Assembly: GCA_963850305.1 (NCBI GenBank)
Contig: CAWKKR010000008.1
Coordinates: 960,001 to 1,024,000, forward strand
From: an uncultured delta proteobacterium
Lineage (GTDB): Bacteria > Myxococcota_A > Polyangia > Polyangiales > Polyangiaceae
Length of the DNA stretch: 64,000 bases
Direction of reading: 5' to 3'
The notes beneath the pieces were generated by a model, which saw nothing but the letters and a program-made list of their open reading frames with translations, did no database searches and had not been told where the DNA came from. This document shows positions 1-64,000 of this stretch, in pieces. The position numbers and the translations under genes were made by a program. Positions within the stretch are counted from its first letter, which is position 1; the number at the start of each line of letters is the position of its first letter.

Positions 1-243
1 ATCGCGACGTACCAGATCCCGTCCATCGGCCGCGAGTTGCTCATTCACGTCAGCATGCCCGGAGGGTACGAGTTCGACGCGAAGGGCATCGTACGGTGGA
101 CACGCGAGGCGCCGCTCTCGACGGCCGGAGCCGAGGCCCCGCCAGGGTTCGGCGCGCAGTTCACCGAGATTAGCGCCGAAGGACGCCAGCTCATTCAGCG
201 GTACGTCCGCAATCGCGAGCCGCTCTTCCACGACGATCTGTAA
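1..243 (+). CDS. PilZ-domain protein (TIGR02266-like), 5' end outside window
   Basis: Frame open from base 1: IATYQIPSIGRELL...GIVRWTRE...PPGFGAQFTEIS...REPLF, typical of myxobacterial PilZ C-termini. Confidence 0.75.
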   Translation: MATYQIPSIGRELLIHVSMPGGYEFDAKGIVRWTREAPLSTAGAEAPPGFGAQFTEISAEGRQLIQRYVRNREPLFHDDL

Positions 244-322
244 GTCCGCGCCGTGAATCGACCGGCGCCGTAGTTGGTCGTTTTATTTCCCGATCCGCGC
301 ATCCCTGATAACGCGGGGCACG

Positions 323-808
323 ATGCTCCTTCGCACGCGGATGGCCCTCGGCTGCGCGCTCTTCCTGTCCGCCTGCGCCTTGTCGCCGCCGCCGGCTCAG
401 CGCGTCGCGGAGGCCGCGCGGGAGCTCAACTCCGCCGCACGGTTCGGAGAGATGGACGTCGCTCTGCAGCACACGGCCGAAGGTGCGCGGGCCCATTTCG
501 CGAAGCACCGCGTCGACTGGGGGCACATGGTGCGCGTCATCGACTTCAACGTCTCGGGCCTGTCGATGAAAGACTCCGAAAACGCGACCGTCATGGTCGA
601 CATCCAGTGGACACGCCTGGACGAGGACACCCTTCGCGAGACGCAAGTCGAACAGACGTGGCGCGGCACGACGGAGGACAACGGCTGGGCGCTCACGCGT
701 GAACGACGCGTGAGCGGTGACCTCGGCTTGTTCGGTGAACGGGTGGCACGGCTCGACTCGACGGCGCCACGCGAAGACGTTCAGTTCGCGTCGAAGACGA
801 TTCGTTAG
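323..808 (+). CDS. Hypothetical lipoprotein
   Basis: Signal peptide with lipobox-like FLSAC; GC3-biased codons. Confidence 0.7.
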   Translation: MLLRTRMALGCALFLSACALSPPPAQRVAEAARELNSAARFGEMDVALQHTAEGARAHFAKHRVDWGHMVRVIDFNVSGLSMKDSENATVMVDIQWTRLDEDTLRETQVEQTWRGTTEDNGWALTRERRVSGDLGLFGERVARLDSTAPREDVQFASKTIR

Positions 809-855
809 CGCGTCGCCAGAGGGGGATCAGGGACGCTCTCGCGGCGCCCTTGCTG

Positions 856-999
856 CTAGCTGGCGCTGGCTCGCGACTTCGAGCGTGTCGTCGGGGCGGG
901 GGCGGGCTTCTTCTTCACCTTCTTCGCGCGGGCCTTCTTCTTGGCCTGCGCGCGGCGGCGCTTCATTTTCATCGAATTGCGACGGTCGAATCGTCCCAT
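856..999 (-). CDS. Small Lys/Arg-rich protein (47 aa), not in the ORF track
   Basis: Translates MGRFDRRNSMKMKRRRAQAKKKARAKKVKKKPAPAPTTRSKSRASAS*; AAG/CGC/GCC codon bias; purine-rich upstream region. Confidence 0.65.
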   Translation of the reverse strand: MGRFDRRNSMKMKRRRAQAKKKARAKKVKKKPAPAPTTRSKSRASAS

Positions 1000-1128
1000 G
1001 GTCTTTTTCGTGCCTCTGCTCGCCGCGAGTCTGCGCGGTTACTCGAGGCCCGCTCGATAGCGGAGCCGATGCAGGAACGCCACGTCTTTCGACGGCGGCG
1101 GTCCGGCGCGCCGGACCGCGAAGGCCTT

Positions 1129-1437
1129 TCAGCCGCTCGAAACGTCGTCGAGCGAGCGCTCGTTGTCCCGCACTTCGAGACGGTAACGACTGTTGACGGT
1201 CTCGATGTAAAACACGTCGCGGGGCGCGAGCCGGAGCACGCGCTTCACCGGCGTCGTCACGTATTCGTGCATGCCGTCGGAGAACTCGATCACGACGACC
1301 GAGCCCTTGCGCGGGGCGCGCACCAGCCGGCCGGTAACAGCTCTGGATCCGCGACCCAACTTCCGCAGCACGACCTGCACGAGGGTTACTCTAGCAACCG
1401 ACGGCCTCGAGCGCACCTCCATCTCGCTGCCAATCAT
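1129..1437 (-). CDS. Hypothetical protein (start uncertain)
   Basis: Globular-looking sequence with GC3 bias, co-oriented with neighbours. Confidence 0.6.
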   Translation of the reverse strand: MIGSEMEVRSRPSVARVTLVQVVLRKLGRGSRAVTGRLVRAPRKGSVVVIEFSDGMHEYVTTPVKRVLRLAPRDVFYIETVNSRYRLEVRDNERSLDDVSSG

Positions 1438-1555
1438 TTGATCCGGGGTCCCGTCCGACCCCACGGGGGTCGTCCGCCTACCCATCCTCGCGGACTCGAC
1501 TCGCACCCGGGAGGGTGCCACGCCCAAATAAGGGCGATCTGAGCGGGCGAAGGTT

Positions 1556-2803
1556 CTACGGTTGGGTAACGCCAGGCCGGCCGTGGCCCGCGAAATACGC
1601 GCGGAGAACGTCCCGGGCGATGTCGGCGGCCTTCACCTGCCAGATGGGTGTGTTGACCACCAACACCGACACCGCCACCTCGGGCTCGTCCGCCGGAGCG
1701 AACCCGACGAACCACGTGTAGTGCCGGTCCGAACTGCGTTCGGTGAGGGTGCCCGTTTTCCCCGCCACGGCAATTCCGGGAAGATACGTCTTGCCGGTCT
1801 TGTCGTGGAAGCTCCTGAACGCCGATCCCGCAGCGACGGTCTGCACCATCATCTTGCGCAGCTCGAGCGCCGTCTCTGGACGAATCGCGTGGCGAAGAAC
1901 GCGTGGCGGTCTCGAATCTTCCCAGATCTCGTCCTTGCCGTGCAGCACTTTCTCGACGATGCGCGGCTCGAGCGCGACGCCGCCGTTCGCCACGGTCTCG
2001 GCGAGCGACACCGCCGCGAGCGGCGAGAGAGTCGAATGCCAGAACCCGGCAGCGGCCCGCGCGAACTCGGGACCCGCAGGCGGCAAGTCGATCTTCGGGG
2101 CTTCGTTCGCGACCGCAAAAGGGACCGGAGCTCCGTACCCGAAAGCGCCGGCCATCGCCTCGAGCTCCGGCGGTTTGAGATGTTTCTGCGCGAGCCGTGC
2201 GAACACCACGTTGATACTGTGACCGAGAGCCTCGCCCATCGTCGCGCACCATTTGTCGCGCTTGGGATCGTCGATCAGCTCCTCGGCGAGGATCTGGCTC
2301 CTGCCGCCGTGGTAACACTGGGTGGTCCCCGCGTTGAGACCCGCCGTCTCGATGAGCGCCGAGCTCGTCACGACCTTGAAGACGCTCGCGGAGGGAGCTG
2401 TCGCGCGTACGTTGACGTCGAACGGGGGGCCATTGCTCACGTGACTCGCGTAGGCAATGAGCTTGCCCGTCTTCACGTCCATGAGCACCGCGCCGGTCTC
2501 CGGAATTCGGTACCGATCCATGACAGCGGTCGTCGTTCTCTGAACGTCCGGGTCCAGCGTCAGCTCCGCGGTGCGTCCGCCGCTGAGTGGGGCGGTGACG
2601 CGCCGGGGTAGCACGGTAAGATCGAGCAGATTCAGGCCGTCGAGGCTCGGCTCAGGCGCCTCGCTCGAGATGACGGACGGAGCAATTTTCGACAGAGGCC
2701 GCGTTACGTCACGGACGCCGACGTGGCCCTGGACGATCGGCACCAGGGCGCAAGTCATGCCCAGAGAAGCGCCGAGGCCGATCCATCTAGCGTAGGCACG
2801 CAT
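1556..2803 (-). CDS. Penicillin-binding transpeptidase domain protein
   Basis: SxxK (SVFK), SxN (SIN) and KTG (KTGT) motifs, YTWFVGFAP; N-terminal membrane anchor. Confidence 0.9.
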   Translation of the reverse strand: MRAYARWIGLGASLGMTCALVPIVQGHVGVRDVTRPLSKIAPSVISSEAPEPSLDGLNLLDLTVLPRRVTAPLSGGRTAELTLDPDVQRTTTAVMDRYRIPETGAVLMDVKTGKLIAYASHVSNGPPFDVNVRATAPSASVFKVVTSSALIETAGLNAGTTQCYHGGRSQILAEELIDDPKRDKWCATMGEALGHSINVVFARLAQKHLKPPELEAMAGAFGYGAPVPFAVANEAPKIDLPPAGPEFARAAAGFWHSTLSPLAAVSLAETVANGGVALEPRIVEKVLHGKDEIWEDSRPPRVLRHAIRPETALELRKMMVQTVAAGSAFRSFHDKTGKTYLPGIAVAGKTGTLTERSSDRHYTWFVGFAPADEPEVAVSVLVVNTPIWQVKAADIARDVLRAYFAGHGRPGVTQP

Positions 2804-2895
2804 GTCTGCCCCGGTTACCCGCCCGAACGCCGATCGGGCAACTTTGTGCGAAGCGCCAATACGACGCCCGAGGCTACGTGGTAGGCTACGAAGAG

Positions 2896-4050
2896 ATGGG
2901 CAGTGCCCCGTTCAGCGCCAACCTCGAAGTAGAAAGCACCTCGGTGCTCCTCGCCCTTTCGGGCCCCCAGAGCAAACTGCTGGGCGAGCTTTCTCGTCAT
3001 TCCGGCGCGGACGTCAATCTTCGGGGCAATACCATCCTCCTTTCGGGTAGCGAGCCCGACGTGCGCGTCGCCCACCGGTTCCTGACCGATGCAGCCCTGC
3101 TGGTCGAAAAAGGCGTGGACATCGGGCCGAGCGACGTCGCGCATTCGCTCCGCTCGCTCCGCGGAAACCCGGACGCGAGTCTCACGGATCTCCTCGACGA
3201 GATCGTGCTCGTGTCGCCGCGACGGCGGCCCGTCGTGCCGAAGGGACCGACCCAGCGTCTCTACGTGGAGGCGATCCGCACGCACGATCTGACGTTCGGT
3301 ATCGGGCCGGCCGGCACAGGCAAGACGTATCTCGCGATGGCGCTCGCCGCGAGCGAGCTGATGAAGCGCACCGTGAAGCGCATCGTGCTCACGCGACCGG
3401 CGGTCGAAGCGGGCGAGAAACTCGGATTTCTCCCGGGCGACCTGGCGGAAAAAGTGAACCCGTATCTGCGCCCGCTCTACGACGCGCTCCACGACATGCT
3501 GGAATTCGACAAGGTCGATCAGATGCGCGAGCGCGGACAGATCGAGGTCGCGCCGCTGGCGTTCATGCGAGGGCGTACGCTCAACGACGCGTTCGTGATC
3601 CTCGACGAGGCGCAGAACGCGACGAGCGAACAGATGCGGATGTTCCTGACGCGGCTCGGATACGGCTCGAAGGCCGTCGTCACGGGCGACATGACCCAGA
3701 CCGATCTTCCTTCCGGGTCCCGGAGCGGCCTTCGCGAAGCGCGTGCGCTCCTCGACGGGATCGACGGCATCGCGTTCTGTCAATTCACGGACGCCGACGT
3801 CGTGCGACATCCGCTGGTTCAGAAGATCGTCGTCGCATACGAGCGCATGGACGAGCGACGGCGCGCGCGACACCCGGAAGACTCGTCCCCTCCGGGGTCG
3901 ACGGCGCCCTCGACGGAAAACGACGCGAAGGCGGAGCCGGTTCAGGAACCGGCCGCGAGCCACGCGGGCGCGGATTCGCGGGATCCATCCTCCGCCTCGC
4001 CTTCTTCCGCCGCGCCCTCGTCCGTTAAGGCGAAGAGCCGCGAGTCCTGA
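2896..4050 (+). CDS. phoH: PhoH family ATPase
   Basis: GPAGTGKT, LTRPAVEAGEKLGFLPG, AFMRGRTL, ILDEAQN. Confidence 0.95.
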   Translation: MGSAPFSANLEVESTSVLLALSGPQSKLLGELSRHSGADVNLRGNTILLSGSEPDVRVAHRFLTDAALLVEKGVDIGPSDVAHSLRSLRGNPDASLTDLLDEIVLVSPRRRPVVPKGPTQRLYVEAIRTHDLTFGIGPAGTGKTYLAMALAASELMKRTVKRIVLTRPAVEAGEKLGFLPGDLAEKVNPYLRPLYDALHDMLEFDKVDQMRERGQIEVAPLAFMRGRTLNDAFVILDEAQNATSEQMRMFLTRLGYGSKAVVTGDMTQTDLPSGSRSGLREARALLDGIDGIAFCQFTDADVVRHPLVQKIVVAYERMDERRRARHPEDSSPPGSTAPSTENDAKAEPVQEPAASHAGADSRDPSSASPSSAAPSSVKAKSRES

Positions 4051-5511
<1,461 letters not shown>

Positions 5512-5877
5512 TTTTGGCTTCGGGGTGCGTCTGGCGGCTCAACCGATGAGGACGAGCCAGGTGCGCGCTCCACCCACATCTTCTTTGCGAAGAGGTTCGC
5601 GGCGACAGGACCGTAGACCGTAGGGAGCGCATATAAGCGCCGGCGTGCTCGCGTCTCGTCTCGCAACGGTTGCAAGTACCAGAAACTTTTGCGGGAGGAG
5701 GAGACGAACCTACAAGGCGGTTCATGACGCAGCGGACGCCGGGGAAACGCCTTTGTCCCGAGCGGCGCCCGGCGCGCGCACGTTCCGGGGCTTGTCGGTA
5801 GCCCGGGCTTGTTTCTTGCTCTAACCTGACGTTTGGCCCGAGGTGCGTCCACCACCGGGGTACGGCAGGCGCGTACG

Positions 5878-8800
5878 ATGAGAGAGCACGCTTCACGGTC
5901 CCTGGCCTTCAAGATCACGCTCGGCGTCCTGATCGCGATCGGGTTCCTCGCGAGCTGTAACAAGAGCGACCACCCTCCCCTTCCCGGAAACGACCTGACG
6001 GCGAATCAGCCGCCGCCGGCTGGCTCCACGTGCGTGGACAACGACCACGACGGCTACGGCCAGGGTTGCATCGCCGGGCCCGACTGCGACGACACGAACG
6101 CCAGCATCACCAACCAGTGTTACCGGTGTGCGACCCCGAACGACGGTTGCCCCTGCACGACGGAAGGCCAGGTCGTCGCGTGCGGCAGTGAAGCCAGCCG
6201 TGAAGGCAACCGCGTCACCTGCGTGGACGGCGACCGCACGTGCACGGGCGGCGTGTGGGCCGCTTGCGTCGCGAAGACAGTGACGACCATGGATCTCTCC
6301 GCGGGAAGCCTCGTCCCGCTGGCGGTCGCGACGAACCCGGCCGTGTGCGCGGCCAACGTGTGCGACCCCTTTTGCCACCACTTCGACAACTCGACGCCCC
6401 CCGCGATCGACTCGAACACGGTGCTCGACGGGGGCGTCTCGCTCGTCAATTCCGCGGGGGGATCGAGCGGGACGGGAGGGACCGGCGCGGGGGGATCGAG
6501 CGTGTGCTCGAACGTGACGGAGAACGCGACGCGCTATCCGATCGGGGTGGTGACCACGGTTCAACTGTCGACCTCGAAATCCGCGGAAGTCACGACCGTC
6601 AAGAGTGCGCTGAAGTCGTTCTTCACGAGCAGCAGCGTGACCGGGATGACGATGGGCTTCGACAAGTACCCGTGCCCCAGCTGCACCAAGACGAGCGGCT
6701 GCGGCACAGCCGACATGTGCTGCGCGACGAACTACGACGACACGAGCGGCGGCGCGACTGCGACCAAACCCCCGAACTACATGGTCGTCCAGATGGGGAT
6801 GATGCCGGGGACGGGAACGCGCAACAGACCAAGATGACGACCGCCGTGACTGCGCCTCACGACGTCGAGCAACGTACCGATGCTGGCGGCACTTTCCGGC
6901 GCGCTGGACGCGGCGCAAGCGTGGGGGAAGCTACCGGCAAACCTCGCGGCGGGAGCAAAACCCGTGGTCGTGCTGGTCGCCGACCAGCTCCCGAACGAGT
7001 GCGGCGTCTGCGGCGGAAAGTCCAAAAAGTCCGCAAAGAACCAGGCAGCTTGTTGCGTCCAGGCCGTCGCTCAGCTTGCGGAGCAATACTACTACGATGC
7101 CACGCTTCCCGTGACGACGCTCGTCGTCGGGGTCAGCGACACCGGCGCCGCCAACCTGAAGTATCTGGACACGATCGCGCGAGCCGGCAGTGGCGGAAAG
7201 TACGGCGTTTTTACCGCCGACGCGACGGGCGGCACGACGACCGCCCTCGTTGCTGCGCTCAATGCGATCCGCACCGACTCGCTCACGTGCAATTACCCGG
7301 TCCCGCTGCCTCCGAGCGGCACCGGCGTCATCGATCCGGCCACGACGAAAGTGACGCTCAGCGGCGTGAACATCCCACGAGTGACCGCTCTTGGAGATTG
7401 CGGCGACAACAGATGGCTTCTTCTATGATGCGACCGGCCCCAGGTGACCCTCTGCCCCACGACGTGCACGACGGCGGAGAACAACCTCACCGCGAACATT
7501 CAGGTCACGTACAGCTGCGATTCCTCCTGTAGCTCCCAGTCCGCGGAGGCCGTGTCGGGACCGCTCGATATCCTGTTCCTGATGGACCGGACCTCGGGCA
7601 TGGCGAACGATCTGACCGACTCGAGCGGCAACGATGTCGGAGTGACGGCGTGGAGCGCCGCGGAGACCGCCGTTCGGAACTTCGTCCGGGATCCCGACGT
7701 GGCAGGGCTGGAAGTCGGACTGAGCTACTACCCCATCGTGTCCGATTGCTACACGTGCGAATATGGGAGCCTTCTTTCGGGATATAATCTGAGCTATTGG
7801 CCCTTTTGCAACAAGACTCTCACCTCCGGAACCTACGGGGACTGCGTGGACAACGGCTCGTCGCCATCCGTCCCGGCGACGGGCGATGACGACAGCGAGT
7901 ACTTCGCCGATGAAGAGGGCACCACCGAGTGCACGTCGTCGGACTATCTCCGACGCTACGGCCTGGCGACACCCACCGGGCTCGGCGCCACCCAGGGGGT
8001 GGACTTCAACGTCATTCCAGGCTCGGGCTCCACACCGTTCTGGGAGACCCTCTTCGACTCGATGGATCGGACCGTCCCGGATTCGAGCTCGGGCAGCCCG
8101 TCCACCATCGCTCTGACCGGTGCGCTGGCGTATGCCGAAAGCCACCAGACGGCGAATCCGACGCACAAGACCGTCGTCGTCTTCATCTCCTCGGGAATCA
8201 CCTCGACGCCGGCAAACGACGAACTGCAACACCACGAAGCTTGCGTGTACCGGGGTGACCATCAAGTCAACGGCACTACGCCGCGACGATCAAGACCGAC
8301 ATGGTCGCCGAGCTCCAGTGCATCGCCGCCAAAGGGCACAGCGCGGGCGTCGACACGTACGTCATGGGGATCGGAAACGCCGTCACCGCCGCGAACATGA
8401 ACCTGATTCAGAGCTCCGGCACTGGCGCCGCTTACCCGACCGCGTTCACGATCACCGACGCCTCGGATCCGAGCGCCTTCATCAACGCAATGCTCAGCAT
8501 CCGCCGCCAGGCGATGAACTGCAACTTCGACATCCCGACGCCGTCGAGTGGGACGCTCGATACGACGCCCGCGAACGTCTCGGTCCACCTGTCGGCTACC
8601 GTCTCGCCCGCGACGAGCGAGTCCGACTACACGCTGACGAACGTCACCGGCAGCTCCGCGTGTAGCGGCCAGAACTGGTATTACGACAGCAACACGACGC
8701 CTACCCTCATCAATCTGTGCCCGACGCCCTGCACGAACCTGCGAAACGACCTGAATTCGCGGGTGGACATCAGCTATCAGTGCGTCGTGCCGACGCCGCC

Positions 8801-9296
8801 CCCTCCGCCACGCCGAGTTACAGCGCCGGCACCGCGACGTTCGAGTTCGACGCGGACGGCGTGTGCGCCGCAGACCAGCTGCCGTCGTGGGAAGACTTCT
8901 CGTACCAGTCGACGACGCCGGGTAACAGTAGCATCACGTTCATCGTCGCAACCGGCACGCGGGACTCCTCCGGGAACATCACGAATCTGACATCGGACGT
9001 GCCGCTTCAATTCACGAAGACGTCACTGAGCGGAGATCATGCTTGCGCCGCCGCGTGGACGAGCGGGCCCGCCGACGCCTGCGGTTATTCCGAGGACACG
9101 GAGATCATGGGCCCACAGTTCGGCGCGCTTCGTTCGGGCGACATCCTCGTCGATACGACACTCCAAGCAAACTCGCTCTCACGCAATCTGAACTACCTCC
9201 GCATCAAGGCCACGCTCAACCCATCGAGCGACGGGACGCAGACGCCGAAGATATCGAACTGGGATCTCCAGAATCTCCTGCGTGACGTCCCAATGA
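5878..9296 (+). pseudogene. Large Cys-rich lipoprotein with metal-binding motif and tandem vWA modules; multiple frameshifts
   Basis: Lipobox FLASC; CVDNDHDGYG..DCDD motif; vWA-like LFLMDRTSGM, VVLVADQLP, TYVMGIG. Five ORF pieces (5833, 6880, 7444, 8301, 8717) join by small indels; reconstructed end WDLQISCVTSQ*. Confidence 0.7.
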
Positions 9297-9984
9297 CGAG
9301 AGTGCTCATGGAAAATCTTCCTGCACTTCTCGCTTCGACCCTCCTCGCCGTCGCTGCTTGCTCGGGAGGCAACGCTCACGCGCCGCTCGTGGCGGTTGGC
9401 GCTGGCGGTAGCAACGCGGACGCATCCACGGGGAGTTCGGGTGGCAGCGGGGCGGTAATCGGATCGGCCGGCGGCGGGTCGAACATAGGCGGCAGCGGAA
9501 CGAACGGAGGTGACGAGAACGCAGGCGGCACCGACCAGAACGCGGGCGGCGCTGGAGAAAACTCCGGGGGAACGGGCCAGAACGCAGGCGGCACCGACCA
9601 GAACGCGGGCGGCACGGCGGGTTCGGACGGCACCGGCGCGACCGGCGCCGCCACTGGCGGTGCCGGAGGCGCGGGAGAAGGAGCGGGCGGCCAAGCCACG
9701 GTCCCGGAATGCACGATCTCGAGCGGAGTAGCGGGCTGCGATAGCTGCGTGCAGAGGCATTGCAACACCCCTTGCTATACGTGCCAGACGGACAGCGAGT
9801 GCAACGCGATCATCCAGTGCATCTTCGGCACTTGCTTGGACGACCAGGGGGCCATGGATCAGACGTGCGCCGGCCAAGTGCGAGAGCGCGCACCCGGGCG
9901 GCAAGCCGGACTTCAATGACTTCGTCGATGAACCAGGATGCGTGCGCTCGAGTTTACTGCGAGTGCTTCTGCAACTTCTTCTGA
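9293..9984 (+). CDS. Gly/Cys-rich lipoprotein, frameshift near 9880 (end approximate)
   Basis: ATGA overlap with upstream gene; LLAVAAC lipobox; Gly-rich repeats; CxxC-rich C-terminus. Confidence 0.6.
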
Positions 9985-10396
9985 CGAGCGCCCTCGCGGG
10001 AAACATGCCGGATCCAGCTCGCCTCGCGACGCGCCTCGTCATCGCCGCCATCGATCGGGCTTCGCGTTCCTGAGTGCCCGCCAGATCCTCGTGCTCGCGC
10101 GCGGCAGCGGATCGTTTACGCCGGCATGACGGCGTTGTCTGCGCCATGGTCCGCCGCCGCCAGCCGGACGACACCACCCCGTGGCGCGTGAGCGACGGTA
10201 TCGTGCCGCCGCCAGCCGCGAACGCGACGCGAGGGACAGCTCGTCGCGTGGCTCGGGAGCCATTATCCGGTATTGACGCTGCGAGATGAACGACGATCCG
10301 GCTGCGTCATCGTGCGCGAAGGACATCGATCTCGGTGGCGGCCCGCCGCGCGCGCTCTTCGTCGAACCCGGGCTAGGGACTCGTCGGACGGGAGCC

Positions 10397-11883
10397 GTGA
10401 CGCCGGTGCCGCGCCACGTTCCGTGGCTCCTTGCGTTGCTTGTCGGCGTTCGTTCAAGCACACGGCGCGACGACGTCCGGGGCACCTCATGTGGCTCGCG
10501 CCCGTGCCCTGGGGCGCGGCGCTCATCCTCGCGTGCCGCGATCTCGCCGCGTCGAGCGCGGCGGCCCGAGGGCGGCACGCTCGGCGCTCTGATCGGCTTC
10601 GTCTCGAGCGCTCATCTCTGGGGCATCATCTATTACCACGAGGCCGTATACCTCCTGATCCTCGCGTATCATGCGGTCGTCTGGGGACTCTTCAGCGCTT
10701 GGGCGGGCGTGTGCATCGTTCGCGGCGGGAAACACCACGCGCTCGCCGCCGCGGCTGGATGGGCGTTCATCGAAACGGTGAGATCGAGCGGCTCGATCTC
10801 GTTCCCTTTCTACTTCGGGGGCACGCTTGCGGACGAGCTCCCGGTCGCGCAAATCGTGAGTGTCGTCGGGACCGAGGGGCTTATCCGGGCTTCTATTCTG
10901 GGTTGGGTTCTCTCTCGCCGGACCCTTCGCGACGCTGTGGGGCGAGCGGCGCTGGGCGAAGCCGGGATATTTCTTGCCGGCGCTCGTCACGGCGACGCTC
11001 GCAATTGGCGGCGGAGCGCTGCGTCTTGCCACGTCGCCAAAAGCGCTCTCCACGATCCGCGTGAGCGCGCTCCAGGGCTCGATACCGTCATGGCTATACT
11101 CGCTCGCGACGGGGGCCGGCCCCTTTCAGGCCGTCGTCGAAGAGCAGTACGGCTTTCTGTATCGCGAAGCGCTGGCGTCGAAGCCCCCGCCGGATCTGGT
11201 CTTGTTCCCGGAGACGGCATTCGACTGGCACATCCTTCCGACGACGGCGGCGATGCGCCGGCTGCGCCCGTTCAGCGTCACCCGTCTCCCGCGGAAGACC
11301 GCCGTCATGTTCGGTGCGAGCTTCACCGACCGCCACGCGCACGGTTCCGTGAACGGCGTGGGCATCGCGACGCCGGATCGTCAGGGGCTGCCGGTGCTCA
11401 GAAGCGTCGTGACGAAGCACGAGCTCGTGCCGTTCATCGAGGTGCGCCATTCGCCGTCTAATCAGTGGCAAGTGGCGCACGTCGACGGCCGTACCATCGG
11501 TCGTCATGATCTGCTACGAGTCGATGTATCCAGAAGCGGCGCTCAACGCCGCGCAGCGGGGCGCACGTCTCTTGACGATCTTGTCCGACGACGCCGGCAT
11601 GCGTCGAGCGGCGATCGCCTGGACGCACGCCGAGCAGGCGCGCATGCGCGCGATCGAGGTGGGTCTGCCTCTGGTTCGCGATGGGCAAGCCGGAGTCTCG
11701 TACATGACGGACGCTTACGGTCGCATGCTCGGACGTCTCGACTCGTGGCAGACCGGGACGCTCACGCGCGATGTCCCGCTCCAGGACGTGAACACGATCT
11801 ATCGCCAGGTCGGACGGGGCTGGGCGTTCTTGTGGGCCCTGCTGGCGCTTGCGCCGGTGGTCCGGCGAAGACGACGCGGGTGA
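10397..11883 (+). pseudogene. lnt: Apolipoprotein N-acyltransferase-like (nitrilase fold), frameshifted
   Basis: TM segments, then catalytic triad motifs FPET (E), KHELVPF (K), ICYES (C) and MRAIEVGLPLVR, spread over several frames. Confidence 0.8.
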
Positions 11884-11916
11884 GGTGAAACGCAAGCTCG
11901 ACTCGGGCGAGCACGG

Positions 11917-13212
11917 TCAGTTGCTCGCGCAAACGGTCGGCGTCGCGGGGACGCACTCTTTCGATTGGGAATCGCACACCAGGGACAGCGCGCACGTCTG
12001 CACGCTGAACGAATCGACTGGATCGCAAGGAGCCCCCTGAGCGATGCGCGGCAAGCACACGCCGCCCTTGCAGTAGCTGTCGCCGTCGCACGCCGTGTAT
12101 CCCGTGGGTCCGACCCCGACGCCGCACGCTTCACCGCCGCCGTCCATCGCTCTGGCGACGGGTATCGCCTGACAAACACCCTGGGCGCAGATCAGCATGC
12201 CGGCCAAATCGCACGCGTCCGCGTCCACCGAACAGTCTCCGCCCTCCTCCGCCGGCGACCCACACTGGCCACTCCGGCAAACTAGCCCGGCGACGCAATC
12301 GGTGGAGCTCCGGCAGCTCTGCCCCCGCTCGCTCGCGCGGACGCAAACATTCTGAAACCCGCAGACGAGACCCATCGCGCAACCCGAACCAACCGAACCG
12401 CACGGCTCCTTCAGCCCCGGAGCTTCCACGCAATGACCGCAGGACTCGAACGGAAGCACGCTGCACGCTCCGCCCGCGCACTGATCGTCCGTCTGACAGA
12501 CGGCTCCGTCGGACAACGTTCCGGGCGCGGGCCGCGTCGCCGGGCAGACTTCGTCGGCGACGCAGCCACAAGGTGCATTGATCAGCGCGGCAGCGCAATC
12601 GTGCGCATCGGACAGACTCGTCGCCGGCTGTCCGGGAAGCCCGACGGTCGACTGGCACTGGACCAAATAAGTCGCCACGCAAGCGTCGTGACCGCCGAAC
12701 AAGACGAGGTCGGCCGGGTGACAGAGCTCGAGGCGCGTACACTGCTCCTCCGCGACCGCCTGGCACGGATCGCTCGGTACCGTGAGGTTCCCCACGGGGC
12801 TGCAATCCATTGCAGTGACGGGGCCCGCATCGAGTACGATGGGGCCGGCGTCGATCGGCGCGCTCGATCCGCCCGCGTCGAAGTGCGCCGGGGCATCGCC
12901 CCCCGCGCCACCCGTTCCGGCAAACCCGCGATAAAGCCCGCCGCTCCCGGCTTCCATCGGCGAACCCGAATCCACGCTGGCGTCCAAGGAACTCCGGGAT
13001 CCACCCGCCGACGCGTCGAGCAACCCACCCGCCGCGGCGTCCGCTCCCGTGACCCCTCCGGTGCCTCCGGCACCGCTCGCCCCGATGCTAGCCGGATGCT
13101 TGCTACTCCCGCATGCGATCACGCACCACGCCGAGACAAAGACAACTCCAAGGATCCGCACGGCACGGGAATCTATCACAAGCCTGCGCGCGCGCTCCGA
13201 CGGAGGCGGCAT
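11917..13212 (-). CDS. Cys-rich repeat lipoprotein
   Basis: VIAC lipobox, Gly-rich linker, repeated G..C....DC..GL.C modules. Confidence 0.75.
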   Translation of the reverse strand: MPPPSERARRLVIDSRAVRILGVVFVSAWCVIACGSSKHPASIGASGAGGTGGVTGADAAAGGLLDASAGGSRSSLDASVDSGSPMEAGSGGLYRGFAGTGGAGGDAPAHFDAGGSSAPIDAGPIVLDAGPVTAMDCSPVGNLTVPSDPCQAVAEEQCTRLELCHPADLVLFGGHDACVATYLVQCQSTVGLPGQPATSLSDAHDCAAALINAPCGCVADEVCPATRPAPGTLSDGAVCQTDDQCAGGACSVLPFESCGHCVEAPGLKEPCGSVGSGCAMGLVCGFQNVCVRASERGQSCRSSTDCVAGLVCRSGQCGSPAEEGGDCSVDADACDLAGMLICAQGVCQAIPVARAMDGGGEACGVGVGPTGYTACDGDSYCKGGVCLPRIAQGAPCDPVDSFSVQTCALSLVCDSQSKECVPATPTVCASN

Positions 13213-13229
13213 TTTCGAGGTTCCGAGGG

Positions 13230-13304
13230 CGCATGCGGGCCATCGAAGTCGGTCTACCGCTCGTGCGTGACGGGCAAGCGGGCATCTCCTTCATGACGGA
13301 CGCT
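13230..13304 (+). pseudogene. 75-bp remnant of an lnt-like paralog
   Basis: Encodes RMRAIEVGLPLVRDGQAGISFMTDA versus RMRAIEVGLPLVRDGQAGVSYMTDA at 11641-11715. Confidence 0.8.
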
Positions 13305-13327
13305 CCCCTGCGCGTTCGAGAGCAGGG

Positions 13328-13355
13328 TCGACAGCAATGTTATAATGGTTATAAT
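13328..13355 (+). promoter_or_regulatory. Sigma70-type promoter with tandem GTTATAAT repeats (probable operator)
   Basis: TCGACA-16 nt-TATAAT ending 6 nt before ATG 13362; second TGnTATAAT at 13338-13346. Confidence 0.65.
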
Positions 13356-13361
13356 ATCCCG

Positions 13362-13802
13362 ATGCGTCTGGTCATTCGCTCGGTCGGCAACTCCCTCGGA
13401 GTCATCATTCCGAAGTCCGCGCTCGAGTCGTGGGGTGTCGGCAAGGGGGACACGCTCGAGCTGACGGAGCGCGGGATCCGTCCGACGAGGACCCGACGGG
13501 GCGGACACGACACGCTCGACGAGCTCAAGCGTCGCCTCGCCGCCGCCGTGACGGCGAGCCACTCGCCCAGGGAGATCCGCGCGCACGGGCTCGCGAACCT
13601 CCATCGCTGGAAGCGCGCGGGGACGTGGATCTCGGCCTACGACGAGTGGCAGCGCATCCTGGAAAGCGGGGACGACGGCGAGCTGTTCGCCGCCATGCTC
13701 GGACGAGACGAACGGGGAAACCGGCTGCGCCAGTCCCCTCCGTACGTGGGTCTGCTCCCGCGCGAGGAGGTCGAGCGGCTCAATGAAGAAGCATCACCTT
13801 GA
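13362..13802 (+). CDS. AbrB/MazE/SpoVT DNA-binding domain protein with C-terminal extension (putative antitoxin)
   Basis: IRSVGNSLGVIIPKSALESWGVGKGDTLEL; C-terminal LRQSPPYVGLL. Confidence 0.8.
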   Translation: MRLVIRSVGNSLGVIIPKSALESWGVGKGDTLELTERGIRPTRTRRGGHDTLDELKRRLAAAVTASHSPREIRAHGLANLHRWKRAGTWISAYDEWQRILESGDDGELFAAMLGRDERGNRLRQSPPYVGLLPREEVERLNEEASP

Positions 13803-14307
13803 TCACGTGCTGAGGGCAGCGGGCCGCATCACGGGCGAGAAGCGGTTCGTGATCATCGGCAGCCAGAGTCTCCACGGGAAGTATCCCGATCTGCCCGACG
13901 ATCTCGTGCGCTCCGCCGAAGTCGACCTCGTCGCGAAGGGGCACGCTTCGCGAACGGAGTGGCTGAACGCAATCGGTCAGGACTCGCCGTTTCATCAGGA
14001 ATTCGGCTACTACGCGGACCCGGTCGAAGAGGGGACCGCGACGCTCCCTGCCGGCTGGAAAGGGCGGCTCGTGAATCTCCCTCCCGGCGATACCGAGGGC
14101 GTGGTGGGTCTCTGCCTCGATCCGCACGACCTGGTCATCGCCAAGTACGTCGCCCGGCGAGACAAAGACCTCGCCTTCAACCGCGAGCTCGCTCGGCGCA
14201 AACTGGTGAGTCGGAAGCGTCTCCTGGAACTGCTCCCGAAGACGCCCGTCGAGCAAGCCATCCGCGACCGGATCCTGCGCGACATCGCAAACGACTTCGC
14301 GAGATGA
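13783..14307 (+). CDS. DUF6036-like nucleotidyltransferase
   Basis: FVIIGSQS, SAEVDL, GYYADPV, LPAGWKGRL, DPHDLVIAKY..R.KD; overlaps upstream gene. Confidence 0.8.
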   Translation: MKKHHLDHVLRAAGRITGEKRFVIIGSQSLHGKYPDLPDDLVRSAEVDLVAKGHASRTEWLNAIGQDSPFHQEFGYYADPVEEGTATLPAGWKGRLVNLPPGDTEGVVGLCLDPHDLVIAKYVARRDKDLAFNRELARRKLVSRKRLLELLPKTPVEQAIRDRILRDIANDFAR

Positions 14308-14377
14308 CCAGTCTTTCGGTCGGTGACGCTCCCATGTTGCAAATGCACGACGTGACGCACCAGTCAGATACCGAGGA

Positions 14378-14570
14378 CCATTCCGCAATCGCGGTGCTCG
14401 GGGCCGTCACCGACCAGCCGTCCTCGTGGGCGACGCTCAGCAGCCGGTGAGCTTCACGCCGAGCTCGGAGAGGAGCTTTCCCAGTGCAGCGTGACGCCGC
14501 TGGCGATGGATTGCTTCACTGACGAGAGCGGAGAGACTCGGTCGACGTGCGCGTGCTTCCCCGACCGTGT
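14378..14570 (-). pseudogene. Collapsed remnant of an RHH antitoxin + PIN toxin pair
   Basis: SLSALVSEAIHRQRRHAALGKLLSEL then LLSVAHEDGWSVTAPSTAIAEW, resembling the pair at 42003-42631. Confidence 0.55.
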
Positions 14571-15613
14571 CACGCCCGCGCCCTAGCCCCCACGATGTCC
14601 TCGCTCCGATAGCTGTCCGGTGGCTTGCCCGTCCACCGTTTGAAGGCGCGGTTGAAGGCGCTTTTTTCCGAGTATCCGAGGCGGAAGGCGATTTCGGTGA
14701 CGCCGATGCCTCGTTGTTCGAGATAGCGATGGGCGAGGTGAAGGCGCACTTGTTCCAAGAGCTCCCGATACGTGGTTCCGTCGGCGCTGAGGGCGCGGCT
14801 GAGTGCTTTCGGGTGCATGCCGAGGCGCGAGGCAACATGAATGATGCTCGAATGGCCTTCGCTGATCTCCCGGGAGATGGCATTCACGACGTCGCGTCGA
14901 AAGGCCATGGGCTCGCTGAGCTCCGACAGCAGCGATTCGGCTTCGCGTTGGAGCGCGGCGCACAGAGCCGGATCGTGATCGACGACCGCCAAGAGTAGGT
15001 ACTCGGTGGTGAACGTGACCGAGTTCTCCGTGGCTCCAAAGTGCACCGGGCACCCGAAGAACCCCTCGACGTTCTGCGACTCCGCTTGCCGATCGTGCGT
15101 GAAGCGGACTTCGATCGGCGGGCCATGCGGCCCGGCCAGCTGTCGTGCGAGCGTCACGATCGAACCGATCAAGAATTCCGCGCCCTCGCGGTGCAGCTGC
15201 CCATCGTGGGGCGTCTCGAGAAGGATGACCGCCTGACGGCCATCGAGCCGCACCGCAAAGCGCTGCCTCTCCGATAGAAGGCGAAACAGTCGAACTCCCC
15301 GAGCGAGCGCGTCTCCGAGGGTCGCGCTCGCGGCGAGCACTTTGCCGAAAGTCGAGAATTGGTCGACCCTTACACTTTCTGCCATGCGGAGTCCGAGGCC
15401 GCGCCGACCGGTGAGCTCGCTCACGGCTTCCCACAGGTCGTGCATGACGGTCGGCCTCAGCCGTTCCGGCAGCTCGCCGAGCTCGGAGACTTTCAGACCG
15501 AGCTTGGCCAACGGTCCTTGAATATCGACGTCGAGCATCCGGAGCGAAGCTACGGTCCCGAGGAACAGGGCCCGAGAAACGGCGGGTTCCTCGGGACGGG
15601 CCGTAGAGAGCAT
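14570..15613 (-). CDS. AraC family transcriptional regulator
   Basis: C-terminal IAFRLGYSEKSAFNRAFKRWTG; N-terminal ligand domain with FFGCPVHFG. Confidence 0.92.
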   Translation of the reverse strand: MLSTARPEEPAVSRALFLGTVASLRMLDVDIQGPLAKLGLKVSELGELPERLRPTVMHDLWEAVSELTGRRGLGLRMAESVRVDQFSTFGKVLAASATLGDALARGVRLFRLLSERQRFAVRLDGRQAVILLETPHDGQLHREGAEFLIGSIVTLARQLAGPHGPPIEVRFTHDRQAESQNVEGFFGCPVHFGATENSVTFTTEYLLLAVVDHDPALCAALQREAESLLSELSEPMAFRRDVVNAISREISEGHSSIIHVASRLGMHPKALSRALSADGTTYRELLEQVRLHLAHRYLEQRGIGVTEIAFRLGYSEKSAFNRAFKRWTGKPPDSYRSEDIVGARARA

Positions 15614-15896
15614 TGGTGGATTATACGCCGCTCATTCGAATCGCCTGTCGCGACCTGTCGCCGTTTGTCGGGCTCGGTGTCCCGGCCGGTCACTCCCTGG
15701 GCGCGAGCGGCTTGCTATGCGTGACGGGTCATGGAAGCCACGGAAACAACACGTGTTCCTCTCGAACGGAGACGGCGTCCATGCTTCCGTGGCTTCGCCT
15801 CGACGCTGCTCACGGTCCTCGTCCTCCACGCCGCATCGGCCGAGGCGCAAGGGCGCGGCGGCGAAAACGCAACTGAGCTTTTGGAGTCCATCAACC

Positions 15897-17309
15897 ATGT
15901 CGATCATCAACAATCTGGTTACGAGCTGCTCGTGCATCGTGCTTGCGGCGGCGTGTTCGAGTAGTTCGACCCCCGGCAAGGCCAGCCAAAACGGCGTCGT
16001 CGCCGACGCGGGCGGCGATGGCGGCAGCACCGCCGAGAATTGCGACAAGACGAAGCGGCCCATCTTGTTCGTCCACGGCATCATGGGCGGCGGGGACAAC
16101 TTCGAGCTCCAGGCGCAGCGTTTCATGTCGAACGGATACTGCAGCTCGGCGATCCGGGCATTCGACTACGACGCGACGTCCCTGGCGTTCAGCAGCCCGA
16201 CACAGGCCGAGCTGGACGCAACCCAAACTGCGCTCGACGCGACCGTCGACGCATTTCGCGAAGACACGGGCTTCGACACGATCGATCTCGTCGGGCACTC
16301 GTTCGGTACCTCGACGTCGGCGACTTACTTGTCTGTGCCGACCCAGGCGGCGAAGATCGCTCACTACGCGCAGGCAGCCGGAGCCGGCCTCGCCGAGCCG
16401 GTGCCAGAAGTGAACCTCTCATCGGACGGGGATTTCGTCGCCGGCAACCCCAAGAAAATTGCGCCAGCCCCCGCGCAAAACCCGGACATCGGTTACGTCG
16501 ATCACGTCGGCGTGCTCACTTGCCAGGCGTCGTTCAACGCGATGTACACGTTCTTCAACGGCGCGCCTCCGAGCTCGCCGGACGTCGTGCCCGAACAGCA
16601 CATCACCGTATCCGGCTTTTACAAGAATTTCTCGGACAACACGCCGCACTCGGGGATCACGATCGGGATCTACGAGGTGGACTCGACGACGGGCGAGCGG
16701 CTTCACACTTCGCCCGACTTCCAGTTCGTGACGGGCAGCGACGGCGGGTGGGGACCGTTCGTCGCGAAACCGAACGCTCGCTACGAATTCTTTCAGCCCG
16801 AGGCGGGAGAACCGCCCGCCGCGGGTCAACCCGGACGCCCCCAGCACACCTACCGCGGGCCGTTCGTTCGCTCGACGCATCTCATGTACCTGAAGGCACT
16901 GCCGAAGGCGGGGAGCTTCGCGGGCAGCCTGATCATCGGAAACATCCAGTACTCGGACACTCGAACGGGTCTGATCCTCCAGAACACCCATCGTGCGATG
17001 ATCAGCCGCGCCGATCCCGCGAGCACGCATGGCACCGACAGCCTCACGGTGAACGGTTCGGAGCTGCTGACTGCTCAAGTCGCGCCGGAAAAGCTGCAGC
17101 TCATCGCCCTCTTCGCGTTCGACAACAATCAAACGCCGCTCACGCCCATCACGAGCATCAGCTCGCCGTTCTTCTTGAGCGCCGTGGACGTCTCGTTGCC
17201 GACGTCCGACCCCTCGCCCGTCGAAGTGGTCTACGACCAGGTCACGATCCACACTCATCGATGGAAGAGCGACACCGAAGGCTCGACCTTGATAGTCCTG
17301 GACAATTGA
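15897..17309 (+). CDS. Secreted lipase / alpha-beta hydrolase lipoprotein
   Basis: LAAAC lipobox, PILFVHG, nucleophile elbow GHSFG. Confidence 0.85.
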   Translation: MSIINNLVTSCSCIVLAAACSSSSTPGKASQNGVVADAGGDGGSTAENCDKTKRPILFVHGIMGGGDNFELQAQRFMSNGYCSSAIRAFDYDATSLAFSSPTQAELDATQTALDATVDAFREDTGFDTIDLVGHSFGTSTSATYLSVPTQAAKIAHYAQAAGAGLAEPVPEVNLSSDGDFVAGNPKKIAPAPAQNPDIGYVDHVGVLTCQASFNAMYTFFNGAPPSSPDVVPEQHITVSGFYKNFSDNTPHSGITIGIYEVDSTTGERLHTSPDFQFVTGSDGGWGPFVAKPNARYEFFQPEAGEPPAAGQPGRPQHTYRGPFVRSTHLMYLKALPKAGSFAGSLIIGNIQYSDTRTGLILQNTHRAMISRADPASTHGTDSLTVNGSELLTAQVAPEKLQLIALFAFDNNQTPLTPITSISSPFFLSAVDVSLPTSDPSPVEVVYDQVTIHTHRWKSDTEGSTLIVLDN

Positions 17310-17399
17310 AGGGGCGAGATTTCAAGTCGGATCGCGGTGGTCGAAGAAGCTGCTCGCCTTGCTGTCGAGCGCGACAATCGCCTGCATGTCTTCGCGGAA

Positions 17400-17530
17400 C
17401 GCCAATCGTCGGTCCCACCGTTCGCGTCAGCAGCGGGAGGAGCAGAAGCGCTCCGCCAAAACCAACCGAGCCCGACACCGCGGCGGCGAGCACAGCTCCG
17501 ACGAACAACAGCAGCGTCGAGATGGGAGTC
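17400..17530 (-). pseudogene. TauE/SafE sulfite exporter N-terminal fragment
   Basis: VGAVLAAAVSGSVGFGGALLLLPLL followed by loss of coding character. Confidence 0.6.
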
Positions 17531-17609
17531 ACGTCACCGGGGACCAAACTGAATTACCAGGCTGCCGGGGCTCCCGCGTGCCGCGGGCTGCGCGGATGCC
17601 GGTTGCGCT

Positions 17610-18533
17610 CTACTTCGCCGGAGAGTTCCTCCGCGTTTCGAGCTCCCCGCGCAGTTCCTTGACCTCGGCCTTTAGACTCTCGATCTCTCGGTGCTGCTCC
17701 TGCAACGCGGCGACCGCCATGCTCGTGTATCCGTACAGATCGACCTGGTCGTGCTGCGAGTCTACGCTGGGGCTTGGTTCGACGTCTTCGATGATGAAGC
17801 CGAGATGCTGCCGCTCGGGGCCGTCCTTGTACCGATATCGGACGAGCGGAATCGATTGAACGTCGTCGGCGAGCTTCGCACGCTCGGCGGCAGACAGGTA
17901 CTCGATGTCGGTTTTGTACTTCGCTCGAGAGATCGGGCACTCGCCGCCGTGAGTCGGGTCGGTCGTCGCGCACTTTAGCGGGCCGCTGCACGCCGCTCCC
18001 GTGTCGCATTCGGCGTCTGCCGTGGAGCACTCCGTGCCCGCCGATTCTGCTGTCGTACATGCCGGCGTTCCGGACGACGTCCCGCCTGCGCCAGGAGTCG
18101 GTGCGCGGCACACGGGTGGGCCACACGTCGGATACCACTTCAGGGTTCCGGAGGCGCCGCCACTACCGCTGGCGCCGCCGCTGCCGGAAGAGCCTGCAGT
18201 CGTGCACACTCCGTTCACGCAGATGGTCGCCGCACACATGTAGCAACCGCGCTGCGGGCACTCCGCGCTTGTCGTGCATTCGGTGGCCGACGATCCGCCC
18301 GTGCTTCCAACGGTTCCGCCAGTCCCGGACATACCGCTCGTGCCACCAAGGCCCTCGGCGCCGCCAGCACTCGCGGAGCCTCCTGAGCTCGAGCTTCCTC
18401 CGGTACCAGATGTCGCGCCGGTGCCCGACCCTCCCGTCCCGTGCAGGCCCGAAACATCCTGTCCCGAGCCGGTGTCGCCTCCGCATCCCGTCGTCGCTGT
18501 GAGAACCAAGCCAACAAAAACGAGCTGTCGCAT
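17610..18533 (-). CDS. Gly/Cys-rich lipoprotein with C-terminal Peptidase S74 (intramolecular chaperone) domain
   Basis: TTGC lipobox; SRAKYKTDIE..YRYK..HLGFIIEDV..VDLYGY..AALQE followed by coiled coil. Confidence 0.8.
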   Translation of the reverse strand: MRQLVFVGLVLTATTGCGGDTGSGQDVSGLHGTGGSGTGATSGTGGSSSSGGSASAGGAEGLGGTSGMSGTGGTVGSTGGSSATECTTSAECPQRGCYMCAATICVNGVCTTAGSSGSGGASGSGGASGTLKWYPTCGPPVCRAPTPGAGGTSSGTPACTTAESAGTECSTADAECDTGAACSGPLKCATTDPTHGGECPISRAKYKTDIEYLSAAERAKLADDVQSIPLVRYRYKDGPERQHLGFIIEDVEPSPSVDSQHDQVDLYGYTSMAVAALQEQHREIESLKAEVKELRGELETRRNSPAK

Positions 18534-18945
18534 CGCGCTCTCCTTTCAAGACAAGACGCTCGCGAGCGCACGCGGCGACGCAAGCGGACCCTAACGAGGC
18601 GATCGAAGTGTAACAGAAGTCCAACGTGCCCTCGACGAGCGAGGTCGAAACCGCTGGAACCACGTGATGATGTTGAAGGAGTCACGCGGGGCCGCGCGCA
18701 CGGAGTATCGTTGGTCCGTCGCTGTCTGCCGTGACGCGGTGCTCCGAGAAAAACCCAGGAATGCGCTCCCTCGCGCTCCTACTGCGCGGCGACCAACCGC
18801 GAACTGCGTGCGATGACCGCAATTCGGTGATGTCTGCCGGATCTCACCCAGGCCAAGTCGTTAAGCTGGTCTCGTTGGCACGAGTGGTGCTTCAGTACGG
18901 TCGGCGACGGACTGCGAATCGCCGTCACTCGAAGAGGGTCTCATC

Positions 18946-20133
18946 ATGATCTTGCGGAAACCAATCGCGGTCGCTGCCGCTGCCATCCTCGGCGCGGCCT
19001 TCTCCGGATGCGGCGGGACGACGTTCACGAACGAGTCGTCATCGCGTGATGCGGGTGCGAACGGCGGCTCGGCGGGCAAGTCCACGGGTGGAGGCTCGTC
19101 CACAGGCGGCGGAAGCACGTCGGGCGGCGCCAGCGGGTCTGGCGGTTCATCGAGCAGCGGCGGTTCACCGAGCAGCGGCGGTTCACCGAGTACGGGCGGT
19201 TCACCGAGCAGCGGCGGTTCATCGAGCAGCGGCGGTTCACCGAGTACGGGCGGCTCGCCCGGCTCGGGTGGAACTTCCGGTAGCGGTGGAGTGAGCAGCG
19301 GCGGAGCTCCGTCATCTGGGGGCTCGCCGGGATCGGGCGGCTCGCCGGGAACATGCAATGCAACGACGTGCAGCGCGTTCTCGGGGCGAACCTGCTGCGG
19401 TGACACATGCGTGAACACGGCGAACGATCCGCACCACTGCGGCTCCTGCGGCAACGCCTGCCAAGGCGACAAGCCTTTCTGCGCCGGAGGGCAATGCGGC
19501 CAGACTCCTTGCACTCCGCCGCCCGGGGCCGGGGCGTGCGCGCCGTCATCGCTATGCTGCGGGACGAGCTGTTGCGCACCCGGGCAGATCTGCTGTTCCG
19601 TGTCCGACAACTTCACGACCATCGGCTGTTATGATCCGGCGCAATCTGCCGGAACGTGTCCCGTCGGTTGCCCGGCGTGCGTTTGCGCTTCTCCGGACAC
19701 GCCCATCGCGACCCCGGACGGCGAGCGAGCCATCGCGTCCCTCCAGGTCGGCGATCGGGTGCTCAGCGTCGATCACGGACGTGTGGTCGACGTGCCGATT
19801 GTCGAGATCCACCGTAACCCCGCGCGGAATCACCACGTCGTGCGCGTCGAGCTGACGAACGGCTCCGTGCTCGAGATCAGCGCGCCGCATCCGACGGCCG
19901 ACGGTCGCACCTTCGGGGACCTTCGAGACAACGACACTCTCGGTGGGGTCCGCATCGAGCGCGTGACGGTCGTGCCTTACGGACCCGCCTTCACGTACGA
20001 CATCCTCCCCGCGTCGGATTCCGGCACGTACTATGCGGGAGGCGTCTTGATCGGCAGCACGCTCGGCGGCGCGGCGCTCTCCTCGGGCGAAGGGGACTAT
20101 TCGGCGATGAGCCTGTCGGGTAACGCGCGATGA
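18946..20133 (+). CDS. Gly/Ser- and Cys-rich lipoprotein with C-terminal Hint domain
   Basis: FSGC lipobox; CASPDTPIATPDGERAIASLQVGDRV, SAPHP, TYDIL..TYYAGGVL. Confidence 0.85.
   Translation: MILRKPIAVAAAAILGAAFSGCGGTTFTNESSSRDAGANGGSAGKSTGGGSSTGGGSTSGGASGSGGSSSSGGSPSSGGSPSTGGSPSSGGSSSSGGSPSTGGSPGSGGTSGSGGVSSGGAPSSGGSPGSGGSPGTCNATTCSAFSGRTCCGDTCVNTANDPHHCGSCGNACQGDKPFCAGGQCGQTPCTPPPGAGACAPSSLCCGTSCCAPGQICCSVSDNFTTIGCYDPAQSAGTCPVGCPACVCASPDTPIATPDGERAIASLQVGDRVLSVDHGRVVDVPIVEIHRNPARNHHVVRVELTNGSVLEISAPHPTADGRTFGDLRDNDTLGGVRIERVTVVPYGPAFTYDILPASDSGTYYAGGVLIGSTLGGAALSSGEGDYSAMSLSGNAR
19141..19350 (+). repeat. 18-bp tandem repeats encoding a GGSPSS linker
   Basis: Units such as ggcggttcaccgagcagc. 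Confidence 0.8.
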
Positions 20134-20174
20134 CTGCGGGTCGCCGGACCCGCAGCCTGAATGCTTAGGCTGCC

Positions 20175-20560
20175 CGAGTTACGTCTGCGTCAACGGCTCG
20201 TGCACTGCATCGCCCGGTGGCGGCACGGGAGGCGCACTCGGTTCCGGCGGCTCGGTAGGCGCGGGCGGCTCCACGGGAACAGGCGGTGCGCCCACGAACG
20301 CGTGTGTGCAGGCAGGCGGAATCTGCGAGTGCGGCTGCAACGCGGACACGACACCCGCGTCCTCCGGGTTCGCGTTCTCATCGTGCCCCCAACCCTGCCC
20401 CACGTGCGGGGCCTGCAGCCCGATGTGTTGCCTGCCAACCGCCAGTTCGTTCGCATGCGGGACTGCGACGTGCACGGCAAATCGAATCTGCGGCCGAGCT
20501 CTTGCATCGCGCGCCGCAGCTCGGCCTCGTCCAGCGGACCGGCAACCCTCAGGTACTTAA
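20175..20560 (+). pseudogene. Fragment of a Gly/Cys-rich protein gene
   Basis: YVCVNGSCTASPGGGTGG...CECGC...CCLP without start or signal peptide, next to the IS481 end. Confidence 0.55.
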
Positions 20561-20605
20561 AGCCCTAATTAGGACACTACCCACCGACGCTCCCGCCGGC
20601 ATCGG

Positions 20606-22156
20606 TGCAAACCGGGTGCTCTGGTGACACTTTAGACCGGGTCCCTGGGTGACACTTTTTGGGTGACGGGTCTGCCTGACGGCGGGCTGACGGCTAATTG
20701 CCGCCATGCCGTGGAAGGAAGCCCGGATCGTGGACGAGCGAGTTCGATTCATCGCGGCTGTCGCGGAGGACCCGAGGGGAAACTTCACCCGCCTGTGCGC
20801 CAGCTTCGGCATCAGCCGGGCGAAGGGCTACAAATGGCTGGAGCGGTACGAGCGGCTAGGCCCGGCGGGGCTCGAGGACCAAAGGTCGGTCGCGAAGAGC
20901 TGCCCGCACCGCACGCCGGATGACGTGGTCGACCGGATCATCACGCTGCGGAAGCGGTTTCCATTCGACGGTCCCAAGAAGCTGCGCGTCCGGCTCCGAG
21001 ACATCGATGGTGCTGACTTCGCTCTCCCCGCAGCGAGCACGATCGGTGAGATTCTGGATCGCTACGGGCTCGTGCGTCCGCGCCGCTCGCGGCTTCGTGT
21101 TCCGCCGAGCACGGAGCCCTTGGCCCACGCCGAGCTGCCCAACGACGTCTGGTGCACGGACTTCAAGGGGCACTTCGCTTGCGGCGATGGCACCCGCTGC
21201 CACCCGTTGACCATCACCGACGCGATGAGCCGGTACCTCGTCAAATGCGAGGGGCTACCCGGTGAGAAAGAAGGACCGGTGCGTGAGCAGTTCGAGCTCG
21301 CGTTCCGCGAGTTCGGAGTGCCCCGTCGCATTCGCTCGGACAACGGGTCGCCGTTCGCCAGCAAGGCTTTAGGCGGACTTTCCCGCCTCAGCATGTGGTG
21401 GATTCAGCTCGGCATCGTGCCCGAGCGCATCGAGCCAGGGCAACCGCAACAGAATGGTCGTCACGAGCGCATGCACAAGACGCTCAAGGAGCAGACCGCC
21501 AATCCACCGGCTGCAACGCCGATTGATCAGCAACGCGCCTTCGATCGCTTTCGCGCCGACTACAACGACCATCGTCCGCACGAAGCGCTCGGCCTCACGC
21601 CGCCTGCGCGACACTACGAGCCGTCGCTGCGTCCCATGCCGGAGCGTTTGCGAGCTCCCGCTTACGGCGACGATTTCGACGTGCGGCGAGTTAACACAAG
21701 CGGGGTTCTGAAGTTCAAGGGCAAGCAGCTGACCGTCAGCACACTCTTCACCGATCAGCCGCTCGGTCTTCAGCGGGTCGACGAGGAAGAGTGGGACCTT
21801 CACTACGGCCCGGTGCTCCTCGGTCATGTTCTCCTGCGCAACGGCGAGCTGCGACTCGAGCGGCCGTAGCCCAGAGCTCAGCCGCCCCCCTCCATCTACC
21901 GCGTCCGTCTCTCGCTCCCGGACTGCGCTTCCGTCGCCTCCGGCTCCGTCAGCCCGAACCCGGATTGCGCCCGGATAGCGTCTTCGCTCGCTGAGGCTTT
22001 GTCTCTTCGCGATCGGTCCGTGTCGTTGCGCTTCCCGGTCTGTGTCTTAGAGGCACCCGGTTTACGTCCCCACAGCACCGAATCTGTGATTGAACAGAGC
22101 CGGACCTGTAACCAAGGGTCCCGGTCTATTCCGTCACCCAGGCACCCGGTCGCTCA
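20606..22156 (+). mobile_element. IS481-family insertion sequence
   Basis: TG...CA ends with imperfect ~50-bp inverted repeats (tgcaaaccgggtgctctggtgacac... / ...gtcacccaggcacccggtcgctca); no perfect target duplication (catcgg vs catcac). Confidence 0.85.
20706..21869 (+). CDS. IS481-family DDE transposase
   Basis: MPWKE, WCTDFKG, IRSDNGSPF, PQQNGRHERMHKTLK, YNDHRPHEAL. Confidence 0.95.
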   Translation: MPWKEARIVDERVRFIAAVAEDPRGNFTRLCASFGISRAKGYKWLERYERLGPAGLEDQRSVAKSCPHRTPDDVVDRIITLRKRFPFDGPKKLRVRLRDIDGADFALPAASTIGEILDRYGLVRPRRSRLRVPPSTEPLAHAELPNDVWCTDFKGHFACGDGTRCHPLTITDAMSRYLVKCEGLPGEKEGPVREQFELAFREFGVPRRIRSDNGSPFASKALGGLSRLSMWWIQLGIVPERIEPGQPQQNGRHERMHKTLKEQTANPPAATPIDQQRAFDRFRADYNDHRPHEALGLTPPARHYEPSLRPMPERLRAPAYGDDFDVRRVNTSGVLKFKGKQLTVSTLFTDQPLGLQRVDEEEWDLHYGPVLLGHVLLRNGELRLERP

Positions 22157-22486
22157 CATCACGCGTCCTCCCGTCGGGATCACCGACACTCCCGCCGGGA
22201 TCACGCGTCCTCCCGCCGGGATCATGCACCCTCCCAGCCGGGATCACGCGTCCTCCCGCAGGGATCATGCACCCTCCCGGCCGGGATCATGCACCCTCCC
22301 GTCGGGATCACGCGTGATCCCGTCGGGATCACCGACACTCCCGCCGGGATCACGCGTGATCCCGTCGGGATCATGCACCCTCCCAGCCGGGATCACGCGT
22401 CCTCCCGCAGGGTCAAGCGACAAACCCGACGGGAGTGCCGACAAACCCGACGGGAGTGCCGACAAACCCGACGGGAGTGCCGACAA
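22157..22486. repeat. Degenerate ~21-bp tandem repeat tract
   Basis: About 12 GGGATCA-anchored units of three types, then 3x gacaaacccgacgggagtgcc. Confidence 0.85.
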
Positions 22487-22761
22487 TGTCGAGTCGACCG
22501 ACGCCCGGGACGCCGCACCAGTCGATGCTCCCACGCGACAACGGCTCCGATCCCGGCGGGATCGTCGGTCACCGTCGCGGACTCGTCGTCGATGTCGCGT
22601 GGCCTGGCAGGGATCGTGCCGGTTGAAGCCGCGATGGCGACGAGATCGCGCGGTTTCAGGGCCCTGCGCCCTGGTGCACACGGTGGGCGTCGCCCGAAAC
22701 CGCAGCTGTCGTTGCCGCCGTCGGCTCCGGCACTGCCCAGCGCGTCAGTTCGCCCGATTCT

Positions 22762-23328
22762 CTACCTGCTCTCCCCCCACAGCCTGAGCAGATCGAGCTC
22801 GATCGCCTCGAACGGCTCGGCGCGAACGAGAGCGTCGTCACCGTGAACGGCGAGAACGACCCAGCGACCAGCTTCGAGCCGGAAGACCTCGAGCGTGCGC
22901 GCGACAGCATCGACTAGCCAGGCATTCCGTACCTGCCATGCCGCATAGATCGGAAGCTTTCGCACGCGATCGGTTCGCGCGGTCGACGGAGACAGGATCT
23001 CGCAAACCCAGTCGGGCTCGATGTCGATGAACGTACCGCGCGGGGCGTCTGGCATCCGGTTCCGTCGAAAACCGGCAAGATCTGGGACGAGCACCTCTGC
23101 ACCGAGATGAACCTCCGGCTCGATCAGGATCCACCATCCGCCGGGCCCGCCATCTCCGAATTGAAACGGCGGCACGAGAATTCCCCCCGCGCCCGACATC
23201 GCGATGCTGTGCGATCCGGAGGGACGAGGGGACGTGACGAGATCGCCGTTCAGGATCTCCGCGATGACGTCGTCCGGCGCGGCCAGGACGTCTTCGTAGG
23301 TCGCCTTCCGTCGAGCCGCATCGACCAT
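22762..23328 (-). CDS. Uma2 family (DUF820) endonuclease-fold protein
   Basis: ATYEDVL, AEILNG, VPDLAG, PDWVCEILSPST..DR..KL.IYA. Confidence 0.9.
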   Translation of the reverse strand: MVDAARRKATYEDVLAAPDDVIAEILNGDLVTSPRPSGSHSIAMSGAGGILVPPFQFGDGGPGGWWILIEPEVHLGAEVLVPDLAGFRRNRMPDAPRGTFIDIEPDWVCEILSPSTARTDRVRKLPIYAAWQVRNAWLVDAVARTLEVFRLEAGRWVVLAVHGDDALVRAEPFEAIELDLLRLWGESR

Positions 23329-23553
23329 GACGTCCACCATAGCACTGCATCGACGCGCGGAATCGAGGCGCCCAACCGAGGGTCCCGGTGTCCATTCCGT
23401 CACCCAGGCTGCCGCAGCGAGGAGGCGGCATCGCCCGCACCGGCGTGCGGCGATGCCCCGAATGCTCTCGTCCCGATACGGACGATGCTCGGCTGGATGG
23501 GCGCGGCAGGTACGACGCCTGCGTGATCGTCGCGTCCGTGCGGCACGACGCGC

Positions 23554-24102
23554 TCAGCGGAGCACGTCCTCGACGCGGAGGCTCACGTCGGGAAAAAGCA
23601 GGAGCTGGATGGCCTCGCCGTGCTCGAACGTGCGCGCGCTCCGGAACGCGCCGCCCGCCGGATCGCGGTACACGTCGATGCGCCGCGCAGCGACGTCGAC
23701 GACCCAGTACTCCGGGACGCCCCGCGCGGCATAGATCCGGAGCTTCTGCCCGCGGTCCTTCGCGAGCGAGCTCTCCGCCACCTCGATCACGAGGTATGCC
23801 TCCGTCGGATGATCCGTCACGTAGTCCGCGAGCGGCGCAACCAGGATGTCCGGCTGCGGCTCCGAGATGTCGCTCACCGCGAACGGGTTCTGGATCCGGA
23901 TCCGCGCCCGATCGCCGAGCGCGCGCACCAGGAGGAGGGTCAGGAAGTCGACGGCGGACGAATGCGGTGGACCGATGGGGCTCATCGGGACGAGCAGCCC
24001 CTCGAGAAGCTCGATACGCTCGTCCTCGAACGCGCCGAGCGCGCCGAGCTTCTCGTACTCGGTCCGCCGGAGCGGGCGGAAGTCCTGGGGCAAAACGGCC
24101 AT
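23554..24102 (-). CDS. Uma2 family (DUF820) endonuclease-fold protein
   Basis: RIELLEG, SEPQPD, LVIEVAESSL..DR..K..IYA..GVPEYWVVD. Confidence 0.9.
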   Translation of the reverse strand: MAVLPQDFRPLRRTEYEKLGALGAFEDERIELLEGLLVPMSPIGPPHSSAVDFLTLLLVRALGDRARIRIQNPFAVSDISEPQPDILVAPLADYVTDHPTEAYLVIEVAESSLAKDRGQKLRIYAARGVPEYWVVDVAARRIDVYRDPAGGAFRSARTFEHGEAIQLLLFPDVSLRVEDVLR

Positions 24103-24409
24103 GGCGATCTCCCGTTCAGAGGTTTTATAGCACCCACGGAAGGCGCGTCGGGCAACGCAATCAGTCGGTTGCGCGTGTGCGGCGACACCCAGCGCGCGCA
24201 TGTCAGCGCGACCCGGAGCGGGCGCGCGAAGGCGCACGGGGCCAGGCCGCTCACCACGTCTTGGGTGTTCGATCGTAAACTGCCGGGATGGCGGGGATCG
24301 TGCCGGTTGAAGCCGCGATGCCGACGAGGTCGCGTGTGACCGCGCCGTCGGTTCGAGAAGCCATCCGAGCGGATGATGCTATAAACCCTCCGTCTTTACG
24401 GAGAAAGAG

Positions 24410-25549
24410 ATGCAAAAGTCCAAAGTCGCCGTCATCAAGGTGAAGCCCGAAACCGTCCTCGACGACATCGCGCGCGTCGCGGAGCTCGCGGGAATGAAGT
24501 CCGCCCTCGCCGCGGGCACGACGACGATTCTGAAAGACAATATCTCGTGGCACTACCCCTTCCCCGGCGCGAACACGACGCCGTGGCAGCTCCAGGGGAC
24601 CGCGCGCGCGCTTCGAGGCGCGGGTTTTCAGGACGTCGTGTGCGTCCAGAACAAGACGGTCGTCACCAACGCCTTCAAGGGCGAGGACATGAACAAGTAT
24701 GTGCCGATCTTCGAGAGCGAGAAGATCCCCGTGCTCTACAACTTCCGCGAAGAGGACATGAAGTGGATCGAGTACCGCCCGAAGGCGCGCCTCCACGTCC
24801 TCCAGAACATCTTCCCCGAGGGGATTCGCATTCCGGATTACTTCGTCGGCAAGAACATCGTTCATCTGCCGACCGTGAAGTGCCACATCTACACGACGAC
24901 GACCGGCGCGATGAAGAACGCCTTCGGCGGCTTGCTCAGCACGAAGCGTCACTACACGCACAGCTGGATTCATCGGACCCTCGTCGACCTGCTCGCGATT
25001 CAAAAAGAGATCCACAGCGGCCTCTTCGCGATCATGGACGGCACGACGTGCGGCAACGGCCCCGGTCCGCGCACGATGTTCCCCGTCGTCAAGGATTACA
25101 TGCTGGCAAGTGCCGATCAGGTCGCGATCGACGCGGTCGCGGCGAAGATGATGGGGTTCGATCCCATGAAGCTCGAGTTCATCAAGGTGGCGCATGACGA
25201 CGGCCTCGGCGTCGGAGACCCGCGCGACATCGAGATCGTCGGCGCGGACATCTCCAAGGAGAGCTGGGGCTTCTCGGTCGGTGACAACGCCGCGAGCCAC
25301 GTGGGCGACATCATGTGGTTCGGGCCCATGAAGCGCTTCCAGAAGCTCTTCTTCCACACCCCGCTCGTGAACGCCTTCATCCTCGGGAGCGAGGTTTATC
25401 ACGACTATTATCGCTGGCCGCGCCGCGACAAGGGGGTCTTCGAGAGCTGGAAGCGCGGCACCTCGTGGGGCCATCTCTTCGAAGAATACGAGCGCGGCGA
25501 ACACACGCGCCCGGCGCGCAGCACCGCGACGACCGAAGCACGCGCCTGA
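24410..25549 (+). CDS. DUF362 domain protein
   Basis: ILKDNISWH, HLPTVKCH..TTTGAMKNAFGG, DQVAIDA. Confidence 0.85.
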   Translation: MQKSKVAVIKVKPETVLDDIARVAELAGMKSALAAGTTTILKDNISWHYPFPGANTTPWQLQGTARALRGAGFQDVVCVQNKTVVTNAFKGEDMNKYVPIFESEKIPVLYNFREEDMKWIEYRPKARLHVLQNIFPEGIRIPDYFVGKNIVHLPTVKCHIYTTTTGAMKNAFGGLLSTKRHYTHSWIHRTLVDLLAIQKEIHSGLFAIMDGTTCGNGPGPRTMFPVVKDYMLASADQVAIDAVAAKMMGFDPMKLEFIKVAHDDGLGVGDPRDIEIVGADISKESWGFSVGDNAASHVGDIMWFGPMKRFQKLFFHTPLVNAFILGSEVYHDYYRWPRRDKGVFESWKRGTSWGHLFEEYERGEHTRPARSTATTEARA

Positions 25550-25985
25550 CTAGGAAAGGGGGGTCTTGACCCCCGCGGCTCGCTTCGCGACCGCTCCCCC
25601 GCCGCCTTCGGCGGGCTCGTGCTTGCAGGGGGTCTTGACCCCCGCGGCTCGCTTCGCGACCGCTCCCCCGCCGCCTTCGGCGGGCTCGCTGCGCTCGCTT
25701 GCCAAGGGGGCCTTGCCAGCCTTACCCCCGCGGCTCGCTTCGCGACCGCTCCCCCGCCGCCTTCGGCGGGCTCGTGCTTGCAGGGGGTCTTGACCCCCGC
25801 GGCTCGCTTCGCGACCGCTCCCCCGCCGCCTTCGGCGGGCTCGTGCTTGCAGGGGGTCTTGACCCCCGCGGCTCGCTTCGCGACCGCTCCCCCGCCGCCT
25901 TCGGCGGGCTCGCTGCGCTCGCGTAGTTCCGCACCTCTTTGATCCCTTGGGGACGACGATGCTCGTCGATGCGGAACTACCGAGC
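25550..25985. repeat. REP/BIME-like palindromic array (5 units of ~69 bp plus a terminal module)
   Basis: Unit agggggtcttgacccccgcggctcgcttcgcgaccgctcccccgccgccttcggcgggctcg, between convergent genes. Confidence 0.9.
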
Positions 25986-26873
25986 ACGGCCGCGGCGCGA
26001 CGTCAGTCCGACGACGTTGATGGGCTCTTCGGAGACCGCGAACGTGAGCTTATCGCCGAGGCGGATGGCCGTTTTGAGGAAGGGTCCATCCAGGAAGAGC
26101 CGCGCGTCGCGCATCTTGCTGGTGACGGTGATCTCGCGACCCGGTTCCAGGATGAGCCGCGTCATGCGGTATCGTGAACCGTCACCCGCGAACGGCTCCC
26201 GCACGACGAGCTGGAGCCGACGCGAGGCGAGCGGCAAGGTCTTGCCGCCGGCGGAGTGCAGAGCGCCCGTCGAACCGGCTGCAGTCCCGACCCAAAATCC
26301 GCTGGAGACCTGCTCCTCGCGCTTGCGTCCGTGAGCCAGCACGTAGCGCGACGCGGCCGCGGGAGTCTCGTGGCAAAAGAGCGCCTCGTTGAGGACGCGC
26401 CGCGAGATCACTCGGCCGTTCAGCGTGACGCGCATGCGCGAGAGGCGGAGCGAGCCTGCGGTGCCGGCAAGCGCTTTTGCCACCAGCGCTTCCACGTTGC
26501 TCCTCCGAGCTCCACAGAAGAAACCGACGCTCGAGGCGGGCGAGCTGTTCACACCGAGAATGGGCGTGGCCCCCACGTGATGAGAGGCCGAGAGAAGCGT
26601 CCCGTCGCCGCCAACCGTGATGACCAGCGCCGAATCGGAGGCGTCGAAGACGGCGCGCGGCCCGTGAAGCACCCAGACGCGCGCGCCGCGCTTCTTCAGC
26701 GCGCGTTCCACCGCGGCCAGCGTCGCCGTGTGCTCGCGGTGCGACTGCTTCCATGTCGTGACGGTCGGGTCGCGACGTCGGAGAAGACGGATCACCTCGG
26801 GGTCACGCTCGTCCTCCACGTAGCGGCCGTAATGCGTCTTCTTGACGACGACGATCACGCGCGGGACGGTCAC
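25977..26873 (-). CDS. NAD(+)/NADH kinase
   Basis: GGDGT, LNE, GTAAGSTG motifs; GTGA overlap with the NUDIX stop. Confidence 0.9.
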   Translation of the reverse strand: MTVPRVIVVVKKTHYGRYVEDERDPEVIRLLRRRDPTVTTWKQSHREHTATLAAVERALKKRGARVWVLHGPRAVFDASDSALVITVGGDGTLLSASHHVGATPILGVNSSPASSVGFFCGARRSNVEALVAKALAGTAGSLRLSRMRVTLNGRVISRRVLNEALFCHETPAAASRYVLAHGRKREEQVSSGFWVGTAAGSTGALHSAGGKTLPLASRRLQLVVREPFAGDGSRYRMTRLILEPGREITVTSKMRDARLFLDGPFLKTAIRLGDKLTFAVSEEPINVVGLTSRRGRAR

Positions 26874-27559
26874 GGATAGCGCTCCGCGAGCCGTCGCAGC
26901 AGAAGCTCGGTCTTCGCGTCCTCGATCTTGCCGTCTCGGCAATACTCGAGCGCGGCCACCAGCGCGACGTCGACCACACAGCCGAGGCGCTCCAGCGCCG
27001 AGCCGTCGAGAGGCGGCTCGACCCGCGCCCTGGGACTCACCTCGACCTCGAAGAAGAAGTGTCGTTCAGCGATGACCCCGGGGCACGGGTACGTGCTCGG
27101 ACCCAGCGCCCGGAGCCGGGCGGGCGCGACCTCGAACCCCGCCTCTTCGTGAAGCTCACGAGCTGCGGCGCGGACGAGACCTTCCGGGCTCTGCTCGCCT
27201 TCTTCGATGATGCCGGCGGGGAGCTCCCAGAGACCACCCTTGTTGTCGGGCACGGCGATGGGGGCTCGCTCGCGCCCGCGAAAGTAAACCGGGGGTCGAA
27301 GGGCACTCCGCAGAAAGACGCGGCGCTCGCCGCCGGGGCCGATGAAGTGCGCGGCGATGACGACCGCGTCGATGCCCCGGCGATCCACCTCGTCGTAGAT
27401 GAAAGGCGGACTCGTCGTGCCGTCGGGGTACCGCGCGACGAGCTTTCGCCGCACGAGACGCAAGAAGGCCCGGACGGAACGAGGCTCAGGCGGTGACAGG
27501 TCCTCCAGCATTTCGAGCTGGATTGCCGGAAAAGCGGGGAGCTTGTCGGCTGGAGTCAT
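26870..27559 (-). CDS. NUDIX hydrolase
   Basis: ELPAGIIEEGE...AAARELHEEAG; IEDAKTE. Confidence 0.9.
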   Translation of the reverse strand: MTPADKLPAFPAIQLEMLEDLSPPEPRSVRAFLRLVRRKLVARYPDGTTSPPFIYDEVDRRGIDAVVIAAHFIGPGGERRVFLRSALRPPVYFRGRERAPIAVPDNKGGLWELPAGIIEEGEQSPEGLVRAAARELHEEAGFEVAPARLRALGPSTYPCPGVIAERHFFFEVEVSPRARVEPPLDGSALERLGCVVDVALVAALEYCRDGKIEDAKTELLLRRLAERYP

Positions 27560-27637
27560 GGGAATTTGCCGCCCTCCTTGCCACGAGCGGCGCGTGCAGA
27601 GTACATCGAGGAGCCGGCAAATACTCGGGAGAAACGA

Positions 27638-28504
27638 ATGCTTCGCCATCGCCGCTGCACAGGCTCGACGCTCGTCATGCTTCTGCTTTTGACTCAGGGG
27701 CTCACAGCGGGAGCGTTCCTGTCAACGAGTGCGCTCGCCAAGGGTAAAGCCAAGGCACATCAAAAGGCGCCGGCCGCAGCCGACCCGGAGCTCGAGAAGC
27801 TGAAGAAGGAACTCGAGGGCGACGAAGACTCGCGGGTGACGGCTCTCGATTCGATCGGGGAATCCGGGACGCCCGAGGCCGTCCCGCTGGTGAAGGACGT
27901 GCTCGATCGCGGCAGTACTCCCAAGGTTCTGCAAGCGGCCCTCAAGGCGGCTGCGAAGTTGAAGGATCAGACACTCAGCTCCGAGATCGCGCCCTATGTG
28001 CAGGACCGATCGGAGGAGGTACGACGGGCCGCGGTCAGCGCACTCCTGAAGACCAGGGGACCGATAGCCGTCGAGGCGCTCCGCAAGGGGCTCCACAGCA
28101 ACGACGCGGCAGTGCGAGGCACTTCGGCCACCGGGCTCGGCGCGCTCGGAGCTCACGAGGCGCTGGACGATCTGTTCACGGCCTTCGATCACGGCATCGC
28201 GGAGGCCGCGGCGGCCATCGGCCAGATCTGCCACCCGGAGGAATGCGAGAAGTTCGCCGACCGAACGGGCCACGTCGCTTTCGACGTGATGAGCACTGGC
28301 TTCGATCAGATCTTGTTCCGTCCTTCGAACGAGATCCCGGACGAGGAAAAGAGCCGTCTCATCGGCAGACTGCGCGAGCTGGGGACGCCGGAGGTCGGAA
28401 AATATCTCGCAGACGTCAGTGACCGCTGGCCGAAAGACTGGAGCAAGAAGCTGAAGCAGATGCTCGACTCGGCGGTGCACGCGGTCGGAGGAGTGAAGAA
28501 ATGA
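27638..28504 (+). CDS. Secreted HEAT-repeat protein
   Basis: Signal peptide; VRRAAVSAL and VRGTSATGLG repeats. Confidence 0.8.
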   Translation: MLRHRRCTGSTLVMLLLLTQGLTAGAFLSTSALAKGKAKAHQKAPAAADPELEKLKKELEGDEDSRVTALDSIGESGTPEAVPLVKDVLDRGSTPKVLQAALKAAAKLKDQTLSSEIAPYVQDRSEEVRRAAVSALLKTRGPIAVEALRKGLHSNDAAVRGTSATGLGALGAHEALDDLFTAFDHGIAEAAAAIGQICHPEECEKFADRTGHVAFDVMSTGFDQILFRPSNEIPDEEKSRLIGRLRELGTPEVGKYLADVSDRWPKDWSKKLKQMLDSAVHAVGGVKK

Positions 28505-30270
28505 GCCGCACCTCGGTGTCGATCGGGGTCGCTCTGTGTGGTCTCGCGCTCGCCGGGTGCGGCGGCGGCATGGCGCGCACGGCACCCTTCGCGCAGGACT
28601 GGCAGAGCGACGGAGGCAAGGGCATCGCCCTCGTCCAGGCCAAGCTCGCGGACGTCAGAATGCCCGCGACAGGCGGGCTCGTCGTCGGGGTGACGAAGAC
28701 CGGGCTCGTCGCGAGCATGCTCGACGGATCGCACGCGTGGAAACACGACGGCGCCGTGGATGCGCGCCCGTCGATCGCGGGCAACGTCGTCGCCTACTCG
28801 AACGCCGGCAAGCTGTACGCACTCGACGGCACGACCGGAAAGCAGCTCTGGGCCATCAGCATCGGCTCGAAGCGGCTCCGCGGCGCAGGCGACGACGGGT
28901 CGATCACGGTGGCGAGCCTGGGTAGCGAAGCCGGGGGCGGTACGTTACTCGTCGCCGTGAACCGGAGCGGCACGGTCGTGCGCTCCTGGTCTCCGCGACC
29001 GGACGTCGGCATCCCCGCGATCGAGGGCGGAGTCGTGTTCGCGCCGTGGGGCGGCCAGTACGTGTCCGCGCTCGACATCGCGGCGGGCGGAGAAGAGGGG
29101 CGCGTGCTGGCGCGCACGGTGGTGAGCCGCGCCCTTGCCATCGGCGGCTCGCTCTACTTCGGGCAGAACGCGCTTCTGCGCTTCGACTCGGCGATTTCGA
29201 AGTCCGGTGAGAACGGCGGGAACATAGTGAGGCTGCCGGAGCGCGAGCTCCCCGGAAAACCGGTCTGGTTCCCCGACGGCACTCAGGTTCTACCGCCCAC
29301 CGCAGGCGCGCCGGACGCGATCCGCCTGTACGCGCGGCCCGCCGAGACCGGCGGCAAGCTTGGCGCCGACTCCGAGCGATTCGCCGCGACGTACTTTCGA
29401 ATCGCGGTCGGCTTCGACAGCGTGGACGGCTCGCTCCGCTGGGTACGCACGATGCCGGCGGAGGTCGTCGGCGGAGACGGTCTGACCGGCGGCTACGCGT
29501 TCTGCGACAACGAAGGCAACGTCTGGTTCACCGATGCCCGCGTCGGTGGAGCCGCAGGACACGTCTCGCTCGGCACGCCCCTCATCGGCTGCGTCGTCGA
29601 CGGTGGCTCGTTTCACCTCCCGCCGAACACGGGCGAAGGGACGCTCGCCGAGCAGATCTCGGCAGCCATCAATCTTTCCGAGCCACAGATGGCGACCATC
29701 CAGAGGTTCCTGCTTCGAGAGCTCGGCACGAATACGGATCCCACGATCACGAAAACACTACTCGATCTGGCGACCGACGCCCGAACTCAGCCGGACCTCT
29801 TGAACGAGGCCCGCAGCCAGCTCGCGTCCCGACGGAACGGCATCGAGTACATGCTCGAAGCGCTCGGACGCCACTACGACTACCTCGCTGGCGATCTCCG
29901 GCCGCCGCCCGTCGGTCCGCTCGCGGATGCGCTGGCCGCGAGCGGCGAGAAGAAGGCCGCGCCGCTGCTGGCCGCGCACCTGAACGATCCCGCGGACTCG
30001 ACGAGCGACGCACGGCACGCGGCCCACGCCCTCGTGAAGCTCGCGACGCCCGCGGAGCTTCCCGCGGTCGAGCATTTCTTCGCGGAGTATCACGCGGCTG
30101 CGACCAACGACGACCTCGTGGCCGCCGTGATCGACGCCGCGGGCATCCTGGTCCATGACGGCGGCCCCAGCGGGGCCGAGCGCGTCAAGCGCGCGGCGAG
30201 CGATCCGCTGACGACCGCGGCCGTCCGCGAAGGCATCGCGAATCTGCTGCCGCCAAAGCCGTCCAACTGA
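28501..30270 (+). CDS. PQQ-like beta-propeller lipoprotein with helical C-terminus
   Basis: ALAGC lipobox; LYALDGTTGKQLW motif; ATGA coupling to the HEAT gene. Confidence 0.8.
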   Translation: MSRTSVSIGVALCGLALAGCGGGMARTAPFAQDWQSDGGKGIALVQAKLADVRMPATGGLVVGVTKTGLVASMLDGSHAWKHDGAVDARPSIAGNVVAYSNAGKLYALDGTTGKQLWAISIGSKRLRGAGDDGSITVASLGSEAGGGTLLVAVNRSGTVVRSWSPRPDVGIPAIEGGVVFAPWGGQYVSALDIAAGGEEGRVLARTVVSRALAIGGSLYFGQNALLRFDSAISKSGENGGNIVRLPERELPGKPVWFPDGTQVLPPTAGAPDAIRLYARPAETGGKLGADSERFAATYFRIAVGFDSVDGSLRWVRTMPAEVVGGDGLTGGYAFCDNEGNVWFTDARVGGAAGHVSLGTPLIGCVVDGGSFHLPPNTGEGTLAEQISAAINLSEPQMATIQRFLLRELGTNTDPTITKTLLDLATDARTQPDLLNEARSQLASRRNGIEYMLEALGRHYDYLAGDLRPPPVGPLADALAASGEKKAAPLLAAHLNDPADSTSDARHAAHALVKLATPAELPAVEHFFAEYHAAATNDDLVAAVIDAAGILVHDGGPSGAERVKRAASDPLTTAAVREGIANLLPPKPSN

Positions 30271-30415
30271 GCGCCGGTTGCGGCGACCGTGCCAGACCGA
30301 GGTTCACGGCCGTCGTGGTTCTGTCATCGCCGATGTGGGGCGGACCGACGGCGGACGACCGCCGGGCGCGTCTCCTCGGGCTCCGCGTCTGTCCTCGCAT
30401 CCTGACACGCCGAGT

Positions 30416-30820
30416 ATGACTCGAAAGGACGCTCATGCGAAACATCCACGGATCCCGGACGTCATGGACTCTCGGTGTCGCGTTCTTCGCTTCGGGAGCC
30501 GCGGCGCTCGCGTACGAGGTGCTCTGGTTGCGCACGTTCTCCGTCTCGTTCGGGAACTCGACGTACGCAACGTCCACCGTGCTGGCGTGCGTGATGGGGG
30601 CATCGGGCTCGGGAGCGTCATCGGCGGGCGAATCGCCGAGCGGTTGGGCTCGCCCGTGCGCGCCTACGGGCTCGCAGAGATGTTGATCGGCATCACCGGC
30701 TGGCGTGTGCCGCGCGGCGTTCGGCTCGCCGAGCCGCTCATCGCGTCGCTCTACGCCGAACCGAGAATGGCGGGTCACCTACTCGTGCTCGCGCGAGTCG
30801 CGATCGCGCTTGCCGTGCTC
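30416..30820 (+). pseudogene. Fused MFS/spermidine synthase, 5' fragment only
   Basis: FFASGAAALAYEVLW.R.....FGNSTYATSTVLA, GLGS..GGR, YGLAE; frameshifted and cut at ~30820. Confidence 0.8.
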
Positions 30821-31233
30821 GACAAGCTCCGCATCAGCCGCACGACGTCCTCCCGCGACAGCACCGTCGGCAACCGCACCGGGCGCTTCGCCCGAACCAC
30901 GTCCTCCAGCCAGTCCATCTCGACGCCCAGCACGTTGCGATAGAGAAACAGTATCGCGCTGAGCGCCTGATTCTGCGTCGACGCCGACACGTTTCCATCG
31001 AGAGCGAGGCTCGACAGAAACGCCGACACCTCGGATTCCCCGAGTTCGGGCGGCAATCGCCCCCGGTGGAACCTCAGGAGCCGAAGCACCCACCCGGCAT
31101 ACGCCTTCTCCGTCCTGGGGCTGAAGTGCCGCACCCTCACCGCATGTCGAACCTTCTCGACGATCTCGTCGCGACGGCGCCAGGCCGCGACCTCCTGCCC
31201 GTCGTCGTCCGGCTCTGCCACGTCCGGGCCCAA
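30820..31233 (-). pseudogene. intI: Integron integrase, N-terminal SAM-like domain only
   Basis: VRHFSPRTEKAY, FLSSLA...VSASTQNQALSAILFLY, RAKRPVRLPTVLSREDV, then stops matching; no catalytic domain. Confidence 0.93.
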
Positions 31234-31399
31234 GCAACCTCCGCGCCACCTTCCGGCGAGCTGTCATCCATTCGTCCGCACCGGCGTCCGGAGGCTCTCG
31301 CCATGGCGGTCGCCACGCACCGGATATACGGACCCATTCAATGGACTACCCGAGCCGCAGATGCGAATTATTGCTTCAGCGGAACCGGGTACGCCGCTC

Positions 31400-31440
31400 C
31401 TCGCATTGGCCTACGAAGACCGATCGAGATACCGTTAGCC
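31400..31440 (+). other. attI site (core G^TTAGCC at 31434)
   Basis: First GTTRRRY after intI, not preceded by an attC hairpin; complementary to R'' GGCTAAC of cassette 1. Confidence 0.75.
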
Positions 31441-31465
31441 AGACATCCTTCATGACCAGGAGCGT

Positions 31466-31882
31466 GTGATCGTGCCGGTGTTTGATGGAACAGCCCGCGC
31501 GCAGGTAGACGAGATCCTCGCTTTCGCTGGTTCCTTCGGGTCGGCTTCCCTCCTGTCGCGTTCGTCTGGCGAGATCGTGGCGTCAGCTGGTTCCGTGCAC
31601 CGTCCCGAGCTCGATGCCGCCATTGCCACTCACGTCGGGCGTCTTGTTGCGACCTCACCGCATTGGATCGTTGCCGAAGTGGGAGTGAGCTACCTGCTCG
31701 CGGTTGACGCCGGCACCGCTGGTGCCACGCCGTCGTCCGCGCGGCGCGTTGCCGAGGTGCGTTCGCTGCTCGAGCGCATGATTGGAGCACACACCGATGG
31801 TGGCGGCAAGGCACCGTCGGGCGCAGCACCAGCACACGCGACTGTTACCCATCGCCCTGATCGGAAGGGGAGTGCTGGCTAA
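31466..31882 (+). CDS. Cassette 1 hypothetical protein
   Basis: Fills the cassette; stop codon lies in R''. Confidence 0.65.
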   Translation: MIVPVFDGTARAQVDEILAFAGSFGSASLLSRSSGEIVASAGSVHRPELDAAIATHVGRLVATSPHWIVAEVGVSYLLAVDAGTAGATPSSARRVAEVRSLLERMIGAHTDGGGKAPSGAAPAHATVTHRPDRKGSAG

Positions 31883-31960
31883 CTAGCCGCTGAACCTGAC
31901 GGTCGCCGGCGGTCGCTTTGCTCCCTCTGGCGCCCGCAGGTTAGCGCCAGTACGTTAGGC
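31877..31960 (+). other. attC1
   Basis: GGCTAAC-tagccgctgaacctgac...caggttagcgccagtac-GTTAGGC. Confidence 0.92.
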
Positions 31961-32009
31961 AGACATGGGTGTTGTCGTCGGGCCTACGCACCAGGGCTGA
32001 GCATCGACG

Positions 32010-32357
32010 ATGGTTGCGGTCGACCCGTTTTCGTTCTGCCTGATGATCCTGATCCCTGGGCTTATCCTGGGCGCGGTCGTCATCACACTGCTTCGGTCGC
32101 TAAAGCAGCTCCATCGTCCAAAGAACCGCTCAGGCTGGGCCCGACCTGCGCTCCTCGGATGCTTGTCCGCTCTGGCGGCTGCGTTCTGCTTCGGCGGCGC
32201 CGTCATGGACGGGTCGTTTGCGGTTGCGGGCGTCACGCCGGCTGCGTCGCGAGAATACGTGGCTCGCTCTGATCTCTGGTTCGTAGGCGCTTGCGTCCTG
32301 GCGCTCGCGGCTTGCGTCTTCTTTGTCTTCGCCTGGCGCCGCCGCCACTCGACGTGA
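32010..32357 (+). CDS. Cassette 2 membrane protein
   Basis: Three hydrophobic segments; fills the cassette. Confidence 0.6.
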   Translation: MVAVDPFSFCLMILIPGLILGAVVITLLRSLKQLHRPKNRSGWARPALLGCLSALAAAFCFGGAVMDGSFAVAGVTPAASREYVARSDLWFVGACVLALAACVFFVFAWRRRHST

Positions 32358-32392
32358 GAACCTTTGCCTTTGACAGGCCCGTGTCGAATGCT

Positions 32393-32476
32393 GCCTAACT
32401 AGCCGCTGAACCTGACGGTCGCCGGCGGTCGCTTTGCTCCCTCTGGCGCCCGCAGGTTAGCGCCACTACGTTAGGC
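32393..32476 (+). other. attC2
   Basis: Nearly identical to attC1. Confidence 0.92.
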
Positions 32477-32485
32477 AGACCGGGG

Positions 32486-32821
32486 ATGTCGTTACAGCTG
32501 CGCAGCGACCAGGTGAGGGGCTTCGCTATCGCGACCGGCGTCTTGTCCCTGGTCGTCGCGCTACTTCAGATTGGTTTCGCTCACCCTCTAGCCCTGATCG
32601 TCATCTGGCTCCTTGTCGCACTCGGCCCAGTCGGCGGATGGATCGTGGCCGTCGACCAGCATGCGTTCCCGTCGGCATTCCAACTACTCGTGCCCGCGAC
32701 GGTGCTCTGCGCGGCGCCATTCGGGCTCTACGTCTGGCGCCACGGCTTCGGTTGGCTCGCGCTCTCCTGCGTTTTCTGGATCGCAACCGGTTGGGTGCTT
32801 GCGGTCGGAATTTGGACGTGA
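32486..32821 (+). CDS. Cassette 3 membrane protein
   Basis: About four hydrophobic segments; ATG just after R'. Confidence 0.65.
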   Translation: MSLQLRSDQVRGFAIATGVLSLVVALLQIGFAHPLALIVIWLLVALGPVGGWIVAVDQHAFPSAFQLLVPATVLCAAPFGLYVWRHGFGWLALSCVFWIATGWVLAVGIWT

Positions 32822-32833
32822 CTGTCGAGGGCT

Positions 32834-32958
32834 GCCTAAACTAACTAGCCGCTGAACCTGACGGGCGCGGTGGCGACCCGCGAGCTCGCGTGGCGCGCGG
32901 GTCGATGCTCGTCCTGCGCGTGACGTTGCGCCCGCAGGTTAGCGCCAGTACGTTAGGC
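32834..32958 (+). other. attC3 (small duplication in R'')
   Basis: gcctaaactaac...GTTAGGC. Confidence 0.88.
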
Positions 32959-32999
32959 AGACATTGGCTAGGCGCCGCCGCTCGATGTAGGAAGACGTT

Positions 33000-33332
33000 G
33001 TGCTGCTACCAAACGGGGATGGCGCCATCGTCGCCGAGTCGAAGATCAGAGACTACTTGCTCTCGTCGTCGCATCCGGTCGGTCGATTCAAGGCGGCGTT
33101 CTTCGCGGCGCTGGGTTTCTCGAGCGATAACTGGGAGGTGCTCCGCGACGCGCTCCTCGCGATCGCCGTCTCCGGGGACGCTGTTCCCGGCCAGCAGAGC
33201 GCGTTCGGGCAGAAATTTGAAGTTCGTGCTACTTTGACCGGGCCGTCTGGACGCCGCGCTGAGATCGTCACGGTTTGGATGGTGCCGGCTCAGCATGATT
33301 TTGCGCACTTCGTCACAGCCTTCCCCGCGTGA
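33000..33332 (+). CDS. DUF6883-like putative toxin
   Basis: KIRDYLL...HPVGRFKA.FF..LGF, FGQKF, TVW, FVTAFP. Confidence 0.8.
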   Translation: MLLPNGDGAIVAESKIRDYLLSSSHPVGRFKAAFFAALGFSSDNWEVLRDALLAIAVSGDAVPGQQSAFGQKFEVRATLTGPSGRRAEIVTVWMVPAQHDFAHFVTAFPA

Positions 33333-33568
33333 ATGAAATGTTCAACATCCTAGACACCGTTGTCCTCGATCGTGATTTGCCGGAGCACGGGCTGCGGCGC
33401 GGAGATCTCGGTGCCGTCGTCGACGTGTTCGCCCCAGACGGGCTTGAGGTCGAGTTCGTCATGGCGTCCGGGCGTACGCAGGCGCTGCTTACTCTGCGAA
33501 CCAGTGATGTGAGAGCCGTTGGCGACCGGGATCTCATCGCAGTACGTGAGTTGAAGCGGACCGCTTGA
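33329..33568 (+). CDS. DUF4926 domain protein (putative antitoxin/immunity)
   Basis: LDTVVLDRDLPEHGLRRGDLGAVV..EVEF..G.T; GTGA overlap. Confidence 0.88.
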   Translation: MNEMFNILDTVVLDRDLPEHGLRRGDLGAVVDVFAPDGLEVEFVMASGRTQALLTLRTSDVRAVGDRDLIAVRELKRTA

Positions 33569-33574
33569 CGTGCT

Positions 33575-33658
33575 GCCTAACTAGCCGCTGAACCTGACGG
33601 TCGCCGGCGGTCGCTGCGCTCCCCCTGGCGCCCGCAGGTTAGCGCCAGTACGTTAGGC
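33575..33658 (+). other. attC4
   Basis: attC1 family. Confidence 0.92.
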
Positions 33659-33664
33659 AGACGA

Positions 33665-33970
33665 GTGGACTCCGAGACGCGACTTCGACGCCTTGCGAGT
33701 GTGGTTCAGACCAAACTCGACGAGTTGTATCGAGCGCCGAACGCTGCGCTCGCGGGGTCCGCACTGGACCAAGCGGGACTGCGCAATGGGTTCGAAATAG
33801 TCAGCGACTATGTCGATCACCGCGAGCAAGGTGTTGCGTTCGAGCATCTCCTCTACATGATTACTGAGCCCGGTTTGGTGTTGGACACCGCCGAGTTTCG
33901 CGATCTTGTTTCGATCGGGCGCAGCCTTGGGTTCGCCGAGACTCGCTGGGAACGTATTCGGCAAACGTAG
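33665..33970 (+). CDS. MafI-like immunity protein
   Basis: DYVDHREQGVAFEHLLYMI.E..L...LG.....W pattern. Confidence 0.6.
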   Translation: MDSETRLRRLASVVQTKLDELYRAPNAALAGSALDQAGLRNGFEIVSDYVDHREQGVAFEHLLYMITEPGLVLDTAEFRDLVSIGRSLGFAETRWERIRQT

Positions 33971-33985
33971 CCCTGATGCCGAGCT

Positions 33986-34131
33986 GCCTAACTAGCCGCT
34001 GAACCTGACGGGCGCGTTGGCAACTCGATGCCCCGAGCGGCGGGTTCGCTTCGCGCCCGCCGCTCGCTTCGCCGCGCCATCACCGTCGTCCTGCGCGTTG
34101 CGTTGCGCCGGCAGGTTAGCGCCGGTACGTT
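33986..34131 (+). other. attC5, interrupted in R' after GTT
   Basis: GCCTAAC...caggttagcgccggtacGTT followed by IS701 sequence. Confidence 0.88.
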
Positions 34132-35462
34132 CATGCGGCACGGGTAGGTTGCTCCTGCGGGCATCGCGAAGGTGGATGTGGCTGGTGACAGAGGGGGCAG
34201 CGCGGGAGCCAGCGGGCGAGGAAGAGGGCGATGGCGAGGCGAGCGGTGATGAAGGAGTCGGCGAAGTGTCGCTCAGGCCGCGACGGAGATCTGACCGTCT
34301 CGACTGCGCCCTCCGGCCGAGGGGGGAAAAGCGCTGACGCGCTCGGATATGACGAAGGCGTAGCAACATAAGACGACGGAGATGTGGTGATGCCAGCCGG
34401 TGAACGAGCGACCTTCGAAGTGGTCGAGTGCGAGTTCGCCCTTCAGGTCCTCGTACATGCGTTCGGTGCGCCAGCGTTCCTTGAAGATCCGGACGATCTG
34501 CTTCCGGCTCATGCGTCGCGGCAGCGTGGTGAGCGTGAATTTCGTGGGCTTTGTTTCGCCATCGAGCCACTCGGCGACGAGCCAGAGCGGCTCGTGGTCG
34601 GCCAGGGTGAGCCCGTCGTCATGCGTCGTCTTCACGCGCACGAAGCAGAAGTGCGAGATCAGTTTTGCCTTCGAGCCATGACGCCAGGTCACTTTGCGGA
34701 ACGCTTTTCGACCGAGCGCATCCGCCAATTCCAGAGCGGTCATCGCGTCCCCGCGCGCTCGGTCCAGACGATCGAGTCGCACCACGCGCAGGCTCGACGG
34801 GATGCCAACGCCGAAGTCGAATCCCATCGACCGGCTCGCGTTTCTGAACTCCGAGCTCGCGCCGTACGCACCGTCGGCCAGAACGATGTTGCCCGGGATC
34901 TCGGCGAGCTTGGCGCGCTCGATCATCTCGATGGCAAGCTCGATCTTGGTCTTGAACGTGACCGCATCGGGAATTCGCGCCTTGGCACGAAGGGCGGCTT
35001 CCGTTGCCCAGTTCTTGGGGAGATAGAGCTCGAAATCGAGTGGGATCTGCTCGCTGCTCGTCGCCACCGCGAGGCTGACCCCGACCTGGCAGTTCGTGAC
35101 CTTGCCCGCCGATCCAGTGTATTGGCGCTGCACGCCCACGGAGTGCGAGCCTTGCTTCAGGAAGCCCGTGTCGTCGACGATCCATGTCGTCACGGGTTCG
35201 CGCTTCTGCACGGCGTCGATTGCGTACCGAGCGGCCTCGAGGCGTACGGCACGATCATCCCATTCGCTTCGGCCGAGGAAGTAGCAGAGCTTGCTGTGCA
35301 CGTTGTTCGTCTGGCTCGGGTCGGCGCACGTTCTGGCCGCGATCGGCTCGGCGCTCTTGCGCTCACCGTCCCCCAGGATCCCGAAAGCGTACATCGCGAA
35401 CGACTCTCGCTTCCGCCAGTCCTTCAGGTGAGTGCCGACGCGGCCGAAGAACTGCTCGAGTC
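34132..35462 (-). mobile_element. IS701-family element fragment (transposase 34273 to ~35460, 5'-truncated)
   Basis: GERKSAEP, WIVDDTGFLKQG.HSVGVQRQYTG..GKVTNCQ, LADGAYG, RWRTE..YEDLKGEL.LDHFEGRSF.GWHHH. Confidence 0.92.
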
Positions 35463-35688
35463 AGGCAGACGCAGCGATCGCCCGCGCGACCTTCAGCGGC
35501 AGTTCGATCTCCGCAAAGCGATCCGCTTTGTAAAGGTAGTCCTCGCCCGACTCGTCCACCACGCGGATGAGACCCGGCCCTTCGGCGCCCTCGTCACCCA
35601 GGGCAACGTAGATCTTCTTCCGCTCAAGCGCGCCTTCGTAGCCCTTGTTCTTCAGGCATACGACGTATCTTCTTTTCGCGCGTGGCAT
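35461..35688 (-). CDS. Cassette 6 putative antitoxin/immunity protein
   Basis: CLKN.GY...LE..KIY, IRVVDESGEDYLY; TGATG-coupled to upstream gene. Confidence 0.75.
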   Translation of the reverse strand: MPRAKRRYVVCLKNKGYEGALERKKIYVALGDEGAEGPGLIRVVDESGEDYLYKADRFAEIELPLKVARAIAASA

Positions 35689-35924
35689 CAGGACTCCGTC
35701 AAAAAGCGCTTCACCTTCATCAGCACACGACCGACTCCGTGTGCCTCGTACCAGTGCACTTCCGCAATGCGGCGTTTCCCATCGAACTCGACTTTAGCAA
35801 TCCCCTTGAGCTTGCGCCATCGGCCAGAACCGTATCGCTTTCGGAGCATCGCGAGATCCCGGATCCCGCGCCCGGCCGCGATGGTCTCAACGTCCCGAAT
35901 CTCTCCGATGATCCTGAAGTCCAC
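35688..35924 (-). CDS. Cassette 6 putative toxin
   Basis: VETIAAGRGIRD..LRKRYG.GRWRKLKG..AEVHWYEAHGVG; small basic protein in inverted orientation. Confidence 0.75.
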   Translation of the reverse strand: MDFRIIGEIRDVETIAAGRGIRDLAMLRKRYGSGRWRKLKGIAKVEFDGKRRIAEVHWYEAHGVGRVLMKVKRFLTES

Positions 35925-35973
35925 CGCTCGCGTCTCCCTCGCCACCGTAGCGGATCGCGAACTGCGTGGCGCT

Positions 35974-36124
35974 GCCTAACTAGGCGTTGAACCTGCCGGG
36001 CGCTCCTTCCGCCCTGCGAGCCCTCGCAGGGTTCCCCTTCGGGTCCCCGCTCGCGATGGCGCATCTGCATCGTCGTCCTTCGCCGCTACGTTTGCGCCCG
36101 CAGGTTAACGCCGGTACGTTAGCC
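35974..36124 (+). other. attC6 (long family)
   Basis: GCCTAAC-taggcgttgaacctg...caggttaacgccggtac-GTTAGCC. Confidence 0.92.
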
Positions 36125-36141
36125 AGACTGAAGGTCACTCC

Positions 36142-36513
36142 ATGTATGGCGTTCGGAAGGATCTCGATCTCGCGCCTTTCGTTGGGTCGACGTTGAACCA
36201 GGTCGCGATCGGGCCGCATGATCTTCAGTTGCATTTCGATCGCGCGGATCCGGCGGACGGTTCGGCCTCCCTGTCCATCTGGGGCCGATTCGAGGTTCGG
36301 GATCGCGATGGCTCGATTCTGGAGGCCGGCACTCCCTCCGACACGCGCACCCGGTACCTGCAAGATCTGGTTGGTACCGTCGTGTCGTCGGCGACAGCGG
36401 AACCGCCTTCCGCGATCGTCCTCGCCTTCCGATCCGGCCGCTCCGTGCGTGTTGTTGATGACACCGACCAATACGAGTCCTTCGCGATCGAACCCGGCAA
36501 CGTGATCGTGTGA
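36142..36513 (+). CDS. Cassette 7 DUF6188-like protein
   Basis: MYG...LQLHF..SI.G..LVGTVV..L.F..G..D..QYESF.I pattern. Confidence 0.6.
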   Translation: MYGVRKDLDLAPFVGSTLNQVAIGPHDLQLHFDRADPADGSASLSIWGRFEVRDRDGSILEAGTPSDTRTRYLQDLVGTVVSSATAEPPSAIVLAFRSGRSVRVVDDTDQYESFAIEPGNVIV

Positions 36514-36519
36514 CGGGCT

Positions 36520-36638
36520 GGCTAACTAGCCGCTGAACCTGACGGGCGCGGTGGCGACCAGCGAGCTCGTGTTGCGGACGGTTCGACGCTGGGCCTCCGT
36601 GTGGCGTTGCGCCCGCAGGTGGCGCCGGTACGTTAGGC
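36520..36638 (+). other. attC7 (degenerate L')
   Basis: GGCTAAC...GTTAGGC. Confidence 0.85.
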
Positions 36639-36680
36639 AGACTCGTTTGGCTCCAGCGCGCTGTGTGCTAGATTCTCGCC

Positions 36681-36905
36681 ATGTCGCTCCGAGCTCGCGT
36701 TCACAACGGTCGACTGGTTCTGGACGAACCGACGTCGTTGCCCGAGGGTACCGTGCTCGACCTCGTTGCCGACGATCAGGACGACGACCTGACTCCTGCC
36801 GAGCTCGCTGAGCGAGACGCCGCGATCACGAAGGCGTGGCAGTCTGTCTTGCAGGGTCAAGGGCGGCCGGCGTCCGAAGTTCTCGCCGATCTCCGCCGTC
36901 GTTGA
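36681..36905 (+). CDS. Putative antitoxin
   Basis: Acidic 74 aa, LPEGTVLDL..PASEVLADL; coupled to RelE/ParE toxin. Confidence 0.8.
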   Translation: MSLRARVHNGRLVLDEPTSLPEGTVLDLVADDQDDDLTPAELAERDAAITKAWQSVLQGQGRPASEVLADLRRR

Positions 36906-37213
36906 TGTTGCCGGAGCCGATCGTCGCGCCCGAGGCGGACGCGCAGATTCAAGAGATCGATGTGTGGTGGCGCGCAAATCGCCCCGCTGCCCCTGACTTG
37001 TTTCGGGAGGAGCTTACCGGCGCCTTTCTCTCGATTCGCACGCTCCCACAGATGGGTCGTCCCATCCGTCACCATCGAGTCAAAGGCCTGCGTCGCGTCG
37101 TGCTCCGCGCGACGCGGTACCACGCCTACTATGTCGTGCATCGCAACGCGATCTTCATCCTCGCGATCTGGAGTGCCGTGCGCGGCTCCGGTCCTCCGCT
37201 CACCGCGGGCTGA
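36905..37213 (+). CDS. RelE/ParE family toxin
   Basis: APEA..QI.EI..WW..NRPAAP.LF..EL..P.MG, RYH.YY, ILAIW. Confidence 0.85.
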   Translation: MLPEPIVAPEADAQIQEIDVWWRANRPAAPDLFREELTGAFLSIRTLPQMGRPIRHHRVKGLRRVVLRATRYHAYYVVHRNAIFILAIWSAVRGSGPPLTAG

Positions 37214-37222
37214 CGGCACGCC

Positions 37223-37297
37223 GCCTAACTCACGGTTGCAGCGGACGGGCAGCTCGCTTCCGCTCGCCGTCCGCCGCTGAACCGTTGTACGTTAGCC
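37223..37297 (+). other. attC8 (short family)
   Basis: GCCTAAC-tcacggttgcagcggac...cgccgctgaaccgttgtac-GTTAGCC. Confidence 0.9.
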
Positions 37298-37346
37298 GGA
37301 CGAGGCGACTGCTAGCACGCGCGCCGTCCTCTGGTAGAGTTCCGTC

Positions 37347-37586
37347 ATGGACGCTGATCAGCTGCTTCGCGAGGCCATGCGTTTGCCACCTGAGGCGCGG
37401 GCGAAGCTTGCCGGAGAGCTCATCTCGAGCCTGGATGATTCCGCCCCAGATTCCGATCGCGATGTTGCGTGGGCCGCCGAGATCCGCCGCCGCATCGACG
37501 CCTACGACGCGGGCGAAGTGATGGCCGTTCCTGCTGATCAGCTTCTCGCGGATCTGAGGGCGATCTCGAGTGGCCGTACTTCTTGA
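37347..37586 (+). CDS. Addiction module antitoxin
   Basis: LPPEARAKLAGELISSLD..AWAAEIRRR. Confidence 0.88.
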   Translation: MDADQLLREAMRLPPEARAKLAGELISSLDDSAPDSDRDVAWAAEIRRRIDAYDAGEVMAVPADQLLADLRAISSGRTS

Positions 37587-37869
37587 CGTTCTTCCGGCTG
37601 CAGCCGAAGAAGCACGCGAGGCAGCCCAATGGTACGCAGCACGCAATCTCGCGGCTGCCGCCGGATTCGAGCTCGAGATTCGCCGCGCCTTCGCTGAGAT
37701 TGCTGCAGCGCCAGAGCGTTGGCCGGTGCATCTTGAAGGGACACGCCGATTCCTGCTCGATCGATTTCCGTATGAAGTGGTCTATCAATCGCGAGCAGAC
37801 CGCGTCCTCGTGATCGCGATCGCTCACTGCAGACGACGACCGGGTTACTGGCGCGAGCGCGCCGGCTAA
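37570..37869 (+). CDS. RelE/ParE family toxin
   Basis: EAAQWY, PERWP, RFPYEVVY, IAIAHCRRRPGYW. Confidence 0.9.
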   Translation: MAVLLDVLPAAAEEAREAAQWYAARNLAAAAGFELEIRRAFAEIAAAPERWPVHLEGTRRFLLDRFPYEVVYQSRADRVLVIAIAHCRRRPGYWRERAG

Positions 37870-38017
37870 CAAGGCGTTGAACCTGCCGGGCGCTACTGGC
37901 TTTCTGCAAGCCCTCGCGGGGGTTCCCCTTCGGGTCCCCCGCTCGCGATTGCCCGTCTGCATCGTCGTCCTCCGCGCACCGCGTTTGCGCCCGCAGGTTA
38001 ACGCCGGTACGTTAGAC
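37864..38017 (+). other. attC9 (long family)
   Basis: GGCTAAC...GTTAGAC. Confidence 0.92.
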
Positions 38018-38401
38018 AGAGCTGATTCATCCGACCATTCTGGTTGTCGGAAGTAAGAATGATCCTGAGCTCGCGTGCTTTTCGGAGTGAGAGATGGCGA
38101 CCTGTGAGCTCGCAGGCTGTTGGGTTTTCTGGCTGGAAAGGCCTTTCCGACCTGGGAGCTGGCGACCTGCCGTGTTCCATACAGACGTCGCGACGGCGCC
38201 TGCGAGCCGTATCGTGCTTGCCGGCGTCCTCGATTTGGTCGGGCGAGCTGATGCGTCTCGGCGAGCTGCATGCGCTTCTGCTCGCCGAGAGGCTCCAGAG
38301 GTCTGACCATTGACTGCTGGCGCTGTCGCGTCCCGCGAAGCAGACCGCATCCTGCCGCGGAAACAGGCGTTCCGAGAGAGTCGCGCGAGCCTGGCCCGCC
38401 T
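38012..38401. other. Cassette 10, apparently ORF-less
   Basis: Bounded by GTTAGAC and complementary GTCTAAC; no convincing cassette-filling ORF. Confidence 0.7.
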
Positions 38402-38540
38402 GTCTAACTAGCCGCTGAACCTGACGGGCGCGGTGGCGACGTGAAGGGCGAGCGGCCTCGCTGCGCTCGGTCGCCGGCGAGTTGCGGGGCTTGTCCTCCG
38501 CGTGACGTTGCGCCCGCAGGTTAGCGCCAGTACGTTGGGC
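38402..38540 (+). other. attC10
   Basis: GTCTAAC...GTTGGGC. Confidence 0.9.
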
Positions 38541-38581
38541 AGACGAACTCGTGTCGGCTTGAAGCGTTGCACGCCGTTGCT

Positions 38582-38935
38582 CTATCGCTGATCGAGAAAG
38601 TCAGGCGAGGCGATGAGGTTGCGACGGCGGAGCGGTTCGGGGCCGGCTCGTCTCGCAAGCTCGCGTGTGCGGGGCATTGACTCGAGGCCCGGGTCGAGAA
38701 AGAGCGGTTCGACCTGACCCCCGATCGACGAGGTCCACGGCGGGGCGGACTTACCGTCGCGGGAAGCTAGGAGCTCTGCCAGCGCAGCGGCGACGACCAT
38801 CTCGCGCGGCGTCAACCCGAGCGGGCGATCGCATCGATCCCATTCCAGATTCACTCGACGCGCATCGGCGACCCATTGGCGCGCAGCCAAGAGATCTCCC
38901 GCGAGGACTGCTTGAACGAGGTTACGGAGCTCCAT
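38582..38935 (-). CDS. Partner of DUF6036 nucleotidyltransferase
   Basis: MELRNLV..LAARQWVADA..P.W..PEPLRRRNL; overlaps the reconstructed stop of the upstream gene. Confidence 0.7.
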   Translation of the reverse strand: MELRNLVQAVLAGDLLAARQWVADARRVNLEWDRCDRPLGLTPREMVVAAALAELLASRDGKSAPPWTSSIGGQVEPLFLDPGLESMPRTRELARRAGPEPLRRRNLIASPDFLDQR

Positions 38936-39457
38936 GATGAATTGACTCCCACAGATCATGAAGCGCGTACGACGCCTTGTCCAGCTGCGGCGGCGGCACG
39001 AATGGCTCCAGGCGAGTCCAGACCTCTTGAATTGATCCTTCGATTTGCGAGAGCAAGAGTCGAGCGTCGGCCCGGTCGATAGCGTCGTAGCGTCGCGCCA
39101 GGCGGCGAGCTTCATGGCCAGAAGCTGTTCCATCGGTGCCGCGCGTGCGAGCAAAGCATCGGACTCGTACAGGACCGCGCCTCCGGTGACGCTGGTCATG
39201 AAACCTTTGGCCCCGTCGTTCAGCCAGTCCTCAGGCAGGTCGAGGCCCTCGGCGACACGCGCGGCGGCTGCACGGAGTTTCGACGCTTCTGGCGCAAGGA
39301 AGTACGCATCTACATCTTTCGTCGTTTCTCTCGCATTGAACAGGAGAACGAGTGCGGCTCCCCCGACGACCACGATTTCCCCGCGCTCGCCCACCGCTGC
39401 AAGTTCCTCGGACAGCGCGTCGAAAGCCGTTTTGATCTTCGCGGCGGAGAGGAGCAC
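38922..39457 (-). pseudogene. DUF6036-like nucleotidyltransferase with 8-bp duplication frameshift
   Basis: VVVGGAAL..RETTKDVD, LPEDWLND, LLAMKL.AWR; tagcgtcg duplicated at 39080-39095. Confidence 0.82.
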
Positions 39458-39491
39458 GTCCGAGAACGTATCACGGCCCGTCCTTGTCGCT

Positions 39492-39566
39492 GCCCAACTC
39501 CGCGTTGCAGCTGACGAGTCCCTCGCATACGCTCGGGCCTCGCAGCTGAACGCGCGAACGTTAGCC
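39492..39566 (+). other. attC11
   Basis: GCCCAAC-tccgcgttgcagctgac...cgcagctgaacgcgcgaac-GTTAGCC. Confidence 0.9.
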
Positions 39567-39616
39567 GGATGCATCCTCACGGCGTGCATTTGCGACCGGT
39601 GCTATCGTTCTTCACG

Positions 39617-39865
39617 ATGTCGACCGAAGAACTGCTCGCCCAGGTCCTCCGGCTTCCGCGAGCCGAACGTGCGCGCGTGACGAGCGAACTCCTCTCGAGT
39701 TTGGAGGAGCCCGAAGATATCGTCTCGCAGGCTTGGGCCGCGGAACTGGAGCGCCGATCTCGTGAGGTAGCAGAGGGAACCGTGCAGGCGGTGGACTGGG
39801 AGCACGCGAGACGCGACCTCCTTTCCGAGCTCAAGGCGCGACGTGCGGCTCGTAGTTCATCCTGA
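39617..39865 (+). CDS. Addiction module antitoxin
   Basis: LRLPRAERA..LLSSLE..AWAAELERR..DWE. Confidence 0.88.
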   Translation: MSTEELLAQVLRLPRAERARVTSELLSSLEEPEDIVSQAWAAELERRSREVAEGTVQAVDWEHARRDLLSELKARRAARSSS

Positions 39866-40165
39866 AGCCACGCTGGAAGTTCGCGCAGCAGCGATCTGGT
39901 AGGACGATCAGCGCGACGGCCTAGTCTAGGCGACGATCTGATCCTAGAGTTTGATCGTGGAATCGAAGCCATCCTCCGTCGGCCTGCATCCTTTCCACTT
40001 TGGACAGGGGTTCGCGGGAGCCCGATCCGGAAATTCGTGATCGATCGATTCCCGTACTCGATCGCTTTCGAGATCCATCCCGATCGCTTGGTGATACTCG
40101 CCTTCGCCCACGCAAAGCGCCGACCGCTGTACTGGCTGTCGCGACTTGATGCGGGCCCCGGCTAA
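39843..40165 (+). pseudogene. RelE/ParE toxin, inactivated
   Basis: VRLVVHPEA..AAIW*(TAG 39900-39902); ctag-t-ctag insertion; downstream RFPYSIAF..LAFAHAKRRPLYW. Confidence 0.85.
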
Positions 40166-40310
40166 CTAGGCGTTGAGCCTGTCGGGCGCTACTTCCGTCC
40201 TGCAAGCCCTCGCGGGGTTCCCCTTCGGGTCCCCCGCTCGCGGTGCCGCATCTGCATCGTCGTCCTCCGCGCTGCGTTTGCGCCCGCAGGTTAGCGCCAG
40301 TACGTTAGGC
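40160..40310 (+). other. attC12 (long family)
   Basis: GGCTAAC...GTTAGGC. Confidence 0.92.
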
Positions 40311-40318
40311 AGACTCGA

Positions 40319-40702
40319 ATGCACTTGGGACTACGCCTCCTCTTCTCAGCGGTCTTGCCCATTGCGGCTGCCGGATGCGGTACGAGTGTGTCTGTCCCTG
40401 ACACTCACTACCCACCGTATAACCACCCCGTCTTCCTCACGAAGGATCTACCTCCGGAAGGAGCGCAGGTCGAAGTCATCGGTCGGATCGAACTCCGACG
40501 TGGTTGGTACGCTTCAATGGATCCACTGCTCGACGAGTTGGTGGACCGCGCGCGCCAGGTGGGCGCAGACGGAGTCGTGCAGCTTCGAACGGGTAGAACC
40601 GTCACCCCTTTCGCGTGGGCGGTACCATATGCGGAGGGGCTCGCGGTGCGCTCGCAGGGTTTTGACTATCGGAGCTCCGGCATGGTTGGTCAGTGGCGCT
40701 AG
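40319..40702 (+). CDS. Cassette 13 lipoprotein (YbjQ/heavy-metal-binding-like fold possible)
   Basis: AAAGC lipobox; EVIG.I..L..RARQVGADGVV..G.AVR. Confidence 0.65.
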   Translation: MHLGLRLLFSAVLPIAAAGCGTSVSVPDTHYPPYNHPVFLTKDLPPEGAQVEVIGRIELRRGWYASMDPLLDELVDRARQVGADGVVQLRTGRTVTPFAWAVPYAEGLAVRSQGFDYRSSGMVGQWR

Positions 40703-40781
40703 GGCACCATGCGTCCCCGGAAGTTCGAGTCGCCACGGGACGATCCATTGGCGCGCGCAAATCCAAACACGCGACGTCGCT

Positions 40782-40865
40782 GCCTAACTAGCCGCTGAAC
40801 CTGACGGGCGCCGGCGGTCGCTTTGCTCCGTCTGGCGCCCGCAGGTTAACGCCGGTACGTTAGGC
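40782..40865 (+). other. attC13
   Basis: attC1 family. Confidence 0.92.
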
Positions 40866-40877
40866 GGACGCAGCGAA

Positions 40878-41110
40878 ATGCCGACCGTCCACCGCAGCGG
40901 TCCTTACCGCTTCTATTTCTACAGTCACGAGCCGAACGAGCCGCCGCACGTGCACGTCGACCGAGACGACCGGACGGCTAAGTTCTGGCTCGACCCGGTC
41001 GAACTTGCGACAAATCTGGGTTTCCCCGCGGTCGAGCTGGCGCGGATTGAGCGCATGGTACAATCCGACAGGCATTGCTGCAGAGCTGGCATGAGCACTT
41101 CGGATCCTAA
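40878..41110 (+). CDS. DUF4160 domain protein (frameshift near 41070 fuses it to DUF2442)
   Basis: MPTV..GPYRFYFYSHE.NEPPHVHV..AKFWL.PV.LA; natural end LLQSWHEHFGS* lies in another frame. Confidence 0.85.
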
Positions 41111-41363
41111 ACCCGGCGAACGTATCGTCGACGTACGCATCGACGAGCACACGCTCACCACCGACCTGGCGGATGGGCGCACCATCACCGTGCCGCTCGC
41201 GTGGTTTCCGCGCCTGCTTCACGCAACCCCACAAGCGCGTTCAAATTGGCGCCTCGCTGGAGGTGGTTTCGGAATCCACTGGCCGGACGTGGATGAAGAC
41301 CTCAGCGCGCAGGGACTTCTTCGTGGTGCGCCCGCTGCCGCACAGCGATCAGGCGCCGCCTAA
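41091..41363 (+). CDS. DUF2442 domain protein
   Basis: LADGRTITVPLAWFPRL..GIHWPDVDEDLS..GLL.G. Confidence 0.92.
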   Translation: MSTSDPKPGERIVDVRIDEHTLTTDLADGRTITVPLAWFPRLLHATPQARSNWRLAGGGFGIHWPDVDEDLSAQGLLRGAPAAAQRSGAA

Positions 41364-41441
41364 CTAGCCGCTGAACCTGACGGACGCCGACGGTCGCTGC
41401 GCTCCCTCTGGCGCCCGCAGGTTAACGCCGGTACGTTAGCT
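41358..41441 (+). other. attC14
   Basis: GCCTAAC...GTTAGCT. Confidence 0.9.
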
Positions 41442-41682
41442 AGAGCTCAGTCCTCCGACCAATCGGATGGTCAGAGGTTTGATTTTTTCGGGATTGGCGA
41501 TGTTTTTCTCAAGCTTTGCAGAGAGAGATGGCGACCTGTCGATCTCGACGGGCTGCTGATGTCGACTTGCCGACTTCCAAGTAGACCTCGCGACAGCGTC
41601 TGCCGGTCGAGTGGTGCTTGTGCCGGCGTCGTCGTTCGGTCGGGCGAGCTGCTGCGCCGAGCCGGGCTGCCTGCCGTCTCGA
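41436..41682. other. Cassette 15, ORF-less, truncated; homologous to cassette 10
   Basis: Shares GAGAGATGGCGACCTGT and GGTCGGGCGAGCTG with 38012-38401. Confidence 0.75.
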
Positions 41683-41920
41683 TTCCCGATCAGCCGGCGC
41701 ACGGCTTCGGGACGATTTGGAATCGTCCCCAACGAGCGAACCAGGTCCCGACCCTCGGCCACCGCAACGGCGATGGTTTCGGCGTGTACGTCCATACCAA
41801 CGAATGCGGTACTCTTGCTCATGACCGGCTCCTTTGACCTGTAGCTCTGCGTTCTCGGTTCCGTGCCTCGAACGTAACCTACGACCTGGTCAACTCGAGC
41901 CGGTCCTTCCATGATGACTA
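41683..41920 (-). mobile_element. IS110-family element: left end plus ~46 codons of transposase (start 41822)
   Basis: MSKSTAFVGMDVHAETIAVAVAE..LGTIPNRPEAVRRL; ~98-nt leader beginning TAGTCATCATGGAAGGACCGG. Confidence 0.88.
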
Positions 41921-41967
41921 GACCGACGGCTAAAGACGAGACGCGTCTATCCGGCGTTCCGCAGAGA

Positions 41968-41997
41968 TTGCGACCCCATTCCTACCGTGGTAGGAAT
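41968..41997 (+). promoter_or_regulatory. TA promoter with palindromic operator
   Basis: TTGCGA-17 nt-TAGGAA; perfect inverted repeat ATTCCTACC-gt-GGTAGGAAT at 41978-41997. Confidence 0.75.
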
Positions 41998-42002
41998 TCC
42001 TC

Positions 42003-42230
42003 ATGCCGCAGTCTGCAGCAAAACTTTCGGTGAGCATTCCGGCGAATCTGGCCACGGCCGTGCGTCGACGCGTCGGGAGTCGTGGCTTGTCCGGATTCGT
42101 TGCGAGAGCCATGGCCCACGAGTTGGAACGAGAGCAGCTCAGAGCCTTTCTCGCAGAACTCGACGAAGTCCACGGTCCCGTTTCAAAGGGTGTAGTGACC
42201 AAGGCACGACGGGCTTGGCCGAAGCGCTGA
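42003..42230 (+). CDS. Ribbon-helix-helix antitoxin
   Basis: KLSVSIP..VGSRGLSGFVARA..ELER..L.ELDEVHGPV. Confidence 0.82.
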   Translation: MPQSAAKLSVSIPANLATAVRRRVGSRGLSGFVARAMAHELEREQLRAFLAELDEVHGPVSKGVVTKARRAWPKR

Positions 42231-42631
42231 TCCTCGATTCGGAAGCCGTCCATGCCCTCGCTAGGGCGAACGAGCGCGGTGTTCTAGCCGAGCGTGCTCG
42301 TGCCATCTTGAGCGTCGCCCATGAACGCCACGCGCTCGTTCGCGTCCCCGCCGCTGTGCTCGCGGAGGTTTGCCGTGGACCACGTTTTGATGCCGCGGTG
42401 GACCACCTGCTGAATGGTCACGGCATTGCCGTGCATGACCTAACGCGTTCTATCGCCCAGCGCGCCGGCGCACTCTTGAGCAGAGCACGCCTCTCGTCAC
42501 GATACGCCGTCGATTCCTTCGTCGTGGCGACAGCGCTTGAGTTCGACACCGCGATCATCGCGACGGGAGATCCAATAGACATCCGGCGCCTCTCCGCTGC
42601 GCAGCGCAATCTCCGAGTGTTCGCGCTCTGA
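42215..42631 (+). CDS. PIN-domain (VapC-like) toxin
   Basis: LILDSEA, PAAVLAEV, AVDSFVVATA, IATGDPID. Confidence 0.88.
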   Translation: MAEALILDSEAVHALARANERGVLAERARAILSVAHERHALVRVPAAVLAEVCRGPRFDAAVDHLLNGHGIAVHDLTRSIAQRAGALLSRARLSSRYAVDSFVVATALEFDTAIIATGDPIDIRRLSAAQRNLRVFAL

Positions 42632-42640
42632 CGACGAGCG

Positions 42641-42839
42641 GTCTAACTTAACTAGGCGTTGAACCTGCCGGGCGCTTCTTCCGACCTGCAAGCCCTCGCG
42701 GGGGTTCCCCTTCGGGTCCCCCGCTCGCGATAGCGCATGTGCATCGTCGTCCTCCGCACTGCGTTTGCGCCCGCAGGTCGCAGCGGACGGCCAACTCGCT
42801 TCCGCTCGCGGCCCGCCGCTGAACCGTTGTACGTTAGGC
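42641..42839 (+). other. attC16, chimera of long-family and short-family attC
   Basis: Long family up to cccgcaggt, then attC8-like gcagcggac...GTTAGGC. Confidence 0.85.
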
Positions 42840-42843
42840 AGAC

Positions 42844-43011
42844 ATGGCGAATCTCGACTTCGACATTCTCGGAGATCCGACATGCCAACTTGGCGGTCTG
42901 AGTCTCTGGGTTCTCGGTCGAGAATTTCCGGACGCCACTGACTACTGGGATGGGAACTGGCTTTACGTCACAGCGCGTTGCCAACTCCCTGGTGCGGACG
43001 TCTGGCATTAG
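42844..43011 (+). pseudogene. Truncated WapI-like immunity protein (not in ORF track)
   Basis: MANLDFDILGDPTCQLGGLSLWVLGREFPDATDYWDGNWLYVTARCQLPGADVWH*. Confidence 0.65.
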
Positions 43012-43027
43012 CGCCAGTACGTTAGGC
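43008..43027 (+). other. attC17 remnant (L'-R' only)
   Basis: ttagcgccagtacGTTAGGC, identical to the right end of attC1. Confidence 0.85.
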
Positions 43028-43040
43028 AGACGAGAGCGAC

Positions 43041-43240
43041 ATGAGTGACGTGGCCCCGATCGATCTCGCAGCCTATCGGCGGATCGTGATCGTGACGGGG
43101 GCAGGCATCTCGGTCGCCTCCGGTCTGCCGACCTATCGGGGCGTCGGCGGCCTCTGGAACAAAGTCGACGTCGCGAACCACGCTACGGCAGCCGCCATCC
43201 GATCGGATCCCGAACGAGTCTGGAGCTTCTTCGCTGAAGG
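43041..43240 (+). pseudogene. Sir2/CobB NAD-dependent deacylase, N-terminal fragment
   Basis: IVIVTGAGISVASGLPTYRG..GLW..DPERVW.F. Confidence 0.88.
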
Positions 43241-43279
43241 TGGTTCTCGCTTGAATCGATCGAGCGGGCATGATCTGAA

Positions 43280-43870
43280 GCGCTGAAGAGGCGTGCAGGG
43301 TCGAGTACCGCTTCCGTGGCGCCGAGAGGTACGTGGAGACGAGGCGCGTCGATCTCGCGATCTCCTTCCGCCGCCACGGCCCTTGTCTTTGCGACCACCG
43401 GGATGGACGGTGGCTCGCTCACGGCTGGGCCGATGCTCCCGCCGACTTCGGTGGTCGTCGCACAAGTCGAACCGTTCGCCAGATCGGCGACCACGGGTTC
43501 CGGCACTGCGCTCTTCCTCCACGCGGGGTGCGGGCCGAGGACGCCATGGAATCGTAGTAGCGGATGCCTGGGCGGAGAAATCAAAGCCGAAAGGCGCGCG
43601 AGCAGCTCGACCGGATCCATCCGCGGTGGGTTTCGCCGCGACGCCAGGGTCGTTGCAGTTGGATGGCGAACGCCGAACTCGCGATGGCAGTGGTGCCTCT
43701 CGACGCTCGAGACGGGCCCCTCGACGCCGACGGACGCTGAGCTCGGAAGCCTCTCGACGCCGACGGACGCTCCTCGACGCTCGAGACGTGCTGCCGTGAG
43801 CAGGCGCATGCGCCCGCCGCACTTGGGGCAGGTCTCGACGTCGATGCCGAAGGTTCCGCGGAGACGCTGC
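43280..43870 (-). mobile_element. IS91-like (Y2) transposase C-terminal fragments
   Basis: ELLARLSALISPPRHPLLRFHGVL and TFGIDVETCPKCGGRMRL. Confidence 0.7.
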
Positions 43871-44134
43871 TGTCGAAAAAATAGGCGCGCTCGGAAGGCA
43901 CTGCGAGCACCGTACGCCAATGAAACAGGCGACCGAGTGCACTGGACTTTCATCAGGGTTCTCGAAATCCAGGACCTCTGCGAGGCCGAACTTTCCGACG
44001 GGACGACCGCGAGCGACGTTCAGCAGATTGCCAGGGCCTCGCGGGCTCCGCGCCCATTGGCGTCACGATCGTGTTCGTCCCGCCGTGAGACGTCGATTGG
44101 CCCCACGAGGGGCCTGGGGTCGTCCGCCGCGTCG

Positions 44135-44728
44135 ATGCGCTCCGTCCCTGTTTCTGCGATACCCTCGCCGGCGTGGCAGAGCTCGAATCTCTCGTTTTTG
44201 GCGCGCCTCTGGCTCGCGTTCGTCACCTTGTTTCGCGTCTTGTCGAGCCCCGGGTTCGCGCGCCGCGTCGCATCGCTGCCCGCGAGCGCGGTAGACACCG
44301 GTTCGGGTGAACCGTTGCCGGTCGTTGAGTCGCCGGTGAGCCCCAGCCCCGACACGGCGAGCGCGCTCGGCCTGCTCGCGCTATTCCAGCGTGAAGGACG
44401 GCTCGTGGACTTTCTGGAGCAGGACATCGCGGCGTTCCCCGACGCCGAAATCGGCGCGGCCGCAAGAGTCGTCCATGACGGTTGTCGGCGCGCGCTCCTG
44501 GCTCACGCGGATGTCGTCCGCGTCAGAACCGAGGCAGAAGGCTCCGCGGTGACCCTCGACGAAGGATTCGACGCCGCGAGCATCAAGCTCACGGGGGACG
44601 TCCGCGGAAGGGCGCCGTACAAGGGCACTCTTCGCCATTCCGGGTGGAAGATCCGTCAGCTCAGATTGCCGATTCCGGTTCCAGGGTACGACCCGAGCAT
44701 CGTCGCGCCGGCCGAGGTCGAGCTGTGA
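44135..44728 (+). CDS. DUF2760 domain protein (start uncertain)
   Basis: ALGLLALFQREGRLVDFL..D.EIGAAARVVH.GC..LTGDV.G..P..GTLRH.GW..APAEVEL. Confidence 0.9.
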   Translation: MRSVPVSAIPSPAWQSSNLSFLARLWLAFVTLFRVLSSPGFARRVASLPASAVDTGSGEPLPVVESPVSPSPDTASALGLLALFQREGRLVDFLEQDIAAFPDAEIGAAARVVHDGCRRALLAHADVVRVRTEAEGSAVTLDEGFDAASIKLTGDVRGRAPYKGTLRHSGWKIRQLRLPIPVPGYDPSIVAPAEVEL

Positions 44729-46524
44729 CGTCCGCGCGCGCCACGCACTCCGTCGGGATCGATCTCGGGACGACTCACACGGCGCTTGCATCCGCCGAGC
44801 TCGCCGGAGACGGGTCCCGGCCGGCGCCGTTTTCCGTGCCGCAGCTCGTTGCCCGCGGAGCGGTCGAATCGCAGCCACTGCTCCCGTCATTCCTCTATTT
44901 CGCGCACGAGAGCGAGGGCCCGCTCGCGGTTCCGTGGGATGCGAATCGCTCCTTTGCCGTTGGAGAGCTCGCTCGGCGACGAGCATCGGAAGCGCCGGCC
45001 CGCGTCGTCTCGAGCGCGAAGAGCTGGCTCTGCCACGCTGGCGTCGATCGCCGCGGGCCGATCCTGCCGCCCGGCGCTCCGGATGACGTCGAGAAGATCT
45101 CGCCCGTCGAGGCGTCGTTTCGCTATCTCGATCATCTCTCGGAAGCGTGGCAATCAGGCGGCGGCGCGCCGCTCGCCGAGCAACCCGTCGTCCTGGCCGT
45201 GCCCGCGTCGTTCGACGCCGGGGCTCGAGACCTCACCGTCGAAGCGGCGTACGCGGCCGGCTTCGAAGACGTCACGTTGCTGGAGGAGCCACAAGCCGCC
45301 CTGTACGCGTGGATCGAATCCGTGGGCGACGACTGGCGTGGCCTGCTCGCCGTCGGGGACATCGTGCTCATCGTCGATGTCGGCGGCGGGACGACCGACT
45401 TCTCCGCCGTCGCCGTGGTCGAGATCGACGGCGCGGTGGCGCTCGAACGCGTCGCCGTCGGAGACCACATCCTGCTCGGCGGCGACAACATGGACCTCGC
45501 GCTGGCCCATTTGGTGAAGTCGAAGCTCGAGGCGGAAGGCAAGGAACTCGATCGCTGGCAGCTCCAGGCACTCACCTACGGTTGCCGGGCCGGCAAGGAA
45601 CGGCTGCTCTCGACGGACGCGGAGTCCGTGCCCATCGTCGTACCGAGCCGCGGCTCTAGCCTCCTCGGTGGGTCACTGTCCGCGACGCTCTCGCGCGAGG
45701 AGGCCCGCGTGCTCGTCTTCGACGGCTTCTTCCCGGACACCGAGCTTGCCGCGGAACCTGCTCGCCGTCCGCGCCCGGCCCTCACCGAGGTCGGTTTGCC
45801 CTACGCATCGGAGCCGGCCGTTACGCGACACCTCGCGACGTTCCTGCGACGCCAGGCGCGGGCACTCCCGGGCGACGAAACATCCATGCTGCTCCCCTCG
45901 GCAGTGCTGTTCAACGGCGGAGTCCTGAAGGCCAACGGAATCCGCGAACGGATCTCGAACACGCTGAACCGTTGGTTGCGAGAAGCCGGAGCTCCGCCGG
46001 CACGCGTGCTGCCGGCCGTGGATCTCAATCTCGCGGTGGCACGCGGGGCTTGTTACTACGGCCTGGTGCGTCGCGGACGCGGCTTGCGTATTCGAGGGGG
46101 CACCGCACGCGCATACTACGTTGGAATAGAGAGCCCCGCGCCAGCGGTTCCGGGTGTCGCGCCCCCGGTGACTGCGCTCTGCGTCGCGCCGTTCGGCATG
46201 GAGGAGGGTGCGACCGCCACGATCTCCAAGCTCGAGCTCGGACTGGTCGTCGGTGAACCCGTTCGCTTCAGATTCTTCGGATCGACCGTACGCCGCGATG
46301 ACGGCGCCGGCACCGAGCTCGAGCGGTTTCGTCCCGGTGAGCTCGAGGAATTGTCGCCGATCGAGGTCACGCTGAGCGGCGAGGGGAGAAGGGACGGCGA
46401 CGTCGTCCCGGTCCGCCTCGAGTCCACGGTGACGGCCATCGGCACCCTGGCCCTCGAAGCCATCGCGGTGAACCCCATCACGGCCGACGAGCGGTGGAAG
46501 ATCGAGCTCGGCATCCGGCACTAG
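44725..46524 (+). CDS. Hsp70 family protein (atypical DnaK-like)
   Basis: VGIDLGTTH, VPASFD, LEEPQAA, DVGGGTTDF, LLGGDNMD. Confidence 0.93.
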   Translation: MTSARATHSVGIDLGTTHTALASAELAGDGSRPAPFSVPQLVARGAVESQPLLPSFLYFAHESEGPLAVPWDANRSFAVGELARRRASEAPARVVSSAKSWLCHAGVDRRGPILPPGAPDDVEKISPVEASFRYLDHLSEAWQSGGGAPLAEQPVVLAVPASFDAGARDLTVEAAYAAGFEDVTLLEEPQAALYAWIESVGDDWRGLLAVGDIVLIVDVGGGTTDFSAVAVVEIDGAVALERVAVGDHILLGGDNMDLALAHLVKSKLEAEGKELDRWQLQALTYGCRAGKERLLSTDAESVPIVVPSRGSSLLGGSLSATLSREEARVLVFDGFFPDTELAAEPARRPRPALTEVGLPYASEPAVTRHLATFLRRQARALPGDETSMLLPSAVLFNGGVLKANGIRERISNTLNRWLREAGAPPARVLPAVDLNLAVARGACYYGLVRRGRGLRIRGGTARAYYVGIESPAPAVPGVAPPVTALCVAPFGMEEGATATISKLELGLVVGEPVRFRFFGSTVRRDDGAGTELERFRPGELEELSPIEVTLSGEGRRDGDVVPVRLESTVTAIGTLALEAIAVNPITADERWKIELGIRH

Positions 46525-46550
46525 CCGTTCGCCGGCTCGAGAGGAATCAC

Positions 46551-49268
46551 ATGAAGACGGAAGCGCCGAAAAGCGCGCGCATCGTCGGGATCGATCTCGG
46601 CACGACGAACACCGTCGTCGCGTACGACGAGGGAACGAGCGTCGCCATCTTCTCCCAACCACAGCTCGTCGCGGAGGGACGTGTCGGTACGGCGCCACTG
46701 TTGCCGTCGGTGCTCTTCGCTCCGCCCGAGGGGGAACCTGCATCGGATCCGTTCGGTGATGCACCCTGGACCGTCGGCGTCCATGCGCGCGCGCGCGGGC
46801 GCGGCACACCCGGACGGTGTGTCACGTCCGCAAAGAGCTGGCTCTCGCACTCGGGCATCGATCGCCTCGCGCCGACGTTGCCATGGGGAGCGGATCCCGA
46901 CGACGAGTCGCTCCCGAGGATCTCGCCCGTCGAGGCCAGCCGTCGCATCCTGGAACACGTTCGTCGTACCTTCGACATGGCGTTCCCGGACGCGCCGCTC
47001 GTAGACGCCACGACAATCCTCACGGTGCCCGCGTCGTTCGACGAGGTGGCACGCGAGCTCACCGTGCGCGCCGCGGTCGACGCGGGTCTCTCCGTGCGCC
47101 TGCTCGAGGAACCACTGGCCGCCTTCTACGACCATCTCGCCACTCACGGCACCCGCGAGCTCGCCGCGCTCGCGACGGGTCGGGACGCGTTCGCGCTCGT
47201 GTGCGACGTCGGCGGCGGGACGACGGATCTGACGCTCATCCGCGTGCGCCCGGGCGGCTTCGATCTGGACCGGGTCGCCGTGGGACGGCACCTGCTGCTC
47301 GGGGGCGACAACATGGACCTCGCGCTCGCCCACCTCGTCGAGCCACGCATGATCGAACCACCGGCTCGACTCGATCCGGCTCTCTTCTCGGAGCTCGTGT
47401 TGGCGTGCCGCGAAGCGAAGGAACGCTTGCTCGCCGACGGCGCGCCCGGAGATGTCCCCGTTCGACTCCTCTCGCGAGGTTCACGGCTGGTCGGTGCGAC
47501 ATACGCCGCGTCGCTCGCCCGCGACGACATCGAGAGCGTCGTTCTCGACGGCTTCTTTCCCAGCGTCGACGGCTCCACCGCTCCGCCAACGTCGCGGGCG
47601 GCCCTCGTCGGATTCGGACTCCCGTACGAACGAGATCCGGCCGTGACCCGGCACGTCGCGGCGTTCCTTCGACGGCATTTGCCGGATGGCGTGGCGCCCG
47701 ATGCCGTGCTCCTGAACGGCGGCGTATTCCGTTCGGCTCGCGTCCGCGCGCGGCTGCTCGAGTCGCTGCCGACAGGGGCACATGGCAGGCCGCTCGAGCT
47801 GTCCGCACCGGATCCGGATCTCGCCGTCGCCCGCGGAGCAGTCGCGTTCGGCTCGTCCATCGTCGGCAACGGACTCCGCGTCGGCGGAGGCTCGGCGCGA
47901 GCGTACTACGTCGGGCTACGCGCGAACGACGGCGAGCGACGCGCGGTCTGCGTCGTGCCCCGTGGTGCGCGCGAAGGGGAGCGCCACGTCGTCGTCGTGC
48001 CCGGTCTCGCACTCGTCGTCGGTGAGCCGGCGCGCTTCGATCTCTTTTCGTCCGACGACGGCGCCGATGCCAGTGGCGCGATCGCCGGTGCCTCCGATGC
48101 TCTGGCTCCGCTGCCGTCGATGACGGCGTCGTTCGACGCCAGCGCGGGTGGCCGTGAAAGCCGCGTGGGCGTGCATCTCGAGGGAGAGCTCACCGCCGTC
48201 GGTACGCTGGACGTCGCGTGCGTCGAAACCGGACGGGTCGACCCGAGACGGTTTCGGCTCGCCTTCGATCTTCGTCAAAAGCCGCGCGAACCATCCCTGC
48301 GACCCGTCCCGTCGGTGCGGCCATCGAGCCCCAAGTTCGACGCCGCACGGGAGCTCGTGCTGCAGGTCTATGGCAGGGGGCGGACGGACGCGCAGCCCCG
48401 CGACGCGCGGCACCTCGTTCGCGAGCTCGAGCGGGTGCTCGGCGAGCGTGCGACGTGGACCACGGACCTCTCGCGGGGTCTTTACGACGCGCTGCTCCCC
48501 GAATCGAAGGCGCGCCGCCGCTCGTCCGAGCACGAGCGCACCTTCTGGATGCTCGCCGGCTTCTGCGCACGACCGGGCTACGGCTTTCCGGGCGACGATC
48601 GGCGCGTCGGCAAGCTCGTGCCCCTGCTCCAGGAGCTCGTCGCGTTTCCGGAGGAGGCGCGCATCTGGCAGCAGTTCTGGATCAACTGGCGACGGGTGGC
48701 AGGGGGCTTGAACAAAGCCGCACAAACAAACCTCCGGGACTGGCTCGATCCGTATCTGTCGACGGACGCGACCAAGCCAAAGAAGCGTAAGGGCTTCAAG
48801 CCGCTCGCGGAAGACGAAATGCTGGAGGTCGCGGCGTCGCTCGAGGCCGTCGAGCCGGCGCGGCGCAGTGATCTCGGGCGGTGGCTTTTGGAACGAACGT
48901 GGACGAATCGCGATCCGCGGCTCTGGCGTGCGGTCGGTCGCGTCGGCGCGCGCGTTCCAACGTACGCCAGCGCGCATCACGTGGTCCCGCCGGCGACCGT
49001 CGAGCAATGGCTCGACCACCTGCTACGCGAAAAGTGGACCGAGGTTCCGACCGCAGCAGCCGCGGCGACGCAGATGGCGAGGGTGACCGGCGATCGCACG
49101 CGCGACGTCTCGGAGGCGACGCGGATTGAGATCGCGAGACGGCTGGAGATGGCCGGCGCGCCGCCCGAGTGGCGGCGCTCGGTGCTGGAATTCGTCCCGA
49201 TCGCCGCCGTGGACCGCACGGAGTTCTTTGGCGAGTCGCTTCCCGTCGGGCTGGTACTCGACGTTTGA
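46551..49268 (+). CDS. Hsp70 family protein with Trp-rich C-terminal domain (DUF3731-like)
   Basis: GIDLGTTN, DVGGGTTDL; GFCARPGYG..D, WRRVAGGL, GRVGARVP.Y. Confidence 0.92.
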   Translation: MKTEAPKSARIVGIDLGTTNTVVAYDEGTSVAIFSQPQLVAEGRVGTAPLLPSVLFAPPEGEPASDPFGDAPWTVGVHARARGRGTPGRCVTSAKSWLSHSGIDRLAPTLPWGADPDDESLPRISPVEASRRILEHVRRTFDMAFPDAPLVDATTILTVPASFDEVARELTVRAAVDAGLSVRLLEEPLAAFYDHLATHGTRELAALATGRDAFALVCDVGGGTTDLTLIRVRPGGFDLDRVAVGRHLLLGGDNMDLALAHLVEPRMIEPPARLDPALFSELVLACREAKERLLADGAPGDVPVRLLSRGSRLVGATYAASLARDDIESVVLDGFFPSVDGSTAPPTSRAALVGFGLPYERDPAVTRHVAAFLRRHLPDGVAPDAVLLNGGVFRSARVRARLLESLPTGAHGRPLELSAPDPDLAVARGAVAFGSSIVGNGLRVGGGSARAYYVGLRANDGERRAVCVVPRGAREGERHVVVVPGLALVVGEPARFDLFSSDDGADASGAIAGASDALAPLPSMTASFDASAGGRESRVGVHLEGELTAVGTLDVACVETGRVDPRRFRLAFDLRQKPREPSLRPVPSVRPSSPKFDAARELVLQVYGRGRTDAQPRDARHLVRELERVLGERATWTTDLSRGLYDALLPESKARRRSSEHERTFWMLAGFCARPGYGFPGDDRRVGKLVPLLQELVAFPEEARIWQQFWINWRRVAGGLNKAAQTNLRDWLDPYLSTDATKPKKRKGFKPLAEDEMLEVAASLEAVEPARRSDLGRWLLERTWTNRDPRLWRAVGRVGARVPTYASAHHVVPPATVEQWLDHLLREKWTEVPTAAAAATQMARVTGDRTRDVSEATRIEIARRLEMAGAPPEWRRSVLEFVPIAAVDRTEFFGESLPVGLVLDV

Positions 49269-49380
49269 TTGCCTGCAAGTAATGTTCGAGTAAGACGCGC
49301 GCAACGGAGGCCACTCAGGATGGGTCGACGGTCGCGCCTCGGAGCCGGCCACCTCCATGGAACGAATGCTCGGGAGAATC

Positions 49381-51591
49381 ATGAAACGACGGATCGAAAT
49401 CGCGGCCGGTGTCACGGCCCTGGTCACCGCTGTCTGCGCAGTCCGCGTCCATTCGGCGCCCCTTGCGCAGGACACGCGCACGACCGAAGCCAACATCACG
49501 CGCCTGACCACCAGCATCCTCGAACACTCGCAGTTCGCGCACCACCCGCTCGATGAAGAGCTGGCCGGCAAATTCCTCGACGGCTACCTCGACGCCCTGG
49601 ACGGCTCGCGCTCGCTCTTCTTGCAATCGGACGTGGACGAGTTCGCCAAATACCGCGCGACACTGGCGCAGGCCACTCGCAATACGGGCGACACGACCGC
49701 GGCGCGAGCCATCCTGGATCGGTATCGCGAACGACTCGGGGAGAGGGCGGCCTTCGTCTCGAGCCTACTGCGAGCGGGTCACTTCGATTTCACCGGTCAC
49801 GACCAGTATGTCCTCGATCGCGAACACGTCGCGAGGCCGGAGAATCTGGCCGCTGCCAAAGATCTGTGGCGCGAGGAGCTGCGCGCCGAATACCTGGAAC
49901 AGAAGCTCGACGGTGCTCGTCCGGAGCAGATCGTGAGCACCCTGACGCGACGCTACCAGCAGCAACTGGCGACCATGAAGGCGTTGAAAACGAACGAGGT
50001 CCTGGAGATTTATCTGAACGCGCTCGCGCATGTTTACGATCCGCACTCGGACTACCTCGGGCACGAAGAGGCCGAGAGCCTCTCGATCGCCATGAACCTC
50101 TCGCTCTTCGGCATCGGCGCGTCCCTGGAGAACGCGGACGGCTACTGCAAGGTGCGGGAAGTACTGCCGGGTGGACCGGCGGCGCGCGGCGGCGTGCTGA
50201 AGGCGGGGGACCGCATCGTCGCCGTCGCGCAGTCGGGCAAGGATCCGGTGAACATCGTGAACATGCCCCTGAGCCGCGCCGTCGATCTGATCCGCGGTCC
50301 GAAGGGTTCGACCGTGACGTTGACGGTTCTTCCAAACGGCGCCGCTGACGGATCGCTCCCCGAGAAGATTCCCCTGGTGCGAGACGAGGTGAAGCTCGAA
50401 GACCAGCGGGCGAGCGCTCGCATCATCGATTTGCCTGCTGGCAAAGGGGAGACGCTCCGGCTGGGCGTGCTCGATGTACCGTCGTTCTACGCCGCCATGG
50501 GCGACCACCGGGCGGATGCGCATAGCAGCGTGACGGCCGATGTGGCGCGCCTGCTCACGAAGCTGAACGCCGAACACGTGCGGGGGGTGGTCCTGGACCT
50601 GCGTCGCAACGGCGGCGGCTCACTCGAGGAGGCGATCAGCCTGACGGGCCTGTTCATCCACCGCGGACCCGTGGTGCAGACGCGCGGCCCCGCGGGAGAC
50701 GTGGAGGTGGACAGCGACACCGATCCCACGGAGCTCTATCAAGGCCCACTCGTGGTCCTGACGAGCCGCTTCAGTGCATCGGCGTCCGAGATCCTGACGG
50801 GAGCGTTGCAGGACTACGGTCGCGCGTTGATCGTCGGTGACTCCTCGACGTTCGGCAAAGGTACGGTGCAGAGCATCCTGCCTCTCGCTCGCGTGATGGA
50901 CGAAGGAGGTCTCGCGCATACGTTCGACCCGGGAGCGCTCAAGGTCACGATCCGGAAATTCTATCGACCCGACGGTGCCTCGACTCAGCTCCGCGGCGTC
51001 GCGTCCGACATCGTGTTGCCGTCGGCCAGTGACTTCAGCGACGTGAGCGAGTCCGCGATGAAAGATCCGCTGCCGTGGGACCATGTGGCGCCCGCGCTCC
51101 ACGAACGCTCGAACGACGTGAAGCCGTACGTCGATCTACTCCGAGAAAAGTCCAGTCGGCGGATCGCGGACGAAAAGAGCTTTGCCGACTTCGCAGCCGA
51201 CGTCGCTCGGTTGAAGAAGACCGAGGCCACGAAAGCGGTTTCGTTGAACGAAGCGGAACGCCGACAGAAACTGGCGGAAGCCGATGAGCGCCGGCGCGTG
51301 CGTGAATCGGATCGCGAAATGATGCAGTCCAAGATGCCCCGCACGTACGCGATCACCCTGGACAACGCGTCGTCTCCGGGCCTGCCCCCGCCGGTCACGG
51401 TCAAGGACAGGAAGGGCGTTGCCGCCACGACAAGCTCATCGTTGGAACCGGCGGATCTGGACGAAAGCACGCCCGAACACCCGTACGTCGACGACATCGT
51501 CCTGAACGAGACCGTGGACATCCTCGCGGACTACACGAACATGATGAACGCGCCGAACGGCGCGAGCGGTTCCTCTGCTCGAGCTCGATAA
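49381..51591 (+). CDS. prc: Carboxy-terminal processing protease (S41, Prc/Tsp type)
   Basis: YDPHSDY, PDZ GIGA, DLRRNGGGSL, SASASEI, TFGKGTVQ, GVASDI. Confidence 0.93.
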   Translation: MKRRIEIAAGVTALVTAVCAVRVHSAPLAQDTRTTEANITRLTTSILEHSQFAHHPLDEELAGKFLDGYLDALDGSRSLFLQSDVDEFAKYRATLAQATRNTGDTTAARAILDRYRERLGERAAFVSSLLRAGHFDFTGHDQYVLDREHVARPENLAAAKDLWREELRAEYLEQKLDGARPEQIVSTLTRRYQQQLATMKALKTNEVLEIYLNALAHVYDPHSDYLGHEEAESLSIAMNLSLFGIGASLENADGYCKVREVLPGGPAARGGVLKAGDRIVAVAQSGKDPVNIVNMPLSRAVDLIRGPKGSTVTLTVLPNGAADGSLPEKIPLVRDEVKLEDQRASARIIDLPAGKGETLRLGVLDVPSFYAAMGDHRADAHSSVTADVARLLTKLNAEHVRGVVLDLRRNGGGSLEEAISLTGLFIHRGPVVQTRGPAGDVEVDSDTDPTELYQGPLVVLTSRFSASASEILTGALQDYGRALIVGDSSTFGKGTVQSILPLARVMDEGGLAHTFDPGALKVTIRKFYRPDGASTQLRGVASDIVLPSASDFSDVSESAMKDPLPWDHVAPALHERSNDVKPYVDLLREKSSRRIADEKSFADFAADVARLKKTEATKAVSLNEAERRQKLAEADERRRVRESDREMMQSKMPRTYAITLDNASSPGLPPPVTVKDRKGVAATTSSSLEPADLDESTPEHPYVDDIVLNETVDILADYTNMMNAPNGASGSSARAR

Positions 51592-51658
51592 GTCCACCCA
51601 CCATTCACCCACCGCTCGAAGGGGCGACGTCCCACGACGTGCTATGAAATGTCGTGAA

Positions 51659-52255
51659 ATGCCTCACGAAGCCTGGCTCATCGATCTCGACGGGACGCTT
51701 TATCATCCCCTTCCCGTGAAGGCGGCAATCGCCGCCGAACTCGTCATCGGGGGGCGTGCAGCGATCGCGATTCTGCGACAATTCCGGCACGAGCACGAGC
51801 GACTGCGGGACGACCCCGGCGATGACTCTAGCCCGTACCGCGTTCAGCTCGAGCGGACGGCGCACGCCGTCGGCGTGGGGGTGGAAGACGTGACGGCGCA
51901 CGTCTCGGAATGGATGCACGTGCGTCCGGGAAAGTGGATCCGGGTCTTCCGAAGGCGAGCCCTCCTGGCCGAGATTCGCGACTTTCGTCAGCGGGGTGGG
52001 CGGACTGCACTGGTGACGGACTATCCGGCGACGAAAAAACTCGAGGCACTGGGCGTGCCCGACCTGTTCGAGATCGTCGTCGCAAACGGAGAACCAGGCG
52101 GTCCCTCGCGGCTGAAGCCGCACCCGGAAGGGTACCTCCTGGCCGCAACGCGCCTCGGTATTTGCGCCGAAAAGTGCCTGGTCATCGGAGATCGCGCGGA
52201 CGCGGACGGCGTCGCCGCGCAGGCGGCGAAGATGGACTTTCGGCGAATCGTCTGA
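51659..52255 (+). CDS. HAD family hydrolase
   Basis: DLDGTL, KPHPE, IGDR..D. Confidence 0.9.
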   Translation: MPHEAWLIDLDGTLYHPLPVKAAIAAELVIGGRAAIAILRQFRHEHERLRDDPGDDSSPYRVQLERTAHAVGVGVEDVTAHVSEWMHVRPGKWIRVFRRRALLAEIRDFRQRGGRTALVTDYPATKKLEALGVPDLFEIVVANGEPGGPSRLKPHPEGYLLAATRLGICAEKCLVIGDRADADGVAAQAAKMDFRRIV

Positions 52256-52276
52256 CGCTCGTATCGACGCGACAGC

Positions 52277-54430
52277 TCACGCTGCGACGCCGCGAAGCTT
52301 CGGATTCCAGAGAGTCACGCGATTTCTGCCCTCACGCTTCGACACGTAGAGGGCCTGATCCGTGGCCTTGAACAAGGTCTCCCAGTCCGAGCCCGCGCGC
52401 GGAAATGTCGCGGCACCGATCGAGCACGTGACGGACAGCGCCCCACCCTTCACGTGGAACGTCGTGGTCTCGAGCTCCGCGCGGATGCGTTCCGCGAGGA
52501 GCTCCGCGCCCTTGGCATCGGTGTCCTCGCACACGAGCACGAATTCTTCGCCGCCGAACCGACCGACCGCGTCGATGTCCCGCTTCGTGCGACGGAGCAC
52601 GTCGGCGAAGCCCTTGATCACGACGTCGCCCACGTCGTGCCCGTGCGTGTCGTTGACCTTCTTGAAGTGGTCGATGTCGCAAACGAGGACGCTGAGCGGC
52701 TTTTCGAGCCGGAGGGCCGAGCGGAGCTTCTGCTTCCCGAGCTCGGCTATGGTGCGCTTGTTGTAGAGTCCCGTGAGGCCGTCGGTGGTGGCTAGATCTT
52801 CGAGACGTTTCACCATTCGCGCGTTCGCGAGAGACACCGCGATGTGACGAGCGAGCACTTCGAGCGTGGGCCGAACCAAGTCGCCGAACGCGGCCTTCTG
52901 ATTCGAACCGAGGACGAGCGCGCCGAGCGCGTTGTCGTGGACCAGGAGCGGCAGGACGACCAGAGACGGCATGTCCGGCGGGCGGATCCGTCGAGTGAAG
53001 ACGACCTGTCGGAGCGGATCGTAATCGCCGCGATATGGAAGCGGGTGCTTGTTGGCGACGACCATCGACACGAGCCCGTTGTTGTGGCGAAAAGTCTGCC
53101 CGACGAGCTCGCGCGCCCCTTCTCCACTCGCGGCGCAGATTTCGTGGCTTCCCTGCTGGCCCTCGCGATGAAACAACGTCACGACGGCGAAATCGAATGC
53201 CGCAAACTCCCGCGCACTGCTGACGCCCGCTTCGATGACCTCCGACTCGGTGGTCGCTGCGGCCAGTAGATCGACGGCGCGGTACAGTTTGCCTTGCTCG
53301 ATCTTCGCCCGCTCGAGCTGAACGAACACCCGCTCGTTCTCGATGGTCCTGAGCACGAACTCCGCCACGCCGGCGAGCAACCGCTGGTCCTTCTCGCCGA
53401 ATCCTTCGGGCGTCGTGCGGTCCACGACGAGGAGCCCTCGAGCTTGCCCGTGCTCCTGAACCGGAACGACGCACACTGACTCGATGGGTGGCGTGACACC
53501 GTAGAACGGGACGTGCTTCCGCGCCCTGCCGTCCGTGAGCGACACGGGTTCGTTGCTCTTCAAGGCCGCACCGAACAACCCTTCTCTCGCCCGAAAGGGT
53601 CCTCTGTCGATGGACGGGTCGTCCGTGGAAATTTCTCGGACGGTGAGCGCTTGCCCGCCCTCCGTTGCCCAGAGAAGCACGGCGCTGCGCACGGAGAGCG
53701 CCCTTCGAACGAGCCCGAGCGCGAACTCGAGCGTGGCGTGGATCTGATCGACGCTCGAGCGCAGGAGCCGATCCGGATCGCCTCGCGGCACGGACGCCAT
53801 CGGACTCGACAGAGGTTCGACCGCCGACGTGGGAGCGCCGATGAGCCGGTACGAACGAGCGTCGTCCCGCATACGCTGCATCTCGCCCTCGAGTCGGGCG
53901 CGCGACAGTCGCCGGAGCCGGGCGATCTCCGCGCGGAATACGAGCAGGTTGAGCGCCGCAAAGCCGACGATGAGCGCCGCGTGAGGGAGCAACTCGGTCG
54001 CGGGGCGGGACAGCGCGTAGCGATCCAGCGCCCACTCGAGCGCGATTGCGAACGCGACGGTTCCAGCGGCAGCCCACGCCCGGGCGAACGCGGCGGCGAG
54101 CATCACGAGCGAGTACACGGCGGGGTAGTACGGGCCGCCCAGCGAATCCGGGGCGCAGAGGACGGCCGCGTAGGTCAAGACAGTGAGATGAGTGAATAGC
54201 TCGAGGTCCAGGCGCGCCGTGTCGCGCGGCAAGATCCGGCGCAAGCGCCGGACCGCGCGAGCACCGAGCGATACGAGGAACAACCCGGACAGCACGAGAA
54301 CCCACGGGGGCGACGCGGAGCCCGCAAAGACGTAAACGAGACAGGCGCCGAAGCCGAGTGCCGTCAGGGTACCTGCGCCGCGAGCCACGAGCTGCTGCAA
54401 CGTCAGCGCTGCGCGGACGAGCGGGTCCAT
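52277..54430 (-). CDS. Membrane diguanylate cyclase with two GAF domains
   Basis: TM region; TDGLTGLYN, DIDHFKKVND, RxxD I-site, GGEEF. Confidence 0.93.
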   Translation of the reverse strand: MDPLVRAALTLQQLVARGAGTLTALGFGACLVYVFAGSASPPWVLVLSGLFLVSLGARAVRRLRRILPRDTARLDLELFTHLTVLTYAAVLCAPDSLGGPYYPAVYSLVMLAAAFARAWAAAGTVAFAIALEWALDRYALSRPATELLPHAALIVGFAALNLLVFRAEIARLRRLSRARLEGEMQRMRDDARSYRLIGAPTSAVEPLSSPMASVPRGDPDRLLRSSVDQIHATLEFALGLVRRALSVRSAVLLWATEGGQALTVREISTDDPSIDRGPFRAREGLFGAALKSNEPVSLTDGRARKHVPFYGVTPPIESVCVVPVQEHGQARGLLVVDRTTPEGFGEKDQRLLAGVAEFVLRTIENERVFVQLERAKIEQGKLYRAVDLLAAATTESEVIEAGVSSAREFAAFDFAVVTLFHREGQQGSHEICAASGEGARELVGQTFRHNNGLVSMVVANKHPLPYRGDYDPLRQVVFTRRIRPPDMPSLVVLPLLVHDNALGALVLGSNQKAAFGDLVRPTLEVLARHIAVSLANARMVKRLEDLATTDGLTGLYNKRTIAELGKQKLRSALRLEKPLSVLVCDIDHFKKVNDTHGHDVGDVVIKGFADVLRRTKRDIDAVGRFGGEEFVLVCEDTDAKGAELLAERIRAELETTTFHVKGGALSVTCSIGAATFPRAGSDWETLFKATDQALYVSKREGRNRVTLWNPKLRGVAA

Positions 54431-54507
54431 CCAATCGGGCCGTAACAGAGCCTGTTCGTCACGGCCCACTTTCCGGAATGCCGCCGATGTGGGACACGTG
54501 ACGAGGA

Positions 54508-55956
54508 GTGCGCCCGGGTCTACGGCTCCAGATTCTGTTGCTCCTCGGCGGTCTGTTGCTGGCCGCGTTTCTGCCCCTATTTTTCGCCGTGTCCACGTAC
54601 ACGCGGTTCACGCTTCGTGAAGTGCGGGCGACGTCCGCGCGGGCCCTCGGCCGCGCGATCGCCGGTCAGGTGTCGGAGGCCCGCGCGCGACGCCCTGCAC
54701 GCGAGCTGGCCCCGTTGCTCGCCGCGCATCTCGGTCCGACGGGCGTGGAGGCCCTCGAGCTCCTCGACGGGTCGGGAAACGTGGTGACACGGGTCGGCGA
54801 TGCGGCAGCGCTCTCCTCGATGGAGCGCGTCGACCCTCGACGAGAAGCGATCCAGCATCTCGAGACCGCTCGCGGGCGGGCCATCGCGGTGGTCGTTCCC
54901 GACTCGCAAGGGGCCGTCGTCGCGGTACTCCGCACGGACGAGGAGTCGACACGTGTCGAACCGCTCGTACGCCTCTCCGGGCTCTACATGGGGCTCGTCG
55001 CTCTCGCCTTGCTGGTGGTGTCGTACTTCGCCCTGACGTGGATCATCGTGGGACCCCTCGACGATCTGTCGCGCGCTGCGCAACGCGTCGCAACGGGCGC
55101 TCGACGGCTCGAAGTACCGAAGAGCGGAGCGCGAGAGCTCGTCGAGCTCGGTACGAGCCTCCAAACGATGACCGAACGACTCTTGAACGAAGAAGAGGCG
55201 CTCAGAACCAAGATCGACGAGGTCGAGCGAGCAACGGCGAGCCTCCGGGAAACCCAGGACCGCCTCGTCCGTTCCGAACAGCTCGCATCCGTGGGGCGGC
55301 TCGCAGCCGGTCTCGCGCACGAGGTCGGTAATCCCATCGCCGCGATCCTGGGAATGCAGGACCTGCTGCTGGAGGGCGGCCTGTCGGAATCGGAGACGCG
55401 CGACTTCCTCGTCCGGATGCACGGCGAGACGGAACGGATCAACAAGATCCTCAGGGATCTGCTGGATTTCGCGCGACCCTCGGCGAAGAAGATCGACGCG
55501 ATGGAATCCGGCAGCATCGAGGCCGCCGTGCGCGACACCATCGCGCTCGTGGCTCCGCAGAGGTCCCTTCGCGACGTCGCTCTTGCCGCGGATCTTCCTC
55601 CGGCATTGCCGAACGTGACGCTGTCGCGCGAACATCTGGTGCAGGTGTTGCTCAATCTCATCCTGAACGCCGCCGATGCCTGTGGCGCGGGAGGCCACGT
55701 CGCCGTGCGCGCGACGGTCACCGGAAGCAACGTGCGCGTGGTTGTCGAGGACGACGGCCCGGGCGTCCCGGTCGAAGTCCAGAGTCGCCTGTTCGAACCG
55801 TTCGTGACCACCAAGGAGGTCGGAAAGGGCACCGGGCTGGGACTCGCAGTCTGCCGCGGTCTGGTCGAGGGCGCGGGCGGCGCCATCGCGCTGGACGCGG
55901 GTTATTCCGGCGGCGCGAGATTCGTGATGGACCTGCCGCGCGCCGCGGACTCGTGA
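54508..55956 (+). CDS. HAMP-domain sensor histidine kinase
   Basis: AHEVGNP, QVLLNLILNA, DDGPG, FVTTKEVGKGTGLGL. Confidence 0.93.
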   Translation: MRPGLRLQILLLLGGLLLAAFLPLFFAVSTYTRFTLREVRATSARALGRAIAGQVSEARARRPARELAPLLAAHLGPTGVEALELLDGSGNVVTRVGDAAALSSMERVDPRREAIQHLETARGRAIAVVVPDSQGAVVAVLRTDEESTRVEPLVRLSGLYMGLVALALLVVSYFALTWIIVGPLDDLSRAAQRVATGARRLEVPKSGARELVELGTSLQTMTERLLNEEEALRTKIDEVERATASLRETQDRLVRSEQLASVGRLAAGLAHEVGNPIAAILGMQDLLLEGGLSESETRDFLVRMHGETERINKILRDLLDFARPSAKKIDAMESGSIEAAVRDTIALVAPQRSLRDVALAADLPPALPNVTLSREHLVQVLLNLILNAADACGAGGHVAVRATVTGSNVRVVVEDDGPGVPVEVQSRLFEPFVTTKEVGKGTGLGLAVCRGLVEGAGGAIALDAGYSGGARFVMDLPRAADS

Positions 55957-55984
55957 CGGACTGGTCGTTCCCGCGGACCTCGGT

Positions 55985-57766
55985 TCACCCCGGGGCGGGC
56001 TGGGGCGGCCCGGACGACGACGACTGGCTGCTGCGGCGCTCGACGATATACGCGCTCCTTCGAAGCTCCGCCGTCCGTTGCTTCACCTTCTTCTTCAGCG
56101 ACGCGGCGAGCTGACTCAGGATCGCGGGATGCAAGTCCTCGCCGATTCGATGACGATCGATGAGCGCGAGACTCAGTGTGACGAGCGGCACCTGTTCCAC
56201 GTCACCACGACGGTTCGTGGCGACGATGTAGCCCCGGCGGAGGTCATCGGCGTCGAAGAGCGCAGCCTTCTCCTCGTCGAACTTGGCGCACGCGCTCTGG
56301 AGCGCGGCCTCGTTCAATCCTTCCGGAAACACTGCCACGAAGTCGTCGCCGCCGATGTGGCCGAGCCGCGCCGCGGGGCAATCGACGACGAGCGTTCGCG
56401 ACAGGATCCGCGCCGCAAGACGGATGAGCTCGTCGCCCATGATGAACCCGTAACGGTCGTTGTACTCCTTGAAGCGATCCAGGTCGGCATAGAGAACGGC
56501 CCATGTCGGGATCTCGGTACCCTCGTGAATCCAGCGAAGGATCGCCCGATTGCCGGGCAGTCCCGTCAGTGGGCTCGCGCCCTGGGCGCTACGCACCTGG
56601 AGCTCCACGGAGCGCTTGATGAGCGCCTTCATGCGGACCGTGCCGACGAGCGCGCCGGTCGCGTCGACGACCAGCACCGGGTCGTAGAGATCCCCTGCCG
56701 CACGATCCATCGCCCGCGTCGCGAGCGTCGTGACGGGCGTCCCGAGGCCGACCGAGAGGGGCTGCGCTTTTGCCACGCGCTCGGCCGGTTTGAACTGACG
56801 AAGCGCATACCCGTATCGACCGGCGAGCTTCGCGGCGAGGTCCTCGCGCGTGACGAGCCCGCGCGGCAAGGCACCCTCGAGCAGCACGACGTGATCCGTC
56901 CTCGGTGAGTCGCGAAAGACGGACTCGATCTGCTCGACGGTGATCGACCCGAGCGGATAGACCACGGCAGGTTCGAGCAATGAGTCGATGGTCTCGTCCG
57001 CGTCGCCGAGACCCACGTTGACCGCCCGCGCCAGCCGACGAAGCTTCACGCGCAGTTCCTCGGCCGGCACGGGAGGCTCCCCGGCGGGACGCGCGAGCAG
57101 AAAACCCTGCGCGTACCGCACGCCGAGTCGCAGGAGTGCTTCGAGCTCTTCCCAGGTCTCCACCCCTTCGGCGACGAGGCGCGAGTCCACACTCGCCGCA
57201 AATGCGTTCAGCGACCTCACGAGATGCCGCCGGTACGCGTGCCGGTGGACGTTCCGCACGACCTCCATGTCGAGCTTGATGTACTGGGGCGTCGTGCTGA
57301 TGAGGGCAATGAGTCCCGAGTGTCCGGAACCGAAGTCGTCCACCGCGAACTGGAAACCCTGCCTCGAATAATGTTCGATGACCGCCTGGAACCGGTCGTG
57401 GTCGACGATCGACGTCTTCTCCGTGATCTCGATCACTATTCGCGACGGGTCTATGCCGTGGAGCCGCAGCTGCGCGAGCGTGAAACCTTCGATGAACCGC
57501 GGATCTTCGATGACATCCGGGCTCACGTTCAGAAAGAACAGGCCCGGGATCTTCGTCAATCGCGCAATGGCGCCAATCGCCGCCAGTCGGCACGCGCGTT
57601 CGACCTCCCACGCACCGTGGGTCGCGCGTGCGGAGCGCAGAAACGCATCCGCGGAGTCCTCGTGACCCTCGCCTCGCGACAGGACCTCGTATCCGATGGG
57701 TTCACCGATGATCAGATCGACGACCGGCTGGAACACGGAATGAATTCGCAGATCGGTTCCTGTCAC
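55985..57766 (-). CDS. EAL-CBS-GGDEF c-di-GMP enzyme (start uncertain)
   Basis: FQPVV, YEVLSR, DDFGSG, AEGVET; SPLTGLPGN, GHIGGDDF. Confidence 0.9.
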   Translation of the reverse strand: MTGTDLRIHSVFQPVVDLIIGEPIGYEVLSRGEGHEDSADAFLRSARATHGAWEVERACRLAAIGAIARLTKIPGLFFLNVSPDVIEDPRFIEGFTLAQLRLHGIDPSRIVIEITEKTSIVDHDRFQAVIEHYSRQGFQFAVDDFGSGHSGLIALISTTPQYIKLDMEVVRNVHRHAYRRHLVRSLNAFAASVDSRLVAEGVETWEELEALLRLGVRYAQGFLLARPAGEPPVPAEELRVKLRRLARAVNVGLGDADETIDSLLEPAVVYPLGSITVEQIESVFRDSPRTDHVVLLEGALPRGLVTREDLAAKLAGRYGYALRQFKPAERVAKAQPLSVGLGTPVTTLATRAMDRAAGDLYDPVLVVDATGALVGTVRMKALIKRSVELQVRSAQGASPLTGLPGNRAILRWIHEGTEIPTWAVLYADLDRFKEYNDRYGFIMGDELIRLAARILSRTLVVDCPAARLGHIGGDDFVAVFPEGLNEAALQSACAKFDEEKAALFDADDLRRGYIVATNRRGDVEQVPLVTLSLALIDRHRIGEDLHPAILSQLAASLKKKVKQRTAELRRSAYIVERRSSQSSSSGPPQPAPG

Positions 57767-57940
57767 GCGACGCGCTCCGGAGTGCCCGAGTCCAACCTCT
57801 GATGATCGCCGTTCGAGACGGCGCCCCGGTGACATTCTGATGAACGCCACGTTTCTCGAGGTTCTTCGAATGTTCGGGGCGAACCACCCGGGAACACCGG
57901 CGCTTCACGACCGACGAGCGGTCCTGGTCGGACGTTTCGG

Positions 57941-58027
57941 CGGAGGAGGAGGGATTCGAACCCACGGATGACTTTCGCCATCGCCCGTTTTCAAGACGGG
58001 TGCCTTCAGCCACTCGGCCACTCCTCC
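57941..58027 (-). tRNA. tRNA-Ser(UGA)
   Basis: GGAGGAG acceptor stem, anticodon loop CT-TGA-AA, long variable arm, GGTTCGAATCC; CCA not encoded. Confidence 0.96.
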
Positions 58028-58099
58028 GGGGAGCGCGGCCTTTGTAGCATGGCCACCCGGAGATCGCTGCGAGCGGGCCTCGAATCGGCGCGAGCCAGC

Positions 58100-61006
58100 T
58101 CAGTGTCGAACCTGCTCCCGGCGCACACGCAGCGAGATCTTCGTCCCCCCCCGGGCAACGGACAGGATCACGTCGGATCCCTCCGGGCCTGGCAGACGAC
58201 GTTCCGCGTCGACGAGCGACGCGGGAGCCTCGCCGTCGATCCCCTCCAGCTCGTCGCCCGACGACACCCCCGCCCGCTCCGCTTCGCTCGATGGCGCGAC
58301 GCTCGAGATCACGATGTGTCCGCCCGACTCTGCCGCAAGCGTGACCGCGACGCCGCCGGTGGCGGCCGATTCCACGGACCTCGAGGCGACGAGACGGATG
58401 ACGATGTCGTCGGTCGTGCGACCCGAGTCGACGACTATGGCCGTCGTGCGACCTACCGCCGTCCCCGCGACCGCCGCGAGGTCGATCTTTCCGGGCCGAA
58501 GGCGGTCGAGATGGAACGAGCCGTCCGCGGCGCTCACGACCTCGCGCGCGGAGTGAAAACCGATCGGAACGACCGCGTCCACGGCGCCCACACCGACGCG
58601 AGCTCCGGCCACCGATCTACCGTCGGCGTCGATGACGCGACCTTCGACGGCGCCGGGGTCGGCAAGGTCGATCGCATCCACGTCGAAGGCGCGATCCGCG
58701 CGACCCGTCGGAGCGATACGCACGTCGGCGTCGGTGATCGCGAAGTCCGGGTGCGATACGGTGAGGTGCGCCGCACCCGGAATGACGTCCGTGAATCGAT
58801 ACGTCCCGGCCGCGTCGGTGACCGTGCGGCGTCTCCGTCCGTCGGAGAGAAGCTCGACCGTCGCACCCGCGACGTCCCTCCGCCCTCGAACGGCGGTGAC
58901 GTGACCTTCCACGAGGACGCCGCTCACGAGGTCCACCACGAGCTTCGCGGGGGCATGGGCGAGCTGACGCACCGCGCGTGCGAAACCGGGTGCCTCGACC
59001 TGGATTCGAACCGGCAGCCCCACGGCGTCGGCGATTTGGGCTCGCCCCGCATCGTCGCTGAACGCGCTGACGCGGAGCGGGCGCTCGGCGTCCAGGGACA
59101 GTGCCGTCACCTCTGCCATCTTCACGGGATTCCCCGATTCGTCTTCGAGGGAGACCTCGAGCGGCTCGCGCGGCGCCGGAAGTTCGAGCTCGAGCTCGAG
59201 CTTCTTTCCATCCGGGATGGTGAGCCCCTTCCGGATGACGGCGCGAAACGGTTCGTCCGGACGCGCGACCGTCAAGCTCACCTCCGTCGGCAGCGTGGCG
59301 AACGCAAACGTGCCGTCGTCCGCCGTGGTGGTCGCGCGACTTCCCGGTCCTTCGAGCGCAGAGACTTCCACGCGCGCGCCCGCCACGGGAACGCCGTATT
59401 CGTCGACGAGGGTGCCCTCGATCGATCCACCGTCGCGGAGAACAACGTGGACCGTGGCCGTCGTTCCGGCGCTCAGTGTGACCACGTCACTGGTCGTCTC
59501 GACATAGGACGGATGATGAACGAGGGCGCGCACGCGCCCTGGCGAGACCGGGCTAGCGCGGAATGTTCCGTCAGCTCCCGTCGTCCACGGCTCCGGCGCT
59601 GCTGCGCTGGTGGCGTCATCGCCCTGGTCGCTCGTTGGAATCGGTGGAATGGCGCCGAGCATGACGCCGAGGTCCCCGGACGGCAGAAGCGGCGAAGGCC
59701 CCGGGAGCGACCACGCAAAGTGTGCGCGCTGAAACTCATCGAACAGGGGTGTCGCGGTGATCGGCATTCCATCGAGGTCGGTGCCGATGATCTCGATCGT
59801 CGCCCCTTCGACCGGACGCCCATCGGCATCGACGACATCGCCGCGCACGACCGCTCCCCGGAGCAATGCGATCCGCACTTCTGTCGCGGCACCCTCCGGA
59901 ACGGCAACGGTATCGCGCGCAATGAACCCGTCGGCGCGCGCCGAGACCACTGCGGGCCCTCGCGCGATCGGCCCGAGGGTGACGGAGCCGAATCGATTGG
60001 AACGCCCCTGAAGGGGAAACGAGCTGACCCCGCCCTCGACGAGCCAGACGTCGGCGTCCGGAACCACCACCGGATGGTCGCCGTCTCCGTCGGTCACGAC
60101 CACCGGGATCATGCGTCCCGGCTCGAGAGCGAGCGTCGTGGTGCGCGGCGAGCCCTGCTCGACCCGCACGCCCATCTCCGTCGGTGAAACGCGCGAGCCC
60201 TGCTGCGCCTTGAGATCGTACGCACCAGGTTCGAGCCCGGCGATCTTTGCGTGGCCGTCCGGCCCCGACGCAAGCTGCCGTGCGGGCCACAAGCTCGGCC
60301 CTGCGACGAACACCGTCGCGCCGGGCACCCCCCTCCCTCTCTCATCGGCCACGAATACGTCGAGCGTACTGGCTTGCCGAAGGACGACCGTGACGTCGGA
60401 CGCGACGGACCGCGACTCGATCCCGTACCCTCGGGCCGCGACCTTGAGCTTCCACGGACCCGCGCCGAGTCCGCGAACGCTTGCCGAACCGGTGGAATCG
60501 GAGAGCGCGCCGAACGGCAAGGCGTCGTGGCCCGTCACGAGCACGGTCGCACCCGGAATCGGCGCGTGACGTTCGTCCTCGACGCGAATAGCGAGCGAGT
60601 GGCCGGGGAGTAACACGACGTCGAGTTCGCGCCTCGCCGCGACGACGATCGCCGTCGAGTGGCGCGCAAACCCGGGCGCATCCACCAGGACCCACGCGGC
60701 ACCCGACGGCAGGTGGTCGAACGTCGCATCGCCGCGACCATCGGACGTGACGCTTCCGGCAAGGTAGTACCGGTTTTCATCGACCCAGAACACGCGGACC
60801 GTCGCTCCGGAAACGGCAGCCGAATCTTCACGGCGAACGGAGACGATGAGCGAGCCGTCTCGGGTGACCGCTCCAGGCACCAGTCCCACGGCGGCGGTGA
60901 TCCCGCGAAGGGCGACGGACGCCGGAATCGACCCGAGGAACAGCAGGCACGCGAGCATCGCGACCCGGACAGCCGTGATTTCCGTGAGGGGTTTGACCGG
61001 GGTCAC
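58100..61006 (-). CDS. Carboxypeptidase-regulatory-like repeat protein with C-terminal PDZ (start uncertain)
   Basis: Repeated G.VVD..G.PV.GA.V modules; SEAERAGV..GD.L..IDG..GPEGS. Confidence 0.85.
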   Translation of the reverse strand: MTPVKPLTEITAVRVAMLACLLFLGSIPASVALRGITAAVGLVPGAVTRDGSLIVSVRREDSAAVSGATVRVFWVDENRYYLAGSVTSDGRGDATFDHLPSGAAWVLVDAPGFARHSTAIVVAARRELDVVLLPGHSLAIRVEDERHAPIPGATVLVTGHDALPFGALSDSTGSASVRGLGAGPWKLKVAARGYGIESRSVASDVTVVLRQASTLDVFVADERGRGVPGATVFVAGPSLWPARQLASGPDGHAKIAGLEPGAYDLKAQQGSRVSPTEMGVRVEQGSPRTTTLALEPGRMIPVVVTDGDGDHPVVVPDADVWLVEGGVSSFPLQGRSNRFGSVTLGPIARGPAVVSARADGFIARDTVAVPEGAATEVRIALLRGAVVRGDVVDADGRPVEGATIEIIGTDLDGMPITATPLFDEFQRAHFAWSLPGPSPLLPSGDLGVMLGAIPPIPTSDQGDDATSAAAPEPWTTGADGTFRASPVSPGRVRALVHHPSYVETTSDVVTLSAGTTATVHVVLRDGGSIEGTLVDEYGVPVAGARVEVSALEGPGSRATTTADDGTFAFATLPTEVSLTVARPDEPFRAVIRKGLTIPDGKKLELELELPAPREPLEVSLEDESGNPVKMAEVTALSLDAERPLRVSAFSDDAGRAQIADAVGLPVRIQVEAPGFARAVRQLAHAPAKLVVDLVSGVLVEGHVTAVRGRRDVAGATVELLSDGRRRRTVTDAAGTYRFTDVIPGAAHLTVSHPDFAITDADVRIAPTGRADRAFDVDAIDLADPGAVEGRVIDADGRSVAGARVGVGAVDAVVPIGFHSAREVVSAADGSFHLDRLRPGKIDLAAVAGTAVGRTTAIVVDSGRTTDDIVIRLVASRSVESAATGGVAVTLAAESGGHIVISSVAPSSEAERAGVSSGDELEGIDGEAPASLVDAERRLPGPEGSDVILSVARGGTKISLRVRREQVRH

Positions 61007-61065
61007 TGAACCGACGATAACGCCCAGGGGCAAAGGGCGCTTCCCCGAGCTATCCTGAGGGTTCG

Positions 61066-62283
61066 ATGAGCGTACTTCGCATGGGGTCGGCGCTGGTTCT
61101 TTCGGGCGCGCTCGTCGCTTGCGGCGATAGCCGGCCCCCCTTCGCAGGCTCCTATTCGCCGCCAAACACGGACGGCGGGATTCACGACAGCGGCCTGTTC
61201 ACTCTGATCACTCCTCCGGCACCCTCCGGCGATGCCGCGGGTTATTGCGGCGACCAGATCCTTCCCCTCGTCGAGAACCATCCGAACATCTATTTCGTTC
61301 TCGATGCTTCCGGGAGCATGTCCGACGGCATCGACGGACCCGGCACCCAGGCCAAGTACAGCGCGGCATTGTCCGCCATCTCGGGCCTGGTCCAGACGAT
61401 TGGGCCCCGTGCTTCCTTCGGCGCCGCCGTCTTTCCAGGCAACCCCGGCACCATCACGGATATCTGTCCGGTCGGAGTCCAGGTATTTCCGGCGACACCT
61501 GGGGACCCGGTGAACCTGACTCCCCGCGCTCCGATAGGGCCGATGCTTCGAGGGCTCCTGACCGCGCTCGGCCGTCATTCTCCCGACGGGCTCACGCCGA
61601 CCGCCGCGTCCCTGGAGGCGCTCAAGCCGAACCTGCTTGCGTTGAAGGGCACCACCTACGCGCTGCTGCTCACCGACGGAGCGCCGAACTGCGACGCTGC
61701 TTTCGCCTGCGACGCGGCGGACTGCACCGTCAACATCGAAGGCCCCCCCGATCCGTGCGGCGCGCCCGCGGGCGTGAGCTGTTGCCAGCCCGCCTATGGA
61801 TACGACTACACCGATTGCCTCGACGCGAACGCGACCGTCAATGCCATCGCCGACCTCGCCGCCAATGGCATCAAGACGTATGTGGTCGGCATGCCCGGCA
61901 CGAGCTTTTACACGGCCCTGCTCGACAGAATGGCGTTCGTGGGCGGCACGGCGCGAACCGGCGCAACGGAATACTACCCGGTCACCGGCTCGTCGGACCT
62001 CGCGTCGACGCTCGAGGGCATCGGTGTTTCCGTCGCAATCAGCTGCGACATCCCGCTGAAAGAGAAACCTCCCGATCCGAACCTCGTCAACGTGTACTTC
62101 GATTTGACGTACGTGCCCTCCGATCCGGACAATGGCTGGACGTGGGTGAGCGAGGACGCTTCGGTCGACGCGTCCACGGGAACGGACGTCGTTCGCCTGG
62201 TCGGGAACGCCTGCACCGCGCTGAAATCGGGCGCCGTGGGTCAGGTACAGGTGGTGGCCGGCTGTCCCACGAAAACCCGCTGA
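61066..62283 (+). CDS. vWA-domain lipoprotein (CglB-like)
   Basis: LVAC lipobox; MIDAS DASGS, TPT, LLTDGAPNC, TYVVG. Confidence 0.85.
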   Translation: MSVLRMGSALVLSGALVACGDSRPPFAGSYSPPNTDGGIHDSGLFTLITPPAPSGDAAGYCGDQILPLVENHPNIYFVLDASGSMSDGIDGPGTQAKYSAALSAISGLVQTIGPRASFGAAVFPGNPGTITDICPVGVQVFPATPGDPVNLTPRAPIGPMLRGLLTALGRHSPDGLTPTAASLEALKPNLLALKGTTYALLLTDGAPNCDAAFACDAADCTVNIEGPPDPCGAPAGVSCCQPAYGYDYTDCLDANATVNAIADLAANGIKTYVVGMPGTSFYTALLDRMAFVGGTARTGATEYYPVTGSSDLASTLEGIGVSVAISCDIPLKEKPPDPNLVNVYFDLTYVPSDPDNGWTWVSEDASVDASTGTDVVRLVGNACTALKSGAVGQVQVVAGCPTKTR

Positions 62284-62303
62284 CCATCGACGCCCTGGCG
62301 GTC

Positions 62304-62654
62304 AGTACTTCCGCATCGACGAGCACGTCGTCCCCGAGGATTGAAAGCGGTACGGAACTACCGAGCGCAGCGAGTACCGGGGGGCGGGGTTGCGAAGCAA
62401 GCCCCGGGGGGCGGGCAACGCCCCCCTTTCCTAGTACTTCCGCATCGACGAGCACGTCGTCCCCGAGGATTGAAAGCGGTACGGAACTACCGAGCGCAGC
62501 GAGTACCGGGGGGCGGGGTTGCGAAGCAAGCCCCGGGGGGCGGGCAACGCCCCCTTTCTTAGTATGTGCCCATCGGCGAACACGCCGTCCCCGAGGGATG
62601 AAACGAGCGGCACCACGCGAGCGGAGCGAGCCGCGGGGGCAAGGCCCCCTTTCT
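62304..62654. repeat. Tandem ~129-bp palindromic repeats (2 near-identical, 1 degenerate)
   Basis: agtacttccgcatcgacgagcacgtcgtccccgaggattg... at 62304 and 62433; variant at 62561. Confidence 0.9.
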
Positions 62655-62715
62655 TGGGAGCACGCGGAAACTGCCGCGGCTCGCGATTTTCGGGACGGGG
62701 CGGTACCATGATTGA

Positions 62716-62995
62716 GTGACGCCCCCGGAGCTGGAAGAGCTGCGGCGTTCGATTCGACGACGTCGATCGACGGCTCCTCGGACTCCTGGCGGAGCGCGCG
62801 CGGCTCGTCCTCGCGGTCGGCGATGTGAAGCGCGCGCAGAAGATGCAAGTCTACGATCCGGACCGCGAGCGCCGAGTGCTGGAACGCCTGGGCGAGCTCG
62901 CGCCGGAGCCGCTCGATGCGGCGACCGTGCGCCGTGTCTTCGAGCGCCTAATCGACGAGATGCGACGTCTCGAACAGCGGCACGTCTCCGGTTGA
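62716..62995 (+). CDS. Chorismate mutase (AroQ type), +1 frameshift near 62754
   Basis: LEELRRSI / DDVDRRLLGLLAERARL..VG..K..VYDPDRE..VFERLIDE. Confidence 0.88.
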
Positions 62996-63003
62996 ACGCA
63001 CCG

Positions 63004-64000
63004 TCAGTGCAAGGTGTGCCAGCGTCCGTCGTGCTGGATTTTCGGCACGTCCGCGTCGAGCGCCGCAGGCGGTAACGCAGGAAGATCGGAAGTCTCCGAC
63101 GGTTCGGGCGTGGGCTCGTGCCCCGGAAGGACGATGTGCACGCGCGCGGCCGTCGGCGCGAGCGCGTTCTCCCGCGCGCGGAGCTCTGCGTATGCTTCTT
63201 CCCTTGCCCAGAGCTCCAGCGTGGCGCGACTCTGACGCCGCCGCCGACGGTAGCCCAGCGCCAGGAGCACGAGAACGCCGCCCCAGATGAGCGTCCCGCT
63301 GAAGAACACCGGCCAGAAGCTATAGCGCTTCGCGACGTCTTCTCTCCATTCGTACTCGAGCGCCGGCAGATCCAGGCCGTACGCGTCGTGAAGCGCAGGC
63401 TCGAAGGACTCTCCGGCGCGAAGCCTCGCGATCAGCGCGGGAAACCGGTCGCTGTCTTCCTGACGAAGCAAGAACCGCACGACGTCCGCGGCTTCGGCGT
63501 AGGCCAGATCGGCGGCCGCGGCGTCGCTCGGGAATCCGCGATTCAGCTCTTCGAGCGGAATCAGACGACCCGCCAGGGTCGCCGTGGAGAGCGTGCGGAT
63601 TCTTAGGAGCGAACTTTCTCGCGAAAGGTGTACGGCCAATCCTTCATTGAACCACCGCGGCACCCGATGCCCCGCGCCAATGGCGTCCTGTAGTGCGAGA
63701 TGCGCAAGCTCGTGCCGGAATACCTCTTCGAGGTCCTGGGACGCGTTCGCCTGCGGCGGCGTCACCGACAGTAACACCAGTTCGATGTCCGAGTACGCCA
63801 CGCCGGACGCGTAACGCGGATACGGCGCCCCCTCGGGAGCGAGCGTCGTCATCTCGCCCGGCGTGCGGGCGATCCGCACGTGCACCGCGTCGAGCACTGG
63901 TTGCCCCAGCCGCATCGCAAACTCGGCGCGAATCGCGGCCGCGTCCCGCTCGAGCGGACGCATCCGCCCGCCAACCCCGGGTGGATACGAAAAGTCGATG
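63004..64000 (-). CDS. Peptidase MA-like metallopeptidase, 5' end outside window
   Basis: HELAH, PRWFNEGLA, AYAEA; C-terminal TM segment. Confidence 0.85.
   Translation of the reverse strand, partial: IDFSYPPGVGGRMRPLERDAAAIRAEFAMRLGQPVLDAVHVRIARTPGEMTTLAPEGAPYPRYASGVAYSDIELVLLSVTPPQANASQDLEEVFRHELAHLALQDAIGAGHRVPRWFNEGLAVHLSRESSLLRIRTLSTATLAGRLIPLEELNRGFPSDAAAADLAYAEAADVVRFLLRQEDSDRFPALIARLRAGESFEPALHDAYGLDLPALEYEWREDVAKRYSFWPVFFSGTLIWGGVLVLLALGYRRRRRQSRATLELWAREEAYAELRARENALAPTAARVHIVLPGHEPTPEPSETSDLPALPPAALDADVPKIQHDGRWHTLH

Follow-up and report, generated by a model that had tools for sequence, protein, structure and literature searches.

Two gene-less integron cassettes of a Polyangiaceae bacterium open with a copy of a host DNA motif, a likely host-protein landing site rather than a structured RNA

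Gene-less cassettes make up 6–49% of Vibrio arrays (Blanco et al., 10.1101/2023.11.21.568050; Boucher et al., 2006, PMC1382264). Their function is a long-standing question, with promoter activity the main one demonstrated to date. Gene-less "promoter cassettes" are described from Vibrionaceae superintegrons (Blanco et al.), and a review describes ORF-less cassettes encoding regulatory RNA in Xanthomonas. In Myxococcus xanthus, the nucleoid-associated protein CdbA has more than 500 GC-rich, sequence-specific chromosomal sites (PMC7156744).

Here, we describe two gene-less cassettes, c10 and c15, from the integron array of an uncultured Polyangiaceae bacterium. The window, i.e., the whole stretch of DNA analysed, comprises 64,000 nucleotides of contig CAWKKR010000008.1, and all positions refer to it. 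Like the Vibrionaceae promoter cassettes (Blanco et al.), c10 and c15 are attC-bounded, are a few hundred bases long, encode no conserved protein and sit in a chromosomal array. However, the promoter cassettes are AT-rich, with activity that is perhaps partly spurious, whereas c10 and c15 have 60–62% GC. In addition, the account of the former names no shared host-protein motif, whereas c10 and c15 carry a genus-wide dyad. The sigma-70 consensus is absent from both; other sigma factors are still possible. The paralogous non-coding families of Vibrio (Boucher et al.) are also similar in being array paralogues, restricted to a host lineage and free of a synonymous-site pattern. They differ in that Vibrio homologues are more than 80% identical and common to several species, as opposed to paralogues at 71% identity here and three species, each with its own unrelated family.

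For the distribution of the motif, CdbA is the best analogy, its sites being mostly not intergenic and having little effect on transcription (PMC7156744). However, CdbA needs a direct repeat whose halves are 4 bp apart and the motif found here is inverted, with 6 bp between its arms, which rejects it as a CdbA binding site; that account of CdbA carries no integron link. The 5' "hairpin" of the earlier note on these cassettes is a copy of this motif, and likely a landing site for a host protein. One defined 18-bp host motif common to three unrelated gene-less families makes function directly testable.

Anatomy of the array and its two cassettes

The array stands beside a truncated integron integrase of which the N-terminal part remains (minus strand, 30775..31233; TIGR02249, E 3e-36, profile positions 2–119 of 315; Phage_int_SAM_4). 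Intact matches to TIGR02249 are present in two relatives, G440 and G442. The likely attI crossover, and start of the array, is a GTTAGCC core between intI and the first cassette (plus strand, 31433..31441), assigned by position. Signs of decay include the truncated intI, stubs of IS701, IS110 and ISCR, and broken TA and SIR2 cassettes.

Cassette c10 (plus strand, 38012..38408) is complete up to its own attC R'' box. Array parsing and the repeat families (D3, D4, D6 and D7 upstream) place one attC before it (plus strand, 37862..38017) and its own behind it (plus strand, 38400..38540), and its R' GTTAGACAG (38011–38019) and R'' CTGTCTAAC (38400–38408) complement each other exactly. Its motif copy, CGACCA-TTCTGG-TTGTCG, lies at 38032..38049 and reads on either strand. 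Further in, a conserved GAGAGATGGCGACCTGT block is followed by a small hairpin at 38101–38116 (together 38089..38116, plus strand). The paralogue c15 (plus strand, 41436..41682) keeps only its upstream attC (plus strand, 41356..41441); its 3' end and own attC are deleted. It carries the commonest core of the motif, CGACCA-ATCGGA-TGGTCA, at 41456..41473, again without strand.

What cut c15 is an IS110-family element of which the left end and the first ~45 codons remain (minus strand, 41683..41918), identified by tblastn to annotated IS110 transposases. It sits at the attC crossover core, its remainder having been lost together with the end of c15, and the remnant TAGACCG at 41919–41925 agrees with the R'' CGGTCTAAC at 42639–42647. 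All four IS110 relatives adjoin attC-R'-like sequence. As in ISKpn4 and ISPst6, the attC-targeting IS1111 elements (PMC11187229), an IS110/IS1111-family transposase gene lies inside attC; unlike what is described for those two, the junction here coincides with the R' crossover core, and the most similar annotated proteins carry the label IS110 family. The c15 body is not itself an end or non-coding region of IS110, as the four related IS loci do not align to it but only to the 41683–41925 stub, an attC and a TA-promoter palindrome. A group IIC-attC intron remnant was likewise rejected, with no Rfam intron match and the R'/R'' pair of c10 intact.

Coding status and homologues of c10 and c15

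The earlier note had c15 as truncated and the two as diverged homologues, both of which we confirm. A search of the whole 6.26-Mb genome with nhmmer matched them at E 3.7e-14 with 76% identity over 116 nt and found no further copy, and their alignment is 71% identical across 215 columns. The shared sequences are where that note put them (GAGAGATGGCGACCTGT at 38089 and 41523, GGTCGGGCGAGCTG at 38237 and 41638), but the clustering into "conserved blocks" exceeds that of uniform divergence only mildly (P=0.14 for the longest run, P=0.02 for the top two, P=0.32 in a runs test).

From the shared ATG, c10 reads 70 codons and c15 reads 18, as reported before, and c10 has two further ORFs, one of 84 codons from an ATG at 38059 and one of 107 codons on the minus strand. 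By published length limits for gene-less cassettes (≤210 bp in Blanco et al.; ≤150 bp in Boucher et al.) c10 is therefore not ORF-less, although these limits derive from AT-rich Vibrio DNA, and at 62% GC long ORFs often arise by chance. Judged by homologues and paralogues, c10 and c15 are gene-less, as no protein homologue was found for two of the ORFs and no frame of their comparison has synonymous bias (best, 4 synonymous vs 8 non-synonymous changes); a conserved, synonymously biased reading frame is what the earlier note had named as evidence against it. Codon usage scores of all six frames of both copies (−0.16 or lower) fall below those of all 18 array genes (−0.13 to 0.30). Pfam returned nothing of note for the 12 read-through frames, and the top score of an Atlas search, 0.85, is at lead level only. 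Short-read contigs from three soil runs of one study, which may share the window's source, span 38009–38159, 38164–38314 and 41438–41667 without gaps and with 0–1 differences (38315–38400 is outside their coverage), so frame breaks in the covered stretches are not assembly indels. Taken together, these data support the view that the cassettes act as nucleic acid and not as protein.

The paralogy holds, but the "family" first proposed has two members, and we found no homologue outside this genome; among the phylum, order and family genomes searched there was no real match. With c10 DNA, 15 of 400 phylum genomes gave weak partial matches (E 7e-7 or higher), none backed by an HMM of the two copies, and none of 382 family genomes matched at E≤1e-5. 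With c15, 28 of 382 family genomes gave weak matches (E 9e-6 or higher), and 14 non-self loci retrieved from them had no attC. An attC-anchored 5' pattern allowing three mismatches was absent from 400 order genomes. A sequence-only model, R1, matched 19 of 140 relatives weakly (E 3e-4 or higher); its 14 retrieved loci all lay inside open frames of 179–1078 codons and lacked attC, and its best E on five array-bearing genomes was 0.003. Pattern scans gave 116 stretches in metagenomes (two-block pattern; none at E<1), 8 in genome collections (best E 0.07), and 5 and at least 120 in viruses, with a best E, among the matches listed, of 5e-4 on a short piece. Plasmids and phages gave blank or trivial matches, and viral contigs had no attC of this type. 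Direct scans of the arrays of G437, G440, G630, G442 and G438 and of the IS-bearing contigs of G520 and G125 found no homologue. From each genome the DNA searches scored only two candidates, and scans of the collections require exact patterns, so distant relatives may escape both.

A host motif in the genome, the genus and its gene-less cassettes

The motif, YGDCHA-N6-TDGHCR, is an 18-base palindromic inverted repeat with a 6-bp spacer. The genome has 460 sites at spacer 6 vs 61–155 at other spacers, spread along all contigs. The form GACCA-N6-TGGTC occurs 51 times vs 3–14 at spacers 0–5 and 7–12, and ranks 12 among 13,312 word/spacer dyads; its 38 sites within genes compare with 10–14 after synonymous shuffling, and its 12 intergenic ones with 0.8 expected. 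The GACCA/TTGTC variant class of the c10 copy is 11-fold enriched at spacer 6. A codon artefact was rejected as the source of the in-gene sites: 37 of the 38 are in one frame, yet synonymous shuffles produce far fewer. Degenerate-motif density is 7.2 per 100 kb in genes vs 8.0–10.4 in tandem and divergent intergenic DNA, and convergent intergenic DNA has fewer sites than expected (4 vs 13, P 0.003), which suggests that position matters. Such enrichment, specific in spacer and in position, is what a host-protein binding site would show.

In same-genus G437 there are 25 sites at spacer 6 vs 2 at spacer 9; the corresponding counts in other genera are 6 vs 8 (G630), 3 vs 2 (G355), 0 vs 0 (G154) and 3 vs 0 (G002). 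G438, G439, G441 and G442 have 15–28 strand matches vs 0–2 for a backwards control and G440 has 5 sites vs 0, while G140, of another genus, has 2 vs 2. The motif is enriched across the genus and not clearly so in the other genera sampled; it is apparently restricted to the genus. With about 370–390 excess sites per genome, it points to a putative global DNA-binding protein.

Several known sites were compared with it. The GntR/LldR-type operator consensus TGGTCNGACCA is TGGTC, one base, then GACCA. The motif has these halves in reverse order with a 6-bp gap and is not such an operator; exact operator-type sites number 5 in the genome and 0 in cassettes, and the repeated UCYGACCA was rejected as a GntR operator array. 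The motif arms are also unlike the dif consensus, which dismisses a Xer/dif-type core site, and a sigma-54 promoter at TGGCGACCTG was rejected because c15 does not keep its −12 GC. No promoter signal was found at a fixed offset from intergenic sites; sigma-54-like sites are near 11 of 76 of them vs 8.6% of controls (P 0.06). Ten other matches to ACGTTRG plus motif include none in attC context. A literature search with six spellings of the motif, which would miss one printed in a figure or supplement alone, found no match, nor did searches on Myxococcota integrons, on Myxococcales LexA, or on binding sites or nucleoid proteins in connection with ORF-less cassettes. The genome encodes one Crp-type HTH gene.

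Within five genomes of the genus, the motif occurs in 5 of 33 parsed cassettes, and these are the five judged gene-less. They form three families (c10/c15, G437 and G442) with no significant similarity to one another. The association is significant by family (Fisher P 2e-4; 2e-3 leaving out the discovery family). Part of the match is circular because the motif was discovered from c10 and c15, which leaves G437 and G442 as the independent cases. The G437 cassette, 281 bp long, has its motif at +17 and lacks any coding-like ORF or Pfam match; that ORFs cover it poorly could be seen before the motif came to light. The family in G442 has three copies at 81% identity, without codon-position bias or Pfam match; its motif lies at +76/+77, with the arms kept at 12 of 12 positions and the spacer changed at 3 of 6. 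For the G442 pair, the gene-less verdict came after the motif had been seen, its site lies outside the window of 70 nt set beforehand, and at 88% identity the pair would keep the motif by chance one time in three. The other 28 cassettes (17.6 kb) have no site; with 1.3 expected, their absence alone is not significant, and Pfam checks covered only part of them. Because 31 of the 33 cassettes, among them c10, the c15 stretch and one G442 copy, came out as coding-like in an automatic ORF filter, gene-less status was judged from substitution patterns between paralogues and from blank Pfam searches.

From the genome density, a site is expected in a 280–633 bp cassette with a probability of 0.02–0.05. 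Two families have their site between +17 and +21 and the third has it at +77. Between c10 and c15, at a local identity of 64%, the motif would be retained by chance with a probability of about 0.02. It makes up 18 of about 250 homologous bases and does not explain the 71% conservation of the rest.

What the cassettes may do

We put the probability at about one half that these are gene-less cassettes whose 5' dyad, a genome-wide host motif, is a double-stranded DNA landing site for a putative dimeric host DNA-binding protein. Such a protein would bind the motif and would likely be an abundant nucleoid-type or global regulator, because sites are nearly as dense in genes as in promoter regions and have no fixed promoter-element spacing. 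With the cassette, the site would enter an array whose foreign genes otherwise lack it. Least certain is what would follow: by analogy with known promoter cassettes, the protein may control transcription into downstream cassettes or, alternatively, recombination at the adjacent attC, and integrase shuffling would relocate this control point inside the array. Without binding, the result shrinks to an ordinary gene-less cassette pair. Of the protein-binding decoy proposed earlier, the DNA-site part is borne out by a genus-wide motif that recurs in unrelated gene-less cassettes, but a decoy is unlikely, as one extra site among about 460 would presumably titrate little. A wider proposal is tentative, namely that such cassettes are a new functional class of mobile landing pads for a lineage-specific chromosome-binding protein, with at least three independent origins, by which the host would organise or regulate foreign cassette DNA. 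If this is true, the motif would also mark the cassettes as host-DNA-derived and give a handle on cassette origin.

An unlikely but serious alternative is that the cassettes are long-decayed coding cassettes or captured host promoter DNA, the motif being an operator left over from a promoter that formerly drove a gene, and that the copies now drift. It would fit the decaying array, the gene-less cassettes from degenerated genes reported by Blanco et al., the substitutions of 5/3/8 by codon position in one 59-nt block in the frame of the 70-codon ORF, and the c10/c15 conservation, which is not clearly blocky. Moreover, an ATG stands 7 nt past the extended site in c10, as it does (6 nt) at a host metallophosphoesterase gene; however, c15 has no matching ATG. 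The missing synonymous bias, the low codon usage of every frame and the blank protein searches argue against a decayed gene, which would also leave motif retention in three unrelated families unexplained.

It is improbable, in our judgement, that the cassettes are functionless or selfish, long resident in the genus, and acquired the motif passively. Mutational or recombinational drive could yield the enrichment seen within genes, c10 and c15 lack homologues outside their genome, and selfishness is one possibility raised for non-coding cassettes by Boucher et al. However, a chance site in the first 100 nt has a probability of 0.007, yet 3 of 3 families have one there, and the convergent depletion also speaks for position.

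We give similarly little credence to a cassette-borne structured RNA transcribed from the plus strand, as the Xanthomonas precedent would allow. The c10 body does fold better on the plus strand (z −2.8 to −3.2) than on the minus (−1.0 to −1.3), but the shared region alone gives −0.2 (c10) and −1.2 (c15), and a z of −2.6 is seen in 1 of 12 coding cassettes. One alignment shows a 9-bp helix that has four double changes and is matched in 0 of 300 column shuffles; this helix is lost on realignment and has a probability of 0.00–0.12 in single-sequence ensembles. The small hairpin after the ATG block stays paired across a 2-nt insertion that is itself paired (pair probabilities 0.43 and 0.55), and the invariant blocks TCCGACC and GGTCGGG are complementary; against this, the long-range helix has an ensemble probability of 0.00–0.02, the SCI is 0.51 and the alignment z about −2. 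Re-dealt differing letters equal the observed energy in 0–16 of 35 trials, depending on the alignment, with which the covariation signal, from two sequences only, also shifts. An RNA switch of long-range helices was rejected for low ensemble probability and alignment dependence. Rfam 15 has no match at E≤5 inside either cassette, and there is no tRNA or tmRNA. Both 5' dyads exist, but as a hairpin only that of c15 beats 1000 of 1000 shuffles, that of c10 being equalled by 65 of 1000. The two arm differences (TTGTCG vs TGGTCA) both break hairpin pairs, uncompensated, and both fall at degenerate motif positions; the structured RNA of the earlier note is not upheld. A strong 11-bp hairpin does stand in the 3' part of c10 (plus strand, 38256..38290; z −3.5 for 38225–38320, pair probability 1.0), and the truncation point of c15 precedes its right arm.

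Two related cassettes in a decaying integron

The integron in the window is chromosomal and decaying, and lies in a host genome of 6.26 Mb and about 66% GC. The N-terminal part of its integrase remains as a stub (TIGR02249; 30775-31233), followed by a likely attI near 31435 and an array of about 17 attC-bounded cassettes, many of which are toxin-antitoxin pairs or small membrane proteins. The array is broken up by IS701, IS110 and ISCR-type pieces. Besides the truncated intI, decay is seen in an IS701 insertion (34273-35394), broken nucleotidyltransferase and ParE-like cassettes (38582-39500), a fused DUF4160/DUF2442 frame (39850-40160), a truncated SIR2 gene (40878-41363) and an ISCR-type stub (43041-43953). 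Other attC sites stand alone outside the main array (host contigs C8, 1260300-1261330, and C4, 557640). At several attC the R'' box is duplicated over a short length, e.g. CTAACTTAAC (window 32837 and 42644; C8 1260301 and 1261180), and these duplications are possibly scars of atypical recombination.

The earlier note had proposed that cassettes 10 (38012-38408) and 15 (41436 to about 41682) are diverged homologues, and this holds (nhmmer E 3.7e-14; 71% identity over 215 columns). Short-read contigs agree with most of both, gap-free. The R' and R'' cores of cassette 10 are exactly complementary. Cassette 15, its sole paralogue in the host genome, ends against the first ~45 codons of an IS110-family transposase on the minus strand; past the left end of this IS, TAGACCG is the rest of the R' core and matches the R'' of the next cassette. 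R'-like sequence also lies beside 4 of 4 related IS copies, which come from three of the 120 family genomes searched. In the simplest history, the IS would have inserted into the attC of cassette 15, and a deletion would then have removed the attC, the bulk of the IS and the 3' end of the cassette. The IS110-family elements that this bacterial family has at the R' core of attC sites, in opposite orientation to the cassettes (window 41683-41925; loci L339-L342 of relatives), are possibly an attC-targeting group beyond the described IS1111-attC set.

Homologues beyond this pair, which the earlier note had suggested seeking, did not appear. DNA searches of 382 family genomes and 400-genome samples of the order and the phylum gave no third member, and neither did pattern scans of metagenome, genome and viral collections, plasmids or phages. 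As far as these searches reach, the sequence family is two copies in one genome.

Coding potential and RNA structure

The view that the cassettes act as nucleic acid and not as protein gained support. No synonymous bias was found in any gapless block of their alignment, in any frame on either strand, and no protein homologues were found for two ORFs. The label "ORF-less" fits the missing coding signal of cassette 10, but this cassette exceeds the ORF length limit of published gene-less definitions, which, in the available parts of those sources, derive from AT-rich DNA (Blanco; PMC1382264). Atlas scores were at lead level only. A decayed gene or captured promoter is an unlikely origin: substitutions by codon position of 5/3/8 in one block leave room for very old decay, but besides the lack of synonymous bias, host codon usage lies below that of array genes (all six frames of both cassettes at or below -0.16; 18 array genes ranged from -0.13 to 0.30) and 12 read-through frames gave nothing of note in Pfam. 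The minus strand of cassette 10 (38021-38396) has one stop codon over all three frames versus 4.5 expected (P 0.024), a scarcity absent from cassette 15.

That the cassettes encode a structured RNA, as had also been suggested, is a weak reading of their sequence and in our judgment quite improbable. Cassette 10 folds with a z of about -3, but mostly owing to a 3' hairpin missing from cassette 15; the shared part alone gives -0.2 (cassette 10) and -1.2 (cassette 15), and 1 of 12 coding cassettes reached -2.6. The two-sequence consensus had an SCI of 0.51 and a z of about -2. One helix carries four double changes and outdid 300 shuffles, but it was chosen post hoc, was lost on realignment and had an ensemble probability of at most 0.12. 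The strongest single point for RNA is a small hairpin 3' of the ATG block, kept through a paired insertion. Rfam gave no match and ARAGORN was blank for both cassettes.

A dyad motif of the host genome

The dyad described earlier as a 5' hairpin is present in both cassettes, but it is a copy of a host motif. A genome scan placed an exact copy directly before the start codon of a host metallophosphoesterase gene. GACCA-N6-TGGTC occurs at 51 sites in the host genome versus 3-14 at other spacers, ranking 12th among 13,312 pairings of a word with a spacer, and the dyads above it look like repeat-element palindromes. It is found 38 times within genes versus 10-14 after synonymous shuffling, and 12 times between genes versus 0.8. 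Position-by-position tests gave YGDCHA-N6-TDGHCR, in which the G, C and A positions are invariant, at 460 sites versus 61-155, along all host contigs. Density per 100 kb was 10.4 in divergent, 8.0 in tandem and 2.2 in convergent intergenic regions, and 7.2 in genes; intergenic sites had no fixed -10 spacing and no AT-rich flank. Enrichment of the motif extended to each of the other six genus genomes (against a spacer control in G437 and a backwards-pattern control in the other five). Among the few genomes sampled outside the genus, four from other genera (G630, G355, G154, G140) showed no enrichment, G002 had 3 sites versus 0 and G730 had one. It is a previously undescribed genome-wide motif, with enrichment both within genes and throughout the genus. 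In the part of the source available, sites of the Myxococcus xanthus nucleoid protein CdbA are likewise spread through genes, but are direct repeats, unlike the host motif (PMC7156744).

Cassette 15 carries the commonest core, and cassette 10 a GACCA/TTGTC variant that is 11-fold enriched at spacer 6. Three of six spacer bases differ between them, and the probability of the motif surviving at the local identity is ~0.02. The two arm differences each break a hairpin pair, but both fall on degenerate motif positions, as predicted by a double-stranded protein site and not by an RNA stem.

Gene-less cassettes of the genus and a putative site

Scanning the fixed motif over relatives' arrays gave matches in cassettes of two genomes. 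One is a 281-bp cassette of G437 (L314, 11702-11982; contig C163), with the motif at +17, no coding-like ORF, no Pfam match and no relationship to cassette 10. The other is a gene-less family of ~630 bp in G442 (L406, 51-683 and 4765-5338, contig C135; contig C149, 1-98), whose three copies are 81% identical and occur in one of seven genus genomes. Two copies have the motif at +76/+77, with identical arms and half the spacer changed. The family lacks codon-position bias and Pfam matches, and is also stop-poor on the minus strand. No significant relationship was found among the three families.

Motif-bearing cassettes are 5 of the 33 parsed in five genus genomes and are the five gene-less ones, with none among the other 28 (P 2e-4 by family, 2e-3 leaving out the discovery family), in a classification made by hand and not blind for G442. 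An automatic ORF filter failed to divide gene-less from coding cassettes. Absence from the 28, of which the Pfam check covered a part, is not significant alone (1.3 sites expected). Passive accumulation of the motif in cassettes seems to us a doubtful account.

We consider the best explanation, at about even odds, to be that cassettes 10 and 15 are gene-less cassettes bringing a putative host-protein site into the array, which leaves their other ~230 conserved bases unaccounted for. Among the nucleic-acid roles proposed earlier, this favours a DNA site, as the dyad is shared with unrelated gene-less families, over a structured RNA. A dimeric host protein would bind the motif, and the cassette may be retained for bringing the site into the array. 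There it would most probably tune transcription into downstream cassettes, for which promoter cassettes offer a model in the part of that work available (Blanco), or alternatively affect recombination at the neighbouring attC. Gene-less, paralogous and lineage-restricted cassettes are known already (Blanco; PMC1382264, both as available in part); what seems new is the sharing of a single host dyad motif by gene-less families that are not related to each other, of which literature searches gave no earlier record.

Other intergenic dyads are enriched in the host genome: GGTGA-N6-TCACC (33 versus 1.7), TCACC-N6-GGTGA (25 versus 1.5) and the repeat-like GGGGT-N4-ACCCC (128 versus 1.2). A tandem array of 69-nt repeats with palindromic units lies between two genes at 25490-25922. 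Another palindrome, TTCCTACC-AC-GGTAGGAA, is kept in two genera upstream of a pair formed by a small gene and a PIN-like gene (window 41980-42000; L339, 2946-2966), and is likely an operator of the antitoxin.
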